From Actinomycetota bacterium (GTDB taxonomy: Bacteria; Actinomycetota; Thermoleophilia; RBG-16-64-13): a stretch of 64,000 nt of DNA. Shown one piece after another: positions 1 to 64,000 of the stretch. Positions within the stretch are counted from its first letter, which is position 1. Each line of letters starts with the position of its first letter. The DNA is taken from contig JAHJSA010000069.1 of assembly GCA_018830645.1 (NCBI GenBank), positions 55,279 to 119,278 of the forward strand. Reading direction: 5' to 3'. Below the pieces are notes generated by a model. The model had not been told where the DNA came from. It saw only the letters and a program-made list of their open reading frames with translations, and searched no databases. Position numbers and translations under genes: made by a program.

Positions 1-204
1 GACCGTCCTCGCCGGCGATCTCGCGTTCGAGTTGGTCGAGGGGCGGCAGGAGCGACGCGAGGCTCACCATGAGCGGGGGCAACTCGAGTTCGACGACCCG
101 CCACATCTCTTGAACATCGATGCTGTCGTGCCTTCGCGGGTGTATTGCGCTGTCCGCTCGGCCGCCTCGAGGATCTGGGCAAGATAGACCCGTTGGTCCT
201 TCAT
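1..204 (-). CDS. hepT: HepT (DUF86) toxin of a HepT/MNT toxin-antitoxin pair; 5' part only, gene continues off the window
   Basis: Minus-strand translation from the ATG at 204-202 gives MKDQRVYLAQILEAAERTAQYTREG..., a typical HepT N-terminus. The start overlaps the upstream MNT stop (TGATG). No ORF-track entry because it is partial. Confidence 0.55.
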
Positions 205-560
205 CACAGCGGCACGGCTTCCCGCACGATCTTTCGCCGGAGCAGCCAGCAGATGCCTTGTTCGGTGACGACGTCGACATCCCGGCCGAGCAACTCCTCG
301 AGTTCGGCTATCATCGCGATACGATCCAGAAGGCCATGTTCGTCATCGAAATCGACGAGCAGATCGACATCACTGTTTTCCGTTTCCTCCCCGCGCGAGT
401 GGGAACCGAACACGCGCACGTTCTTGGCGCCGTGGGAGGCGGCGATGTTGATGATCTCGGCGCGGCGCGCCTTCAGCAGACTATCTGGAGACACAGAGGC
501 CACCACTTCGGTTCGATCACGATTCCAGGCATCTCGCGCCACCGCACCGTGAGGCGCCAC
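204..560 (-). CDS. mntA: MNT-type nucleotidyltransferase antitoxin
   Basis: 118 aa with GSHSRGEETENSDVDLLV (the GS-x9-DxD polymerase-beta-like NTase motif). Immediately upstream of and overlapping the HepT gene. Confidence 0.75.
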   Translation of the reverse strand: MAPHGAVARDAWNRDRTEVVASVSPDSLLKARRAEIINIAASHGAKNVRVFGSHSRGEETENSDVDLLVDFDDEHGLLDRIAMIAELEELLGRDVDVVTEQGICWLLRRKIVREAVPL

Positions 561-629
561 CAGCAGCCCGTCTTCTCACCCATTGTAGCGACAGAACCGT
601 CACCCGGCAAAACGCCGAACCCGCGAACA

Positions 630-1811
630 TCATCCACCCGGTCCCGCCGCCCGGACCCTCTCCGCGAGCGCCACGAGCACGGCATCCCGCCGATCTTCCA
701 GTGGCTGCGCGGGGTCGACCGTTTCCTCGCCCACGCCCGCGATCCCCGCGACGAGCGGCATGAGCCGCGGGCCCGCCACGTACCGCCGCGTCCTCCCGGC
801 TCCGACCGCAGCGAGTAGGCCCGCCCCATCGAGACGGCCAAGGTCATTGGTTGCCGTGGCTGTGGAGACATCGGCCAGGTCGCGGTAGTACCGGTTGCCG
901 ACATCACGCCCCATGAACGCGTCATACAACGCATTCGCCAAGCGAGGCTCCGCACGAAGCTCGTGCCGCACGAGTTCCTCGAGAGTGAGCCACAGATAGC
1001 GTTCGGTCGACAGGCGCAGGGACAACGCTTCCACTTGGAGGGTCTGAGCCCGCACGTGGGCCTCAACGAACGCGGTGACGTCGGTGTCGGGATCCCACTC
1101 GGAACCCAGGCAAGTGAAGGCGGCGTAATAGTCCTCGCGGTGGCGCCCCCACCACTCTTCAAGGCTCGTGAACTCCGGACCCTTGAAGCCGCCGCGGTGC
1201 ATGGCCAATGACGAGAGGATCCGCGCGGTGCGACCGTTCCCGTCCGAAAATGGATGGATGCCCGCGAGCCTGACGTGGACCAGCGCCGCGACCGTCGGCG
1301 CGGGGATTTCTCGGGGCGACTGGGCCCACTGCGCGAGTTCGGCGAGCAGCGCCGGGACCGCTTCCGGTGGAGGCGGCAGATACACAGCCCGTCGCGCCGC
1401 CGGGTCGACCAAGCGGTTCTGACCGGTCCGAACACGACCGGCACCATGGGAGTAGTCGCCGGCCATCACTCGGTAGTGGATGCCGAGAACGAGCTCTGAT
1501 TGCCACTGGAAATGGGGATCGTCGGCGCGCCGCAGGACGAAGTTCATCGCGTCGCGATAGCCTTCCACCAGGCCCGCGTCCTCGACCGACACAGACCTGG
1601 GCCGGTCACCCGCAAGGATACGCCTCACCTCGTCCACTGTGACCGCCACTCCCTCCATGGACGTGGACGCCGCCACCGCCTCAGCCTCGAGTTCCCGCCG
1701 GGTTCGTCCGCGCCAGACACGAAGCCGTGGTTGGGCATCGAGCCTCGCCCGGAGGTCGCCCAGGCGATCGAGATCGCGGAGGACTCCTGCGGTCACCCTG
1801 AACTTGTACAC
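630..1811 (-). CDS. Fic family protein (putative AMPylase)
   Basis: 393 aa containing HPFSDGNGRTAR, the Fic HPFx(D/E)GNGR motif. GTG start preceded by AGGAGA. Confidence 0.8.
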   Translation of the reverse strand: MYKFRVTAGVLRDLDRLGDLRARLDAQPRLRVWRGRTRRELEAEAVAASTSMEGVAVTVDEVRRILAGDRPRSVSVEDAGLVEGYRDAMNFVLRRADDPHFQWQSELVLGIHYRVMAGDYSHGAGRVRTGQNRLVDPAARRAVYLPPPPEAVPALLAELAQWAQSPREIPAPTVAALVHVRLAGIHPFSDGNGRTARILSSLAMHRGGFKGPEFTSLEEWWGRHREDYYAAFTCLGSEWDPDTDVTAFVEAHVRAQTLQVEALSLRLSTERYLWLTLEELVRHELRAEPRLANALYDAFMGRDVGNRYYRDLADVSTATATNDLGRLDGAGLLAAVGAGRTRRYVAGPRLMPLVAGIAGVGEETVDPAQPLEDRRDAVLVALAERVRAAGPGG

Positions 1812-1817
1812 GATCTA

Positions 1818-1845
1818 TCTCCTAATCTCCTAGTAATTTAGGAGA
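1818..1845. promoter_or_regulatory. Low-GC inverted/direct repeat (TCTCCTAA TCTCCTAG taat TTAGGAGA) covering the Fic ribosome-binding site
   Basis: Seen directly: the arm tctcctaa (1818-1825) is the reverse complement of ttaggaga (1838-1845). A nested tctccta/taggaga pair and an AT-rich spacer sit in an otherwise GC-rich region. Confidence 0.35.
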
Positions 1846-1866
1846 TTATACGCCGCGGAGGCTCTG

Positions 1867-2198
1867 ATTCCTGCCGGAGCTTCAGCACAAGCCCAAGGAA
1901 CAAGCACGGGAAAGCCTCTCGGATGCCATAGCCCTCATTCTGGAGGATCGCCAGGAGGACGGCCTCCGAGGAGTGCCTCCCTATGCTGAGCGCGAAACGA
2001 TCACGGTCGAGATCCGCGGCGCACCTTAAGCGCGGCGAACTGCGGCCCGACCTTGACAGCCATCTAGCCGTGGCATCCCTGGTGGGCTCACTGATATTCC
2101 TGCGGATCACCTCGACGCTGCCCGACAGCGGAGACGACCTCGCGGAACACCTGGTGGGTCAGCTGCTCGATGGGATGGGAGCACAGCAGTCCGACTAG
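1867..2198 (+). pseudogene. TetR-family regulator remnant: C-terminal ligand-binding part only, frameshifted, no HTH
   Basis: Two overlapping plus-strand frames read ...ESLSDAIALILEDRQEDGLRGV... and ...LAVASLVGSLIFLRITSTLPDSGDDLAEHLVGQLLDGM, resembling a TetR C-terminal domain. It is adjacent to and divergent from an MFS transporter. The N-terminal HTH is missing because the Fic gene lies where it would be. Confidence 0.3.
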
Positions 2199-2213
2199 GA
2201 CCGACGCGCCTCC

Positions 2214-3455
2214 TCACACCTGCTCCGCGGGCCTCCGGCGCACGTACCGCGCCTGCATCGTGATGGCGATAGCCGCAGGCACCAGAGCCACCCAGTACAC
2301 CCCGCTGAGCGATATCGAGGAAGCCAGGAAACCGCCTCCAATGGAACCGAGGGCGATCCCCATGTCGTACGCGAAAAAGAACGCCGCCATGGCCGCCCCC
2401 CTGCGGGCAGGCGCGACCCCGTGCACCGTCAGGGCCTGCAGACTCGGCTGGGAGGTGCCGTAGCCGACCCCGTAGACCGCTCCGGCCGCGAGGATGAACG
2501 CCAGGTTGTCGGCCAGCGCCAGGATGACGAGGCCGGCCGCGACCAAGACAAAGCCGAGGGTGGCGGTGCGAAGGTAGCCCCAGCGGTCGGCCAGGCGCCC
2601 GCTCAGCGGACGCACCACGGCGAGCACGATCGCGAACACCGCGAAGAACGGACCGACGTTGCCGATGCCGCGCTCGTGCCCGTAGAGGGCGATGAAGGCG
2701 AGGATGGGAGCGTAGGTCATGGTCAGCAGGAACACACCCGTCGCCGGCAGGAGCGAGGAACGCTCGAACAGCGTGCGCACGGATAGACGACCACCCCCGC
2801 GTTCCACCCGCGGAGCGCGGATGATTCCCGACAGCAGCAGAGCGACGGCCGTCAGTCCGGCGGCGAGAAGGAAGAGCGACGTGAAGTCGCCGTCGTCGGT
2901 GAGAGCGAGCCCGACGGCCGGGGCAATCGCCATAGGGAGCCCCATGGCCAGCGTGAAGTAGCCCATGGCCTCGCCCATCCGCGCACGAGGCGCGAGGTCG
3001 GAGGCGAGCGTGCCGCTCGCAGTGGTCTCCAGCCCGAAGCCGACGCCATGGACCAGCCGCAGCACAAGCAGGAAGCCGATCCCCGCCACCCACTCGTGGG
3101 CGAGTATGGACAGGAGGGTCACGATCAGGCCGATGAAGAGGATGGCGCGACGCCCGTACGTGTCGAGGGCCCATCCCGTCACCGGCCGGACGACCATGGC
3201 GGCGAACGTGAAGAACCCCAGCACCAGGCCGGCGGAAGCCTCGTCCCCGCCAAGGTCCACCGCGAAGAGAGGCAACGCGGGCAGCAGCAGGTAGACCCCG
3301 AAGAAGTAGAGCAACTGGGATCCGAGCAGGAACACGAAGTCGCGCGTCCAGAGCGGCAGGCGCGGTGATGCGTCGGGCGCCCCGACATCCGAGGGCACAA
3401 AAGGCGTGACGGGACTCAGGTCGGGAACGGCCGACTCGGGGGTGTTCGAGGACAT
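2214..3455 (-). CDS. MFS transporter
   Basis: 413 aa with 12 predicted TM segments and MFS-like motifs (GxLaDrxGrR-like GWALDTYGRRAIL). Confidence 0.85.
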   Translation of the reverse strand: MSSNTPESAVPDLSPVTPFVPSDVGAPDASPRLPLWTRDFVFLLGSQLLYFFGVYLLLPALPLFAVDLGGDEASAGLVLGFFTFAAMVVRPVTGWALDTYGRRAILFIGLIVTLLSILAHEWVAGIGFLLVLRLVHGVGFGLETTASGTLASDLAPRARMGEAMGYFTLAMGLPMAIAPAVGLALTDDGDFTSLFLLAAGLTAVALLLSGIIRAPRVERGGGRLSVRTLFERSSLLPATGVFLLTMTYAPILAFIALYGHERGIGNVGPFFAVFAIVLAVVRPLSGRLADRWGYLRTATLGFVLVAAGLVILALADNLAFILAAGAVYGVGYGTSQPSLQALTVHGVAPARRGAAMAAFFFAYDMGIALGSIGGGFLASSISLSGVYWVALVPAAIAITMQARYVRRRPAEQV

Positions 3456-3580
3456 CGGGGGATTCTATCCCAACACTTCGGGGCGCGGGCCGTCGCCGTG
3501 TTCGAAGGCCGGGGGCCGATCGCGCGCCGGGTCTCCCTGCGGTCGAGGCCCGAGGAATCGGAGGGCGACCGCCCTCCGGC

Positions 3581-4162
3581 TCACTTCAGCTTGCCCGCCT
3601 GCTCCAAGGCCAGCAATACCCTGGTATCCGGCCTGGGATCCGGACCGCGAAAGAAGTCCGCTCCTGGGTAGCCGAGCTCGATTCGGATCAGAGGATCGTC
3701 ATCCGACACCAGCGTGGTCTCGATCACGACTCCGTCGAAGCTCAGAGAGGAGTACGATGCCCAGAAGGCGCCGGCGTAGATGGGTTGACCATCGACGCAG
3801 ACCGCGAAGGACTTCCCGTTCACAGGGACAACCAGGCCGCGTATCGCTTCGACCCCGGACGCGGTCAGGTCGATCTCGTGGGTCTCCCACGCGTAGAAGA
3901 CCACATCGTCGCCCGTGAGGAGAGGAGAGTCCTGCAGTTCCAGATGGCTCAGCGCGGCGAGTCGATCGGGCGGAACGTCTCCCGCGAGCAGGTAGATGGC
4001 GAACCCGTCGGCAGCGCCGGCCGGCTGCTGGGCCGTCGTCGGGACGGTCGTGGGTTCGGTGGGTGTCGGGTTGCAGCCGACGAGGGTGAGAAGGACCAAG
4101 CCGATGACGACCCGGGCGGAGGCGGCCATCCAACCTGTTCTCCCGGTCGAGCAGCCGATCAT
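3581..4162 (-). CDS. Putative lipoprotein (hypothetical)
   Basis: 193 aa with an N-terminal signal peptide and an LVGC lipobox followed by a Thr/Pro-rich linker. Confidence 0.5.
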   Translation of the reverse strand: MIGCSTGRTGWMAASARVVIGLVLLTLVGCNPTPTEPTTVPTTAQQPAGAADGFAIYLLAGDVPPDRLAALSHLELQDSPLLTGDDVVFYAWETHEIDLTASGVEAIRGLVVPVNGKSFAVCVDGQPIYAGAFWASYSSLSFDGVVIETTLVSDDDPLIRIELGYPGADFFRGPDPRPDTRVLLALEQAGKLK

Positions 4163-4193
4163 TCGTCGACCTCCCCTGGGGCTCTGCGCCGGG

Positions 4194-6386
4194 TCAACCC
4201 CCGCGCATGCTGAGCGAGATGCGCTTCCGCTGGAGGTCCACGGAGAGCACCGTCACCATGACCGGCTGCTGCACGGCCACCACCTCAGACGGGTCGCGGA
4301 CGAACCGGTCGGCTAACTGGCTGATGTGCACGAGACCGTCCTGGTGTACGCCCACGTCGACGAAGGCGCCGAACGCGGTGACGTTGGTCACGATACCGGG
4401 CAGGCGCATGCCCTCCTCCAGATCCTCCAGCGACTCGACCCCGTCCGCGAAGCGGAACACCTCGAAGGCCCGGCGCGGATCGCGGCCGGGCTTCTCCAGC
4501 TCGGCCAAGATGTCGCGCAGAGTGGGAAGACCCACCGCGTTGCTGACGTAGCGGGCCGGATCGATGCGGGCGCGGAGTCCGGCGTCGCGGAGCAGGTCGG
4601 CCACCTTGACGCCCAGGTCCGCGGCCATGGCCTTGACCACGGGGTAGCTCTCGGGATGCACGGCGCTCGCGTCGAGGGGTTCCGCGCCCTCGCGCACGCG
4701 CAGGAAGCCGGCGGCCTGCTCGAAGGCCTTGGGCCCGAGGCGTGGCACCTTCTTGAGCTGAGCGCGCGAGCGAAACGGTCCCTCCTCGTCGCGGAACGCC
4801 ACGATGTTGGCGGCCAGCTGTGGACCGAGTCCTGAGACGTGGCTGAGCAGCGACGGGCTGGCGGTGTTCACCTCGACCCCCACCCGGTTTACTGCGGTGC
4901 CCACGACGTCGTCGAGGCTGCGGCGGAGGGCGGCTTGGTCGACATCGTGCTGGTACTGCCCCACCCCGATGGACTTGGGGTCGATCTTCACCAGTTCGGC
5001 CAGAGGATCCTGGAGGCGACGGCCGATGGACACCGAGCCGCGCACGGTGATGTCGTGGTCGGGCAGCTCCTCGCGGGCAACCTCCGAAGCCGAGTAGATG
5101 GACGCCCCGCTCTCGTTCACCATGACCACCACGACGTCGCGCCCGAGGCCGAGATCCAAGACGAAAGCCTCTGTCTCCCGCCCGGCGGTGCCGTTGCCCA
5201 CGGCCACGGCTTCCACCCCGAAGCGCGACACGAGGCCGCGGACGGTCTCCCCCGCCTGCGTCCGGGCGCCCTTCGACTGGTGGGGCTGCACGTTGTCGTG
5301 GTGCAGGAGCTTGCCCTGCGGGTCGAGCACGGTGACCTTGCAGCCGGTGCGGAACCCCGGGTCGATAGCCAGCACCGTCTTGCCGCCCAGAGGTGGGGCC
5401 AGCAGCAGTTCGGCCAAGTTGGAGGCGAAGACGCGGATGGCCTCCTCGTCCGCACGAGCCTTCAATTCGGCGCGGGCCTCGTTCTCCATGGACGGGCCCA
5501 GCAGCCGCTTGAAGGCGTCTCGCAAGGCCACGCGCACTTCCTCGGCGGCGGCAGTGGCGCCGGCAGAACTGGCGGTACCCGAGCCGGCCCCGGGCGACCG
5601 CAGATAGCGGCCCTCAAGCAGGGCAAGGACCTTCTCCTCCGGAACGTCCACAACCACGCGCAGGACGCCCTCGGACTCGCCGCGGAACAGCGCCAACACC
5701 CGATGCGAAGGAGCCCGGGCGGCGGGCTCTTCCCACTCGAAGTAGTCGCGGAACTTGGCGCCGGGCTCCTCCTGGCCCTTGGCCACCCGGCTACGCAGCA
5801 CGGCCTCTCGCTCGTAGAGCGCCCGCGTGCGGCTGCGCACCTCGGCGTCCTCGGTGGCGGTCTCGGCGATGATGTCGCGGGCGCCGGCGAGGGCTTCTTC
5901 TACGCCGGGGACATCCTTCTCGGCGTCGACGAAGGCCTCCGCGGCGGTCGCTGGGTCGAACTCCGCGTCGCCGGTGGCGGCGGCAGTGAGGAGGAGCGCG
6001 GCGAGCGGCTCCAACCCCCGTTCGCGGGCGGCGGCCGCACGAGTGCGGCGCTTGGGCCGGAAGGGCAAGTAGTGGTCTTCGAGCTCCACCATGGTGGCGG
6101 CTCCGCGCACCGCCGCTTCCAGTTCCGGAGTGAGCAGTTCGCGTTCGCCCAGCGAGCCCAGGATGGACTCCCGCCGCTTCTCGAGCTCCTCGAGGCGGGC
6201 CAGCCGATCGCGGACCGCGGCGATCTGCACCTCGTCAAGGGAGCCGGTGGCCTCCTTGCGGTAGCGCGCGATGAAAGGCACCGTGGCACCGCCCGCGAGC
6301 AGTTCGGCCACGGACTCGGTCTGCGCCGGTCGCAGGGCGAGTTCAGCGGCGACCTTCTGGGTGAGGGGTGTGGTAGGAACGCTCAT
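4194..6386 (-). CDS. tex: Tex transcription accessory protein (YqgF/HhH/S1 domains)
   Basis: ATVPFIARYRKEATGSLDEVQI at the N-terminus and a C-terminal S1 domain. Start chosen at MSVPTT by alignment to the Tex N-terminus; the ORF track extends to 6425. Confidence 0.85.
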   Translation of the reverse strand: MSVPTTPLTQKVAAELALRPAQTESVAELLAGGATVPFIARYRKEATGSLDEVQIAAVRDRLARLEELEKRRESILGSLGERELLTPELEAAVRGAATMVELEDHYLPFRPKRRTRAAAARERGLEPLAALLLTAAATGDAEFDPATAAEAFVDAEKDVPGVEEALAGARDIIAETATEDAEVRSRTRALYEREAVLRSRVAKGQEEPGAKFRDYFEWEEPAARAPSHRVLALFRGESEGVLRVVVDVPEEKVLALLEGRYLRSPGAGSGTASSAGATAAAEEVRVALRDAFKRLLGPSMENEARAELKARADEEAIRVFASNLAELLLAPPLGGKTVLAIDPGFRTGCKVTVLDPQGKLLHHDNVQPHQSKGARTQAGETVRGLVSRFGVEAVAVGNGTAGRETEAFVLDLGLGRDVVVVMVNESGASIYSASEVAREELPDHDITVRGSVSIGRRLQDPLAELVKIDPKSIGVGQYQHDVDQAALRRSLDDVVGTAVNRVGVEVNTASPSLLSHVSGLGPQLAANIVAFRDEEGPFRSRAQLKKVPRLGPKAFEQAAGFLRVREGAEPLDASAVHPESYPVVKAMAADLGVKVADLLRDAGLRARIDPARYVSNAVGLPTLRDILAELEKPGRDPRRAFEVFRFADGVESLEDLEEGMRLPGIVTNVTAFGAFVDVGVHQDGLVHISQLADRFVRDPSEVVAVQQPVMVTVLSVDLQRKRISLSMRGG

Positions 6387-6474
6387 CGGTCGGGGTAGGT
6401 TCGCAGACCCGGGCGGTGGAGACAAGGGGGCGCGAGCGGCGAGGTTGGCGGGAGGACGGGCGCGCGGACGGACA

Positions 6475-6906
6475 CTAGCCGTCCAGATACCTCACCACAG
6501 ACTCGGCGAAGCGGTTGAAGTCGTCAAGACGACGAGCGTTCCGATCGAGTTCAACGATGTCCAAAGCGACGTACTCGTGCTGCAAGATGCTGCGGAAGCC
6601 TGCCAAGGGGGCTAATTCGAGGGCGAAGTCTCGGGCCAGCACTCCGTGCTCGCCAAGCTTCTCGAGCACTTCTCGGTAGGAGCCCGGCAGACCCCACCCC
6701 TCGGCCGCCACGATGTGGCCGCCGATGTCGAGCACGGTCTGGATGGCGAGGTACAGGCACCGCTCGACGGCACGTCGCCGCACCGTGTTCTCAGGTGCCG
6801 CCAAGGCCTCCGCATCGGCGGGTAGGGCGTCGTGCAGTTCGCCCAGAACCCTGCTCAGCGCATCGAGTCTCGCATAGATCAAGCTCTCATCGAGCAACGA
6901 GCTCAC
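6475..6906 (-). CDS. hepT: HepT (DUF86) toxin, second copy
   Basis: 143 aa with FRSILQHEYVALD, the Rx4HxY HepT motif. Overlaps the upstream MNT gene by 20 nt. Confidence 0.7.
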   Translation of the reverse strand: MSSLLDESLIYARLDALSRVLGELHDALPADAEALAAPENTVRRRAVERCLYLAIQTVLDIGGHIVAAEGWGLPGSYREVLEKLGEHGVLARDFALELAPLAGFRSILQHEYVALDIVELDRNARRLDDFNRFAESVVRYLDG

Positions 6907-7540
6907 CTCCCAGGATGCGGTCCCGCAGCGCCTTGTTGTAGGTACGCTCGAGGGGCAGATAGTCGAGATACCGCTGGAATACGCCGACCTCGAAGCGGAT
7001 CCTGCGTGGATCGCCTGCCCCTACGGCGATCAGGCCGTCGCGCACGACCGCGAAGGCGAGTGCCGACGGCGCGGTGTTGAGGATCACGACGTCTACCCTC
7101 GGCACCCGCAGGGCCACCGGTAACCGAGAGGTCAACTCGGCGAGCCGGGAATCGGCACCCCCATCGGGAGACATGCTTCCCCGAATTCCAGCCGAGCACC
7201 GATCCAGCAAGAGAGCGACATCGACATCGCTCAACGGTCCAGCCAAGCCGGTGGCCTTCGACCCGAACAGATAGGCCGCGACTATCCCGTCTTGCCCGGC
7301 GCAGAAGGCCCGCAGGCGATCGACCAGGATCTCGACCGGCACCTCGGATCGGGCCGGACCCGACTCCGCGCGGCCGCGGGCCGGCGCGGGCGCTGGCTCG
7401 AGTTCGACCCCTTCGGTCCGAAGCCATGCTTTCAGGGCTTCGCGGATCACCCCACTACGAGAGTAGTGACCCGACCGAGCGTGAGCGTCCACGGCGGACA
7501 CCAGCTCAGGAGGCATGGTGATGTTCAACCGACGATCCAT
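6887..7540 (-). CDS. Ribbon-helix-helix (CopG-like) domain fused to an MNT nucleotidyltransferase antitoxin
   Basis: N-terminal MDRRLNITMPPELVSAVDAHARSGHYSRSGVIREALKAWL looks like an RHH domain. It is followed by GSKATGLAGPLSDVDVALL, the MNT NTase motif. Start taken at MDRR (ORF track extends to 7594). Confidence 0.7.
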   Translation of the reverse strand: MDRRLNITMPPELVSAVDAHARSGHYSRSGVIREALKAWLRTEGVELEPAPAPARGRAESGPARSEVPVEILVDRLRAFCAGQDGIVAAYLFGSKATGLAGPLSDVDVALLLDRCSAGIRGSMSPDGGADSRLAELTSRLPVALRVPRVDVVILNTAPSALAFAVVRDGLIAVGAGDPRRIRFEVGVFQRYLDYLPLERTYNKALRDRILGGELVAR

Positions 7541-7577
7541 ATCAGCCCCAGTATGGTTGACGATAGCATTGGAAACA

Positions 7578-7604
7578 ACACACTGCGTGTACATTGCGTG
7601 TGTA
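7578..7604. promoter_or_regulatory. Putative RHH operator: TGCGTGT direct repeat inside an imperfect palindrome ACACACTGCGTGTACATTGCGTGTGT
   Basis: Seen directly, 38-64 nt upstream of the RHH-MNT start at 7540 and adjacent to the divergent HIBADH-like gene. Confidence 0.3.
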
Positions 7605-7714
7605 TCTCGGAATCGCCTGGCAAGGTGGAGCCGTCGCGGGGCGACGCACGATAGTATGGTGGTCGGCTTGGTTCTCGCGCCCGGAACGCTGACGACCTTC
7701 AGGGAGATACGTAC

Positions 7715-8626
7715 GTGGACCTACCTCGCATCGGATTCATCGGCCTCGGGATCATGGGCACACCCATGGCCGGCCACCTCGCCCGAGCGGGCTACCCGCT
7801 CAGCGTGCACGACGTAGACCCCGCGAAGCCGGAGGCGGTGGCCGCCGAACATCCGAGCGTACGGATCGCGCCCGACGCCCGCTCGGTCGCCCAGGCGGCC
7901 GACATCGTCATCACCATGCTGCCCTCCGGCGAGTACGTGCACGAGGTGGCGCTCGGAGACGCCGGTCTGATCGAAGGCTTCGCTCCGGGTTCGCTGCTGC
8001 TCGACACCTCCTCCTGCGAACCCTGGCTGACAGTGAGGACAGCCGCCGCCCTCGCCGGGGTGGGCGTGGACATGGTTGACGCCCCGGTCTCCGGCGCCCT
8101 GGCGGGGGCGCGCGCGGCGGAGCTCGTCTTCATGGTGGGCGGTGGCGCGGAGGCGGTGGGGCGTGTCACGCCTCTCCTCGACCTCTTGGGGAAGCAGTCA
8201 TTCCACCTCGGCCCGGTCGGCGCCGGCCACGCGATGAAGTGCATCAACAACCTGATCACGGCCACGACCTTCATGGCGACGGCCGAGGGTCTCACCATCG
8301 GCGCCCGCTTCGGTTTGGACCCCGATGTCATGACCGACGTTCTGAACGTCTCCACAGGCATGTCGTGGATAAGCCAGACCCACATCAAGCAACGCATCAC
8401 CAGCCGTGCCTTCGACGATCCGTTCAAGCTCGCGTTGATGGTGAAGGACGTGGGGATCGCCCTGGAGTTGGCAAAGCGCGAAAAACTGCCGCTGCCCCTG
8501 TCCGAAGGCGGCCACACGCTGTGGGAGGCGGCCGGGCGCTCCGCTGAAGAAGGGGCCAGCATCAGCGAGATGGTGCGCTGGCTCGAGCGCGAGACCGGCA
8601 CGCAGATCGGGGGGACTACACCGTGA
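7715..8626 (+). CDS. NAD(P)-dependent oxidoreductase, 3-hydroxyisobutyrate dehydrogenase / 2-hydroxy-3-oxopropionate reductase family
   Basis: N-terminal GFIGLGIMGTPMAGHL Rossmann motif and HIBADH-like body. GTGA-coupled to the next gene. Confidence 0.8.
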   Translation: MDLPRIGFIGLGIMGTPMAGHLARAGYPLSVHDVDPAKPEAVAAEHPSVRIAPDARSVAQAADIVITMLPSGEYVHEVALGDAGLIEGFAPGSLLLDTSSCEPWLTVRTAAALAGVGVDMVDAPVSGALAGARAAELVFMVGGGAEAVGRVTPLLDLLGKQSFHLGPVGAGHAMKCINNLITATTFMATAEGLTIGARFGLDPDVMTDVLNVSTGMSWISQTHIKQRITSRAFDDPFKLALMVKDVGIALELAKREKLPLPLSEGGHTLWEAAGRSAEEGASISEMVRWLERETGTQIGGTTP

Positions 8627-9756
8627 GATTCGATCTACCCACGAGCTGGCGTCACGGTCGGGGGTTCGCCTCCCAGACCGCCGAGGTGCTCCGCGAACTG
8701 GGGTGCTCTCGCACCTTGCTGGTCACCGACCGACTGCTGGTAGAAGCAGGGGTGGTCGCTCCGGTGACCGGTTCGCTGGATTCTCAAGACATCGAGTACG
8801 TGGTGTGCGACGAGGTCACCACCGAGCCGACTGTCGCCCTATTCGAAGGCCTCGTCAGGACGTGGGATCTCGCCGGATTCGATTCGGTGCTCGCCGTAGG
8901 CGGAGGGAGCGTGATCGACGCGGCCAAGGGGTTGGCGGTAGTCGCACAGTTCGGCGGTCACATCCGCGACTACGCAGGGTTCGGCACTGTTCCCGCCCCG
9001 CTCGGCTGGAAGGTCGTAGCGGTTCCCACCACCGCCGGCACCGGCAGCGAGATCTCCGACGGCTCGGTGTGGATCGACGAGGCCAGGCACACGAAGTTCC
9101 TCGTGCTGAGCACCCTCATCTGCCCCACCGTGGCGATCACCGATCCCTTGATGACCCGCTCCATGCCCCCGCACATCACCGCCAACAGCGGTATCGACGC
9201 TCTGACCCACGCGATCGAGTCGTACCTGTCGGTGGACGCCAGCGTGGCGACCGAGCCGTTCTCGCTGCGCGCCATAGAGCTGATCGCAGGCGGTCTGAAG
9301 CGCGCCCACGCCGACGGCGACGACCTCGATGCGCGCGAGGCGGTGCAACTCGGCTCCACCATGGCCATGATGGCCGGGATGAACGCCCACATGGGGCTCT
9401 GTCACGCCCTGGCCATGCCTCTATGCGGGCTCTATCCCCTCCCCCACAGCGAGGCCTGCGGCCTGGTGCTGCCCCACGTGCTGGAGTTCAACGCCGCGGC
9501 GGTCGGCGCCAAGGTGACCGACGTCTTCCGGGCTCTTGGTATGGACGACGGTGACGATACGGACGCGTCCCCATACGAACGTCTGGAGCGATTCGTGAGG
9601 GAACTCGGCCTGAACGCGAGTTTGGGCGCACTCGGCTACCTCGAAGAGCACCTAGAGGTCATCGTCCGCGAGACTCGGAACAGCGTGCAGTTTCGCTTCA
9701 ATCCGCGGGAGGCCTCCGATGAGGATCTGGCTCGGCTGGTGGACCGACTGATCTGA
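8623..9756 (+). CDS. Iron-containing (group III) alcohol dehydrogenase
   Basis: GGGSVIDAAK and later metal-binding His motifs (HAIESYLS, HMGLCHALA) typical of Fe-ADH. Confidence 0.85.
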   Translation: MRFDLPTSWRHGRGFASQTAEVLRELGCSRTLLVTDRLLVEAGVVAPVTGSLDSQDIEYVVCDEVTTEPTVALFEGLVRTWDLAGFDSVLAVGGGSVIDAAKGLAVVAQFGGHIRDYAGFGTVPAPLGWKVVAVPTTAGTGSEISDGSVWIDEARHTKFLVLSTLICPTVAITDPLMTRSMPPHITANSGIDALTHAIESYLSVDASVATEPFSLRAIELIAGGLKRAHADGDDLDAREAVQLGSTMAMMAGMNAHMGLCHALAMPLCGLYPLPHSEACGLVLPHVLEFNAAAVGAKVTDVFRALGMDDGDDTDASPYERLERFVRELGLNASLGALGYLEEHLEVIVRETRNSVQFRFNPREASDEDLARLVDRLI

Positions 9757-9888
9757 GCTCCAAGGACGCACCTCCGGCGCCTCCCCCAACCTCGGACGGT
9801 TCGATCTGTCGCCACAGAGGTAGGTAGAAGAGGCGTACCCCGCGGCGCACCCCGTGGCGCACCACGAAACGCGATCCGAGAGGGACTC

Positions 9889-10053
9889 ATGGCCGACATC
9901 GAGATCTACACGAAGGAATGGTGCCCCTACTGCGCCCGCGCGAAGGTGCTCCTTCGCTCCAAGGGACTCGAGTACCGCGAGATCGATGTCACCGCCGGAG
10001 GTGAAGCGCACCTGAGACCGCCAGGACCGCGCCGCCTCCGCGAAGGCTGCTAG
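9889..10053 (+). pseudogene. Truncated glutaredoxin (CPYC active site present, C-terminal half missing)
   Basis: Translation MADIEIYTKEWCPYCARAKVLLRSKGLEYREIDVT... then diverges and stops at 54 aa. No other frame restores the conserved TVPQIFI/GG region. Ends 11 nt before the CPA2 antiporter start. Confidence 0.45.
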
Positions 10054-10064
10054 ACTCAGTCCCC

Positions 10065-12065
10065 ATGGGACTCTCACTTCTCACCGACATAGTCGCGATC
10101 CTCGGCGCCGCCGTCGTGGTTGCCTTCGTCTTCGCACGGCTGAAGCTGCCCGTGATCGTGGGGCTGTTCGTCGCCGGCATGGCCATCGGGCCGGACGGGC
10201 TCGGACTGGTCTCCGACGCGCACGAACTAGAGGCAGCCGCGGAGATCGGCGTTGTGCTGCTGCTCTTCGCCATCGGTATCGAGTTCTCGCTGCGCGAGCT
10301 GGTGTCGATCAAGGACATCGTGCTGGTGGGGGGGTCGCTGCAGATCGGGCTGACGGCACTGGCAGGGTTCGCGGTCTCCATGGCGCTCGGCCGCACCATG
10401 ACGGAGGCGGTGTTCCTCGGTTTCCTGATGGCGCTCAGCAGCACCGCCATCGTCCTCAAGACCTTGCAGCAACGTGCGGAGATAGACGCGCCGCACGGCA
10501 GGGGCGCCCTCGGGGTGCTCATCTTTCAGGACATCATGGTCGTGCCGCTCACCCTCCTGGTGCCACTCCTGGCCGGCGACGTCGCCATGTCGGGCTCGCC
10601 CCTCACCCTGATCACCAAGATCGTGGGCGTGGTGATCGCCGTCGTGGTGGGAGCCCGGTGGGTGGTGCCCTGGATCCTGCGGGAGGTGGCGCGCCTCGGG
10701 AGTCCCGAGGTGTTCCTCATCGCGGTGCTCGTTATCGGACTCGGGGTGGCGGCGGCCGCCGGGCACATCGGTCTGTCGATGGCGCTGGGGGCGTTCGTAG
10801 CAGGACTGGTCATCTCCGAATCGGAGTACGCACACCAGGTGCTCGGCAACGTGCTCCCCTTCCGCGACGTGCTCCTAAGCTTCTTCTTCGTGTCGGTGGG
10901 GATGCTGCTCGACGTTTCCTTCCTCGCCGACAACTGGTGGATCCTGCTGTTGGCCGCTCCAGTGGTCATGTTCGGGAAGACGCTGTTGGCCACAGTGGCG
11001 ATCCTGGTCCTGCGCTACCCGCTGCGCACCGCGCTGCTCACCGGCCTGTCGCTCGCCCAGGTGGGAGAGTTCGCCTTCGTGCTCGCCGCCGTTGGCGCCC
11101 AGTCGGGCGTCCTGGTCGACGAGGTGCGTCAGGGGTTCCTCGCGGTGTCGGTGCTGTCGATGGCGGCGACGCCATTCCTGATCGCCTATAAAGACAAGAT
11201 CGCCGAGATGGTGCTCAGACTGCCGATCCCCCAGGTAGTTCGCCAGGGCGGACGCGCAGAGACCGAAGCTCACGCTACACCGCTGCGCGACCACCTGGTG
11301 ATCATCGGCTTCGGCCTCAACGGGAGGAACCTGGCGAGAGCAGCGGCCGGAGCGAAGATCCCCTACGCCATCATCGAGCTGAACCCCCGCTCGGTGAGCA
11401 GTGCACAGCAGGCCGGAGAACCCATGTACTTCGGAGACGCCACCAGTGAGGCGGTGCTCGAGAAGATCGGCGTACCCTACGCACGCGTGGTCGCCGTGGT
11501 TATCAGCGACCCGGTGGCGACCCGCCGGATCGTCGCCCTGGTGCGCCGCCTCTGCCCCGACGCCTATCTGATCACCCGCACTCGCTACGTCTCGGAAGTA
11601 CCGCTCCTCATGGAGTTGGGCGCCAGCGAGGTTGTGCCCGAGGAGTTCGAGACGGCGGTGGAGATCTTCACGAGCACACTGCAACAGTACCTTGTGCCGC
11701 TCGCCGAGATCGAGCAGGCGGCCGCCGATATTCGCGCCGACGGGTACGGGTTCCTGCGCCTGCCACCTGATGAAGCTCGACCCTGGAGGAAGATCGAATC
11801 GGCGCTGCCGGGAGTCGAGGTGTCGACGTTGCAGGTGAGCGCCGGGGTCGAGGCGGTCGACCGCACACTGGTGGAACTCGACCTGCGCCGACGGCACGGG
11901 GTCACGCTGCTCGCGCTCAGCCGCCGGGGTGACCTCATACCCAACCCCGTCGGCGAGACCCGCTTCGAGGAAGGCGACGTGGTGGTGTTGCTCGGCCAGT
12001 CGGAGGACGTGGTGCGCGCCCGCACCCTCTTCGCGCCGTGCGCGGGCGGAGCCGACATCTGCTAG
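10065..12065 (+). CDS. CPA2 family monovalent cation:proton antiporter with C-terminal RCK (TrkA-N/TrkA-C) domains, KefB/KefC-like
   Basis: 666 aa with about 12 TM segments, then GFGLNGRNLA Rossmann-like TrkA-N and a TrkA-C domain. Confidence 0.85.
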   Translation: MGLSLLTDIVAILGAAVVVAFVFARLKLPVIVGLFVAGMAIGPDGLGLVSDAHELEAAAEIGVVLLLFAIGIEFSLRELVSIKDIVLVGGSLQIGLTALAGFAVSMALGRTMTEAVFLGFLMALSSTAIVLKTLQQRAEIDAPHGRGALGVLIFQDIMVVPLTLLVPLLAGDVAMSGSPLTLITKIVGVVIAVVVGARWVVPWILREVARLGSPEVFLIAVLVIGLGVAAAAGHIGLSMALGAFVAGLVISESEYAHQVLGNVLPFRDVLLSFFFVSVGMLLDVSFLADNWWILLLAAPVVMFGKTLLATVAILVLRYPLRTALLTGLSLAQVGEFAFVLAAVGAQSGVLVDEVRQGFLAVSVLSMAATPFLIAYKDKIAEMVLRLPIPQVVRQGGRAETEAHATPLRDHLVIIGFGLNGRNLARAAAGAKIPYAIIELNPRSVSSAQQAGEPMYFGDATSEAVLEKIGVPYARVVAVVISDPVATRRIVALVRRLCPDAYLITRTRYVSEVPLLMELGASEVVPEEFETAVEIFTSTLQQYLVPLAEIEQAAADIRADGYGFLRLPPDEARPWRKIESALPGVEVSTLQVSAGVEAVDRTLVELDLRRRHGVTLLALSRRGDLIPNPVGETRFEEGDVVVLLGQSEDVVRARTLFAPCAGGADIC

Positions 12066-12152
12066 TTCACCGCCGGGCGGCGCCGCACCGCCGGCGGAGC
12101 CGACGTCCGCTGGCGCTCCTCCGGGCCGCGCCACGCCACGAAGGCGCTCACC

Positions 12153-12869
12153 TCAGTCGCCCTTGCCGTTCCCCCGGATCGCCTCGCGGCGGCTCTCGAT
12201 CAATTCCAGGCGCGGGATGATCGTTTCCAGGTAGTCGGTGATCAGAGCCAGCCGCTCCGACTCACGTCGGGATTCGAGCAGCCGCTGTTTGAGGGAGAGT
12301 CCGAGGTCAAGATCGACGGCGATCCGAAACGAGCGCTGGGTCTGGTCACGGCCGTCGTCGTCTTCCGCATCGAATGGCGCTTCCTCATCACCCGGCGACA
12401 CCGGTTCGTCGCCAAGGCTTGGGTCGTCCCCGCGCGCGGCCCCCAGTCGCCTGAGCAGCTCATCTAGGAGAGCCGGAGCATCCAGGGCGTCGGCCTCGGC
12501 GGTGCCGGCCGGCTCGGGCTCCTCGGTGGGCTCCTCTTCGAGATACTCCACGGCGGCGCTCATCGGCTCTTGGTCCGCATCTTCGGGAGTGTCGATCGCC
12601 AGGATGCGGAACGGAGCCTCCCCGCGAACCACGATGTTCGAGCGCCCGTCGGGGAACTCCTCGAGTACGGCTACCAGCCGCGCCAGACAGCCTACGGCGG
12701 CAACGCCGTCACCCAGACGGAGAACCACTCCAAAGGGCTCCCTCGTCTCCACGCACCGGGCAACGAGGTTCTTGTATCGCTCCTCGAAGATGTGGAGCGG
12801 TAGAAGCTCCCCGGGCAGGAGTACGAGCTGGAGAGGAAAGAGCGGGAGTCGGTCGGGCAAGGGGTCCAT
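12153..12869 (-). CDS. Lon protease N-terminal (substrate-binding) domain protein
   Basis: LPLFPLQLVLLPGELLPLHIFEERY matches the LON N-terminal domain consensus. No ATPase or protease domain. Acidic C-terminal half. Confidence 0.6.
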   Translation of the reverse strand: MDPLPDRLPLFPLQLVLLPGELLPLHIFEERYKNLVARCVETREPFGVVLRLGDGVAAVGCLARLVAVLEEFPDGRSNIVVRGEAPFRILAIDTPEDADQEPMSAAVEYLEEEPTEEPEPAGTAEADALDAPALLDELLRRLGAARGDDPSLGDEPVSPGDEEAPFDAEDDDGRDQTQRSFRIAVDLDLGLSLKQRLLESRRESERLALITDYLETIIPRLELIESRREAIRGNGKGD

Positions 12870-13036
12870 GGTCTGCCACGTACCCCGGCTGCGCCGGTTC
12901 ACACACCCACCGCCGCGAAGGTGTCACGCGCAGGCTCGCCCGCGCCGGTGGCATCGTGCCGTGCGTCCACGCCCTCCGCGTGGACCCGCCGACGGCACGG
13001 TGCCGTCCGCCCGGCGACGACGGCGTCACGTCGTCC

Positions 13037-13804
13037 TCAGTCACCCGACGTCGACGCCCCGCTCTCCTCGAGATTCCGCCGCCGCCTGAAGTTGAGCGCC
13101 TCGATGCCCAGGGCGAACGCTATGGCGAAGTAGATGTACTCTCGCTCGATGTGCCGACCAAAACCGTCCATGAAGAGCATGACGCCGATCAGCAGCAGGA
13201 AGCTCAGCGCAAGGATCTTGACGCTCGGATGATCGGTGATGAAGCGCGAGAGCGGTGGGGCGTAGAACATCATCACCCCGATGGCCGCAGCGATCGCGAT
13301 CACGATGATGACGATCTGCGATGTGAGACCCACGGCCGTGAGGACCGAATCGATGGCGAAGATGATGTCGATCACCAGGATCATCGCGATGACCCCCGCG
13401 AACGATACGCGCGGCTTGGCCACGGCGAGCTGATGGGTCTTGACCTCGGTGGTCTCGAATATCTCGCGCACCGCCTTGTATACGAGGAACAATCCACCTG
13501 AGATCAACACGAAGTCGGCCAGGCTGAAGTCATGGCCGACGACGGCGAAGAGAGGTTCCTCGAGCTTGAGAAGGAACGAGATCCCAATGACGAGCGCCAC
13601 CCGCCCGAAGAGTGCCAGCCCAAGGCCGAGGCGCTGCGCACGGGGACGCTGTTCCTCAGGAAGGCCCTCCGTGACGATGGCTATGAAGATGACGTTGTCG
13701 ATGCCGAGCACTATCTCGAGCACCAACAGCGTGAGCAACGCCACCAGACTCTCGGCGGTGAAGGGCCCTTCGAACACAACGGACCTCCGTCTGCTATCGG
13801 GCAT
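13037..13804 (-). CDS. TerC family integral membrane protein
   Basis: 255 aa, multi-TM, with the paired GIDNVIFIAIV / AIDSVLTAV TerC motifs. Confidence 0.85.
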   Translation of the reverse strand: MPDSRRRSVVFEGPFTAESLVALLTLLVLEIVLGIDNVIFIAIVTEGLPEEQRPRAQRLGLGLALFGRVALVIGISFLLKLEEPLFAVVGHDFSLADFVLISGGLFLVYKAVREIFETTEVKTHQLAVAKPRVSFAGVIAMILVIDIIFAIDSVLTAVGLTSQIVIIVIAIAAAIGVMMFYAPPLSRFITDHPSVKILALSFLLLIGVMLFMDGFGRHIEREYIYFAIAFALGIEALNFRRRRNLEESGASTSGD

Positions 13805-13855
13805 CTACGGTCGGGCGCCGCGCCGCTCGAGCCGGCGCGCGCCCGCGAGACGAAG

Positions 13856-14032
13856 TCAGGAAGGCTGCCAGAAGCATCGTTTCGGTGACACGATCTCGCC
13901 GGACTTCTTGAGGTCGGCCATGGCTTTGTCGACCAGTTTGCGGTCGAGTCCGGTGAGCTCCACCAGCTTGCCCGCGTTGACCGGCTCGCCGGCCTGTTTC
14001 ATCGCTTCCAAGACCTGCTGCAGGGGTTCCAC
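13856..14032 (-). CDS. Small putative winged-helix DNA-binding protein (59 aa)
   Basis: GTG start with a strong GGAGGAAAG RBS. MEPLQQVLEAMKQAGEPVNAGKLVELTGLDRKLVDKAMADLKKSGEIV resembles a compact wHTH. Not in the ORF track as a separate entry. Confidence 0.4.
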   Translation of the reverse strand: MEPLQQVLEAMKQAGEPVNAGKLVELTGLDRKLVDKAMADLKKSGEIVSPKRCFWQPS

Positions 14033-14289
14033 TGTCTTTCCTCCGTGTGACTTGGCGCCGTTCGTGCCCGGAGCATACCCAGCGAACGCCGAAGAAGCAC
14101 ATTCCGGTCTCTGCGCGGCACCGGCGCTCGCCCTACTCGATCTCTTCGGGTAGCAACGGCCGCAGCAAGAGCGAGTAGACCTCGGCCCCGCTCTTCCAGA
14201 GAGTGAGCGTGTCGGCCTGCACCAGCAAGGGGCGGAGGGTCTCGAGGTCGGCACCGAGCCAACTGGCTGGGTCGGCAAGCTTCGAGCAG

Positions 14290-16068
14290 CTAGAGGCGCT
14301 CCACCCGCCGCGAGAGTTCTTCGAACTCACGGGCGGAATCGGCGAGGTGCCTCTGCATCTGGTCGAGCCGTTCCCGCTCCGAACGGACGAACCGAGTGTA
14401 GGGCGCGACCGCCTCCCGGATACGGAAGGCGCTCCGCTCGATCTCCTGGTCGAACGAAACGGTGAGCATGCGCATGAGCTCGTCGCGCAGCTCCCCGATC
14501 TTCTCCGACAGCTCGCTCTTGGCCTTTCGACGTCGGTTCGGGAGTACGAACAGCCCGAGTGTGGCCATGGTGCCGGCGGCGAGGGCGCCGGTCACGTCCA
14601 CGAGTTGCGTCGTCGCCAGGAGCGTGATCACGGCCCCCAGGCCGAGTGCGCCCACCTCCAGCACCGCGATGCCGGCCACGGCGCTCTGAACGGAGTCGGC
14701 CAGGCGGGTCGACTCGAGGTCACGGTCGTAGCCGTCGATGGTGCGTTGCGCGGCGCGGCCGACCGTGTCGAGGAGCTGGCGGCGATCGTAGTCGAAGCTG
14801 CCTATCTCGCCGATCACCCGATCGGGGTGGTTGGACCGGCGGCGACTCAGGTGCTCGCCCACAGCCTGCCACTGGCGCAACTCGGCGCTGATGACCCAGT
14901 CGATGATCTCCTCCACCTTCTTCTCGATCTGCTTGGGAGCGTCGGCGATCACCTTGCGCTCGAACTCCCCCTTGATCTTCGACTTGTTGATCAGGTCGAA
15001 CGTGCGCGTGATGCGGATGGTCTCCTCGAAGAACTCGTTGCCGCGCTTCTCGAACTCGTGGAGCACGTTGTCGACATCGGTGAGGCGGAAGCGGAACTCC
15101 CGCGTGAGGTCTTCCTGATAGAGGTCGAGCTGACGCTCGATGTCGTCGAGCGCGGTGAAGTCGCCCTTGAGCAGCTCGATGCGCCCCTCCACCGCCTCGG
15201 TGTAGCGCCGGTTCAGGCTCAGGCCTACCCCGAGCGGATTGAGGAGCTTCAATCGGACGCGCTCGGTCTCGTCGAGCGTCTCGACCACATACTCTTCGAG
15301 GGCGGGGAAACGACTACGGGCCATGCGGTCCGCGTCGGGGCGCGCCGAGGCGCTCTCGCCGCCCTCACCGCTCTCGCCGCTACCGCCTTCGAGCTTCGCC
15401 TCGAGCGCGAGCCGCGACGACACCGCGAACACCACCGGCGCGAAGCCGAGAAGGCGGTCGGCGTTCTCGACGATGAAACGCTCGATCTCGGCGATCTCGT
15501 CGTCGCCTCTCAGGATGTCGACCTTGTTGACCACGAACACGATCTTCTTGCCCCACTCGCGGATCGCCTCGATGAAGCGGCGCTCGCTCTCGGTGAACGG
15601 ACGGTCGGCCGAGGTGACGAAGAGCACCAGGTCGGACCGGGGCACGAACTTCTGCGTTATGGCCTCGTGGTCCCGATCGAGGGCGTTCGTGCCCGGGGTG
15701 TCGACGATCTGCACCTGGCGCAGCAACTCCACCGGAGCGGCGATCCGCACCACCCCGTCAGCACCGTCGTCGCGGGCCACGATGGGCCCATACGAGAGTG
15801 CGTGGATTCGCGTGGTCGTGGGCGTGACCCCCTGTTCGAGCAGGTCGCTGCCCAAGAGGGCATTGATGAAGGTGCTCTTGCCGGCGTTGAACTCCCCTGC
15901 CACGACAACCAGGAAGAGTTCGTCGAGCTGGTGGATCGAGGCCTCGAGCGTGGCCTGATCGTCGCGGGCGGCCTCGAACCGGGCCAGCGCCACCTGGAGT
16001 GCCGCGAGCAGACGCCGCACCTCAGCGAGGAGCTGCTCGTGACTATGAGTGAGTATCTTCTTCAGCAC
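14290..16068 (-). CDS. Bacterial dynamin-like GTPase
   Basis: GEFNAGKST (G1), DTPG (G3) and NKVD (G4) motifs, plus a long helical C-terminal region. Confidence 0.8.
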   Translation of the reverse strand: MLKKILTHSHEQLLAEVRRLLAALQVALARFEAARDDQATLEASIHQLDELFLVVVAGEFNAGKSTFINALLGSDLLEQGVTPTTTRIHALSYGPIVARDDGADGVVRIAAPVELLRQVQIVDTPGTNALDRDHEAITQKFVPRSDLVLFVTSADRPFTESERRFIEAIREWGKKIVFVVNKVDILRGDDEIAEIERFIVENADRLLGFAPVVFAVSSRLALEAKLEGGSGESGEGGESASARPDADRMARSRFPALEEYVVETLDETERVRLKLLNPLGVGLSLNRRYTEAVEGRIELLKGDFTALDDIERQLDLYQEDLTREFRFRLTDVDNVLHEFEKRGNEFFEETIRITRTFDLINKSKIKGEFERKVIADAPKQIEKKVEEIIDWVISAELRQWQAVGEHLSRRRSNHPDRVIGEIGSFDYDRRQLLDTVGRAAQRTIDGYDRDLESTRLADSVQSAVAGIAVLEVGALGLGAVITLLATTQLVDVTGALAAGTMATLGLFVLPNRRRKAKSELSEKIGELRDELMRMLTVSFDQEIERSAFRIREAVAPYTRFVRSERERLDQMQRHLADSAREFEELSRRVERL

Positions 16069-16114
16069 CAGAGAGCTTCCAGGTCGATGGGGTCATCAGG
16101 GCGAAACGATACCA

Positions 16115-16191
16115 CGCCGCCCGCGTAGCGCCGCCCGGCACCATTCGCCCCCGTAGCGTCCTCTCAGGGCGCCGCCCGCGTAGCGCCGCCC
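16115..16191. repeat. Perfect 22-bp direct repeat CGCCGCCCGCGTAGCGCCGCCC, two copies 55 bp apart
   Basis: Seen directly at 16115-16136 and 16170-16191. It lies in the intergenic region upstream of the dynamin-like gene. Confidence 0.6.
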
Positions 16192-16233
16192 TCACAGAGC
16201 CGGACCTCGCGGTTGTGCCGCGGGGCAGGAGCC

Positions 16234-16716
16234 CTAGATCCCGTCCACACCGCTGCGCACGAGTTCCTGGAACACGACGGGGTCCAGCACGTAGGCCAAC
16301 GCCAAGGTACCCACAAGGATGTTCACCGAGAGCCAGCGCGTGTAGCGGCCGCGTGTGCGTACCAACAAGATCATGGCACACACGGCCATCACCGCGGGTC
16401 CCACGAGCTTGATGTCGCCGATGGGCACCTGGTAGCCCGCAACCGTGCGCTCAGAGGCCCCGAGGAACGCCGCCAGATCGAAACTCACCCCGAAGATCAC
16501 CAAGACGAACTCGAGAACGAGCGCCGCGAGAAGCGTGCGTGACGCCCAGCGGGTGGTCTCCCCCTCGGTGCGATAGACCTGGTAGAGCACGCTGCCCGTG
16601 AGGGCGAGGAGCAGTACCAGCGGACTCTTCGCCAGCAGCCCGATCAGGGCACCCAGCACAACAATGATCGAAAGGACGAGGCATATCTTCGCGGCATGCT
16701 TCGTCGGTTTGGCCAA
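16234..16716 (-). CDS. Hypothetical integral membrane protein (4-5 TM)
   Basis: Hydrophobic ORF. Start is ambiguous: TTG at 16716 preceded by a G10 tract, or ATG at 16842 (ORF track), which places the G10 tract inside the CDS. Confidence 0.45.
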   Translation of the reverse strand: MAKPTKHAAKICLVLSIIVVLGALIGLLAKSPLVLLLALTGSVLYQVYRTEGETTRWASRTLLAALVLEFVLVIFGVSFDLAAFLGASERTVAGYQVPIGDIKLVGPAVMAVCAMILLVRTRGRYTRWLSVNILVGTLALAYVLDPVVFQELVRSGVDGI

Positions 16717-16721
16717 TGGAT

Positions 16722-16731
16722 CCCCCCCCCC
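16722..16731. repeat. C10/G10 homopolymer tract
   Basis: Seen directly. It is at the 5' end of the membrane-protein gene, either within its coding region or immediately upstream as a G-rich RBS. Confidence 0.6.
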
Positions 16732-16861
16732 TCGAGCGTGATCTCGACGATCGGCGACATCGCCCGACCGCCCCCAGTTCGCACAGCCTACCACCCACTC
16801 GCAGGACTCGAAGCTCCCTTCCAAGGAACTCAAGACTTTCAAAGCCCCGGCAGCCCGGCAC

Positions 16862-16928
16862 GCGATCCCCTATGCCCGGGCAATCTCCTATGCCCCGGCG
16901 GTCCACAATGCGATCCCCTTTGCCCCGG
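16862..16928. repeat. Three degenerate ~19-bp direct repeats (GCGATCCCCTATGCCCGG / CAATCTCCTATGCCCCGG / GCGATCCCCTTTGCCCCGG) upstream of the MIP channel gene
   Basis: Seen directly. Possible transcription-factor binding sites in the promoter region. Confidence 0.35.
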
Positions 16929-17063
16929 TAGCCCTTCGTGATATCCTTTCGTACAGATAGCTGACCACGTCACCTAGCGGAGTAGGTGGCGCTACCAGAG
17001 CGGCCATCGCACCATAGGTGCTTGCGGGGCAAGAGCGGTCCGGACCGGGGACGAGGTGACCTG

Positions 17064-17858
17064 ATGACGAGCGTTCGCGCTTACTTGGCAGAGTTCATTG
17101 GTACGTTCGCCCTCGTACTCGCGGGCGCGGGAGCCATCATGGCGGGCGCGAAGACCGGCTCTCCGGACCACCTCGGCATCGCACTGACGTTCGGCCTGAC
17201 CGTCATGGTGGTGGTCTACGCTCTGGGTCACGTATCGGGCGCCCATATCAACCCCGCGGTGACCATCGCCTTCGCGGCGATCGGCCACTTCCCGTGGCGG
17301 CGAGTGCCCGGATATGTGGGTGCCCAGTCCGCCGGCGCGATCACGGCTGCCGCCCTGCTCCGGATGGCCATGGGTCCGATCGCCGGAATGGGAGCGACGG
17401 TCCCAACGGTGGCTCCGACGAACGCTCTGATCCTGGAAGCCGCGCTCACGGGCATACTGATGGTCGTGATCGTCTCGGTGGCAACGGATGCGCGCGCGGT
17501 GGGGGGCATCGCGGGTGCCGCCATCGGCGCCACGGTGGGGCTCGCGGCCCTGTGGGCGGGACCGCTCACCGGGGCCTCTATGAACCCCGCGCGCTCACTC
17601 GGGCCCGCTCTGGTCAGCGGCGATCTCGGTTCGCTCTTGATCTACCTAATAGGGCCTGTCGTGGGCGCACTCGCAGGGGGTGTTGCATACCAGGTCTTGG
17701 CCGGGAGGAAGGCTGCCCCAGGACTTGAGACGATCGCCGATCTCGTGCGCGCTCAAGCGGGCCCGCACACGGGCCGGATGAGTCGGATGAGTCGGAGGGG
17801 CCGACCGCGGTCGAGCCGCCCCGCGCAGGCGGGTTCGACCGACTCCAGGCGGCTCTAG
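17064..17858 (+). CDS. MIP family channel (aquaporin/glycerol facilitator) with an Arg/Ser-rich C-terminal tail
   Basis: Two NPA boxes (HINPAVTIA, MNPARSL). Start taken at MTSV (ORF track from 16986). Confidence 0.8.
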   Translation: MTSVRAYLAEFIGTFALVLAGAGAIMAGAKTGSPDHLGIALTFGLTVMVVVYALGHVSGAHINPAVTIAFAAIGHFPWRRVPGYVGAQSAGAITAAALLRMAMGPIAGMGATVPTVAPTNALILEAALTGILMVVIVSVATDARAVGGIAGAAIGATVGLAALWAGPLTGASMNPARSLGPALVSGDLGSLLIYLIGPVVGALAGGVAYQVLAGRKAAPGLETIADLVRAQAGPHTGRMSRMSRRGRPRSSRPAQAGSTDSRRL

Positions 17859-18343
17859 CCGCTTTCCCCGCCTACGCGGCCTTCACCGCTCTCACCGGCT
17901 TCACTTCTTCCGCCGCTCTCGCCGTCGCGCCTCAGCTCTTCGAAGTCTTCCAGGAACGCCTGGATGGCGTCGCGGTGGTCCCTCAGAGTCTCCGCCCATC
18001 GATCCAGGCAGGCATCACCCAGGTTCGTAAGGCTATAGAGGCGCCGGGCCGGCCCTCCCCCTTCGGTATCCCACTCGGAGGTGACCAGGTTGAAGCGCTC
18101 CATCCTACGCAAGGTGCGGTACAGACCTCCCGAGTCCGGACCTGTCTCACCGCCGAGGGGCATGGAGCGAAGACGTTCCGCCATGTCGTAGCCGCTCAGG
18201 CACTCGCGTTCCGCGATGGCGAGTAAGGCGGCGGGTGAGGTGAACTTCCCGATGTTCTTCCCGGTGCAGGCGCAATCGTCAAGATCACAGACCTCTTCGG
18301 CCCCTGGCTCAGCCGACTCCTGCATGTGGGCTTCGTCACTCAT
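17855..18343 (-). CDS. PadR-like transcriptional regulator with Gly/Glu/Ser-rich C-terminal repeats
   Basis: LLAIAERECLSGYDMAERL...GGLYRTLRRMERFNLVTSEW...RRLYSLTNLG has the PadR wHTH pattern. Its 3' end overlaps the convergent MIP gene by 4 nt. Confidence 0.55.
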   Translation of the reverse strand: MSDEAHMQESAEPGAEEVCDLDDCACTGKNIGKFTSPAALLAIAERECLSGYDMAERLRSMPLGGETGPDSGGLYRTLRRMERFNLVTSEWDTEGGGPARRLYSLTNLGDACLDRWAETLRDHRDAIQAFLEDFEELRRDGESGGRSEAGESGEGRVGGESG

Positions 18344-18472
18344 GGCACCGGTCTCCCGAACACGTCTTGCGCCGCCTCTTGGTATCTTAGCGCACGCGGG
18401 GAGTGGCCTCCCGAGCAACCTTCTCAGACACCGCCTCCTCCCTTCCGCTGGGAGCCGATGACCGATGGTCGG

Positions 18473-19756
18473 TCAAGTAACCTTGGACGTCGGAGGCAAG
18501 ACCACCACCGCGTTGCGACCTCTCGCTTTGGCCTGAAGGAGCGCTTCGTCAGCGAGTCGAAGGGCGCCGTCCACATCGTTCGCCCCACATTCCGCGGCCG
18601 CAACGCCCACGCTCACCGTGACGGGTATCTCCCCTTTGCCCGTCGCGACTGAGGTGCGCGAGACGGAGGCACGAAGCCTCTCGGCGACCACCCCGGCTGT
18701 TACCAGCGAGGTCTCCGGCAGGAGCATGAGGAACTCCTCACCTCCATAGCGCCCGGCCAGGTCGTACGAACGCACGCAGGTGGCGAGCCGCCGGGCTACT
18801 TCGCGGAGCACCTCATCACCCACCTCGCGACCGTATTCGTCGTTCACGAGCTTGAAGCGATCCACGTCTGCGAGGACCACGCCGAGGGTGCCGGCGAGCG
18901 GTCGGTCCGCCAAGCGTTTCATGCGGTTGCACTCCTCGACAGCACGATCGTAGATCGCCCCCCGGTTGCTGAGGCCTGTGAGGTAGTCGGTCCCCGATTG
19001 TGACATGAGCTGCCACTGGAGCGCTTCAGATCGGCGGGTCGCCCGCGAAAGGACGTAGAACGAGACCGAGAACACGAGCACCAGAACCACCAGAACCACC
19101 AGGATGGTGTAGGCGAGCACTCTCCAGAGATCGCGGATCGGCTCGGTGACGTCTTGGTAGATCTCGAACGAACCGACCACCTCTCCCTGCTGGTTGAAGA
19201 TCGGAACGTAGGTCTCGACCACGTCGCGATCGAACCTGGTCTCCTCCTGGAGGTCGATGACCTCGTCCTCGTTCTCGAGCTTCGAGTCGATCATCCCTGC
19301 GAGCGCTCGAGCCAGCCGCTCGTTGCCCTCGTCGACGATGCCGATTATCTTCGCATCGGTGCTGTACACGATGCGTGCTTCGGAGTCGTAGACCTTGATC
19401 TTGACGATGTCGAAGGGCTCGATGAGGGGCTCGAGCTGCGCGTCGAGTCGAAGGGTGTCGTCTCCGGTCACGTCCAGCACCAGACGCCTCCCCGGACCCT
19501 CCGACAGAAGGTCTTCTGAGTGACTCACGACGATCGCCCTGCTCAGACGTGCCGCCAGATCCTCGGCATCGGCGATGACGTAGTCGGAGTACACGCGGAA
19601 GACCCCCAGCGAAACAAGCAGCAAGATGGCCACACCACCGACGACGAACACCCAGATCGAGAGACGCATGACCCGCGCCGCCGAGGACTTCCGCAGCAAG
19701 ATGGCTGGAGCGTCGGGGATAGACCCCTGCGAAACCGTCTTCTGATCCGCGCTCAA
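18473..19756 (-). CDS. Membrane-anchored diguanylate cyclase (GGDEF)
   Basis: N-terminal TM/periplasmic sensor region and a C-terminal GGDEF domain with RYGGEEF. Confidence 0.8.
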   Translation of the reverse strand: MSADQKTVSQGSIPDAPAILLRKSSAARVMRLSIWVFVVGGVAILLLVSLGVFRVYSDYVIADAEDLAARLSRAIVVSHSEDLLSEGPGRRLVLDVTGDDTLRLDAQLEPLIEPFDIVKIKVYDSEARIVYSTDAKIIGIVDEGNERLARALAGMIDSKLENEDEVIDLQEETRFDRDVVETYVPIFNQQGEVVGSFEIYQDVTEPIRDLWRVLAYTILVVLVVLVLVFSVSFYVLSRATRRSEALQWQLMSQSGTDYLTGLSNRGAIYDRAVEECNRMKRLADRPLAGTLGVVLADVDRFKLVNDEYGREVGDEVLREVARRLATCVRSYDLAGRYGGEEFLMLLPETSLVTAGVVAERLRASVSRTSVATGKGEIPVTVSVGVAAAECGANDVDGALRLADEALLQAKARGRNAVVVLPPTSKVT

Positions 19757-19921
19757 CGTTTCACGAACCTCCGCGAAGCGGACGATGCCCGTACTGAGCC
19801 TGAAACTGTAAGACTCATAGTATCGTTATTGAACACCCCGAGCCAAAGTCAGGCAGACCCGCATCCGCCGGGGCGGGCGGTCTGTGACCGGGGAGCGACA
19901 CACGCCCACTCCGGTTCGGCC

Positions 19922-19989
19922 TCTTGACTTCCAATCGCGAATGCTCTACTCTTCATTACGTAGTACTATGCATTGTGTGTTAGTGCTCT
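19922..19989. promoter_or_regulatory. Divergent promoter region with -35-like TTGACT and an AT-rich palindromic stretch (CATTACGTAGTACTATGCATTG) upstream of the PadR gene
   Basis: Seen directly. Low-GC island between the GGDEF and PadR starts. The palindromic ATGCAT/AGTACT elements are candidate PadR operators. Confidence 0.3.
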
Positions 19990-20367
19990 ATGCGCGGTAC
20001 GAAGAAGCGTGAAGGAGGCTCGAGGGTGGACAGCTTCTCCTCCTGGGTGGCCCAACTGCGAAAGGGGGTGGTCGAGCTGCTCGTACTGCGCCTCCTCGCG
20101 GCCCGAGGCCCTCTGCACGGTTATGCCATCTCCCGCCACCTGCAGGAATTGGGCGAGACCGTGGCAGGCGAGAGCACCGTGTACCCCGTACTCAAGCGGC
20201 TCGAGGCCGAGAGCCTGGTGACCGGCGCCTGGATCCAGGAGGGTGAGGCGCCCCCGCGCAAAGACTACGAAGTGACCGAGGCCGGGCGGGAGTTCTTGGT
20301 GAAGGCCTCGGAGCAATGGCAGACACTCGACGGCGCACTCAGACTTCTCGAGGAGGAGACGCGATGA
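19990..20367 (+). CDS. PadR family transcriptional regulator
   Basis: VELLVLRLLAARGPLHGYAISRHLQELGETVAGESTVYPVLKRLEAESLV is a canonical PadR wHTH. Confidence 0.75.
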   Translation: MRGTKKREGGSRVDSFSSWVAQLRKGVVELLVLRLLAARGPLHGYAISRHLQELGETVAGESTVYPVLKRLEAESLVTGAWIQEGEAPPRKDYEVTEAGREFLVKASEQWQTLDGALRLLEEETR

Positions 20368-21476
20368 AGCCCGCCCACGACAACCACGCCAAGAGCTCCA
20401 CGGGCGCCCGCGTCGACGACTACCTCGCGCGACTCGAAGAAGCGCTCGAGCTTCTCGGCCCCACCGAAGCAGCCGACACTCGCGCGGAATTGGGCTCGTA
20501 CCTCGCGGAGGCCGCTCGGGACGGCCGAGTCGACGAGGTGCTCGGTACGATGGGGGCCCCGGAATCGTTCGCCGCGGGCATCCTCTCCGAGCGGGGGATG
20601 CTCGCCACACCCGGCCCCTTGCCGAGTCCGAGCGGCGCCCGCATCGCCGTGGCCGCCATCGTGGATGTGATAGTCGCGATCGCACCTCTGGCGCTGGGGC
20701 TGCCCCTCGCCTTCCTGATGCCGGCACAGTCCATGTACGCGGGCGCGACCGCGCTCAACTGGATAGGGCTCGTCATCGCGATCGGTATCCTGGTCATTAC
20801 CGTCGGCATCTGGCCCTGGTACTACTGGCGCTCCCGAAACCGTCCGGGACGCAACCAGAGCGTCGGGAGGAACGTCGCGGGGCTTCGCACGGTCCGGGCG
20901 GGCGGCGAAGTGCGCGTTGTGCGCGCGAGTGACATGCCGCGCGGGCGGCGAGGGATGACACGGGCGGGAGCCGTCATCAGGTTCCTCGTGGCGTTCTGGA
21001 TCGTGGGAGGCGTGGCGTACGCAATGGTCTACTCCTACGCTCAAGACCGTCAGAGTCCCCCGGACCTCGTCCTTCAAGTCGTAGCCCAAGACGTCGGGAG
21101 CGCGGTCGGAGTGACCACGCAACTCACCGCGGCTGTCATGGAGGCGGTCTCCGCGGGGCGCGCCACGACCGAAGCTCCTCCCGATCTGCTGGAAGACGCA
21201 GCGGTCGAGACGTATCTGGAGCTCCTCGGATCGGCGATCGACAACTCGGCCCGCACCTACGAGATCACCTGGGTGTCGGAGGCGACCTACGTGGAGCCGG
21301 ATTCGCCTCTCCTTTCCGACGCCACGTTCCTGGTCGAGGCGCTCGAGCGCGGCGGCGAGAACCAGGCTTGGCGTTTCACCGTGCGCAAGGACACGGAGGT
21401 CATGGATGACGGCACGTCCAGCGTCACGTCATATCAGATCTCGCACATCCAGATCGGGGAGAGATGGGCGCCGTGA
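20364..21476 (+). CDS. Membrane protein with DUF1700-like N-terminal domain and RDD-like TM region (PadR-associated sensor/anchor)
   Basis: ATGA-coupled to the PadR gene. N-terminus YLARLEEALELLGPTEAADTRAELGSYLAEAARDG matches the DUF1700 pattern. TM helices and a WYYWRSRN...GLRTVRAGG RDD-like segment follow. Confidence 0.55.
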   Translation: MKPAHDNHAKSSTGARVDDYLARLEEALELLGPTEAADTRAELGSYLAEAARDGRVDEVLGTMGAPESFAAGILSERGMLATPGPLPSPSGARIAVAAIVDVIVAIAPLALGLPLAFLMPAQSMYAGATALNWIGLVIAIGILVITVGIWPWYYWRSRNRPGRNQSVGRNVAGLRTVRAGGEVRVVRASDMPRGRRGMTRAGAVIRFLVAFWIVGGVAYAMVYSYAQDRQSPPDLVLQVVAQDVGSAVGVTTQLTAAVMEAVSAGRATTEAPPDLLEDAAVETYLELLGSAIDNSARTYEITWVSEATYVEPDSPLLSDATFLVEALERGGENQAWRFTVRKDTEVMDDGTSSVTSYQISHIQIGERWAP

Positions 21477-22642
21477 GGAAGCCGCCGCCGGGTATCACCC
21501 CGCCCCCATCTCCCGACTTCGACCGGCTCGTGGACCGCACGGGCACGGCCAGTCTGAAGTGGGGCCTCTACGGGCAAGACGTGCTCCCGCTCTGGGTGGC
21601 CGACATGGACTTCGAGGCTCCCGCACCGGTGATTGAAGCCGTTGAGACCTTCGCGGCCCACGGCGTCTACGGCTATGCGCGCATGCCCGACTCGCTGCTC
21701 GAGGCGATCACGACGTATCTCGCGACGGAATACTCCTGGCCGGTGCACCCCGACTGGATCGTGTACACCCCGGGCGTGGTGCCCGCCCTGAACGTGGTCT
21801 GCCGAGCCTACGCTGGGCTCGGCGAGGGCGTCATGACGCTCACCCCGGCCTATCCCCCCTTCCTCGAGGCACCGCCGAACCAGGAGCGCCACCTCCAGAC
21901 CGTGTCCGCGCGGTTGGACGAGGAGGGTCGTTGGCGCATGCCGCTCGAGAAGATGGAGCGGGTCGTGGATCCATCGACACGCGTGCTGCTCTTCTGCCAC
22001 CCCCACAACCCTCTCGGGCGGGCCTGGGAGCGGGCGGAGCTCGAGCTGGTGGTGGATTTTTGCCGCCGGCACGACCTCGTGCTCTGCTCCGACGAGATCC
22101 ACTGCGACCTGTTGCTCGACCCCGTGGAACACGTTCCCGCCACCCTGATCGGTCCCGATGCCGAGGCTTTCACGGTCACCCTGATGTCGCCCAGCAAGTC
22201 CTTCAACGTGCCCGGCCTCAACTTCGCCTACGCGGTCATCCCCGACGCCCGACTCCGGCAGGCCTTCAAGCAGGCGGCCAGGGGCCTCTTCTCGTTGCCA
22301 GGATGCTTCTCGGTGGTGGTGGCCGAAGCCTGCTACCGCCAGGGCGATCCCTGGCTCTCGGCGCTACTCGAATACCTGCGGGTCAATCGCGACCTGGTGG
22401 AGGAATGGGCCGCCGGCCTGGGCTCCGGGGTCACCACGACTCACGTGGAAGCCACCTATCTGGCGTGGCTCGACGTGCACGCACTGGGATCGAAAGACCC
22501 CGCGGCCGACTGCGTAGCGGCCGGAGTGGGGCTTTCCGACGGCAGGGCGTTCGGCACACCCGGGTTCCTACGGCTGAACTTCGGGTGCCCGCGCAGCACG
22601 TTGGTGGAAGCGCTGAGACGCCTGGACGGCGTTCTGGGCTAG
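21464..22642 (+). CDS. PatB/MalY-type aminotransferase class I/II (cystathionine beta-lyase-like C-S lyase)
   Basis: DRTGTASLKWG, LWVADMDF and SPSKSFNVPGL motifs characteristic of MalY/PatB. Confidence 0.8.
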   Translation: MGAVRKPPPGITPPPSPDFDRLVDRTGTASLKWGLYGQDVLPLWVADMDFEAPAPVIEAVETFAAHGVYGYARMPDSLLEAITTYLATEYSWPVHPDWIVYTPGVVPALNVVCRAYAGLGEGVMTLTPAYPPFLEAPPNQERHLQTVSARLDEEGRWRMPLEKMERVVDPSTRVLLFCHPHNPLGRAWERAELELVVDFCRRHDLVLCSDEIHCDLLLDPVEHVPATLIGPDAEAFTVTLMSPSKSFNVPGLNFAYAVIPDARLRQAFKQAARGLFSLPGCFSVVVAEACYRQGDPWLSALLEYLRVNRDLVEEWAAGLGSGVTTTHVEATYLAWLDVHALGSKDPAADCVAAGVGLSDGRAFGTPGFLRLNFGCPRSTLVEALRRLDGVLG

Positions 22643-22721
22643 TGTCCGCCGGAGCGCCGGTAGGCCGCGCGTCCCGCCGGCGAGACCGCGCCGAAGGGGC
22701 GGCCGCTGCTGCGGTGACGCG

Positions 22722-22798
22722 GGCGCCCTCAGGCCTCGATGCCGCCCTCAGGCCTCGGCGCCGCCCTCAGGCCTCGAGCCGCCTCAGCCCTCGATGCC
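22722..22798. repeat. Four degenerate tandem copies of an 18-19 bp unit (GCCGCCCTCAGGCCTCGR) reiterating the 3' end and stop codon of panE
   Basis: Seen directly. The last unit is the actual panE terminus (..GIEG*). Three more copies, each containing TCA (TGA on the minus strand), extend into the convergent intergenic space. Confidence 0.6.
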
Positions 22799-23782
22799 GG
22801 ACTCTTCCGGATAGAGCCCTCGCACGCGGGCGTGCAGGCGGGCCAAGCCGAGAAGTGTGTGGATGTTCGGCGTGGGGACCCCGACCTTGCAGGCGATCTC
22901 GGATACCACGGTCACCAGGGCGTCGAGTTCCACCGCCTTCCCCGCCTCGACATCACGCAGCATCGAAGTCTTGAACGCCCCGAGTTGTCGGGTGAGCGCA
23001 TTCCGCTCCTCCCCGGTCTGCGAGATAGGACACCCGATCCTATCGCCGATCGCCGAGGCTTCGGCCATGACGTCGAGACAGAAGCGGTTCACAAACGGAT
23101 CGTCGAGGATCCGGTCACAGGTGGACCCGGTGAGAGCCGAGATGGGGTTCATCGTCATGTTGCCCCAGAGCTTGTACCAGATCTCGGACTGGATGGAGGG
23201 CACAACCCGGGTTTCAAGGCCGGCGCCCACAAGCACGTCCGCAACCGCCCGCACCCGTTCCGAATCGCGGCCGGAGGGCTCCCCGATCATGACCAGGTTG
23301 CCCGCCACGTGACGCACCAGCCCGGGTTCGACCACGGCGCAACTCATGTGCACAACGCCTCCCAGGACGTGACGGGTCGCGATCGCCTCGGCGATCGCCC
23401 CCCCCGGGTCGACGGCCTCGAGACGCGTGCCCTCGAACTCGCCGCCGAAACCGTCGAAGAACCACCAAGGCACGCCGTTCATGGCGGTGAGTACCACCGT
23501 CTCCGGGCCGATGAGCGGAGCCATGCGCTCCGCGACGTCTCTCATCGCGGTGGCCTTCACCGAGACCACGACGAGGTCCTGCACACCGAGATCGCCGGGA
23601 TCGTTCGACGCTGCCACCTCCACCGTATGCAGGTCGTCGCCCAACTGCAGACGCCAGCCCTTCTGGCGCAGGGCGGCCAACGTGCCCCCACGGGCCACGG
23701 CGCTGACTTCGTTGCCCGCCAAGGCCAGACGTACGCCGAGATGCCCGCCGATCGCGCCCGCTCCGTACACGCAAACCTTCAC
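22784..23782 (-). CDS. panE: 2-dehydropantoate 2-reductase (ketopantoate reductase)
   Basis: N-terminal VYGAGAIGGHLG Rossmann motif and the KPR fold. 332 aa. Confidence 0.8.
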   Translation of the reverse strand: MKVCVYGAGAIGGHLGVRLALAGNEVSAVARGGTLAALRQKGWRLQLGDDLHTVEVAASNDPGDLGVQDLVVVSVKATAMRDVAERMAPLIGPETVVLTAMNGVPWWFFDGFGGEFEGTRLEAVDPGGAIAEAIATRHVLGGVVHMSCAVVEPGLVRHVAGNLVMIGEPSGRDSERVRAVADVLVGAGLETRVVPSIQSEIWYKLWGNMTMNPISALTGSTCDRILDDPFVNRFCLDVMAEASAIGDRIGCPISQTGEERNALTRQLGAFKTSMLRDVEAGKAVELDALVTVVSEIACKVGVPTPNIHTLLGLARLHARVRGLYPEESGIEG

Positions 23783-23853
23783 GGTGCCTCCTGTCCGATG
23801 CCGGCGTCGAGTATATCGGGGCGCTCCGACGACCGCGACGCGGAAGAGCGTGC

Positions 23854-24897
23854 CTAGCCCTCAATCTCACGTACAGCTTCGATGAAAGCCTCGATGTTAG
23901 CCCGGGGCGTGAAGTCCACATCGTAGGCCGGGGACAGCACCAGGCCCGCCGGTCCGACTTCCGCGACGCTCCGTGCCACCTGGCGCCGGATCTCCTCGGG
24001 AGTGCCGGTGTCCCACGATGCAGCGGTGCCCACGGTGCCCCAGAAGGCCGGGCGCGGCCCGAGGGTGCGTCTGATCGCGGCTGCGTCCATGCAGTCCGGA
24101 GCCAGCGGATTCAGTACATCCACTCCGATCTCCACGAGTTCGGGCAGCAGGCGCGTGAAATCACCGTCGGAGTGATAGAACACCCGGACTTCCGGTCGCA
24201 CCTGCGTGGTCGTGTCGATCAGCTGGACCATCCGCGGCTTGAAGAAGCGCTGCCACGTGGCTGGGCTGATGAGCATACCGTGCGATCCGGCGACATCGTC
24301 GTCGAGCAGGAGCACATCCACGCCCGCTTCGACGATCGCCACGCAGTTGCGCAACGACATCGAAGCTAGTTGATCCAGCAGGTAGTCGACGAGGGCAGGG
24401 CGCTCCAGGAGATCGGTCATGAAGCGTTGGAACCCGCGCAGCCGATATGCCGACTCGAAGAGCTCTCCACCCAGATGTGGCGGGGCCCCGGCCACGGCCA
24501 GTCCACGGTCGTGAAGGCGGCGTACGTCGTCGGCGAGGCCCTCACGGCGCCGCGGGTCGGCGAGGCCGGCCGCGATCCGTTCCACGAACTCCCCTATAGC
24601 GCCGCCCCGAGCCAGTGGATGCACGCCGGGGTGCTCTGGGTGGTAGCCCCACTCCTCGTAGACCCGTAGTTGAGCCACGCTGCCCACGTGGACGTCCCGA
24701 GGAAGCGAATCGAGATACGAGAAGAAGTCCTCCTGGTCCGGCGAAGGATCGAACTCCACGAAGCGCACGTCGGTGTCGAAGAGCTCGTCGCCGTCGCGGG
24801 CGCCGAACAGCGGTTGCTGGAAGAACCCCAGTGCACACGGGATGCTGTCGGGCCGGTCGCCCGCCAGAGCGGTGAGTACTCGTTCTCGAGGAGTCAC
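23854..24897 (-). CDS. Uroporphyrinogen decarboxylase (URO-D) family protein, possibly MtaA/CmuA-like methyltransferase-type
   Basis: 347 aa with URO-D-like TIM-barrel signatures (e.g. FYHSDGDFTRLLPELVEIGVDVLNP). Confidence 0.65.
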   Translation of the reverse strand: MTPRERVLTALAGDRPDSIPCALGFFQQPLFGARDGDELFDTDVRFVEFDPSPDQEDFFSYLDSLPRDVHVGSVAQLRVYEEWGYHPEHPGVHPLARGGAIGEFVERIAAGLADPRRREGLADDVRRLHDRGLAVAGAPPHLGGELFESAYRLRGFQRFMTDLLERPALVDYLLDQLASMSLRNCVAIVEAGVDVLLLDDDVAGSHGMLISPATWQRFFKPRMVQLIDTTTQVRPEVRVFYHSDGDFTRLLPELVEIGVDVLNPLAPDCMDAAAIRRTLGPRPAFWGTVGTAASWDTGTPEEIRRQVARSVAEVGPAGLVLSPAYDVDFTPRANIEAFIEAVREIEG

Positions 24898-25029
24898 CGG
24901 GCGTTACCTCCTCTCAGGCGATGCGCCGGAATCAGCCAAGCGCCGGCAACGAAGCCGGCGGGCCCGCGAGCCGGCAGCGACCGACTCTCGGGTGCGACGC
25001 GCCGGTCTTCCGGTTGCGGCTCACCCGAC

Positions 25030-25944
25030 TCACGACTCCCGCGCGCCGCGCTTCGTCTCGAGTTCGTCGATGGTCTTCGGCCGGCTGTCCTTGAGCAGTC
25101 GCGAGAGCGCACGATCGGCGAGTACGCGGCCACCAGTCTGGCACCGGGGACAATAGTTGCTCTCGCTATCAGCGTACACGATTCGCTGCACGGGTGTGCC
25201 GCAGACCGGGCAGGGAAGCCGGTAGCGCCCGTGAACCGCCATCTCGGGGCGGAACGCGGTGACCTTCTCGGGGAAGTCCTCCCCCATCTCACGTATCAAG
25301 AACTGAGTCCACTCGGAGAGCACGGTCAGGGTGGCCTCGCGGAGTCGCGTGAACTCCTCGTCGGTCAGCCCATCGGTCTGCTTGAAGGGAGAAAGACCCG
25401 CCCGATGCAGGATCTCGTCGGAGTACGCGTTTCCGATGCCGCTCACGATCCGCGGGTCCGTGAGCGCACGCTTCAGGGTGTGGTTCTCGCGGCCCAAGGC
25501 GGCCCGGAACTGCACCGCCGGAGCCGACATCACCTCGATACCGCCCGGGTCCAGCGCGCTCAGGCCGTCGCGGCCGACCGCCACGTGCAGCGAGGCGCGC
25601 CTCTTCTTCCCCGCCTCGGTGAGAAGCAGCGTACCGCCGGGGAAGTAGAAGGCGGCCAAACCCCGGCCGCGGGGGACGGCGGCGTCCGGCTCCTTCCAGT
25701 GGAGGCGACCCGCGATCATGAGGTGGATCACGAGGAACAACTCGGAGTCCCCGCCCAAGCCGATCACTATGCGCTTCCCTAGCCGCTCGAGGCCTGTCAC
25801 GCTGCGACCTATCGCCGATTCCAAAGGAGGCTCGAAGGTCCGTAAGAGGAACGGGTTCACCAGCGTGACACGGAGAAGCTCCACCCCCAGAACGCGCGGG
25901 CGGAGAGCGGCGAGATAGGCTTCCAGATCTGGGAGTTCCGGCAT
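25030..25944 (-). CDS. Formamidopyrimidine-DNA glycosylase family (Fpg/Nei)
   Basis: N-terminal MPELPDLE and a C-terminal zinc finger CPVCGTPV...CPRC. Confidence 0.8.
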   Translation of the reverse strand: MPELPDLEAYLAALRPRVLGVELLRVTLVNPFLLRTFEPPLESAIGRSVTGLERLGKRIVIGLGGDSELFLVIHLMIAGRLHWKEPDAAVPRGRGLAAFYFPGGTLLLTEAGKKRRASLHVAVGRDGLSALDPGGIEVMSAPAVQFRAALGRENHTLKRALTDPRIVSGIGNAYSDEILHRAGLSPFKQTDGLTDEEFTRLREATLTVLSEWTQFLIREMGEDFPEKVTAFRPEMAVHGRYRLPCPVCGTPVQRIVYADSESNYCPRCQTGGRVLADRALSRLLKDSRPKTIDELETKRGARES

Positions 25945-25959
25945 GATGGTCTCGGCGGC

Positions 25960-26625
25960 CTACACGCCAAGGAGGCCCATGATCTCCGATAACGACGCGA
26001 GGTAGTGATCGGGCGGCGCGGCAGCGAGCGCCTCGCGCGTGCTCTCGCCGCCCTCGATGATAGCCACGGCCACCCCCGCGTCGCGCGCCGCGGCGACATC
26101 GGTGCGGCTGTCTCCCACGAAGAGCGCCTCCCCGGGCGCGACCCCGAGGATGTCGAGTGCGCGGCGAAGGCCATCACCGTCGGGCTTCATGAAACGCACA
26201 TCGTCGCGACTCAGCACCAGGTCGAACCACGGACGGATGCCGAGATCCTCGATGGCGGCGCCCAATGCCCGCCGGCCGATATTGCTCACCACACCCACGT
26301 GGAATCCGGCACGACCCAGCGCTTCAAGGGTCTCGGCCGCGCCCTCACGGAGTTGCCAGCGCGACAGCGCGTCGAGGTCGTACGCGTCGTACACAGCATC
26401 GAGCGCCGCGTGGAGCACCGCCTCGTCGGCGGGCGCCTCGGGAGTGCGCAGTGCCAGGTTCCACATGCCCGAGTAGCTCTCGCCGGCGAAGGCGTCGGGA
26501 GAGAACCCCAAGGCCTCGTAGCCCCGGCGAAGCTCCGCCTCGCCCTCCTCGAGGCGCCACTCGAAGCTCACCAGCGTGCCCTCCATGTCGAACAGTGCTG
26601 CGCGAACGGTCGTCTCGGCCGTCAT
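25960..26625 (-). CDS. HAD-superfamily hydrolase (subfamily IA)
   Basis: LFDMEGTL motif I, S/T motif II and K...GDSRTD motifs III/IV. Confidence 0.7.
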   Translation of the reverse strand: MTAETTVRAALFDMEGTLVSFEWRLEEGEAELRRGYEALGFSPDAFAGESYSGMWNLALRTPEAPADEAVLHAALDAVYDAYDLDALSRWQLREGAAETLEALGRAGFHVGVVSNIGRRALGAAIEDLGIRPWFDLVLSRDDVRFMKPDGDGLRRALDILGVAPGEALFVGDSRTDVAAARDAGVAVAIIEGGESTREALAAAPPDHYLASLSEIMGLLGV

Positions 26626-26673
26626 CGTGCCGCCTTCCTTGTGTCCGCAGCCGGCGCCCCCCGAAGTGCCCGC

Positions 26674-27408
26674 CTAGAGCTGATCGGCGCTGAACGTATC
26701 GCCTTGCGACATATCCCCTGTATCGAGGCCTTTGCGGAACCAGCGGACCCTCTGCTCCGAGGTGCCGTGGGTGAACGAGTCGGGCACCACGCGCCCGGTG
26801 GCTTCCTTCTGAAGCCGGTCGTCGCCGATTACGCTCGCCGCCTGCAGGGCCTCATCGATGTCGCCGGGTTCGAGCACCTGCCAGTTCTCTTGCGCATGAT
26901 AGGCCCACACTCCGGCCAGGAAGTCCGCCTGCAGCTCGAGACGCACCAGATACTGGTTGTACTCGGTCTCGCTCACCTGACTGCGAAGTTCGCTCACCTG
27001 CTCACTGATGCCCAGAAGGTTCTGGACGTGGTGCCCCACCTCATGGGCCACCACGTACGCCTGGGCGAAGTCACCGGGAGCGGCGTGACGTCTGCGCAGC
27101 TCGTCGTAGAGGCGCGGCTCCTGGTACGTGCGCCCCTCTTCCTCGAAGAGCTGCTGCCACACCTCCTCGGTGTCGGCGAGCACCACCCCGATGAAGTCGG
27201 CCAACTCCTGCTCCTCGGCAGTGGGCGCCGCCACTTGCTGCGACGACACCCCTCCCTGGGTGAGCAACTGGGCGGGGTTCCCGCCGAGCAGCAGGAACAA
27301 CACCGCCAAGATGATCGACCCCACGCCGCCACCCAACGCCAGACCGCCCCGCCGCGTGCCGCGGCGATCCTCCACGTTCTGGCTCGTGCGTCTGCCTCTC
27401 CATTTCAT
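26674..27408 (-). CDS. YpfJ-family putative neutral zinc metallopeptidase
   Basis: N-terminal TM segment and AHEVGHHVQN, a HExxH-type zinc site. Start taken at MKWRGRR. Confidence 0.7.
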   Translation of the reverse strand: MKWRGRRTSQNVEDRRGTRRGGLALGGGVGSIILAVLFLLLGGNPAQLLTQGGVSSQQVAAPTAEEQELADFIGVVLADTEEVWQQLFEEEGRTYQEPRLYDELRRRHAAPGDFAQAYVVAHEVGHHVQNLLGISEQVSELRSQVSETEYNQYLVRLELQADFLAGVWAYHAQENWQVLEPGDIDEALQAASVIGDDRLQKEATGRVVPDSFTHGTSEQRVRWFRKGLDTGDMSQGDTFSADQL

Positions 27409-27637
27409 ACATGCCCCGGTCGTGGGAAGGTGCCCGGATACGGCGACTCGACGCACCTGTCGCGTCGGCCGGTCCGAATCCCGATTACCCGCCGTCCGTC
27501 ACTCCAAACACCCGTTGCCCGGGTCGGTGGCCCGCGTGCGACAACGCCCATCACCGGTCGCACTACGAGGCACGGCGCGGGTCGCGCCCCAGCCCCGTAC
27601 GAGGTGCCATCGCGTGTGACACGGTATCATTCACCCC

Positions 27638-28435
27638 ATGTCTCACGTAGAAGACCCGCCCCTGGCCCGGTGGACCGAAGCTGCCCGGAGCAGGCGCTCG
27701 AGAAGAGTGTACCTACCCGGGCGGCCGATCGCGGGAGCCGAAGCAGAGGCGCTCACCCAGTTCTGCGCGACGTACTCACCCTTCCCCGGGGCACGTGCCA
27801 TCGTGCTGGCCGAGGCACCGCCCGAGATCTTCACGGGCTGGCTGCTCGGCGTCTATGGAAAGGTATCCTCACCGTCGGCCCTCGTGTTCGTGGGCGACAG
27901 AAGGCTTCCCGATGCGGCCGCCCGAACAGGCTACACGGCCGAAGGCGCGGCGCTGGAAGCGACGGCCTTGGGATTCTCCACCTGCTGGATCGGAGGAGGT
28001 GTCCGCCGCCGCGAAGTGATGTGGATGCTGGGTCTTGAAGAGCACGAACACGTCTATTCGATCTCGGCCCTTGGATACTCCCACGAAGACAAGACCCTCG
28101 GCGAACGGGCCACGGCGGGCATGGCCCGGGCGGGTAGTCGGCGCTCCCTGGAGGCCATCGCGCCCGGTAGCGAGTTCTGGCCGGAGTGGGTCAAGTCCGG
28201 GCTCGAACTCGTGCGAGTGGCTCCTTCGGCCACGAACCGTCAGCCCTGGCGCTTCGCGCTGGAGGGGAGGTCCGTGCGCCTGTTCTTCGAGGGCCGAGAC
28301 ACCCCGGTGATCTCAAAGCGCCTCGACTGCGGCATCGCCATGCTGCATTTCGAGCTCGGTGCCCGTTCGGCTGGAGTCGAAGGTCGTTGGGAACTCCTCG
28401 AAGGCAACGACGTGGCACGCTGGACATCGACCTAG
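27638..28435 (+). CDS. Nitroreductase-family protein
   Basis: RRSRRVY near the N-terminus and APSATNRQPWRF near the C-terminus resemble the FMN-binding nitroreductase fold. Confidence 0.55.
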   Translation: MSHVEDPPLARWTEAARSRRSRRVYLPGRPIAGAEAEALTQFCATYSPFPGARAIVLAEAPPEIFTGWLLGVYGKVSSPSALVFVGDRRLPDAAARTGYTAEGAALEATALGFSTCWIGGGVRRREVMWMLGLEEHEHVYSISALGYSHEDKTLGERATAGMARAGSRRSLEAIAPGSEFWPEWVKSGLELVRVAPSATNRQPWRFALEGRSVRLFFEGRDTPVISKRLDCGIAMLHFELGARSAGVEGRWELLEGNDVARWTST

Positions 28436-28478
28436 CGCTGCACCGCCAGACGGCCCAGTGCCGCGCCGACCCCGGGGC

Positions 28479-30032
28479 CTAGCGCTGCACCACCCGAAGG
28501 GTCGCGAGTGTCGTGTCGTGCGGTCCGTGCACCGACAGGCCCAGTAGCGCCGCCTCCTTCAGATAGGCCGCCACCTCGGCCGTTATCCGCTCCCCGGGCG
28601 CCAGCACGGGTATGCCGGGTGGATACGGGATAACCATCTCACCGCTCACTTCGCCGACCGCCTCATCGAGGAGCACGGTCCTGGTGGTCGCGAAGAAGGC
28701 GTCGCGGGGACTCATCGCGGGGGTGACGGGGAGAGGCTCGACGAGACCTGTGGGCACGACGAGTCCGAGTGACTCGGCGGGGCCGGCGGGATCGGCGGGT
28801 CCGGGTGGGGCCGGCCGCGCCGCGCGTCCTTCCGCGTTGAGGCGTTCCCCAAGATCCGCGGCGGCGGACTCTGCCACCAGCTGAAGCGCCGCCACAAGCC
28901 GATCGATCGATTCGTCCGAGTCTCCGAAGGTGACGTTCAACACGACGTTGCGCGGGTCGGCCGCCTCCACCGCCACCTTGGATTCTCGCCGCAGACGCAT
29001 CTCCAGCTCGTATCCGGTGAGCCCGAGCGCCGCAGCCGACACCGTGAGCCGTACCGGGTCGAAATCACAGACGCCGGCTGCCGTCTTCGCGGGGGCGCTG
29101 AGCACGGTCATCCCCTCGATCTGGCCGATCTCCGAGCGGGCGCGGGCCGCTAGAGCCAGGGCATCCGACCACAGCCTCTCCCCGTCGGCCACCATCTGCG
29201 CCCGTGCACTGTCGATGGAGGCCAGGATCGGAGCCAGCGGACTCGTGGTCTGGAGCATTCTCACCATGGCACGCAGTCGGTCGGTGTCGACACGCCCCCG
29301 ACACGCCAGCACGATCGAGGCCTGCGACAACCCGCTCAGCAGCTTGTGCACGCTCGTCACGGACGCGTCCGCTCCGGCCGTCATCGCGTCCACGGGGAGC
29401 TTCGAGCAGAACCGAAGGTGCGCTCCCCAGGCTTGGTCTACGATCAGCGGGATCCCGGCGGCGTGCGCATGCTCCGCGAGCGCCTCAACATCCGCACAGA
29501 AACCGTTGTAGCTGGGCGATGTGACGAACACCGCCTTCGCGTCCGGATGAGCGTCAAGAGCCGCCAGCACCCCACGGGTGGGCACGTTGGCCGCGACGCC
29601 CCATCCGAGGTGTACGGTGGGTTCCACATAGACGGGGTGGGCGCCCGAGAAGATCAGCCCGGCGAGCAAGGACTTGTGCGAGTTCCGCGGCACGATGATC
29701 ATGTCCCCCGGCCCGGCGACTGCGAGCACCAATGCCTGCACTCCGCTGGTCGACCCATTGACCAGGAAGTGGGCGATGTCCGCACCCCAAGCCTGGGCCG
29801 CCAGCGTTTCCGCGCGGGCCAGCAGGCCCCTGGATTCCTGCGTGTCCTCGAGACCGTTGGCGATGCCGAAGTCCGCCTCGAGCATGCGCCGACCCACAGC
29901 CTCGACCAGATCCGCGGGAGCACCCGCCCCAAGCTTGTGCCCCGGAGTGTGGAACGCCGCCATCGCGGATGCCCGGTACTCGAGCAGGGCATCCGTCAAT
30001 GGGGTCTCGTCCTGTGCGGTCCGATCGAACAT
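28479..30032 (-). CDS. Orn/Lys/Arg decarboxylase family PLP enzyme (Bacillus SpeA-like arginine decarboxylase)
   Basis: HTPGHKLG N-terminal motif and SVHKLL, the PLP-lysine region. 517 aa. Confidence 0.8.
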   Translation of the reverse strand: MFDRTAQDETPLTDALLEYRASAMAAFHTPGHKLGAGAPADLVEAVGRRMLEADFGIANGLEDTQESRGLLARAETLAAQAWGADIAHFLVNGSTSGVQALVLAVAGPGDMIIVPRNSHKSLLAGLIFSGAHPVYVEPTVHLGWGVAANVPTRGVLAALDAHPDAKAVFVTSPSYNGFCADVEALAEHAHAAGIPLIVDQAWGAHLRFCSKLPVDAMTAGADASVTSVHKLLSGLSQASIVLACRGRVDTDRLRAMVRMLQTTSPLAPILASIDSARAQMVADGERLWSDALALAARARSEIGQIEGMTVLSAPAKTAAGVCDFDPVRLTVSAAALGLTGYELEMRLRRESKVAVEAADPRNVVLNVTFGDSDESIDRLVAALQLVAESAAADLGERLNAEGRAARPAPPGPADPAGPAESLGLVVPTGLVEPLPVTPAMSPRDAFFATTRTVLLDEAVGEVSGEMVIPYPPGIPVLAPGERITAEVAAYLKEAALLGLSVHGPHDTTLATLRVVQR

Positions 30033-30059
30033 CCACCTATTCTGGCAGGTTATTGGGCG

Positions 30060-31370
30060 TCAGCCCAAGCTGGGCCCGCGCTGCAACGCGTAGTTGACGA
30101 AGCGAGAGCCGAGCTGCTCGCTGGCCAACAGGCGGTCGGCGGCGGGCAGGGACGTCAACACGCCCACTACCTGGCCGATGAACCTGTTGCCCCTGCTGGA
30201 GCCTTCGTCCACGATCAGATCGGCGAGCCGCCCCTTCTCGAGGCAGCTCCGCACCACTCGCTCGAGCGTGTTCACCGGGATTTTGGGCTGCTCCGCGCGT
30301 CTGACCATACGCATGGCATCCCGGCGGCACGCTCCCGCGCACACACCGCATCCGATGCACCGCTCCGCATCGACACTCGACACGAGTGCACTCCGCGGGG
30401 ACGCTTCGACGTACTGCGGTCGCATGACGATGGCGCCGATGGGGCAGGCCTTCGCGCAGCGGCCGCAGCCAGAACAGGCTTTGTCATCGGACTCCGCCTG
30501 GAAACCGCTCGGCACGACCGCCGGTAGGTCGTACCGGCGGATCGCCGATAGCTGCGCACAACAACACGCGCAGCAACTGCAGATGTAGGTGGGCCGCTCC
30601 TGCACGTTGTCGGCGATGTGCACAAGCCCAAGTTCCCGAGCCTGCACCAGCAGATCCAAAGCCTCGGTCCGCTCCACAGCACGCCCGAACCCCCGCCTGA
30701 TCACGTAGTCGGCCCCTCCGTTGAGGGTGAGGCAGATATCCGCGGGCCGGTCGCAGGCGTGCCCGAGGTGCTGGGCCTTGTGGCGGCAGTAGCAGATGGA
30801 CACAGCGTGATGGGCGGCGGCGCCCACCACCTCCGAGGCGCGCTCCCAGTCGAGTACCTCGGGCAGGTCGGCGGCAGCCACCCCGCTCTCGTGCACCAGC
30901 GTACGCCCGACCACCGTCCTGCTGCCAAAGACCTCACGGGCGAAGGAGTCGTCGCCGGCGGTGTAGGCGTCGAGCGCGCGGGCCATGCGCTCTTTCGGGA
31001 TAGAGTCCTGGGCACGCATCATGGAGAACTCGAAGAAGCCCACCACCGGCGGCGCCAGCAGGTACGAGGTGTCGCGCCGGCCTCGACCCGGGATGTCCAT
31101 GACGACACCCTTGTCGGCGAGCGCTTCGAGACGGGGTTCGAGTTCGCCCACTGCCATCCCCATGCGGCCCGCAAGAGCCGACGCCGTGATGGGCAGCAGG
31201 GGCATGCGCGACGCCACAGCCGCCTCCTCGGGCGTGAACAGTATCTCGAGGATCTCGCGCCAGCCCGCGCGGGCAGCCTCATCGTCCGGCTCGGGCATGG
31301 CGACAGGACCATGCTGAAGCCTATCGGCGAGCGCGCGGTATTCTTCGTTCAGATGGCCGATGTGCCCCAT
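30060..31370 (-). CDS. Fe-S protein, paralog A: winged-helix-like N-terminal domain + Cys-rich CCG-like segment + two [4Fe-4S] ferredoxin motifs
   Basis: SICYCRHK...GHACD...ICL, CSCCACCCAQ, CSGCGRCAKACP and CIGCGVCAGAC. Clearly paralogous to 33070..34185. Confidence 0.7.
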   Translation of the reverse strand: MGHIGHLNEEYRALADRLQHGPVAMPEPDDEAARAGWREILEILFTPEEAAVASRMPLLPITASALAGRMGMAVGELEPRLEALADKGVVMDIPGRGRRDTSYLLAPPVVGFFEFSMMRAQDSIPKERMARALDAYTAGDDSFAREVFGSRTVVGRTLVHESGVAAADLPEVLDWERASEVVGAAAHHAVSICYCRHKAQHLGHACDRPADICLTLNGGADYVIRRGFGRAVERTEALDLLVQARELGLVHIADNVQERPTYICSCCACCCAQLSAIRRYDLPAVVPSGFQAESDDKACSGCGRCAKACPIGAIVMRPQYVEASPRSALVSSVDAERCIGCGVCAGACRRDAMRMVRRAEQPKIPVNTLERVVRSCLEKGRLADLIVDEGSSRGNRFIGQVVGVLTSLPAADRLLASEQLGSRFVNYALQRGPSLG

Positions 31371-31398
31371 GAACCCCTCCGAACCTGAGTGAGCATGG

Positions 31399-31704
31399 TC
31401 ATCTTGACTGTATCAGAACTGCTCTTGCGCCCCGGTCGCCTCGATGCTTGTTGAGAGCGATGAAGCGGAAGAGCGTATCGCCGCCGTCGCCCAAAGACAC
31501 CCCGAACGCCCCGGCGCCCAACGCTGCCGTCGACAGCAGCAAGAACACCGACACGTAGTGGAACACTGCGTGCATCACCTTGCGGGCGACCTCGTCGAAC
31601 GACGCGGCCAGCATCGGCAACAGATAGAGCTTGCGACCGATCACGAAGTGCCCGACGGTGGTGAACGCCGCCACTGCCGCCGCGACCAACAACAACCAAT
31701 TCAT
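31399..31704 (-). CDS. Small hypothetical membrane protein (2-3 TM)
   Basis: 101-aa hydrophobic ORF lying between qor and Fe-S paralog A on the same strand. Confidence 0.35.
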   Translation of the reverse strand: MNWLLLVAAAVAAFTTVGHFVIGRKLYLLPMLAASFDEVARKVMHAVFHYVSVFLLLSTAALGAGAFGVSLGDGGDTLFRFIALNKHRGDRGARAVLIQSR

Positions 31705-31887
31705 CTTGTTCCCCCTGAGACATGGATTCGCCCACTACGCCCGCAGTCGACCGACCGGGGGAAGATGCTCCTGGATCCACCCAGCCGACGAAAGCCGCAG
31801 AGGTACCAGTGGAGCGCCCTTCTCGGACGGAAACGCGTCGCCAGACCAGGCAGGCCGGGGAAGCCCGGTCCGCGTGCGCCGAACCCA

Positions 31888-32862
31888 CTACTCCCGAGTG
31901 TCGAGCACCAGCTTGCCTATGGTCTTCCGGCCTTCGAGGGCACGGTGCGCTTCCGCGGCCTCGGCCAACGGGAACACGCCACCCACGCGAACCGAGAGTC
32001 CGCCCTCCGCCGCCCACGTCAGGATGCTGCCCGCACGCTCCAACAGGTCTTCCCGCGAGACGACGTGATGAAAGAGCGTGGGGCGTTGGAGGAAGAGCGA
32101 TCCTTTGGCGCTGAGGAGCTGGGGATCGAACGGAGCGACCGGACCGCTCGACTGGCCGAAGACGATCATGGAACCCCGCAGCGCGAGGCAGTCGAGTCCC
32201 TTCTCGAACGTGTCCCGCCCGACCCCGTCGTACACCACCTGGACCCCGGCGCCGGCGGTGAGGCGATGGATCTCACCTACGAAGTCCTGCTCGGTGTAGA
32301 TGATCACCTCGTCGGCGCCGGCCTGGCGCGCGACCTGTGCCTTCTCCTCGGTGGAGACGGTGCCCACGACCCGGGCACCGGCATGACGCGCCATCTGGCA
32401 CAAGAGGAGGCCGACGCCCCCGGCGGCGGCGTGCACCAGGCAGGTGTCACCGGGCTTGAGCGGGTACGAGGAGTGGGTGAGGTAGTGGGCGGTCATGCCC
32501 TGCAACATGGCTGCGGCGGCGGTGACCAGGTCCAGTCCTTCCGGAACCGGCACCAGACGATCTGCCGGGGCGAACACATGCGTGGCATACGACCCCGGCA
32601 GCCCGGACCAGGCCACCCGGTCCCCCACCCCTACGAGGTCCACCCCCGGGCCGACGGCCTCGACCACCCCGGCACCCTCAAGACCCAATGACACCGGCAA
32701 GGCGGCGGGATACCGGCCCGTGCGGTGATACACGTCGATGAAGTTGACCCCGGCCGCTTCCACCCGCACCAATGCTTCGCCCTGCAAGGGTTCACGGCTG
32801 GGTAGTTCTTCAAGCCGCATCACCTCTGCACCACCGTGTTCCGCGGCTCGGACCGCCCTCAT
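31888..32862 (-). CDS. qor: NADPH:quinone oxidoreductase (zinc-type ADH superfamily, Qor/zeta-crystallin-like)
   Basis: AGVNFIDV and GAAGGVGLLLCQMA motifs. 324 aa. Confidence 0.8.
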   Translation of the reverse strand: MRAVRAAEHGGAEVMRLEELPSREPLQGEALVRVEAAGVNFIDVYHRTGRYPAALPVSLGLEGAGVVEAVGPGVDLVGVGDRVAWSGLPGSYATHVFAPADRLVPVPEGLDLVTAAAAMLQGMTAHYLTHSSYPLKPGDTCLVHAAAGGVGLLLCQMARHAGARVVGTVSTEEKAQVARQAGADEVIIYTEQDFVGEIHRLTAGAGVQVVYDGVGRDTFEKGLDCLALRGSMIVFGQSSGPVAPFDPQLLSAKGSLFLQRPTLFHHVVSREDLLERAGSILTWAAEGGLSVRVGGVFPLAEAAEAHRALEGRKTIGKLVLDTRE

Positions 32863-33069
32863 GCCGACACCTCCGTCATCCCGCCGCGTGCCGCGGCTCG
32901 CTTCCGCACGACCGCCCGCACCTTCCGGCGAGCCGTACGACCCCGGCTACCATCGTATCGGGCCGGGCACGAGCGCGCGACCCCGCTGAGCCGCGCATGT
33001 CGCCCACCGAACACCACTTCGGTATGATGGGATGCGTCGATTGAACCCGCGCAGCTTGGAGGCGAACAC

Positions 33070-34185
33070 GTGGAGGACTCGACGATTCACACGACTCACG
33101 AGCGCCTGGCAAAGCACCTCGCCGCCCTGGGCATGGGCCTCCCGGCAACGGCGGACCTCGTGGAAATCCTCCAACGTCTGCTGACCCAGGACGAAGCTGA
33201 GCTCCTGCTGGCCTTGCCCACCAACATCGCGCCCCTTCAGGTGGCTACCGTGGAGCAGATCGCGGCGGCGGCGGGAGTCGACCAGCCTGACGAGATCGAG
33301 GTGGCTCTCGATCGCCTCCTCGCTCGCGGCCTCCTGTATTCTGGCCGCACACTGTCGGGCGAGCGCGGGTACGCCCTGCTGCAGGCGGGCTTCGGGTTCC
33401 CTCAGACGTTCTTCTGGGCGGGCGAGGAATCCGACGAGGCACGCGAGATGGCCGCGATGGTGTCGAAATACGCCAACCGACACGTCCTGCGCGAGATGTA
33501 CGCGGCGACACCCACGAAGGCCTACCGCTACGTGCCGCTCGACCTGTCTCTCACAGCCGACCAGCAGGCGGTGTATCCGCAACATGCGATGGACGGAGTG
33601 CTCGACAGGGCTCGCACCTTCGCCGTGGCGCACTGCCCTTGCCGAGTGGCCGTCGGCCTTCGGGGCCACGCGTGCGAGCATCCGCTCGAAGTGTGCCTCA
33701 AGTTCGACGAGTTGGCCGACTACGTAGTGGAGCGCGGTCTCGCCCGCAGCATCACCCGCGAAGAAGCTCGCGGGATCGTGCGCGCGTCGGCGGAAGCCGG
33801 ACTCGTGCACTTCGTGGACAACGCTCTCGGCGACGTCAAGCACAACTGCAACTGCTGCGGCGACGCGTGCTGGAACGTGGGTACGATACGCCGCCGGAAG
33901 ATCCCGCGCGACTCGCTGATGGCAACCTACTTCCTGCGCACGACGACCCGGGAGACGTGCAGCTCCTGTGGCATGTGCGCCGAGGTGTGCCCGGTCCACG
34001 CCGTCGACGTGGAGTCGGGAGAACCGGACGTCGATCTCGATTGGTGCATAGGCTGTGGTGTCTGCGTCACCCGGTGCGCGGACGGGGCGGCCGGTCTCGC
34101 CCTTCGCACCGACCTCGCCCACGAGCCGCCCCCCGATTTCGCCGCGCTCCATCGCACGATCCTCGGCGAGAAGAGCGAGGCATAG
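33070..34185 (+). CDS. Fe-S protein, paralog B (same architecture as 30060..31370)
   Basis: HCPCRVAVGLRGHACEHPLEVCL, CNCCGDACW (CCG-like), CSSCGMCAEVCP and CIGCGVCVTRC. Confidence 0.7.
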   Translation: MEDSTIHTTHERLAKHLAALGMGLPATADLVEILQRLLTQDEAELLLALPTNIAPLQVATVEQIAAAAGVDQPDEIEVALDRLLARGLLYSGRTLSGERGYALLQAGFGFPQTFFWAGEESDEAREMAAMVSKYANRHVLREMYAATPTKAYRYVPLDLSLTADQQAVYPQHAMDGVLDRARTFAVAHCPCRVAVGLRGHACEHPLEVCLKFDELADYVVERGLARSITREEARGIVRASAEAGLVHFVDNALGDVKHNCNCCGDACWNVGTIRRRKIPRDSLMATYFLRTTTRETCSSCGMCAEVCPVHAVDVESGEPDVDLDWCIGCGVCVTRCADGAAGLALRTDLAHEPPPDFAALHRTILGEKSEA

Positions 34186-34366
34186 CGAGAGCGACGGCGA
34201 GGACGACCGCGGGGGCGCGCGAGGGGCGCGAGGCGCTGCGCTTGAACGCCCCAGCGCCGCCTGACCAGTTTGTCGCACCCGCCACCTGGGCATACAGACG
34301 TGGCCGCGAAGCGTCCGCTCGCGGCCACAGACAACGTGACAGAGGGACACCCGGAGGTGCCGGAAG

Positions 34367-34606
34367 ATGGAAGAACTCGTGAAGCTCGTGACGGAGAAGA
34401 CATGGATCTCGGACGACATGGCCCGCAAAGCCGTCCAAGTGGTACTCGGCTTCCTGAAGGACAAGTTGCCGGCCCCCATAGCCGGCCAGATCGACGGCCA
34501 GATCGACGGCCTGATCAGCGGCGGAGCAGGCGGAGCAGGCGGAGCAGCCGGAGGCGCGATGGACAGCGTGACCAAGGGGCTCGGCGGCCTACTGGGCAAG
34601 GACTGA
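34367..34606 (+). CDS. Small conserved hypothetical protein with a Gly-rich C-terminus
   Basis: 79 aa. N-terminus MEELVKLVTEKTWISDDMARKAVQVVLGFLKDKLP looks like a conserved small-protein family. Preceded by GGAGG. Confidence 0.45.
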   Translation: MEELVKLVTEKTWISDDMARKAVQVVLGFLKDKLPAPIAGQIDGQIDGLISGGAGGAGGAAGGAMDSVTKGLGGLLGKD

Positions 34607-34625
34607 GACCACTCCTCGCGACAAC

Positions 34626-34859
34626 ATGCCGACGCCCTGGGGCGATCCGCCCAGACTCGAAGAACTCGAAACTCGGCTGGACGAGGTGGAGCGCGGCCTG
34701 CCGGGGATCCTCGCCCTATCGGACAAGGCGGGCCTCTACCTGCGTAGGGAGCTCGATTCTCTCCGAGCTGAGTCACGATTGCAGGTGGAACGCTGGACAC
34801 GAGTCACGGAGAGAGCCGACGCCCTGATCGCGGCGCTCGACGACCCGCCACCGAGTTGA
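34626..34859 (+). CDS. Hypothetical small coiled-coil protein
   Basis: ORF only. 77 aa. Confidence 0.2.
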   Translation: MPTPWGDPPRLEELETRLDEVERGLPGILALSDKAGLYLRRELDSLRAESRLQVERWTRVTERADALIAALDDPPPS

Positions 34860-35092
34860 CACCTCCCATGGGCGGGCAGGCCAGGTTTGGGCGCCCGGCC
34901 GTGTGCAGGTTCAGTGCGGGTTCACACCCGACGCGATTCGTCGGTGTGCGCACATACACTTGCCACGTTTCAGAGATTTCGGTAGCTTCGCGGAAGGATC
35001 CGCACAGGTTCACCGAAGGATCCATGTAGCTTCACCGAAGCCTCCGTCCGCGCGGTGCCTTCGGAGCCACGATCACAAACCCCAGGAGCGGA

Positions 35093-36343
35093 GTGACAAG
35101 AATGGACCTGAGCGACCTGCGTGTGAACGGCGAGCGGCTTCGGGCGAGCCTCGAAGAGATGGCCAAGATCGGGGCGACACCGGGTGGAGGCGTGCAGCGC
35201 CTCACCCTCTCCGACGAGGACAAACGCGCCCGAGACCTCTTCGTCGGCCGGCTCGAAGAGATCGACCTCGAGGTCACGGTGGACGAGATGGGCAACATCT
35301 TCGGCCGCCGCCCCGGCAAGAACGACGAACTGCCGCCGGTCTTCAGCGGGTCGCACATCGACTCCCAGCCGAAGGGTGGCCGTTTCGACGGCATCCTGGG
35401 CGTGATGGGCGCCCTCGAAGTGATGCGCACGCTGCACGAGAACAACGTGCAGACCGAGCGACCCGTGCTCATCGTCGATTGGACCAACGAAGAGGGCTCC
35501 CGCTTTGCGCCCGCCATGGTGGCTTCGGGCGTATGGGCCGGCAAGCTCGATCGTGACTGGGCATATTCGCGCACCGACCGTGATGGCAAGGTCTTCGGCG
35601 AGGAACTCGAGCGCATCGGCTACAAAGGCTCAGCACCGGCAAAGGCCTGGCCGTTCCATGCCTACTACGAGCTGCACATCGAACAGGGCCCGGTCTTGGA
35701 GTCGATCGGGAAGACCATCGGTATCCCCAAGGGCATCCTCTGCCTGCACTGGTACGACGTGTACATCGAGGGCAAGGCCAACCAGGTGGGCCCCACGCCG
35801 ATGGAGGGCCGGAACGACGCGCTCTGCGCCGCCGCCGAGATGATCCTTGCGGTGCAATCGGTGCCGGCCCGCATGGGCGGCAACATGGTCGCCACGGTGG
35901 GTGAGATCCAGAACTATCCGAACTCGCGGAACATCATCCCCGACGGCGTTCACTTCACGGTGGACATCCGGTCCTGGGACGACCACCTGGCTATCAACGC
36001 GTGGGAGCAGCTCAAGATCGACTTCCAGGCTGCCGCCGGCAAGAACGGTTGCCCGATCCGCTTCGAAGAGACTTGGCGCGTGGAGCACACCCCCTTCGCC
36101 GAGAAGCTGGTGGGGCTCCTGGCGCAGAAGGCCGAAGCCCTCGGCTACTCCTCCCACCACATGGTCAGCGGCGCCGGCCACGACGCGAGCTACATGAACA
36201 TGCTGGGCGACGCGGCTATGATCTTCATCCCCAGCATCGGAGGACGGAGCCACGTCGAGGTGGAGAACAGCACGTGGGAAGACTGTGAATCGGGAGCCAA
36301 CGTGCTTCTGCACTGCATGATCGAGTCGGCGAACGAGGTGTAG
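35093..36343 (+). CDS. M20-family Zn-dependent amidohydrolase (allantoate amidohydrolase / N-carbamoyl-amino-acid hydrolase type)
   Basis: GSHIDSQPKGG and other M20 metal-ligand motifs. 416 aa. Confidence 0.8.
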   Translation: MTRMDLSDLRVNGERLRASLEEMAKIGATPGGGVQRLTLSDEDKRARDLFVGRLEEIDLEVTVDEMGNIFGRRPGKNDELPPVFSGSHIDSQPKGGRFDGILGVMGALEVMRTLHENNVQTERPVLIVDWTNEEGSRFAPAMVASGVWAGKLDRDWAYSRTDRDGKVFGEELERIGYKGSAPAKAWPFHAYYELHIEQGPVLESIGKTIGIPKGILCLHWYDVYIEGKANQVGPTPMEGRNDALCAAAEMILAVQSVPARMGGNMVATVGEIQNYPNSRNIIPDGVHFTVDIRSWDDHLAINAWEQLKIDFQAAAGKNGCPIRFEETWRVEHTPFAEKLVGLLAQKAEALGYSSHHMVSGAGHDASYMNMLGDAAMIFIPSIGGRSHVEVENSTWEDCESGANVLLHCMIESANEV

Positions 36344-36504
36344 CCCTCACTATTCCTCACACTCCGGCACGAAAGGGAGGCATACGGGCCGCCAACTTGT
36401 ATGCCTCTTCTTCATGATGATGTGATGGGATAGCCGCGAGCGTTTCCTGGGTATACCGGGAGCCACACCGCACACAAGATGCCACATACAAGGGGGGGCT
36501 GGCC

Positions 36505-36954
36505 ATGAGCGCAGGCGGCACGACCAAGGTGGAGCGGATCCTGGAAGAGAAGGGCCGCACCGTCCACACGATCGAAGCTGACCGCACCGTCTTCGAGGCT
36601 CTGGAGGTCATGGCCGAGCACGAGATCGGCGCCCTCATCGTCCTCGACGAAGAGCAGATCGTGGGCGTCCTCACCGAGCGCGACTACGCCCGCAAGGTCA
36701 TCCTCGCCGGACTCTCCTCCCCCCGCACCGAGGTGCGCCAGGTCATGGCCTCCCCGGTGGTCTACGCGACGCTCGACGAGACCACCGAAGAGTGCATGGC
36801 CGTGATGGCCGACAAGCACATCAGATACCTTCCGGTGCTCGACGGCGAAGACCGGCTGGTGGGAGTCATCTCCATCGGCGACTTGGTCAAAGCCTCCATC
36901 GCCGAGAAGGAGTTTGTGATCAGCCAGCTGGAGAAGTACATCACCGGGTACTGA
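36505..36954 (+). CDS. CBS-domain pair protein
   Basis: Two CBS motifs (GALIVLDEEQIVGVLTERD; RYLPVLDGEDRLVGVISIGD). Confidence 0.8.
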   Translation: MSAGGTTKVERILEEKGRTVHTIEADRTVFEALEVMAEHEIGALIVLDEEQIVGVLTERDYARKVILAGLSSPRTEVRQVMASPVVYATLDETTEECMAVMADKHIRYLPVLDGEDRLVGVISIGDLVKASIAEKEFVISQLEKYITGY

Positions 36955-37069
36955 GGCCGCCGCCCTGCATGGTGGGCGCTCCGCCGAGGACGCCCACTCC
37001 GCGGACAATCTGGACGAAGATCGACCTCCACGGTTGACTTGACCTCACTGTTGTATATCCACTCATCCC

Positions 37070-37570
37070 ATGGAACGCCCCGAACTCGCCATCGCCCCCC
37101 ATTGCGTAGCCGCTCGGCTGCGCCTCCTCAACCGAGCGGTGACCGGCATCTACGATCGAGCGTTGCGGGCCCACGGTCTGAAGACCAGCCAACTGAACGT
37201 GCTCGTGGCTGTGGCGACGCTCGGCCGGCCGGAGCCCGGCGACATCGCACGACTCCTCCACATCGCTCCCTCTACTCTCAGCCGGAACGCTGAGCGGATG
37301 CGCGCGGCGGGCTGGCTCGACATCGCGGCGGGGAAGGACGGGCGCTCGCAGACGCTTTCCCTCACTGCAGGGGGAGCTGAACTCCTGAACGCAGCGCTAC
37401 CCGCGTGGGAGCAGGCCCAGGAAGAAGCCGAGGCCCTGCTCGGCGAGGCGACCACCTACGCCGTCCTCCAGGCAGGAGACCGCCTGTTGGCGGCCGGCTA
37501 TGCCCAGACCGTCGGCATCCCCACAAGACCTTCGAACACGAAAACCACCGACAAAGGACGGATAGCATGA
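37070..37570 (+). CDS. MarR family transcriptional regulator
   Basis: LKTSQLNVLVAVATLGRPEPGDIARLLHIAPSTLSRNAERM is a MarR wHTH. ATGA-coupled to the downstream gene. Confidence 0.8.
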   Translation: MERPELAIAPHCVAARLRLLNRAVTGIYDRALRAHGLKTSQLNVLVAVATLGRPEPGDIARLLHIAPSTLSRNAERMRAAGWLDIAAGKDGRSQTLSLTAGGAELLNAALPAWEQAQEEAEALLGEATTYAVLQAGDRLLAAGYAQTVGIPTRPSNTKTTDKGRIA

Positions 37571-38933
37571 ACCTTGAGGACCACCCCACAGTCCGCTGGT
37601 TCCGCGAGCAGAAGGCCGCTGGCGAAGCCACGGCCACGTCGCAGGAAGACGGAGGAGTGGCCCAAGCGCTCACCCTCGAAGCCGCCCGGCTTCGGGCGAT
37701 CTGCCTGGAGGCAGGCGCCGACGCGCCGGTTTCGTCGAGATCGACCGCCCGGCGCTGGCAGGCCAGCGGGCGGGGCTTCTCGACGCCTTCCCCGGCACCC
37801 GCACCCTCGTCGGGCTGGTCTACCGCCTGAACAGGGGGAGTCTCAGGTCGACCAAGCACTCGAACGCCGGCCTCGAGTTCAAGCAGGCCTGGGATCACGC
37901 GAACCGCGCAGGGCGGGCGGCAGTCAAAAGACTCGGCGCCGAGGGCATCCCCGCGCTGAACGCCCCCGCGGGCTTCCCCTTCGACACCGAGGGCTGGCCC
38001 GGTGCTATCTGGTTCACTGCCGACAAGATCGTCGCCGAGGAGGCCGGGCACGGCAAGATGGGGAAGCACCGCTGCGTCATCCACCCCACCTTCGGCGGCG
38101 CCGTGGTGCTGAGCACGCTGCTGATCGCCGCCGAAGTCGATGCCTACGGCCAACCCCTCGACTTCGACCCCTGCCTTGATTGCGGGCTCTGCAACGGCGT
38201 GTGCCCCACCGGTGCCATCGCCAAAGACGGCGCCTTCGACTTCGTGAGCTGTTACGCCCACAACTACCGCGAGCGACTTGGAGGCTTCCAGAGTTGGGTG
38301 GAGAGTGTCGTGGCCTCTTCGAGCGTCAAGGACTACCGCAAGCGGGTGAGCGACCCGGAGACGGTCTCGATGTGGCAGAACCTCTCGATCGGCGCACAGA
38401 CGAAGTGTGACAAGTGCATGGCCGTCTGCCCGGCCGGCGAAGCCGCCATCGGCGAGTACCTCCCCGACCGCAAAGGCTACACCGAGCAAGTAGCTCATCG
38501 CCTGCATGACCGCGACGAGACCGTCTTCGTAGTGCCTGGTTCAGACGCCGAAGCCTACGTGACGAAGCGCTTCCCCGAAAAGCGTGTGAAGCGCGTCTCG
38601 AGCGGTATCCACCCGCAGTCCGCGGCAGGATTCATCGAAAACCTGCCCCTGGTGTTCCAGAGCGGGCAGTCGGCCGGGCTCGACACCACCTACCACTTCA
38701 CCTTCACCGGCGCCGAACAACTCGAAGCGACAGTCGTGATCCGCGACGGCCGGCTTGAATCCCAGCGAGGCCACGCCGGCACTCCCGACCTGCACGTGAC
38801 CGCCGACGCCGAGACCGGGGTGTCGTTCCTTGCCAAGGAGACCAGCCTGCCCAAAGCTCTCGCCACCCGCAAACTGAAGATCAAGGGGTCGCCCAAACTG
38901 ATGATGTCGTTCGCCCGCTGCTTCCCGCTCTAG
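37567..38933 (+). pseudogene. QueG-like cobalamin/[4Fe-4S] reductase (DUF1730 + ferredoxin motifs) fused to a C-terminal SCP2 sterol-carrier domain; -1 frameshift near 37717-37727 in this sequence
   Basis: Frame 0: MNLEDHPTVRWF...RLRAICLEAGADA. Frame +2 continues ...AGFVEIDRPALAG...GHGKMGKHRCVIHPTFGG...CLDCGLCNGVCPTGAI...CDKCMAVCPAG... then an SCP2-like tail (KLKIKGSPKLMMSFARCFPL). Confidence 0.6.
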
Positions 38934-38995
38934 ATCCAGGCGGGAGGCGGGCACGGCTCAGCTGAGCAGGGCCGCCGATCTCCCGACAGCTGTCG

Positions 38996-40156
38996 TCAGT
39001 GCCCGGCGTCCGCCCAGAAGTCGCGGGCCGGTCGCAGTGCGCCGTAGCCGAGGGCGTCGTCCATCTTCACGAGAGCGCGATTCAAGAACGCGCTCCGTCT
39101 GCGGACAAGGACGCGGGCCGCGTCGTGTATGACGCCCAGAGCCTTGTTGAAAGGGCACACCCTGATGCAGGTGGCGCAATCCATGCGGTTCTTGGCCCAG
39201 TAGCCGAAGCACTTCTCGGCGTCGACGTACCACTTGCGCGGGCCCGACTGATTGGAGATGTTCGGGCCTTCCGTAGTCATGGGGCCGGTGGGTATGGCCC
39301 GCGAAGGGCAGCGTTCCGCGCACTTCTCGCACGACTCGCAGAACTCCACCACGCCGAAGGAGCGGTACTTGTCATGCGCCAGGGGAAGGTCTGTCAACAC
39401 CTTGCACAGCCGCACCCGGGGGCCGAACTCAGGCGTGACAAGCACACCCATGCGGCTCCATTCCCCCAGCCCCGCGGCCATGGCTAGGGGGACGCTGAGC
39501 ACCGTATCGTTGCCACAGGGCAGAGCCCGGTAGCCCAGGCCACGGATGAACGAGGCCACCAGATTCGCCGTGAAGGCCATCTTGGAGTAGCCGAGCCCGG
39601 TGGCCGCGCCCCCCACGCCCGTCGGAGCCGATCGGATGCCCTCGTAGTCCATGGCCACGGCTATGACGACGGCGTTGTCGATGCCCTCGGGCACCTCGAA
39701 GGGGCGATGCTCGCGCTCGAGCAGGTCGAACTCGTGGGAGTATACCCAGTTCGGATGGAGGGCGCAGATGCCCACGAGATCCGCGCCTACGAACCGCGCC
39801 ACCCGTTTCACCACAGTACTCATGCCTTCCGGGGTGTCCTCCACCGGGGGGCCGGCCTCCAGGTACGGGAGCATCTTGGGGTGCACGGCATCCCACGAAT
39901 ACAGGCCGTGGTTGCTGCGGGAGTTGCCGCAGGCGGCAGACCACTCCAGACTCCACGTGCCGTTCCGGAACGCGTAATCGAGACGCTGGAACCCAGGCTT
40001 CTTCTGATAGACGATGTCGCGGTAGAAGCGCTCCGCATCGGCATGGATGGCCTCATCCCACACGCTGCGCTTGAACATCTCGTTCTTCTGATCGAAACGG
40101 GAGTCCGCGACTGGGAACGGCGGAGATTCGGGAGGGTCGGGGTGCTGCTGCATCAT
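38996..40156 (-). CDS. RdhA-like (reductive dehalogenase / QueG superfamily) cobalamin-dependent Fe-S reductase; cytoplasmic, no TAT signal
   Basis: About 110 aa precede VKRVARFVGADLVGICALHPNWVYSH. Motifs FCESCEKCAERCP and C-x10-CATCIRVCPFNK follow. No RRxFLK twin-arginine motif and no adjacent rdhB. Confidence 0.65.
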   Translation of the reverse strand: MMQQHPDPPESPPFPVADSRFDQKNEMFKRSVWDEAIHADAERFYRDIVYQKKPGFQRLDYAFRNGTWSLEWSAACGNSRSNHGLYSWDAVHPKMLPYLEAGPPVEDTPEGMSTVVKRVARFVGADLVGICALHPNWVYSHEFDLLEREHRPFEVPEGIDNAVVIAVAMDYEGIRSAPTGVGGAATGLGYSKMAFTANLVASFIRGLGYRALPCGNDTVLSVPLAMAAGLGEWSRMGVLVTPEFGPRVRLCKVLTDLPLAHDKYRSFGVVEFCESCEKCAERCPSRAIPTGPMTTEGPNISNQSGPRKWYVDAEKCFGYWAKNRMDCATCIRVCPFNKALGVIHDAARVLVRRRSAFLNRALVKMDDALGYGALRPARDFWADAGH

Positions 40157-40307
40157 GCGCAGGGGCCGATCTTCGCCCTCGGGTAGCGGCGCTCAGTCAC
40201 AAGGACACCCCTTCCTCTTCGATCGCCCACGGTCTTCGAGTCCAACATGATACGTGATGGATCGTCTGATGGAGGGCTTGGACGCGGGTGTGCGTCCCAG
40301 CGGACCG

Positions 40308-40901
40308 TCATCCCGAGATCGTCACGCCTACGAAGTAGGGGCCGTGCCGGTCTTCTCGCGGGATGAGTCCGAACCCGTGCCGCATGGCGCGCCGGTTCGG
40401 GTCGATCAGCTTCTCCTTGGGCCCCTCGAAGAAGTGCCCGAGTTCCGCCTGAAGGGCCTTGAGCGGCAACACACCGGTGGCCGCGGCCAGCGCTCCCACC
40501 ATGACGACGTTGGCCATCTTCTCGGTGCCCAGTTTGGCGGCCACCTCCACCGCCGGCACGTAGAACACGTCGATATCGGTGCGGTGGGAGCGTTCTGGCA
40601 CGAGGGTCGAGTTCACCAGCAACACACCGTGCGGCACCACCCGCGGCTCGAACTTCTCGAAGCTCGGGGTGTTCATGGCCACCGCGACGTGGGGCCGGGC
40701 GACGATGGGCGAGGCGATGTCGCCGGTGGAGATCACCACCGTGCAGTTGGCCGTGCCTCCGCGCTGCTCCGGCCCATACGACGGCATCCACGTCACATGC
40801 AGGCCGGCGTCCATGGCCGTGTACGCCAGGAGCTGGCCCATCACCATGACCCCCTGGCCGCCAAAACCGGCGATGATGATCTCCAGACGCCGTCCGAGCA
40901 T
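40308..40901 (-). CDS. korC: 2-oxoacid:ferredoxin oxidoreductase gamma subunit
   Basis: IIIAGFGGQGVMVMGQLLA, the Por/Kor gamma motif. ATGA-coupled to korB. Confidence 0.8.
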   Translation of the reverse strand: MLGRRLEIIIAGFGGQGVMVMGQLLAYTAMDAGLHVTWMPSYGPEQRGGTANCTVVISTGDIASPIVARPHVAVAMNTPSFEKFEPRVVPHGVLLVNSTLVPERSHRTDIDVFYVPAVEVAAKLGTEKMANVVMVGALAAATGVLPLKALQAELGHFFEGPKEKLIDPNRRAMRHGFGLIPREDRHGPYFVGVTISG

Positions 40902-41890
40902 CAGTCCTCGTCTTCCGCGTCGTCGTGATCGGACGGGCGGTACTCCTCCCCGTCCACCGAGACCCAGCGGCCCCCGCGGCGCCCGAAGGGATGCACGCGG
41001 CGCGTGCGCCTGCCGAGTTCGTCCTCGGTGGCCTGGGTCACGGTCTCGTAACGGAAGCCGTGCATGTAGTCCTCACGGAAGGCCGTGGGCGGTTGCTGCA
41101 CCAGGTGGGCGAGGTGCACGGGTTCACGATCCTTGATCACCCCGAGCGGGTAGTAGGCCGACACCGTCTCGTCTATCCAGCGCATCGCGTCGACCGGCTT
41201 CATGCCCCAGTTCGTGGGGCACGGCGAAAGGAACTCCACCAGGCTGAACCCTTTCCCCTCCAGCTGGTACGTGAACGCCTTGCGCACAGCGCGATAAGCC
41301 ACTTTGATGTTCTCCGGATGAGTCACCGAGACCCGCTCCAGGTACACGGCGCCGTCGAGGGTGGCGAGCATCTCGGCTACCCGTATCGGATGCCCTTGGG
41401 TCGTGGGGTCGCGGCCCTCGGGGCTCGTCTCGGACCGCTGCCCGACGAGGGTGGTGGGCGCCATCTGGCCGCCGGTCATGCCGTACACGCAGTTGTTCAC
41501 GTAGATGACGGTGATGTTCTCCGAGCGCGCCGCCGCGTGCACGATCTCGGCGGTGCCGATGGCGGCCAGGTCGCCGTCGCCCTGGTATGTGAACACCACC
41601 AGGTCTGGTCGGGCCCGCTTGACGCCCGTGGCGGCCGCGGGAGCCCGGCCGTGCGGCACCTCCTGGAAGTCCACGTCGAGGTAGTTGTAGATCAGGATGG
41701 CGCAGCCCACGCCGGCCACGCCCACCGTCCGCTCGCGCACACCGAGTTCGTCGAGCGCGTTGGCCACGAGCCGGTGGATCAGACCGTGCCCGCACCCCGG
41801 GCAGTAGTGTGTGGTGGCGCATGCCCACGATCCGGGATGCTGCACCACCACGGGGGCGGTCTGCAGAGACGGTCCCGCGGGAGCAGTCAT
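40901..41890 (-). CDS. korB: 2-oxoacid:ferredoxin oxidoreductase beta subunit (TPP-binding)
   Basis: WCPGCGHG and GDGD...N TPP motifs. Start taken at MTAPAG, overlapping the korA stop (ORF track extends to 42019). Confidence 0.85.
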
Positions 41891-43029
41891 GAGGCGCCGC
41901 CCTTCCTGGGGGCCGCTCCCGTAGCCGGCAGCTCCTCCGCCACGTTCCTGATAGCCTCCAGCACCTCGAGCGGTGCGGGGATGGTGCCGCCCGACCGTCC
42001 GAAGAAGCTCACCGGACAACGGCCCTCGACGGCGAGCCGCACGTCTTCGACCATCTGACCGGCGGACAGCTCCACCACCAAGATGTGCTCGATCCCCCGC
42101 TGCTGGACCACTTCGCGAAGCGCGTCGTAGGGATACGGATAGACGGTGATAGGCCTGAACAGCCCCACCGGGATGTCTCGCTCCTCAGCAAGTTCCATGG
42201 CGTGGTAGGCGACCCGGGCACTCGTGCCGTATGCGACCAGCAGGATCCTCGCTCCCTCGAGAGCGTACGTCTTCCAACGCACCTCCGCCTGCTCGATGCG
42301 GCGGTACTTCTCCTGCAGCGACCGGTTGTGCTCCTCCAACTCCGCGGGGTCGAGGTAGAGGCTCTTGACCACCCGCTTGGGTCTGCCGGACGCGCCGGTC
42401 GTGGCCCACTCCGGCTCCTGCAACGACGCGGGGTCGATGGCTCTCGTGAAGGTGACGGGCTCCATCATCTGCCCGAGCACGCCGTCGGCCAGCAACAGCA
42501 CGGGGATCCGGTAGGCCTCGGCTAGAGAGAACGCGTCGAAGGTAAGGTCGACCATCTCTTGGAGGTTGGCCGGCACGAGCACGATGACCCGGAAGTCCCC
42601 GTGCCCCAGCCCACGGGTGGCCTGGAAGTAGTCGGACTGACTCGGCTGGATGCCGCCCAGTCCCGGCCCCACGCGCATGATGTTCACGATCAGGCAGGGC
42701 ACTTCGGCCGCGGCCAGGAACGAGACCCCCTCCGACATGAGGCTGATACCGGGGCTCGAGCTGGCGGTCATGGCGCGCATGCCGGTGCCCGCCGCGCCGA
42801 ACACCATGTTGATCGCCGCCACCTCGGACTCGGGCTGTACGAACGTGCCACCCTCCACCTGCATCCAGCGGGCCATGTACGAGGTGATCTCGCTGGCGGG
42901 GGTGATGGGGTAGCCGAAGTAGGCCCGGCAGCCGGCCTTCAGGGCGGCCTCGGCCAGAGCCTCGTTGCCCTTCATGAGCACGCGCTCGCCCAGTGGCACG
43001 TGGGGTTCTCCCAAGACCTCAGTCACCAC
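41887..43029 (-). CDS. korA: 2-oxoacid:ferredoxin oxidoreductase alpha subunit
   Basis: [30 protein letters not shown], the typical alpha-subunit N-terminus. Confidence 0.85.
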
Positions 43030-43429
43030 GCCTACCTTCGTCCTCTCGGCCCGATACGTCGATGTTCAAGGCACTACTCTCCGAGCCGTCCAGGCGACCG
43101 GCGGCGCCCTCCACGCCGGTGACGTCTCCATCGAGGCGGATCGCCGCATCGGGGCACATGAGTTCACAGTAACGGCAGCGCACGCACCAGAAGGAGAAGT
43201 TGTACTCGAAGCGCTCTTCGTCGACATCGGGCGCGGTCTCCGCCGGGCGCTGAGCATCGACGGCTGCCTCGGCAGCCGTCTCGGGATGCGCGGGATGGTA
43301 TCCGGACACGTTGAGGTGCTCATCGATGCGCAGATGGCCGAACGGGCAGAACTCGACACACAAGCCGCAACCTTTGCATCGGTCTTCATCGACCACCGGA
43401 GCATATGACCGCGGCCGATCTGCAGTCAC
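43019..43429 (-). CDS. korD: 2-oxoacid:ferredoxin oxidoreductase delta subunit (2x[4Fe-4S] ferredoxin)
   Basis: [12 protein letters not shown] and [12 protein letters not shown] motifs. First gene of the kor block. Confidence 0.75.
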
Positions 43430-43461
43430 CTTAGAGCTCCTTCGCTCGGATCATCGGCCGT

Positions 43462-44604
43462 TCACCTTGTGACCTTACCAGGGAGAAGATACGGGTAGCG
43501 CCGGCGAAGGACACGATGCAACAGGCGATCTATTTTGCGGAAAGCGAGGTACACCCTCCATACGCGGGCGTCCTCTCGGTAGTACGAACGGACTTCCTCC
43601 GCGGAGATGGGCTCGAGCTGTCCGAGCGACTCCGGCGTCTCGCCGGTCCCATGAGGCCCCACCCGCTCCTGGAGGAACTCGTTGATCACCTCCAAGGCGA
43701 CCGGCACGAGATCCGGCCGCTGCTCCTTGATGAGGTTAGCGGCGAGGTCGATCATGACCCGCCTCACGTCGTAGTAGCGCTCGAGCACGTCGGCCAGCAT
43801 GAGCCGGCGGATGATCCACACAAGGAACGACGGTGCGCTGCGCAAGAAGAGTTCAGGGTCGAGCTGCTCCACGCCGAACCTGCGCATGAGAGGGGTGCTC
43901 GTGTCGATGTAGCGAAGCCGCGGAGCGCCGTTCCCGGCGTGCCCCACCACCACCCAATTAGAGATCTGTGCGTCGAACCCCACCTCGAGCCTGCCCCGGT
44001 TCCGACGGTTGAAGGCGAACACCCTCCAGGTTTCATCCACCACCGCTCGGAGAAGGATCCGCGCGTCGGCAGACCCCATGCCCCGTATCACCTCATGACC
44101 TGTCGTCAGCGCCGCGAACCTTTCTTGGACGATGTACAGGACGATGGGCTCCCCGTGTCGGCCGACATCGGATGACGCCCGTTCAAGGCCCAACCACACC
44201 AGATCACTCTCCGCCACGTCCACGCCCGCCTCCTCGCGGAGTATCGCCACGTAGTCTCGATGCAGCACCTCATATGAGGTGGCTTCCGCCCGTGAGCGGA
44301 ACATCGGCATGCGCTTGTAGGCTGCGGCGTCCACCGCTGCTTCGAAACCGTCCGAGCCCACCGGATCGGCACCGGGTTCGCCGCCGCTGTCGCCGGGTTC
44401 GCCGCCGCTGTCGCCGGGATCGCCGCCGCTGTCGCCGGCCACGGACCCGTCGGGGCGACGGTCCGCGAAGATCTCGAACACCGTTGTTATCTCGCCGTGC
44501 CCGAGGATGCGGGCCGGCATATGGCTCCGCTCCGGCCGACGCAGGTCGAGACCGCGCTCGAAGCGCTCGAGCAGTTCCGCGTCCGCTCTCACGGTTTCCG
44601 GCAC
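43462..44604 (-). CDS. Conserved hypothetical protein with an internal (GDSGGEP)3 repeat
   Basis: 380-aa ORF between the class III aminotransferase (4-nt gap) and korD (32-nt gap). No recognisable catalytic motif. Confidence 0.5.
   Translation of the reverse strand: MPETVRADAELLERFERGLDLRRPERSHMPARILGHGEITTVFEIFADRRPDGSVAGDSGGDPGDSGGEPGDSGGEPGADPVGSDGFEAAVDAAAYKRMPMFRSRAEATSYEVLHRDYVAILREEAGVDVAESDLVWLGLERASSDVGRHGEPIVLYIVQERFAALTTGHEVIRGMGSADARILLRAVVDETWRVFAFNRRNRGRLEVGFDAQISNWVVVGHAGNGAPRLRYIDTSTPLMRRFGVEQLDPELFLRSAPSFLVWIIRRLMLADVLERYYDVRRVMIDLAANLIKEQRPDLVPVALEVINEFLQERVGPHGTGETPESLGQLEPISAEEVRSYYREDARVWRVYLAFRKIDRLLHRVLRRRYPYLLPGKVTR
44373..44435. repeat. Three tandem copies of a 21-bp unit (CCGGGTTCGCCGCCGCTGTCG) inside the 43462..44604 CDS
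   Basis: Seen directly. Two perfect copies plus one with a single mismatch. Encodes GDSGGEP repeats on the minus strand. Confidence 0.7.
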
Positions 44605-44607
44605 CTG

Positions 44608-45879
44608 TCAGCCGCCCCGTCTGCCGCCGACGATCGCCTCCAGCGCGGTGAGCGCAGTGTCCAGGCGGTCAAGGATCTCATCTGCCAAGGCCGGCTCGAT
44701 CGTAAGGGGCGGGAGGAACTGCACCACGCTCGGGTCGTGGTACGCGTATATCGCGAGAAGTCCTGAGTCGAATGCCGTCTTCGACAGAAGGGGACCGAAC
44801 GCCGGGTCGGTGAGTTCCAGACCGAGCATGAGCCCAACGCCTCTCGACCCGGCCAGCACACCCGGGTGCGCGTCGCGCAGTTCGCCGAAGCCCGCCGAGA
44901 ACCTGGCGCCCATGCTCCGAACGTGAGCGAGGAACGCGGGTTCAGATGATAGCTCGAGCACGCGCGCGGCGACCGGGCAGCCCAGTTCGGCGCCCCCAAA
45001 GGTGGATATGTGAAGGAAAGGATCGTCGTGGAACACACTGTCGAGTTCCCGCCGGAATACGGTGGCGGTGAGCGGGAACACGCCGCCGGAGAGACCCTTG
45101 CCGAGCACCATGAGGTCCGGCGTCACCCCGTAGTGATCCACACCCCACAGCCGGCCGGTGCGGCCGAGGCCGGTCTGGACCTCGTCGATGATGAGCAATG
45201 CGCCGGCAGCGTCGCACAGCCAACGGACCTGCTCCAAGTAGCCGTCTGGGGGCACCACGATGCCCAACGTCGCCGGAATGGTCTCGAGGAGCACTGCCGC
45301 CACATGCGGCCCGAGGGCCGCAGCCATGGCGTCGGCATCCCCGAACTCCACCTGCTTGAAGCCGGGCGCAGCCGGTCCGAAGGGGGCCCTGAACTTCTCG
45401 TCGCCGGCTGCCAGGGCCAGCCCGGTGTGCCCGTGATATCCGCCGCGGGCACTCACGATGCCCGAGCGTCCGGTGAAGGCGCGCGCCACCTTGATGGCCA
45501 GGTCGACCGCCTCCCCCCCGCCTACCCCGAACACGGTGTACGCGAGGTCGCCGGGCGTCAGCTCGGCGAGACTCTCGGCCAGGGCGGCCCTCTGGGGGCT
45601 GATGAGGTGGTGATTGCCGATGTCGAGTTCGTCGAGCGCTGTGCGGAGAGCGGCGATGCAGTCCGGATGCCGGTGGCCGAGGTTGAACACGCCCCCGTTA
45701 CAGTGGCAGTCGATAAGACGCCGTTCGCCTTCCACGTCCCAGAGAAAAGCTCCCTCACGCCTCCCAAGCGCAAAATCCATACCTGCTCGCTCGAAGAAGG
45801 CGACCTTGCCCGAAGAGACGTGTTCAGCGAAGAGGGCGAACACCTCGGCTCTCAATCGTTCCCCCGGCATCCGCACCAT
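44608..45879 (-). CDS. Class III (omega/GABA/acetylornithine-type) PLP aminotransferase
   Basis: LIIDEVQTGLGRTGRLWG and other class III motifs. Start taken at MVRMPGE (ORF track extends to 45960). Confidence 0.8.
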   Translation of the reverse strand: MVRMPGERLRAEVFALFAEHVSSGKVAFFERAGMDFALGRREGAFLWDVEGERRLIDCHCNGGVFNLGHRHPDCIAALRTALDELDIGNHHLISPQRAALAESLAELTPGDLAYTVFGVGGGEAVDLAIKVARAFTGRSGIVSARGGYHGHTGLALAAGDEKFRAPFGPAAPGFKQVEFGDADAMAAALGPHVAAVLLETIPATLGIVVPPDGYLEQVRWLCDAAGALLIIDEVQTGLGRTGRLWGVDHYGVTPDLMVLGKGLSGGVFPLTATVFRRELDSVFHDDPFLHISTFGGAELGCPVAARVLELSSEPAFLAHVRSMGARFSAGFGELRDAHPGVLAGSRGVGLMLGLELTDPAFGPLLSKTAFDSGLLAIYAYHDPSVVQFLPPLTIEPALADEILDRLDTALTALEAIVGGRRGG

Positions 45880-46344
45880 CCCTCCCGTCTCGCCGCAGCC
45901 TGCACCTCTTGACTGTACTTCGCGCCATAGGCGCACCGCAACCCGGGACGACCCTCGCATACCGACCGGCTCAGGCGCCGGAACGAGTCAAGGTGCCCGG
46001 GGGCGACGGTGCACGACGCTGAATTGCCCCCGTTCCCGTGTGCATGTACAGCGTTGCGCGAGAGCGCTTCGAGGCTCACAATCGTGATGGGCCGAACCCG
46101 GGCGCCGGGTCGGCGTACAGTGCGATCGGGAGCCGACAGCGGTTCATCCCGTGTGGACTCTGACAAGCGGACCCACCTTCGGGTGGCCCGCGCACAATGA
46201 CTGATCGAGGTCGCACCCCTAGAATCGGGAGAACAGGGCGCCACGATTGAAGAACACGACTGAAGAAACCCGCGAGCCACTCACCCGCTCGAGGGAACAG
46301 CCGCCCGAGGGGCGGGACGAAACGCGTTCGACTGGAGGCGAGGA

Positions 46345-47706
46345 ATGCAGGAGTACGTCGCATCGGTGTTGGCACAGGTCAAAGCCAAGAACCCGGCAGA
46401 GCCCGAGTTCCACCAAGCGGTGGAGGAGGTCCTCGAGTCGCTTGAACCCGTGCTCGAGCGTCACCCGGAGTACCGCGCCGGCAAGATCCTCGAACGCATC
46501 GTCGAGCCCGAACGCGTAATCATCTTCCGCATCCCCTGGGTCGACGACCAAGGGCTGGTGCAGGTGAACCGAGGCTTCCGCATCGAGATGAACAGCGCCA
46601 TCGGCCCCTACAAGGGCGGACTGCGCTTCCACCCCTCGGTGAACCTGGGCATCTTGAAGTTCCTGGCCTTCGAGCAGGTGTTCAAGAATTCCCTCACCAC
46701 TCTGCCCATGGGCGGGGGCAAGGGTGGCTCCGACTTCGACCCGAAGGGCAAGAGCGACAACGAGGTCATGCGTTTCTGCCAGAGCCTTATGACCGAGCTC
46801 TTCCGCCACATCGGCCCCAATACCGACGTGCCGGCCGGCGACATCGGTGTGGGCGGTCGCGAGATCGGCTACATGTTCGGACAGTACAAGCGCCTGCGCA
46901 ACGAGTTCACGGGCGTGCTTACCGGCAAGGGCATCAACTGGGGCGGTTCGCTCGTCCGCCCCGAAGCCACCGGCTACGGCACGATCTACTTCGCCCAAAA
47001 CATGATGGGCACCAGGGGCGAGACCCTCGAAGGCAAAACCTGCTTGGTGTCCGGCTCGGGCAACGTGGCCCAATTCGCCACCCAGAAGCTCATCGAACTC
47101 GGCGCGAAGCCGGTGACCCTCTCCGACTCCAACGGCTACATCTACGACGAAGCCGGCATCGACGAGGAGAGGCTCGCCTTCGTCATGGACCTCAAGAACA
47201 AGCGCCGCGGTCGCATCAAGGAGTACGTCGAGAAGTACCCGTCGGCTGTGTATACCGAAGTGGAGCTGGGCGCCGAGGTGAACCCCATGTGGGATCACGC
47301 CGCTGACTGCGCCTTCCCCTGCGCGACTCAGAACGAGATCAGCGGGACCGACGCGGCCAACCTGGTGAAGAACGGCGTGCACTTGGTGAGCGAGGGGGCG
47401 AACATGCCCACCATGCCTGACGGCGTCTCCCAGTTCCTCGACGCCGGCATCCTCTACGGACCGGGGAAAGCCTCCAACGCCGGTGGCGTCGCCGTGTCGG
47501 GCCTCGAGATGACGCAGAACAGCATGCGGCTCAACTGGACCCGTGAAGAGGTCGATCAACACCTGCACCGCATCATGCATGACGTCCACGCCTCGTGCGT
47601 ACGAGCCGCCGACATGTACGGCACCCCCGGCAACTACGTGAACGGCGCCAACATCGCCGGCTTCCTCAAGGTCGCCAACAGCATGCTCGACCAGGGCGTG
47701 GTATAG
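46345..47706 (+). CDS. gdhA: NADP-specific glutamate dehydrogenase
   Basis: GGGKGGSDFDPKGKSD, the Glu/Leu/Phe/Val dehydrogenase active-site signature. 453 aa. Confidence 0.9.
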   Translation: MQEYVASVLAQVKAKNPAEPEFHQAVEEVLESLEPVLERHPEYRAGKILERIVEPERVIIFRIPWVDDQGLVQVNRGFRIEMNSAIGPYKGGLRFHPSVNLGILKFLAFEQVFKNSLTTLPMGGGKGGSDFDPKGKSDNEVMRFCQSLMTELFRHIGPNTDVPAGDIGVGGREIGYMFGQYKRLRNEFTGVLTGKGINWGGSLVRPEATGYGTIYFAQNMMGTRGETLEGKTCLVSGSGNVAQFATQKLIELGAKPVTLSDSNGYIYDEAGIDEERLAFVMDLKNKRRGRIKEYVEKYPSAVYTEVELGAEVNPMWDHAADCAFPCATQNEISGTDAANLVKNGVHLVSEGANMPTMPDGVSQFLDAGILYGPGKASNAGGVAVSGLEMTQNSMRLNWTREEVDQHLHRIMHDVHASCVRAADMYGTPGNYVNGANIAGFLKVANSMLDQGVV

Positions 47707-47727
47707 GCTGAAGTGCAGTTACCTGCG

Positions 47728-47762
47728 GATCGGCGGCGCCGCATGGCGCCGCCGATCTCTTT
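47728..47762 (+). terminator. Rho-independent terminator of gdhA
   Basis: Perfect 13-bp stem GATCGGCGGCGCC / GGCGCCGCCGATC with a GCAT loop, followed by TCTTT. Confidence 0.6.
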
Positions 47763-47950
47763 GACGTCCACCGTAGTCCAATAGACGCCCCGTGAACCAC
47801 CCCGCCGGCGCCCGCACGGCTGCGACCGACCGCCCGCCGATCCGCCGAGTCGCACCGTCCGGGGGCTCCGACTCTTGGTATCCTGTTCGGGTAGACGGGG
47901 GCCGCTCAAGGTGGGCGAAGCCCGCCCCGATCGCCGCACAGGGGAGTCCC

Positions 47951-50920
47951 ATGCCTTCGATCCACGACCTGCTCACCGATCTCAGCAATCGCAGCCGCTT
48001 CCAGGACTTCGAGGTCCTGATGTCCTCCCGCGTGGAGAACATCATCCTGGTCTCGAGCCTCTACGATAAGTTCATCCTCCAGGAAGACGGGCAGCTGAGC
48101 GAAGTGATCCTGGGCGAGTTCCTCGACCTACACCTGCACCACACCACCGGGCTCACGCACGTGGCCACGGGCACGGAAGCCCTCGAGTTGGCCCGCTCCA
48201 ACAAGACGTTCAACCTGATCATCACCGCGATCAACGTGGGCGACATGAACGCGGTCGAGCTGGCTGAGAAGGCCCGCGAAGCAGGGCTGGACGTGCCCAT
48301 CATCGTGCTGGCGTACGACGGCGGCGAGCTCTCCGACTTCATCAATCGGCACGACGTCTCCAAGATCGACAAGTTGTTCCTCTGGCAGGGCGACGTGCGG
48401 ATCCTGCTCGCGATCATCAAGCACGTCGAAGACAGGATGAACGTCGAGCACGATACGCAGGTCGCCGGTGTGCAGGTGATCCTCGTGGTCGAGGACAGCA
48501 TCCGCTACTACTCTTCGTTCCTGCCCATGATCTTCACGGAGCTGATCCGCTACTCGCAGCGGCTGATCCCCGGTGGCATGAACATCGCCCACAAGATCCT
48601 CCGCATGCGGGCGCGGCCCAAGATACTCCTCTGCACCACGTTCGAAGAGGCGTGGGACATGTTCACGCGCTACCAGCAAGACGTTCTGGGCATCATCTCC
48701 GACATCGAGTTCCCGCGGAACGGGGAGCTTGACCCGGAAGCCGGCGTGGAGTTCGCCAGCCGCGTGCGCGAGCTGTGGCCGGATGTGTCGATCGTGCTCC
48801 AGTCGGGCCGCCCGGAGAACGAAGCCCTGGCCAAGCAGGTGGGGGCCTCCTTCCTCCTCAAGGGTTCGGTCACGCTTCTGCAGGACCTGCGTCGGGTCAT
48901 GATCGAGCAGTTCTCGTTCGGCGACTTCGTGTTCCGCTCCCCCGACGGCGCAGAGATCGACCGTGCCGGCGATCTGCGCACGCTGGCGGAGAAGCTACAC
49001 ACGGTCCCGGTGGAGAGCACGGCCTTCCACGCTGAACGGAACCACTTCTCACGCTGGCTGAAGGCCCGCACCGAGTTCGCACTCGCCCATCGGCTGCGGC
49101 CCCGGAGGATCAGCGACTACGACACCCCCGAGGAGATGAAAGCAGCCCTCATCGAGACGATCGAGGAGTACCGTCGCGAACAGGGACGCACCATCATCGC
49201 CGACTTCGACCACCGCAGTTTCGACACGACGAGCTCTTTCAGTCGCATAGGCGGCGGGTCGCTCGGCGGGAAAGCGCGGGCACTGGCCTTCGTCCGGCAT
49301 CTTCTGAGCGCCGTCGACATGCACTCACGTTTCCCCGGAGTGCAGGTGTCGGTTCCGCCTTCGGTGGTGTTGGGCACCGACGTGTTCGACCAGTTCCTCG
49401 ACCGCAACGACCTGCGCGACTTCGCCATCCGCTCCACGGACACCGACGAGGTACGCAGAAGATTCCTCGCGGCACCGCTGCCCCACGAGGTCACACGCGA
49501 TCTCGTCTCGTTCCTCGAATTGATCACGTATCCGCTCGCGGTGCGCTCGTCCAGCCTGCTGGAAGACTCGCAGTATCAACCGCTTGCGGGCGTCTACGAG
49601 ACTTACATGCTGCCGAACAACCACCCGGACACGCGTCAACGCCTCCACCACCTCGAGGCCTCCATCAAGAACGTCTACGCGTCGACGTTCTCCACGCACG
49701 CCAAGAGCTACCTCGCCGCCACGCCATACCGTCTGGAAGAGGAGAAGATGGCGGTGATCGTGCAGAAGGTCGCGGGCGCCCCCCACGAGGAGCGCTTCTA
49801 TCCGGAGATCTCAGGAGTGGCCCGCTCCTACAACTTCTATCCCACCGACCCCGTGAAGGCTGAGGACGGCGTGGCCGTCGTGGCCCTTGGGTTGGGTCGG
49901 ACGGTGGTGCGCGGAGAACGGGCGCACAGCTTCTGCCCCAAGTACCCCCGACATCAACTGATCACGGGCAGTCTCGACGACACACTGCGCAACTCCCAGC
50001 GTTCGTTCTGGGCGATCGAGCTCGGCCCCCCGAGCGACGACGCCTCCCCCGATGTGTGGGAGAAGCAGTTCGACCTTGAGGCGGCCGAAGCCGACGGGAC
50101 TCTTGCCCACGTCGGCTCGACCTACTCCCCGGAGAACGAGGCCCTCTACGACGGCATCTCGCGCGACGGTGTGCGCGTGGTGAACTTCGCTCCGCTCCTG
50201 AAATTCGACCTGTTCCCGCTCGCGGGCATCATCGACCTTCTCCTCGACGTAGGCGCCCAAGGCATGGGCATGCCGGTGGAGATCGAGTTCGCGGCGAACC
50301 TCACCGTCGCCCCAGGTTCACCCAAGGAGTTCGCCTTCCTACAGATGAGGCCCATGGGGCTCTCTCGAGAGACGGAAGAGCTCACCATCGAGGATATCCA
50401 CAGCGACCGGGTGCTCTGCCACAGCAGCAGCACCTTGGGCAACGGGCGGCTCGACGGCATCCACGACGTGCTCATGGTGGACGTCGACCACTTCGACCGC
50501 TCGCGTAGCGCCGAAGCGGCCCGTGAGGTCGCCCGGTTCAACTCGAGACTCGCCCGGAACGGCACCCGCTACATCCTCATCGGAGTGGGACGCTGGGGCT
50601 CGGCCGACCCCTGGCTGGGCATCCCCGTGACGTGGGATGAGATAGCGAACGCCAAGGTGATAGTCGAGTCGGAGCTGAGAGACATCGCCGTCACGCCGTC
50701 GCAGGGCAGCCACTTCTTCCAGAACCTCACGTCGTTCCGAGTGGGCTACTTCACCGTCAACCCGGAGTCGGGCGACGGGCACGTCGACTGGGAATGGCTC
50801 GCCCGCCAAGAAGCGGTCGAGGAGGGCGAGTTCGTACGCCATCTGCACTTCACGGAGCCGCTCGAAGTCACCATGAACGGCGCGAAGCGGGAAGGGATCA
50901 TTCTGAAGCCCTCGACGTAA
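47951..50920 (+). CDS. Multidomain protein: two N-terminal receiver-like domains + PPDK_N (PEP/pyruvate dikinase nucleotide-binding, ATP-grasp-like) domain; no phosphohistidine or PEP-utilising domains
   Basis: VILVVEDS in the REC-like segment. SFSRIGGGSLGGKARALAFV and later regions match the pyruvate phosphate dikinase N-terminal domain. Start taken at MPSIHDL. Confidence 0.6.
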   Translation: MPSIHDLLTDLSNRSRFQDFEVLMSSRVENIILVSSLYDKFILQEDGQLSEVILGEFLDLHLHHTTGLTHVATGTEALELARSNKTFNLIITAINVGDMNAVELAEKAREAGLDVPIIVLAYDGGELSDFINRHDVSKIDKLFLWQGDVRILLAIIKHVEDRMNVEHDTQVAGVQVILVVEDSIRYYSSFLPMIFTELIRYSQRLIPGGMNIAHKILRMRARPKILLCTTFEEAWDMFTRYQQDVLGIISDIEFPRNGELDPEAGVEFASRVRELWPDVSIVLQSGRPENEALAKQVGASFLLKGSVTLLQDLRRVMIEQFSFGDFVFRSPDGAEIDRAGDLRTLAEKLHTVPVESTAFHAERNHFSRWLKARTEFALAHRLRPRRISDYDTPEEMKAALIETIEEYRREQGRTIIADFDHRSFDTTSSFSRIGGGSLGGKARALAFVRHLLSAVDMHSRFPGVQVSVPPSVVLGTDVFDQFLDRNDLRDFAIRSTDTDEVRRRFLAAPLPHEVTRDLVSFLELITYPLAVRSSSLLEDSQYQPLAGVYETYMLPNNHPDTRQRLHHLEASIKNVYASTFSTHAKSYLAATPYRLEEEKMAVIVQKVAGAPHEERFYPEISGVARSYNFYPTDPVKAEDGVAVVALGLGRTVVRGERAHSFCPKYPRHQLITGSLDDTLRNSQRSFWAIELGPPSDDASPDVWEKQFDLEAAEADGTLAHVGSTYSPENEALYDGISRDGVRVVNFAPLLKFDLFPLAGIIDLLLDVGAQGMGMPVEIEFAANLTVAPGSPKEFAFLQMRPMGLSRETEELTIEDIHSDRVLCHSSSTLGNGRLDGIHDVLMVDVDHFDRSRSAEAAREVARFNSRLARNGTRYILIGVGRWGSADPWLGIPVTWDEIANAKVIVESELRDIAVTPSQGSHFFQNLTSFRVGYFTVNPESGDGHVDWEWLARQEAVEEGEFVRHLHFTEPLEVTMNGAKREGIILKPST

Positions 50921-51007
50921 CATGTGGCTCCAGAGAGAGCTCGGGAACAGAAGCGCCCGCCGAAGACGGCGAGGCGCAGGTGCCACAGGAAACGCAAGGA
51001 GGGCTGT

Positions 51008-52267
51008 ATGTTCGAGGTAGTCAGAGCAGTTGCGGCGTTGCGGGACGAAGCGGAGACCGGCCACCTCGGGAGAATAGAGCGACTGCTCGACTTCGTGAGG
51101 GACAGCGGGCTCTATCCGCCGTTCCACACGGTGGAGAGCCGGATCAACGAACCCGAGTCGGTCATCGAGGGACGCCCCTACCTCATGTTCGGTGCGAACA
51201 ACTACCTCAGCCTGTCCGAGGACGAGGCCGTGAAGGCTGCGGCCATACGCGCGATCTCTCGCTATGGCATAGGCCCCGGTGGGTCTCGTCACATGAGCGG
51301 CACGGTGGATATCATCGTAGAACTGGAGAGGCGCCTCGCCGACCTCACCGGCATGGAAGCCTGCATGACTATCCCGACCGGCTACATGGCGAACGTGGGA
51401 GTCATACGTTCTCTCACCTGCGAGTTCGTCGGCCGCATGCCCTATTCCGACAGTGAGAGCGTCGTCTTCGTCGATGAGTACATCCACGGCTCCGTCAGCG
51501 ATGGCTGCCGCCTGGCCGGTGTACGCACGGTCCGCTACCGTCACAACAGTCTGGACGACCTCGAGCGTAGGCTGGAGCAGAACCGAGGCTACACCAACCG
51601 GGTGATCGTCACCGAGGGGGTGTTCTGCCTCGAAGGAGAGATCATCGACATCCCGGAGTACGTGGCGCTTGCCCGTGAGTGGGACGCGATGCTCCTGGTG
51701 GATGATGCTCATGCGATAGGCGTCCTCGGACCCCGAGGCGGGGGATCTCCCGACTATCACGACTGTGCCGACGGGATCGACCTGGTGGTCGGTAGCCTTG
51801 ACAAGGCTCTCGGCGGCACCGGCGGCTACATAGCCGGCAGCCGCACCCTCATCGATTACCTCTGGCTCACGCTGCGCTCGAACGTCCTCTCCTCGGCTCT
51901 GCCGTGTGGAATGGCCGGGGCCATGCTCGAAGTCCTCGACCGCGTGGAGACGGCGACCGACATCCGCGCCGAGTTGGCCTCCAAGGCACACTGGCTGCGC
52001 ACCACGCTTCGGGCTGAGGGGTTCACCGTGCTAGGCCCCCACGACATCCCCTCGGTGCCGCTGTTCATCGGCGACGAGGCGGAGGGGATCGCCTTCGCCT
52101 CCGGACTCCTCGAGTCGGGGATCTACTGCCCGCTGATGCGCTGGCCGGCCGTCCCGCCCGGACGTTGCCGCTTCCGACTGAGCATCATGGCGCGGCACGA
52201 GCAGCGACACTTGGATGCCCTCGTGGAGGCCTGTGTCACGGTGGGCCGGGACCTCGGGATCATCTAG
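51008..52267 (+). CDS. Alpha-oxoamine synthase family PLP enzyme (BioF / serine palmitoyltransferase / KBL-like)
   Basis: FGANNYLSLS, DDAHAIGVLG and GSLDKALGG (PLP-Lys) motifs. Confidence 0.8.
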   Translation: MFEVVRAVAALRDEAETGHLGRIERLLDFVRDSGLYPPFHTVESRINEPESVIEGRPYLMFGANNYLSLSEDEAVKAAAIRAISRYGIGPGGSRHMSGTVDIIVELERRLADLTGMEACMTIPTGYMANVGVIRSLTCEFVGRMPYSDSESVVFVDEYIHGSVSDGCRLAGVRTVRYRHNSLDDLERRLEQNRGYTNRVIVTEGVFCLEGEIIDIPEYVALAREWDAMLLVDDAHAIGVLGPRGGGSPDYHDCADGIDLVVGSLDKALGGTGGYIAGSRTLIDYLWLTLRSNVLSSALPCGMAGAMLEVLDRVETATDIRAELASKAHWLRTTLRAEGFTVLGPHDIPSVPLFIGDEAEGIAFASGLLESGIYCPLMRWPAVPPGRCRFRLSIMARHEQRHLDALVEACVTVGRDLGII

Positions 52268-52301
52268 GAGCACCGCTGGCGGAAACCGCTCAGGCCTACC
52301 C

Positions 52302-54998
52302 TCAAGCCACCGGAACGGCGCGCCCCGGGCCGAGGATGGAGTCGATCTTCCCCACGAGGTCAGCGGGTGAGAACGGCTTATCGATGAACTCGACCCCGGG
52401 GGGCAAGCCTCCGCGTTCGGTCAACCCGGTTCCGGCGTAGCCCGACATGAGGAGCAGGTGCGCGTCGTGCGACTGCGCCGCCAGGCACTCCACGAGTTCC
52501 CGGCCTCCCATGCGCGGCATGACGACATCGGAGAGGATCAGATCCACCTCGCCACACTCCTTGAGGATCTCGAGCGCCTCCTCGCCGTCTGCGGCCTCGA
52601 TCACCGTGTAGCCCTGTTGACGCAGTGTACGTGTGGCCAGACCGCGGACGGCCGCTTCATCTTCCACCACCATGATCCTGCCTACCCCCGCATTCGGCGT
52701 TCGCTGTTCGAGCGGAGCCTCTGGGATCACTTCGCCCATGGACAATGGTAGAAATACCTGGAAGAGCGCTCCTCGTCCCTCGTGCGAGTCGACTCTGATG
52801 CCGCCGCCGCTCTGGCTCACGATCCCGAAGACGGTAGCGAGACCCAGACCGGTGCCGGCTTCACCCTTAGTGGTGAAGAACGGCTCGAACACGTGGGCGC
52901 GGGTACGCTCGTCCATGCCGACGCCTGTGTCCGCTACCGTCGCGCGCACGTATCGGCCAACGGGGAGTCCCTCATGCGCGATGGGGTGGTCGGCGCTCAC
53001 CCACACCGATGAGGTCTCCAAGGTCAATCTGCCTCCGCGGGGCATCGCGTCTCTCGCATTGACCGTCAGGTTCATGAAGACCTGTTCGATCTGACTCGGG
53101 TCCGCTTCGACGAGCGGCAGCCGCTCCTCTAATCTCACGTTCACTTCGATGTGTTCGCCCACCAGGCGACCGAGGATCGGCTCAAGCCCCCGCACCACAT
53201 CGTTGAGATCGACCACCTTGGGTCGCATCACCTGGCGCCGTGAGAAGGCCAGCAACTGCCGGGTCAATGCGGCGGCACGCTGGGCGACGTTCCGTATCTC
53301 AAGCGCGTCCGCACGCCTGGGATCGTCGTCGTCGAGATCGCCGGCGAGCATGTCGGAGAAGCCGAGGATAGCCGTGAGGAAGTTGTTGAAGTCGTGGGCG
53401 ACACCTCCGGCCAACAGACCCACGGCCTCCATCCTCTGAGACTGCCGAGACCGCTCTTCGTTCCCCCGCTGCTCTGTCACGTCTTCGAGTATGCCCACGA
53501 TCTCGAGCGGGGTGCCTTTGTGACTCCGGGCCAGGGTCATGCTGTCGCGGATCCACCGGTAGGCTCCGTCCGGTCCTCGCAGCTGATAGTCCACCAAGTG
53601 TTTGCCCTTCTCGAAGACCGCGGTCATGTCATCGTAGGCATGACGATCGTTGGGGTGCACGTGGCGTTCCCAGAAGTCCTGGTCGGCGAGAAAGGCTGAA
53701 GCTGGGTATCCAAGCCGTTGCAGTGCGTTCGCACCCATGTAGGTCAAGTCGTAAGGGGCATTGGCCTCCGCCGTATACATCACCGCCGGGCTCAGATCCA
53801 TCAGATAGTCGGAGCGACGTTGCTGCTTCACAAGCTCTTCGTGTGCACTACGCAGCTTGAGCGTGCGATCGACCATGCGGCTCTCGAGCTCTGCCTTCGC
53901 CTCCAGGAGTTCATCTTCGATGCGTTTCCTTCGGGTGATGTCGCGCATGATGTGAACCCTGCCACGACACCTCCCGCGGCGGCCTCTCAGGTCACGCCGA
54001 TGCACCTCGAATACACTCGCCCCCGGTCCGGCTTGCCATTCCGGTGGACCCGCCGCGGCTTCGGCCTCCTGGGTGAGGATCGCACGCAGATCGGACACCG
54101 GTGCGAAGGACTCCTCCACGTGCCGACCGATGACATCTGAGATCGCCAATCCGGTCGCCTCACGGGCCGCAGGATTCATTTCTGCGACGCGGCCGATATC
54201 GTCTACCACGATCAACCCCTCGCCCATCTGCTCCACGACAAGCCTGTGCGCGATGGGGATCACATCAAGGAATCGGTGCCGATAGAAACTCACGAAGAGA
54301 ACGAGGGCCGAGAGCGAGAAGGCCATGGGCGCCGGATTCACATGGCTGACTCCGGTCAGGTACGTCAGATCGGCCAGAAGTGGCAGTGTGACGGCGAGCA
54401 CCAGCCCGAGCGCCTGCCTTTGATGCAGGCGGGGAGCGCGCGCGAACGTGTCCGCAAGAATCAGAAGCGCGAGGACCATGAGAAGGTACACGTAGGCCGT
54501 GTCCGTCCACCACCACAAGGTGCCTGTCACCACCAGGGTGGGCACGTTGGCGACCACCTCAAGCTCCAGGCCCCGCCAGAGAAGTCCGTGCAGCTCGTTC
54601 GTCCACCCGAGGAGCAGCGTGACTACCGGCACGATGGAGAGCAGAACTACGTTGCGCGCGGTGACGAGCCGGTCGCTTCCCACGTAAGCCAGTGCGAACA
54701 GCAAGGTCGCCGGCCCGAAGGGAGCCATACCGAGCAGCTCGACCTTGTACCAGAACACGGCGCTCTCGAGATCGAGCGCCCCAAGGCGCGCGGCCGTTGC
54801 CACCGACCAGACTACCGCCCCGAAGGCGAGCATTCCGAGTGCCAGCGCCCCGGGAGCTTGGCGGCGCCGCACGGCCATCACCCCCACCGCCGTGCCCAGC
54901 AGCGCCGCAGCCAGCAGCAAAGCCGCTTCGAGCATCATGCGTACGAGACCGCCACGTTCATCCGCTTCACCTCGAGTACGTTCGGCACCACGCTCCAT
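52302..54998 (-). CDS. Hybrid sensor histidine kinase: N-terminal multi-TM domain, PAS domains, HisKA/HATPase and C-terminal receiver
   Basis: HDFNN H-box, N/G1/G2 ATPase boxes, and MVVEDE...D receiver motifs. Start uncertain (ORF track extends to 55133). Confidence 0.75.
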   Translation of the reverse strand: MERGAERTRGEADERGGLVRMMLEAALLLAAALLGTAVGVMAVRRRQAPGALALGMLAFGAVVWSVATAARLGALDLESAVFWYKVELLGMAPFGPATLLFALAYVGSDRLVTARNVVLLSIVPVVTLLLGWTNELHGLLWRGLELEVVANVPTLVVTGTLWWWTDTAYVYLLMVLALLILADTFARAPRLHQRQALGLVLAVTLPLLADLTYLTGVSHVNPAPMAFSLSALVLFVSFYRHRFLDVIPIAHRLVVEQMGEGLIVVDDIGRVAEMNPAAREATGLAISDVIGRHVEESFAPVSDLRAILTQEAEAAAGPPEWQAGPGASVFEVHRRDLRGRRGRCRGRVHIMRDITRRKRIEDELLEAKAELESRMVDRTLKLRSAHEELVKQQRRSDYLMDLSPAVMYTAEANAPYDLTYMGANALQRLGYPASAFLADQDFWERHVHPNDRHAYDDMTAVFEKGKHLVDYQLRGPDGAYRWIRDSMTLARSHKGTPLEIVGILEDVTEQRGNEERSRQSQRMEAVGLLAGGVAHDFNNFLTAILGFSDMLAGDLDDDDPRRADALEIRNVAQRAAALTRQLLAFSRRQVMRPKVVDLNDVVRGLEPILGRLVGEHIEVNVRLEERLPLVEADPSQIEQVFMNLTVNARDAMPRGGRLTLETSSVWVSADHPIAHEGLPVGRYVRATVADTGVGMDERTRAHVFEPFFTTKGEAGTGLGLATVFGIVSQSGGGIRVDSHEGRGALFQVFLPLSMGEVIPEAPLEQRTPNAGVGRIMVVEDEAAVRGLATRTLRQQGYTVIEAADGEEALEILKECGEVDLILSDVVMPRMGGRELVECLAAQSHDAHLLLMSGYAGTGLTERGGLPPGVEFIDKPFSPADLVGKIDSILGPGRAVPVA

Positions 54999-55147
54999 TC
55001 CTCCTTCAGGAAGATATCGGCACAATAGGCGGTCGGCCTGAAGGATGGTGAGACGCGTCCGGTGGTTTAGTCCGCCATGCGGGGCGGGCATCCATGACTG
55101 AAGAGACACCGCTGAGATCGTCAGCGCCAACACATAGGAGTCGGATC

Positions 55148-55402
55148 ATGGATCAACCCCCCGTCAAGCTCTATGCTCTTAGCACCTGCGGCCACTGCAA
55201 GCACACGAAACAGCTTCTCGACGAGTGCAACGTCGTGTATGACTGCATTGATGTGGACAAATGCGATGCCGAGGAGCGTCAGGCGGTCCTTGACGAGGTG
55301 CGCGCGGTCAACCCCAACTGCTCGTTCCCCACCATCGTCATCGGCGACAAGGTGATCGTGGGCTACAAGGAGGCCGAGATCAAAGAGGCCTTGGGGCTGT
55401 GA
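55148..55402 (+). CDS. Glutaredoxin-like protein (CGHC active site, NrdH/YruB-like)
   Basis: VKLYALSTCGHCKHTKQLL in an 84-aa thioredoxin fold. GTGA-coupled to the next gene. Confidence 0.7.
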   Translation: MDQPPVKLYALSTCGHCKHTKQLLDECNVVYDCIDVDKCDAEERQAVLDEVRAVNPNCSFPTIVIGDKVIVGYKEAEIKEALGL

Positions 55403-55737
55403 GGAACGACGTCCGAGCCTTGTACGAGCGGCTTGGCCCTCTGCAGGAGAAGAAGGGCTACCCGTTCAACGCAGACGTGGAGACCGTGGAAAGCCTCCTC
55501 GAAGGCCTGCTTGTCAACAAGGAGCGCTACGGGTACATGAGTTGTCCGTGCCGCCTCGCGGTGGGCGACAGAGAACTCGACAAAGACATCATCTGTCCGT
55601 GCGACTATCGGGCGCCCGACGTAGAGGAGTACGGCGCGTGCTATTGCGCTCTCTACGTGTCGCCGGCCTGGAACGAGGGCTCCTTGCCCCGGGACACCGT
55701 ACCGGAGCGGCGCCCTATCGGGCGCCTTCCCTACTAG
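55399..55737 (+). CDS. Ferredoxin:thioredoxin reductase catalytic-subunit homolog (FtrC-like)
   Basis: CPCR...CPC...CYC spacing (YMSCPCRLAVGD...IICPCDY...YGACYCALYV) as in the FTR catalytic subunit. Confidence 0.7.
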   Translation: MRNDVRALYERLGPLQEKKGYPFNADVETVESLLEGLLVNKERYGYMSCPCRLAVGDRELDKDIICPCDYRAPDVEEYGACYCALYVSPAWNEGSLPRDTVPERRPIGRLPY

Positions 55738-55824
55738 GAGTCGGCCACCCGCCCGCGGCAAGGCGGTCGCGATCATCCGGCCGCTCGGGGCCCCGCCTGT
55801 CGGCGGGCGCCCCGGTCACGAAGA

Positions 55825-57021
55825 TCAGCCCGCCGCTTTCGCCTCCGCGTACGCCCATTCGATCCAGGGGAAGGCGGCCTCGAGATCGGAGGTCTCGACC
55901 GTGGCCCCGCCCCACAGCCTAAGTCCGGGAGGCGCGTCGCGATAGGCGCCCACGTCGAAGGCGGCGGCTTCAGCCTCGAGCAGCGAGGCGACCTTCTTCG
56001 CCACCTTCGCTTGGTCCTCCGCCGAGAGCCCCTCGAACCACGGGTCGACGATCTTGAGGCAGATCGACGTGCACGAGATGGTCGCGGGATCCTCCGCCAG
56101 GAAGTCGACCCACGGAGTGCGGGCCACCCAGCCGGACACAGCGGCGAGGTTACGCTCGCTGCGTTCGACGAGCCCCAACACACCGCCAACGCTCTCCGCC
56201 CACGTCAGGCCATCATGGGCGTCTTCCACGCAGAGCATGCTGGGAGTGTTGATCGTGTCCCCCTGGAAGATGGACTCGTTCAGCTTCCCACCCTTGACCA
56301 TGCGGAACACCTTGGGCATCGGCCACACGGGAGAGTAACTCTCGAGGCGTTCCACCGCCCGCGGGCTCAAGATCAGGACGCCGTGCGCGGCCTCACCGCC
56401 GAGGACCTTCTGCCAGGAGTAGGTGACCACATCGAGCTTGTCCCAGGGTAGGTGCATGGCGAACACCGCCGAGGTGGCGTCGCAGATGGTGAGGCCCTCC
56501 CGCTCGGCTGGGATCCAGTCGCCGTTCGGCAGGCGCACTCCCGAAGTGGTGCCGTTCCAGGTGAAGACCACGTCGCGCGAGAAGTCCACCTGCGTCAGAT
56601 CGGGGAGCTTCCCGTAGCCCGCGACGAACGTGCGCACGTCCGGCAGCTTCAGCTGCTTGACGATGTCGGTGACCCACCCCTCGCCGAAGCTCTCCCAGGC
56701 GCACACATCCACGCCTCGAGCGCCAAGGAGCGACCAGAGGGCCATCTCCACAGCCCCGGTGTCGGAGCCGGGGACGATGCCAAGCCGGTACCCCTCCGGA
56801 AGACCAAGCATCTCCTTGGAGCGCTCGATCAGGCTCTTCAAGCGGGCGCGCCCTTCCTTGGAGCGGTGCGAGCGGCCAACGTAGGCGTCGGATAGCACGG
56901 ACGGGTCCCATCCTGGTCGTTTTGCGCAGGGGCCAGATGAAAGATGCGGTCTGACTGGGCGCTCGGACGGCTTGTCCACGGCACTCACTCCTCTAGCTTC
57001 GGGATCCATCGACTCAAGCAT
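55825..57021 (-). CDS. serC: Phosphoserine aminotransferase
   Basis: [11 protein letters not shown], the signature of the actinobacterial/archaeal-type SerC, plus a PLP-lysine region. Confidence 0.8.
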
Positions 57022-57115
57022 TCAGGCCTTATGACACGAACCACCATCAGAACCGCAGCATATTCAGGAAGGCGGTTCCCGTCAACGCGAGTGCCGTACC
57101 CGGGTCAGGAACCGC

Positions 57116-59401
57116 TCAAGCGTCACCTCGCCGGATGATCCAACAGGAGTGCCCGCCCCTACCGCGCTGGAAATCGGGAGGCGTGGTCTTCTGAGTGACA
57201 TCTTCGGGGCGAAGGTCGGCCAAGGCCTCCGCGTCAAGCCGAAAGCGACGCCGGTTCGTGGAGAAGATCAGGGTGCCCGGCGAGGCGAGCAGGCGCGTGG
57301 TGGCGCGGATGAGATCCACATGGTCCCGCTGCACGTCGAGAGTCGCCTGCCCCATCTTGCTCGAATTCGAGAAGGTGGGTGGGTCCAAGAACACGAGGTC
57401 GTACGAAGCCGGCGGCTCACGTCTGATCCACTCGAGGCAGTCGGCACGGAGCAACCGATTCGCCGCTCCTGAAGCCAACCCGTTCAGCGCGAGATTCCGC
57501 GCAGCCCACTCCAGGTAGCGCGCGGATTGGTCCACCGACGTGGTGGTCGCGGCTCCTCCCGCCGCCGCGTAGACAGTCGCGGCGCCCGTGTACGAGAACA
57601 GGTTGAGGAATCGGGTGCCCCGCGCAAGGTCGCGGATCAACGCTCGGGTCATGCGGTGGTCGAGAAACAGGCCTGTGTCGAGCCGGGAGGTGAAGTCCAC
57701 CAGGAAGCGTAGACCTCCCTCCCCCACCTCGTGGAGCTCTGCGTGCTCGCTCAGGCGGCCGTATTGATCAGTGCCGCTCTGCTTTCGCCTCACCTTCAAG
57801 AAGATACGGTCCGCGGGGAAGTCGAGCACTTCCGCGACCGCCTCGATCACGTCGCGGAGCCGGGCCTGAGCTCGCCGTGGGTCCACCGTCGGGGGTGCCT
57901 GGTACTCCTGCACGTGCACGCGGTCTTCGTACACATCCACCGCGACGGCATATTCGGGCAGATCGGCGTCGTAGAGGCGGTAGCACGTGACCGCTTCACG
58001 CCGTGCCCACTTGCGAAGGTGCTTCTCGTTCTTGCGCAGGCGGTCCGCGAGCATCTGCCTGCCCGCGCTCCCTTTCGCCGCGACGCCTCCGCCTCCGGCG
58101 AAGCGTCCGGGCACCACGTCGAACAGCAGCAGCTTGACCGCGATGGCTCCGTTGTAGAGGGCGTAGGTCTTGTGAGCGCGGAGCCCCGTCCACAGACCCA
58201 GCTCGAGATCACTGGTGAGAACAGCCGCCCTCCAACCCAGGAACCCCTCACGGAGAGTGCGACCCAGTTCCGCGTACAGAGGGCCGAGGGTGTCTGAGCT
58301 GCCGAGACGCTCGCCGTAGGGCGGGTTGACCACCACGAGTCCCGGCGCGGCGCCAGCTGCGCCCATCTCCTCTCCGTCTTCCGCGGACCCACCGGCGCCC
58401 GCCTGCCCGCCGCCCGCCGCGCCGGACACGCCGCCATCTGCGTCGCCGCCGCCCGCCCGTTTCGACACGCCGACGGGAGGCCCTTCGAGGTGGGAAAGGT
58501 CACCCTCGCTGAACCGCACGGCTCCACGCAACCCCGCCCGCTCCGCGGCGGTCCGGGCGAGGCGGACGCTTCGACGATCGGAGTCGAACCCGTAGATGGG
58601 CGGTATCCGCGCTCGGCCCGCGTCGCGCCTTGTGCCTGCTTCGGCCAAGAGCCGCTCCCAAAGCGCGGCGTCGTGGCCTTTCCAACCCAGGAACCCCCAG
58701 TAGTCGCGGAGCAGTCCCGGGGCCACGTCGCCCGCCAGGAGTGCGGCCTCGATCGGCAGCGTACCCGAACCGCACATGGGGTCCACGAGCGGGCCGCCGC
58801 TGGCGGCGATGTCCGGCCAGCCCGCCCGCACCAGCACCGCCGCGGCGAGGCTCTCCTTCAGCGGTGCGGCCACCTGGGACCCCTGCTCGCGATAGCCGCG
58901 TCGGTGGAGGGCGGCACCCGACAGATCGAGGCTCACCATCGCAGTGTCATCCTGGGCATGCACGTTCACGCGCACACCGGGTCGCTCGAGGTCTATCGAG
59001 GGCCGGCCACCCGTGCGGTCGCGAAAGCGATCCACGATGGCGTCCTTCACCCTCAGGGCGGCGAAGTGCGTGTGGCTGAGCGGTGAGCGGACGACGGTGA
59101 CGTCAACAGCCACGGTGCCGGCCACGTCGAGATGGCGCTCCCACTCGAGAAGACGCACGCCCTCGTAGAGCGCGTCGGGATCGCCGGCAGGAACCTCGGC
59201 GAGAGGTAGCAGCACACGGCTGGCGAAGCGAGACCACAAGCACGCGCGGTACGCGGTCTCCAGCCCACCCGAGAATCGACAGCCCGCGCGGGCCTCCTTC
59301 ACGCCGGTCGCGCCGAGTGCGCGCAACTCGTCCACCAGTAGCGGCTCAAGTCCACGCGCCGCGGTCGCGAACAATCCAAGGGCGCCTGCCGTCACCGTCA
59401 T
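57116..59401 (-). CDS. rlmL: Bifunctional 23S rRNA methyltransferase RlmKL (m2G2445 / m7G2069)
   Basis: THUMP + N-terminal MTase (VDPMCGSGT, NPPYG) and C-terminal SAM-MTase (LFSYTGA, DPP). Contains a Gly-rich insertion. Confidence 0.85.
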   Translation of the reverse strand: MTVTAGALGLFATAARGLEPLLVDELRALGATGVKEARAGCRFSGGLETAYRACLWSRFASRVLLPLAEVPAGDPDALYEGVRLLEWERHLDVAGTVAVDVTVVRSPLSHTHFAALRVKDAIVDRFRDRTGGRPSIDLERPGVRVNVHAQDDTAMVSLDLSGAALHRRGYREQGSQVAAPLKESLAAAVLVRAGWPDIAASGGPLVDPMCGSGTLPIEAALLAGDVAPGLLRDYWGFLGWKGHDAALWERLLAEAGTRRDAGRARIPPIYGFDSDRRSVRLARTAAERAGLRGAVRFSEGDLSHLEGPPVGVSKRAGGGDADGGVSGAAGGGQAGAGGSAEDGEEMGAAGAAPGLVVVNPPYGERLGSSDTLGPLYAELGRTLREGFLGWRAAVLTSDLELGLWTGLRAHKTYALYNGAIAVKLLLFDVVPGRFAGGGGVAAKGSAGRQMLADRLRKNEKHLRKWARREAVTCYRLYDADLPEYAVAVDVYEDRVHVQEYQAPPTVDPRRAQARLRDVIEAVAEVLDFPADRIFLKVRRKQSGTDQYGRLSEHAELHEVGEGGLRFLVDFTSRLDTGLFLDHRMTRALIRDLARGTRFLNLFSYTGAATVYAAAGGAATTTSVDQSARYLEWAARNLALNGLASGAANRLLRADCLEWIRREPPASYDLVFLDPPTFSNSSKMGQATLDVQRDHVDLIRATTRLLASPGTLIFSTNRRRFRLDAEALADLRPEDVTQKTTPPDFQRGRGGHSCWIIRRGDA

Positions 59402-59725
59402 CTACTGCCTCCCTGACCCCTCTTCTCGTCCGGCGAGCCCCTGTCTCAAGCCCTTGTTCCCCTATGATACTCTGCAGACCCAAGGCCACGCGGGAGAGGG
59501 TTGGCGGTTCGGCCCGGCACACTCGGCGCTCCCTGGCTCATCGCGCGCGGCAACCTCCAGAACGACTGAGTGCCGGTGCTCGGACCACCTACCCGTTCGT
59601 GGCGTCGGTGGACAAGGTTCACGCGCTGGTCTGCAGGGGGATCTCCGGCGCTGGCTCCGGCCGGTTCTCCCGGGCGGAAGCTCCAAGCCGCACGCTGATA
59701 GATAGGATCGGCAAGGAGGGACCGA

Positions 59726-60148
59726 TTGGACAGGATCGAGTTCATCAGCAAGAACGACGGGATGATCCGCCAGTTCGGCATGCGGGTCGAGGAGGCCGGA
59801 GACGGGTACGCCAAGGTCTCGGTGGTCGTGGAAGACGCCTTCCTCAACCAGCACGGTGTTGCCCACGGAGCCCTGGTGTTCGCCCTTGCCGACGTGGCAT
59901 TCGCGATCGCCGTGAACTCCCTCACCGACGCCATGGGGGTACAGTGGAGTCTCAACATCCTGCGCGCCGCGCGGGCCGGCGAGACTCTCACGGCCGAGTG
60001 CTCCACGGTGCACCGCGGCTCGCGACTGTTCGTCGTGCACTACACGGTCACATCCAACAGCGGCAAACTCGTCGCCCAGGGACAGGCCACGGCGCTGCCG
60101 GTGGAGAACACCGCCATCAAGACCGGGGGCGACGCGCCCGCGGGGTGA
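59726..60148 (+). CDS. PaaI/YbgC-like hotdog-fold thioesterase
   Basis: HGGALVFALADVAFA region typical of PaaI-family thioesterases. 140 aa. Confidence 0.75.
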   Translation: MDRIEFISKNDGMIRQFGMRVEEAGDGYAKVSVVVEDAFLNQHGVAHGALVFALADVAFAIAVNSLTDAMGVQWSLNILRAARAGETLTAECSTVHRGSRLFVVHYTVTSNSGKLVAQGQATALPVENTAIKTGGDAPAG

Positions 60149-60380
60149 GGGCGACCACCTCCCACGGCAGATAGCCCTCCGACCGCACGACCGTGCCGCC
60201 TACTGTGGTGGTGGGCACGGTGGGAACCGCAGGCGCAGGCTCGCTCCACACCACGTGTATCTTATCGCCGAACTCATGGAGCAGCCGCGCGAGCGTTCCC
60301 TCGCGGAACGCGCTCCTTTCGGAAGCGGAGTAGTCCTGCACGGCGACGCGGCGCTCCAGGACTTCGATCACCACGACCAT
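60117..60380 (-). CDS. Hypothetical protein (87 aa)
   Basis: ORF only. 3' overlap with the PaaI gene. Confidence 0.2.
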   Translation of the reverse strand: MVVVIEVLERRVAVQDYSASERSAFREGTLARLLHEFGDKIHVVWSEPAPAVPTVPTTTVGGTVVRSEGYLPWEVVALTPRARRPRS

Positions 60381-60689
60381 GAGGTCATCCCTTCACCCGG
60401 CGGACGGAACTCGGAGCGGACCGCTCCCCAGAGCACCGTCCGCGCGCAGCTCTACGCGCCGTCTGTGCACGGCAGTCTACCGCATAGAAAGCATGCTCCC
60501 ATGGTAAGCTACATCCGATCACTGACCTGTTGGATCACTGGGTCGTGGGCGACGCCCGAACCGGCGGTTCCGCACCGTCGGCACGTCGAACGAGCCTCGC
60601 GTCGCCGGTAGCCTTCATCGGCCGACCGCGAGGCGCAGGAGCATCCTCGCCACACACCCATCTTACGAGTAGGAGGAGACCGGCGACGT

Positions 60690-63600
60690 ATGGCCACGCT
60701 CGGGATCGACATCGGCTGTATCAGTACGAAGATGGCGGTTGTGGGAGAGGAGTCGGACCGCGAGGCCTTCGCCCGACTCGCACACGACCACCCGCTGTTC
60801 CGCACTCCCCCGGCCTCAGCGGCCGCGGATGAGGGCTCGACGGGGGCGCCGCTCCTGGTGACCGAGTACCGCCGCATCACCGGTAGCCCCATCGAAAGCT
60901 CCCGTGGTCTGCTCTCCGAGGTGCTCGAAGCTCTACCTCCCGACTCCGTGTCGGGCATCAGGGCCACCGGCTCGGGTGCCAAGCTCATCGCGTCCGGTTT
61001 GGGCGCCGGCATCGAGAACGAGTTCAAGGCGATCGCGCGGGCCGTGGGCACGCTCCACCCAGAGGTAGCGTACGTCTTCGAGATGGGCGGCGAGACCTCG
61101 AAGTTCATTCAACTCGAGACAGACCCCGACACGGGTCGAGTGGGCATCGCCGACTACCAGACCAACGGGGACTGCGCGGCGGGCACCGGTTCGTTCATGG
61201 ATCAACAGGCGAACCGCCTGCTGTACGAGGTCGAGGACATAGGCGAGATCGTGTGCGGCGCCGGCAAGGCCGCCACCATCGCGGGCCGCTGCTCGGTGTT
61301 CGCGAAGTCCGACATGATCCACGCGCAACAGAAGGGTTACCAACCGCCCGAGGTCCTCAAAGGTCTCTGCAACGCTGTCATCCGCAACTACAAGGGCACG
61401 ATCGCCAAAGGCAAGCATGTCGACGGCAAAGTGGCCTTCATCGGTGGGGTCGCGGCGAACGAGGGGGCGGTCGAAGCCCTACTCGAAGCCTTCGAACTCC
61501 CGCGGGAGCGCCTCCTGATCCCACGTGACTACGCGTGGATGGGGGCCATCGGCGCTGCGCTCATCGAAGCGGATGAGGCGGCCGGCCGCGCTCCCATGGT
61601 GATCGACGTGCAAGACCTCGGCACTCTGCAGTCGGGTGGGCTCCCCATCTCCGATCCACTCAACATGGATCGCGTCATCCTTCTGCGCGACAGGGTGAAG
61701 CCGTACGAGCTTCCCGCCGAAGGCACGTTCGACGCGTATCTGGGTATCGACGTGGGCTCGGTGTCCACCAACCTCGTGGTGCTCGACGCCGACGGCGAGG
61801 TGGTCAAGGAGATCTACATCAAGACGGACGGCCGCCCGGTAGAAGTGGTCAACAGAGGTCTTGCTGAGATTCGCGACGAGCTCGGCGACAGGCTCGTGAT
61901 CAGGGGTGTGGGCACCACCGGCTCCGGGCGTGAGCTGATCGGGGAGTTGGCCGGAGCCGATACCGTGAACGATGAGATCACGGCCCACAAGACGGGCGCC
62001 ACGTTCATCGGGCGCAAGCTCATCGGCCGCATCCCCGACACCATCTTCGAGATCGGAGGGCAAGATTCGAAGTACATCAGCCTGCAGGACGGCGTCGTGG
62101 TGGACTTCGCCATGAACGAAGCCTGCGCCGCGGGCACGGGCTCGTTCCTCGAAGAGCAGGCCGAGAAGCTCGGCATCAGTATCATTGGCGAGTTCGCCGA
62201 ATTGGGCCTGGGCGCCCCCTCCCCCGTGCGACTCGGAGAGCGCTGCACGGTGTTCATGGAGCGCGACGTCAACTCGTATCTGCAGCGTGGGGCGGAGAAG
62301 GCGGATCTCGTGGCCGGCCTCGCCTACTCGATCGTCTACAACTACCTGAACCGCCTGGTCGGCACGCGTCACGTGGGCGACACCATCTACTTCCAGGGCG
62401 GCACCGCCTACAACGACGCCGTGGCCGCCGCGTTCAGCCAGGTGCTCGACAAGGAGATCATCGTACCGCCGCACAACGGCGTGGTGGGAGCCATCGGCAT
62501 GGGCCTGCTCGCCCGCGAGAAGATGTCGGCCACGGGCGACATCTCGCGCTTCCGGGGCTGGGACCTCGAACAGGTGGACTACACGATCCGCGAGTTCACG
62601 TGCAAGGGTTGCACCAACGAGTGCGACATCCGCCAGTTCACCATCGGCGACGAGAAGACCTACTGGGGCGACAAGTGCTCCGACCGGTACCGCAAACGGG
62701 CCAAGGTGGACAAGACCCCGGTGATACAAGACCTTCTCGCCTTCCGCGAGAAGGTGGCGTTCTCCTACATCGTCGACGACCAGAGCCAAGCGCCCGTTGA
62801 AGCTCGCAAGACCGACCGTGACGGGGCGCCCGACTTCTCCGGCATGGTGCGCACCGGCTCTGGCGCGCGCCTGGGCACCGTGGGGATCCCCCGCTCCATG
62901 TACACGTTCGACCGCCTACCCTTCTGGTCGGTGTTCTTCAAGGAGTGCGGCTTCGACGTACTCATCTCGGGTGAGACCGACAAGCACATCCGCGAGGCCG
63001 GGGTGGATCACTCGGTGGCCGAGCCGTGCTTCCCGATACGAGTGGCCCATGGGCACGTGTCGCAGCTCTTCGGGGGCGGCGCCGACACGGTGTTCATCCC
63101 GAACATCCTCAACGAGGAGACCGATCACCCCGAGATCGAATCCCACGCGTGCCCCTGGGGGCAGACCCTCCCCTGGGTCGTCCGGGCGGCTCCGCATCTC
63201 GAGCAGTACGCGGACCGTATGCTCACTCCCACCATCCACTTCCGTCGCGGGCCGCGCTATCTGAAGGAGTCTCTGGGGAAGTCGGTCAAGCAGTTCGGAG
63301 TCAGACAGAAGGTCGTCGACCACGCGGTCGACCGAGCCTACGAGGCCCAAGCCAGGTACAAGAACGCACTCGTGCAGGCCGGCAGCGACGCGCTCGCCGC
63401 CATCGAAGAGCAGGGAGAGATGGGGATCGTGCTCCTGGGACGCGGCTACAACGTGTACGACTCGGGCGTCAACATGGATATCCCCGCCAAGCTGCGCAAG
63501 TACTATGGGGTGAACGTGATCCCCCTGGACTTCCTGCCGCTCTGGGGAACGCCTACGCAGGATGTCGTGCCGAACATGTTCTGGAACTACGGACGGCGCA

Positions 63601-63869
63601 TGATCCAGGCCGCGAAGTTCGTGGCTGAGCGCCCATACCTTCACATCATCTACATCACGAATTTCAAGTGCGGCCCCGACTCGTACATCAAGCACTTCGT
63701 GCGGACGGCCTCGGCGCAGCCCTTCCTCACGCTGCAGTTCGACGAGCACACCAACGACGCCGGCGCGATGACCCGCTGCGAAGCCTACCTCGACAGCAAG
63801 GGGTTCCTGCGCTGGTGGACCCGCGACGCGCAGGCCGCCCAAGTGCCGGCAGTGGGAGAGAGAACGTGA
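60690..63869 (+). CDS. Fusion of two BadF/BadG/BcrA/BcrD (HgdC-type) ATPase 'activase' modules with a C-terminal dehydratase-like (DUF2229-type) domain
   Basis: Two ASKHA starts (GIDIGCISTK; GIDVGSVSTN). Cys pairs after each module for a bridging [4Fe-4S] cluster. About 400-aa C-terminal domain with conserved Cys/His. Confidence 0.8.
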   Translation: MATLGIDIGCISTKMAVVGEESDREAFARLAHDHPLFRTPPASAAADEGSTGAPLLVTEYRRITGSPIESSRGLLSEVLEALPPDSVSGIRATGSGAKLIASGLGAGIENEFKAIARAVGTLHPEVAYVFEMGGETSKFIQLETDPDTGRVGIADYQTNGDCAAGTGSFMDQQANRLLYEVEDIGEIVCGAGKAATIAGRCSVFAKSDMIHAQQKGYQPPEVLKGLCNAVIRNYKGTIAKGKHVDGKVAFIGGVAANEGAVEALLEAFELPRERLLIPRDYAWMGAIGAALIEADEAAGRAPMVIDVQDLGTLQSGGLPISDPLNMDRVILLRDRVKPYELPAEGTFDAYLGIDVGSVSTNLVVLDADGEVVKEIYIKTDGRPVEVVNRGLAEIRDELGDRLVIRGVGTTGSGRELIGELAGADTVNDEITAHKTGATFIGRKLIGRIPDTIFEIGGQDSKYISLQDGVVVDFAMNEACAAGTGSFLEEQAEKLGISIIGEFAELGLGAPSPVRLGERCTVFMERDVNSYLQRGAEKADLVAGLAYSIVYNYLNRLVGTRHVGDTIYFQGGTAYNDAVAAAFSQVLDKEIIVPPHNGVVGAIGMGLLAREKMSATGDISRFRGWDLEQVDYTIREFTCKGCTNECDIRQFTIGDEKTYWGDKCSDRYRKRAKVDKTPVIQDLLAFREKVAFSYIVDDQSQAPVEARKTDRDGAPDFSGMVRTGSGARLGTVGIPRSMYTFDRLPFWSVFFKECGFDVLISGETDKHIREAGVDHSVAEPCFPIRVAHGHVSQLFGGGADTVFIPNILNEETDHPEIESHACPWGQTLPWVVRAAPHLEQYADRMLTPTIHFRRGPRYLKESLGKSVKQFGVRQKVVDHAVDRAYEAQARYKNALVQAGSDALAAIEEQGEMGIVLLGRGYNVYDSGVNMDIPAKLRKYYGVNVIPLDFLPLWGTPTQDVVPNMFWNYGRRMIQAAKFVAERPYLHIIYITNFKCGPDSYIKHFVRTASAQPFLTLQFDEHTNDAGAMTRCEAYLDSKGFLRWWTRDAQAAQVPAVGERT

Positions 63870-64000
63870 GCACCGAGACCAAGGCCGCAGGCAACGGGAA
63901 GGCCACCCGGGAGCAGGCGGAGCGCGCATACATGGGCACGTCGGCGCCCAAGAGCCTCCGGAGCGCCGAGAGCAGCCCAATGGTGAGCGGTGAGATCGAC
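63866..64000 (+). CDS. Partial CDS, GTGA-coupled partner of the activase fusion (possibly the catalytic dehydratase / double-cubane-type subunit)
   Basis: GTG at 63866 overlaps the upstream stop. An open frame continues to the window end. Confidence 0.35.
   Translation, partial: MSTETKAAGNGKATREQAERAYMGTSAPKSLRSAESSPMVSGEID

Follow-up and report, generated by a model that had tools for sequence, protein, structure and literature searches.

The window analysed here is the whole stretch of 64,000 nucleotides. At its end, two overlapping genes lie on the plus strand. Their features are:

60671..60676, plus strand: Shine-Dalgarno-like AGGAGG, 13 nt 5' of the ATG, read from the sequence
60690..63869, plus strand: plsA/ger-like gene, 1059 aa, an open reading frame with an ATG start (NCBI MBU2602914.1, KKA32_12245)
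60696..61574, plus strand: ATPase (ASKHA) module 1, about residues 3-295, first BcrAD_BadFG stretch, with cluster cysteines C162 and C201
61737..62519, plus strand: ATPase (ASKHA) module 2, about residues 350-610 (BcrAD_BadFG at 351-608), with cluster cysteines C479 and C519
62595..62693, plus strand: four-cysteine linker, C638-x2-C641-x3-C645 ... C663, kept in 68 of 69 relatives
62871..63824, plus strand: reductase half 1, DUF2229 core, about residues 728-1045, with conserved C780, H789, C821 and C994
63866..64000, plus strand: first 45 codons of the plsR-like partner gene, whose GTG start codon shares bases with the TGA stop of the large gene (GTGA)

The 1059-residue product is composed, from the N- to the C-terminus, of a first activase, a second activase, a four-cysteine (Cys4) linker and a first reductase half (DUF2229), as defined by the open reading frame and by Pfam and NCBIfam matches. 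A first-pass annotation of this DNA had recognized two consecutive BcrAD/HgdC-type ATPase modules. The motifs GIDIGCISTK and GIDVGSVSTN are indeed present, Pfam BcrAD_BadFG (PF01869) matches twice (E 1e-64), and the NCBIfam acyl-CoA dehydratase activase family TIGR00241 matches with an E-value of 8e-78. Module 1 also shows a match to the BcrD-like family TIGR02261 at residues 111-291 and to MbdP (9gai_C) at residues 102-256. Module 2 matches HgdC (1hux, E 1e-29) and DCCP-R (7yyl_E, E 3e-21). All PDB sequence matches of the protein are to activases, namely HgdC 1hux, HadI 4eht, MbdQ/P 9gai and DCCP-R 7yyl. The C-terminal domain described earlier as about 400 residues long is present, but it measures about 450 residues and is made of the Cys4 linker and of a DUF2229 core of about 320 residues. 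Pfam DUF2229 (PF09989) matches residues 730-948 with an E-value of 5e-55 and covers positions 1-217 of the 218 of the profile. Of the two core families proposed by the annotation, DUF2229 is thus found. HGD-D (PF06050) matches neither protein, for the partner even at E <= 10, and membership of HGD-D was rejected.

Two long open reading frames on the minus strand (61479-62789 and 62916-63980) lie within the strongly matched plsA/ger-like gene, in DNA of 66% G+C. They are read as putatively non-coding. G+C content is flat along the window, at 63-70%. This gives no sign of an island, and horizontal transfer of the locus was rejected. Rfam and promoter/terminator scans around both genes found nothing above chance.

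The TGA stop of the large gene (63867-63869) is overlapped by the GTG at 63866, and a purine-rich GGGAGAGAG is located just 5' of this GTG. The coupling noted in the first reading of the sequence is therefore present and the downstream gene is real. An identical 1059-aa protein is encoded on two public contigs, on each of which a called gene of 456 aa comes directly after it. The full partner gene (NCBI MBU2602915.1) spans positions 13177-14547 of locus L001. The two locus tags, KKA32_12245 and KKA32_12250, are consecutive, and both genes are labelled "hypothetical protein" at NCBI. Residues N10 and G11 of the partner are invariant among 36 homologues, which supports the early GTG start. The partner and the DUF2229 core are paralogues whose cysteines align, and the partner scores under the Pfam cut-off.

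In the structure models, both reductase halves show the fold of 2-hydroxyacyl-CoA dehydratases (HAD), benzoyl-CoA reductases (BCR) and DCCP. Fold comparison indicates an alpha/beta heterodimer-type core with three-cysteine sites, as in HgdAB/HadBC. The HgdAB/DCCP-like fold and the related partner on which the first-pass reading depended are thus both found. By fold, the core is as near to CoA-ester dehydratases as to aromatic reductases and to DCCP. A search of PDB sequences with the DUF2229-core profile returned chance matches only, without any solved HAD or BCR chain among them; the core is thus linked to HAD, BCR and DCCP by its fold and not by sequence. Fourteen cysteines (4 + 4 + 3 + 3) are kept in 68-69 of 69 sequences. 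The four of the ATPase modules (C162, C201, C479 and C519) are invariant in 69/69 relatives. The core cysteines are C780, C821 and C994 in the large protein and C98, C133 and C398 in the partner. These conserved sets would bind Fe-S clusters. The Cys4 linker, modelled as short beta-hairpins with low confidence (pLDDT 35-47), is probably a metal or Fe-S site, with the metal itself putative.

The two genes together are collinear with single-chain PlsA/Ger proteins, which are 1400-1490 aa long in Listeria and Collinsella. The 1059-aa protein aligns with residues 59-969 of a fused Listeria protein of 1475 aa (28% identity, E 4e-106), and the partner follows with residues 974-1400 (E 8e-34). The same end-to-end collinearity of both genes is observed with the fused Collinsella protein. 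Fusobacterium animalis has the same split, in proteins of 975 and 404 aa. In this comparison, the Listeria, Collinsella and Fusobacterium homologues stood in for the validated enzymes Q8XL48/Q8XL47 (C. perfringens), Q835P9 (E. faecalis), AGL49404 (T. maritima) and SHJ90043 (D. alkenivorans). The large protein is 28-32% identical to these homologues and the partner 22-26%. The Listeria, Fusobacterium and Collinsella clades share with the pair its full 1515-residue layout, Cys4 linker and 14 cysteines included.

Relatives are abundant. A threshold of E <= 1e-10 gives more than 8000 matching database proteins, and the DUF2229 core alone has 2848 representatives of 50%-identity clusters. A genome scan found relatives in about 15 phyla; its sample consisted mostly of MAGs and of cultured species, Thermotoga, C. 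perfringens and Desulfatibacillum not being among the latter. The fusion had been called unusual; these counts do not bear this out. Among 80 genomes from about 15 phyla, a partner homologue is detectable in 67 and is always directly downstream or in the same open reading frame (67/67). Eleven of the 13 loci that have no partner homologue stop at the match or close to it, the exceptions being loci L047 and L037.

A neighbour-joining tree of 69 sequences other than the validated PlsA/Ger enzymes places the window gene in a distinct clade of split genes, sister to a fused environmental clade. Members of the split-gene clade come from Thermoleophilia/Gaiellales, Terriglobia/Acidobacteriota, Planctomycetota and KSB1 and are 49-72% identical to the window protein. 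No member of this clade is experimentally characterised. The fused environmental clade, at 39-44% identity, includes an uncultured Thermotogaceae MAG (L029) and is nearer to the window clade than the Firmicutes clade is. A homologue search with the L029 protein gave Spirochaetes- and Bacteroidales-like relatives, and no Thermotoga or T. maritima protein is among the matches listed. The window gene is far from the clade of Listeria, Fusobacterium, Clostridia and Collinsella. Split layouts occur in several clades, so gene layout is not diagnostic of the product.

The neighbours of the pair are genes for RlmL, a PaaI-type acyl-CoA thioesterase, dephospho-CoA kinase and an NADase-like protein. The thioesterase gene has the same strand as the pair, lies 540 bp upstream of it and does not recur beside relatives. 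The dephospho-CoA kinase gene is downstream. None of the 13 window neighbours recurs beside relatives (0/13); synteny is not conserved. In the window, no lipid-synthesis gene is adjacent to the pair, and no CoA-transferase, 2-hydroxyacid dehydrogenase or aromatic-degradation gene is found nearby. In the close clade, Pfam scans of 20 flanking open reading frames gave unrelated functions. Scattered lipid-flavoured matches were seen in these flanks (MMPL, a ceramidase-like protein and a generic radical SAM/SPASM protein).

Taken together, the two genes are likely to encode a split enzyme of the PlsA/PlsR-Ger type, that is an oxygen-sensitive, ATP-dependent reductase that would turn the sn-1 acyl ester of glycerolipids into an ether. 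The PlsA/PlsR-Ger enzyme belongs to the benzoyl-CoA reductase / 2-hydroxyacyl-CoA dehydratase superfamily. Members of its family make either a vinyl ether (plasmalogen) or an alkyl ether by reducing the sn-1 acyl ester of glycerolipids, a substrate known since 2021-2022 (PMC13159169, PMC9702350, PMC12838417). The first-pass statements that large fused forms have no assigned substrate and that the fusion is unusual are out of date, since the pair aligns with a family acting on acyl esters of membrane glycerolipids. A "BBD" signature, two BcrAD_BadFG followed by DUF2229, was described for Ger and PlsA (PMC13159169), and the layout of PlsA/PlsR was described as "Act1, Act2, Red1, Red2", with two genes, plsA-plsR, in C. 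perfringens (PMC12838417). Heterologous expression of the members from C. perfringens, E. faecalis, L. cremoris and B. longum subsp. suis yielded plasmalogens, and that of the T. maritima and D. alkenivorans members yielded 1-O-alkyl glycerols. These ether lipids were formed only, or best, under anoxia (PMC12838417, PMC13159169). Listeria and the order Coriobacteriales have been named among the bacteria with pls genes (PMC9702350). A full-text literature search for Thermoleophilia ether lipids with Ger returned no paper, and no Thermoleophilia lipid data were found.

From the family, we infer the lipid substrate, product, cofactor content and electron path of the pair. The tandem ATPase modules may form an intramolecular pseudo-dimer holding one [4Fe-4S] cluster on C162, C201, C479 and C519, which a ferredoxin or flavodoxin would reduce. 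ATP hydrolysis would then push a low-potential electron into a heterodimeric core, possibly with the Cys4 linker site as a relay. The core would consist of the 456-aa partner and the DUF2229 half of the 1059-aa protein, each with a three-cysteine [4Fe-4S] site. There, reduction of the ester carbonyl would yield a ketyl-type intermediate. Once this is reduced further, protonated and dehydrated, the 1-alkenyl (plasmalogen) ether could result, and more reduction could give the 1-O-alkyl ether.

The predicted product leans slightly to a saturated alkyl ether (Ger-like) over an alkenyl ether, because the gene is far from the plasmalogen-type clade of Firmicutes and Fusobacteria and groups with environmental anaerobes. 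A plasmalogen (vinyl-ether) synthase in the strict sense, a true orthologue of PlsA/PlsR and not a Ger-type alkyl-ether former, is possible but doubtful. Family membership and the two-gene layout, as in C. perfringens (PMC12838417) and F. animalis, would agree with it. However, the tree position argues against it, the split is not diagnostic, and sequence alone cannot separate PlsA from Ger (PMC13274423).

An unlikely reading keeps the superfamily and the ATP-driven electron injection but assigns a non-lipid substrate. The pair would then reduce or dehydrate a CoA thioester or another carbonyl or unsaturated compound. The low identity to plasmalogen-type proteins (28-32%), the separate clade and the two CoA-related neighbours, thioesterase and kinase, are consistent with it, as is the lack of detectable ether lipid in some organisms that have family members (PMC13159169). 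Nevertheless, the core matches DUF2229 and not HGD-D, and the layout, linker and 14 cysteines are kept across the Listeria, Fusobacterium and Collinsella clades. Moreover, the nearby genes expected for CoA-ester or aromatic metabolism are absent, and the thioesterase, 540 bp from the pair, does not recur beside relatives. A DCCP-type double-cubane-cluster system with a fused reductase is very improbable. DCCP-R does match ATPase module 2, but HadC and BzdN outscore DCCP, and the core is a heterodimer of two diverged paralogues, not a homodimer. Jeoung and Dobbek reportedly found in 2018 that the [8Fe-9S] cluster of DCCP requires six cysteines in one subunit. Each core half of the pair has just three invariant cysteines and a DCCP-type cluster was rejected on this basis.

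Under the preferred reading as a split ether-lipid synthase, the window pair has nothing exceptional within its family, which is large and already explained. The locus predicts ether-lipid capacity in an uncultured Thermoleophilia-like actinobacterium known from a MAG. Ether lipids in bacteria make the "lipid divide" from the archaea less sharp, and the brGDGT palaeoclimate proxies, few of whose anaerobic producers are known, are based on them. It is a long shot that the split-gene clade represents a functionally distinct ether-forming enzyme, for instance a missing activity for sn-2 or tetraether-type (brGDGT-like) bonds in anoxic soils and sediments. If so, Thermoleophilia would be unrecognised producers of brGDGT-like lipids. 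Surveys of Ger/PlsA homologues by Pfam architecture read "BBD only" proteins as having no second half (bioRxiv 10.64898/2026.06.23.733905). Because the second half of the split form scores under the Pfam cut-off and both genes are called "hypothetical protein", such surveys may misjudge these loci. Inspecting the next gene corrects the misjudged cases.

Among known systems, PlsA/PlsR (CPE1194/CPE1195 of C. perfringens and the single-chain PlsA of E. faecalis, Listeria, Lactococcus and Bifidobacterium) has the same order of modules, the 14 cysteines and a collinear alignment with the window pair. The two-gene split is at the same place in C. perfringens, F. animalis and the window. In contrast, the window pair has a high-GC Thermoleophilia host, belongs to a separate clade at the identities given above for the Listeria, Fusobacterium and Collinsella forms, and its vinyl-ether product is putative. 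Ger (Tmari_0479 / AGL49404 of T. maritima and SHJ90043 of D. alkenivorans) shares the "BBD" core architecture with the window protein, and both Ger and the window clade occur in environmental anaerobes outside Firmicutes. However, each validated Ger is one polypeptide of about 150 kDa, and the window enzyme is split. HgdAB/HadBC with HgdC/HadI and the class I BCRs (BzdNOPQ, MbdNOPQ) have the same ATPase family, three-cysteine sites and ATP-driven electron injection. They differ in that their cores show no sequence-level match to that of the window pair, in which PF06050 is absent. Their activator is a separate dimer; the ATPase of the window pair forms an internal tandem and is fused to the core, with an extra Cys4 linker. 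HAD and BCR act on CoA thioesters; the characterised PlsA/Ger relatives of the pair act on a membrane-lipid ester. Finally, DCCP with DCCP-R of C. hydrogenoformans (7yyl) has the same fold and ATPase family, but the window pair is distinguished by three instead of six conserved cysteines per core subunit, by its heterodimeric core and by its fused ATPase.

The 1059-codon ORF and its domain matches, far above chance level, are confirmed. Its TGA stop overlaps the GTG codon of the next gene, forming a GTGA.

60671-60676, + strand: AGGAGG preceding the 1059-codon ORF
60690-63869, + strand: plsA/ger-like ORF, 1059 codons
62595-62693, + strand: four-cysteine linker (CX2CX3C...C) that joins ATPase module 2 to the DUF2229 core
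63866-64000, + strand: 5' end of the partner gene, first 45 codons, after which the window ends
L001:13177-14547 (public contig encoding the identical 1059-aa protein): full partner gene, 456 aa
61479-62789 (436 aa) and 62916-63980 (354 aa), - strand: antisense ORFs opposite the plsA-like gene

The 1059-aa protein contains two BcrAD_BadFG modules (Pfam, E 1e-64), matches the acyl-CoA dehydratase activase domain TIGR00241 (NCBIfam, E 8e-78) and carries DUF2229 at residues 730-948 (Pfam, E 5e-55). These matches uphold the first-pass reading of a double activase fused to a dehydratase-like domain; the suggested HGD-D family (PF06050) was unmatched. Sequence relatives of known structure are activases only: HgdC (1hux), HadI (4eht), MbdQ/MbdP (9gai) and DCCP-R (7yyl). 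The two antisense ORFs are read as presumed non-coding open frames, which are frequent in 66% G+C DNA. G+C is even throughout the window (63-70%).

Two public contigs, one from ENA (136 kb) and one from Logan, encode the identical 1059-aa protein. Next on both come the 456-aa gene and, in convergent orientation, a dephospho-CoA kinase gene. The NCBI entries are consecutive (MBU2602914.1 and MBU2602915.1, locus tags KKA32_12245 and KKA32_12250) and both annotated "hypothetical protein"; they derive from a MAG labelled "Actinobacteria bacterium". Conservation of the partner's N-terminal residues among homologues favours the early GTG as start codon. No Pfam or NCBIfam family matches the partner at curated thresholds; the best Pfam trace is a DUF2229 fragment under the gathering cut-off (E 1.6e-4). 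Profile-profile comparison reveals that the two reductase halves, one in each protein, are paralogues (97.6% probability, E 3e-12, 285 aligned columns) and that the three cysteines of each coincide. The downstream gene is therefore a relative of the DUF2229 half and not, for example, a transporter.

AlphaFold2 models were obtained separately for residues 610-1059 of the large protein (pTM 0.80) and for the partner, represented by a 94%-identical proxy (pTM 0.80). The best fold matches of the partner model are HadC (12.3), MbdN (12.3), BzdN (12.0), DCCP (11.6) and HadB (9.9). All five are unmatched by the core sequence profile, so that kinship with 2-hydroxyacyl-CoA dehydratases, benzoyl-CoA reductases and DCCP appears only at the fold level. 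The C-terminal domain of the large protein, too, has the anticipated HgdAB/DCCP-like fold. By analogy with HgdAB, HadBC and BzdNO, the two modeled halves should form an alpha/beta-like heterodimer.

Across 69 diverse relatives, fourteen cysteines are kept in 68-69 sequences: the ATPase modules contain four, the linker another four and each reductase half three. His789 is also invariant. The pattern suggests that these cysteines carry cofactors. A DCCP-type cluster is unlikely, as each half has three invariant cysteines, not six. The linker, kept in 68/69 relatives and of low confidence in the structure model, may bind zinc or serve as a further Fe-S relay. No description of it was found in the accessible part of the PlsA/PlsR-Ger literature. 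Linker cysteines are missing from a Treponema homologue (L047) and, together with the three partner cysteines, from a 1282-aa Paraclostridium bifermentans plasmid protein (L006:3770-7618).

More than 8000 database proteins, a lower bound, match the 1059-aa protein at E <= 1e-10; contrary to the first proposal, the fusion is not unusual. The DUF2229 core retrieves 2848 representatives of 50%-identity clusters at E <= 1e-3 and 460 at E <= 1e-30. Among named homologues, those from Thermoleophilia and Gaiellales MAGs are closest. Scanning species-representative genomes yielded 80 loci spread over about 15 phyla, 67 of them with a detected partner homologue, which always lies directly downstream or within the same ORF. 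In a midpoint-rooted neighbour-joining tree, drawn without support values, every complete member of the window clade is split. This clade comprises Gaiellales (72% identity), Thermoleophilia (63-66%), Terriglobia/Acidobacteriota (52-56%), Planctomycetota (52-53%), KSB1 (50%) and one Bacteroidetes MAG (49%). Its sister is mostly fused (Nitrospirota, Syntrophaceae, Bacteroidales, Spirochaetes; 39-44%), and Listeria, Fusobacterium, Clostridia and Collinsella are most remote (28-32%). Stop/start overlaps or few-base gaps recur at split junctions.

Among sampled loci, the split form dominates in one clade (Thermoleophilia, Acidobacteriota, Planctomycetota, KSB1: L008-L019, L042) and is sporadic outside it (F. 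animalis L007, Anaerolineae L036, Eisenbacteria L040, Fibrobacterota L068). Almost all remaining members (L021-L087) are single ORFs of 1400-1490 aa. Monoglobus pectinilyticus (L005:4013-7230) has three separate genes, for half 1, half 2 and a single activase in that order.

Upstream of the plsA-like gene, the following genes were identified.

59726-60148, + strand: PaaI-type hotdog thioesterase (TIGR02286, E 1.5e-23, below cut-off; TIGR00369 above cut-off)
about 55148-55737 (L001:4459-5048): glutaredoxin gene overlapping an FeThRed_B gene

The thioesterase gene lies on the same strand, separated by a 540-bp gap (60149-60689) in which Rfam finds no RNA family and the sole called gene, an 87-aa ORF (60117-60380, - strand), has no family match. 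About 5 kb upstream, glutaredoxin and FeThRed_B, the ferredoxin-thioredoxin reductase catalytic subunit, make up a small thiol redox pair linked to ferredoxin. In a ten-ORF scan, window ORFs 14203-16128 (+), 26005-28038 (+), 32947-34800 (-), 46219-47589 (-) and 55825-57021 (-), of 398-677 aa and one frame each, had no Pfam match at E <= 1e-6; some may be in the wrong frame because opposite-strand ORFs overlap them. No flanking genes are conserved beside relatives. An MMPL-family transporter ORF opens 16 nt past the partner stop in Gaiellales (L008:6568-9225, +). A radical SAM/SPASM protein, whose SPASM matches are generic and not specific to Mss or Tes, is encoded upstream on the same strand in Thermoleophilia (L042:3072-4826, +), and a ceramidase-like gene lies beside a close relative in Solibacteraceae (L011:4292-5857, -). 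These neighbours, though not conserved, hint at lipids.

The layout of the pair is already described for two enzymes. One is PlsA/PlsR, which makes plasmalogens anaerobically in C. perfringens and whose PlsA is a single chain in E. faecalis, Listeria, Lactococcus and Bifidobacterium (PMC12838417); the other is Ger (glycerol ester reductase). The PlsA/PlsR and Ger literature contradicts the earlier statement that fused forms have no assigned substrate. By analogy with dehydratases, benzoyl-CoA reductases and the published PlsA/PlsR scheme, reduced ferredoxin or flavodoxin would load the activase cluster, and ATP hydrolysis would drive the electron on to the clusters of the core. A membrane glycerolipid would then have its sn-1 ester carbonyl reduced and protonated, and dehydration would leave a vinyl ether; with Ger-type enzymes, reduction would go on to an alkyl ether. 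Both the binding of clusters and this lipid chemistry are predictions for the window pair. Sequence cannot tell which ether product the clade makes (PMC13274423); we lean slightly towards alkyl ether because of the phylogenetic company of the window gene. As the clade has zero characterised members, it might act on another substrate, which we consider rather improbable.

A 2026 preprint (bioRxiv 10.64898/2026.06.23.733905) read "BBD-only" Ger homologues (two BcrAD_BadFG plus DUF2229) of Acidobacteriota and Chloroflexota as having no second reduction domain. In the window clade this domain is the next gene. Because the partner is invisible to Pfam, surveyed "BBD-only" architectures may in truth be split two-gene enzymes.

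The window pair is a new member of an already described family and adds the prediction that a Thermoleophilia-like lineage can make ether lipids. The assignment was checked against Listeria, Collinsella and Fusobacterium homologues. In the 1475-aa protein of Listeria monocytogenes, residues 59-969 are collinear with the 1059-aa protein (28% identity, E 4e-106) and residues 974-1400 match the partner (23%, E 8e-34); in the Collinsella aerofaciens protein the partner matches residues 1067-1419. Fusobacterium animalis shares the division into two genes (975 + 404 aa). The Fe-S complement predicted for the PlsA/PlsR-Ger family agrees with the 14 cysteines and His789 of the window pair.
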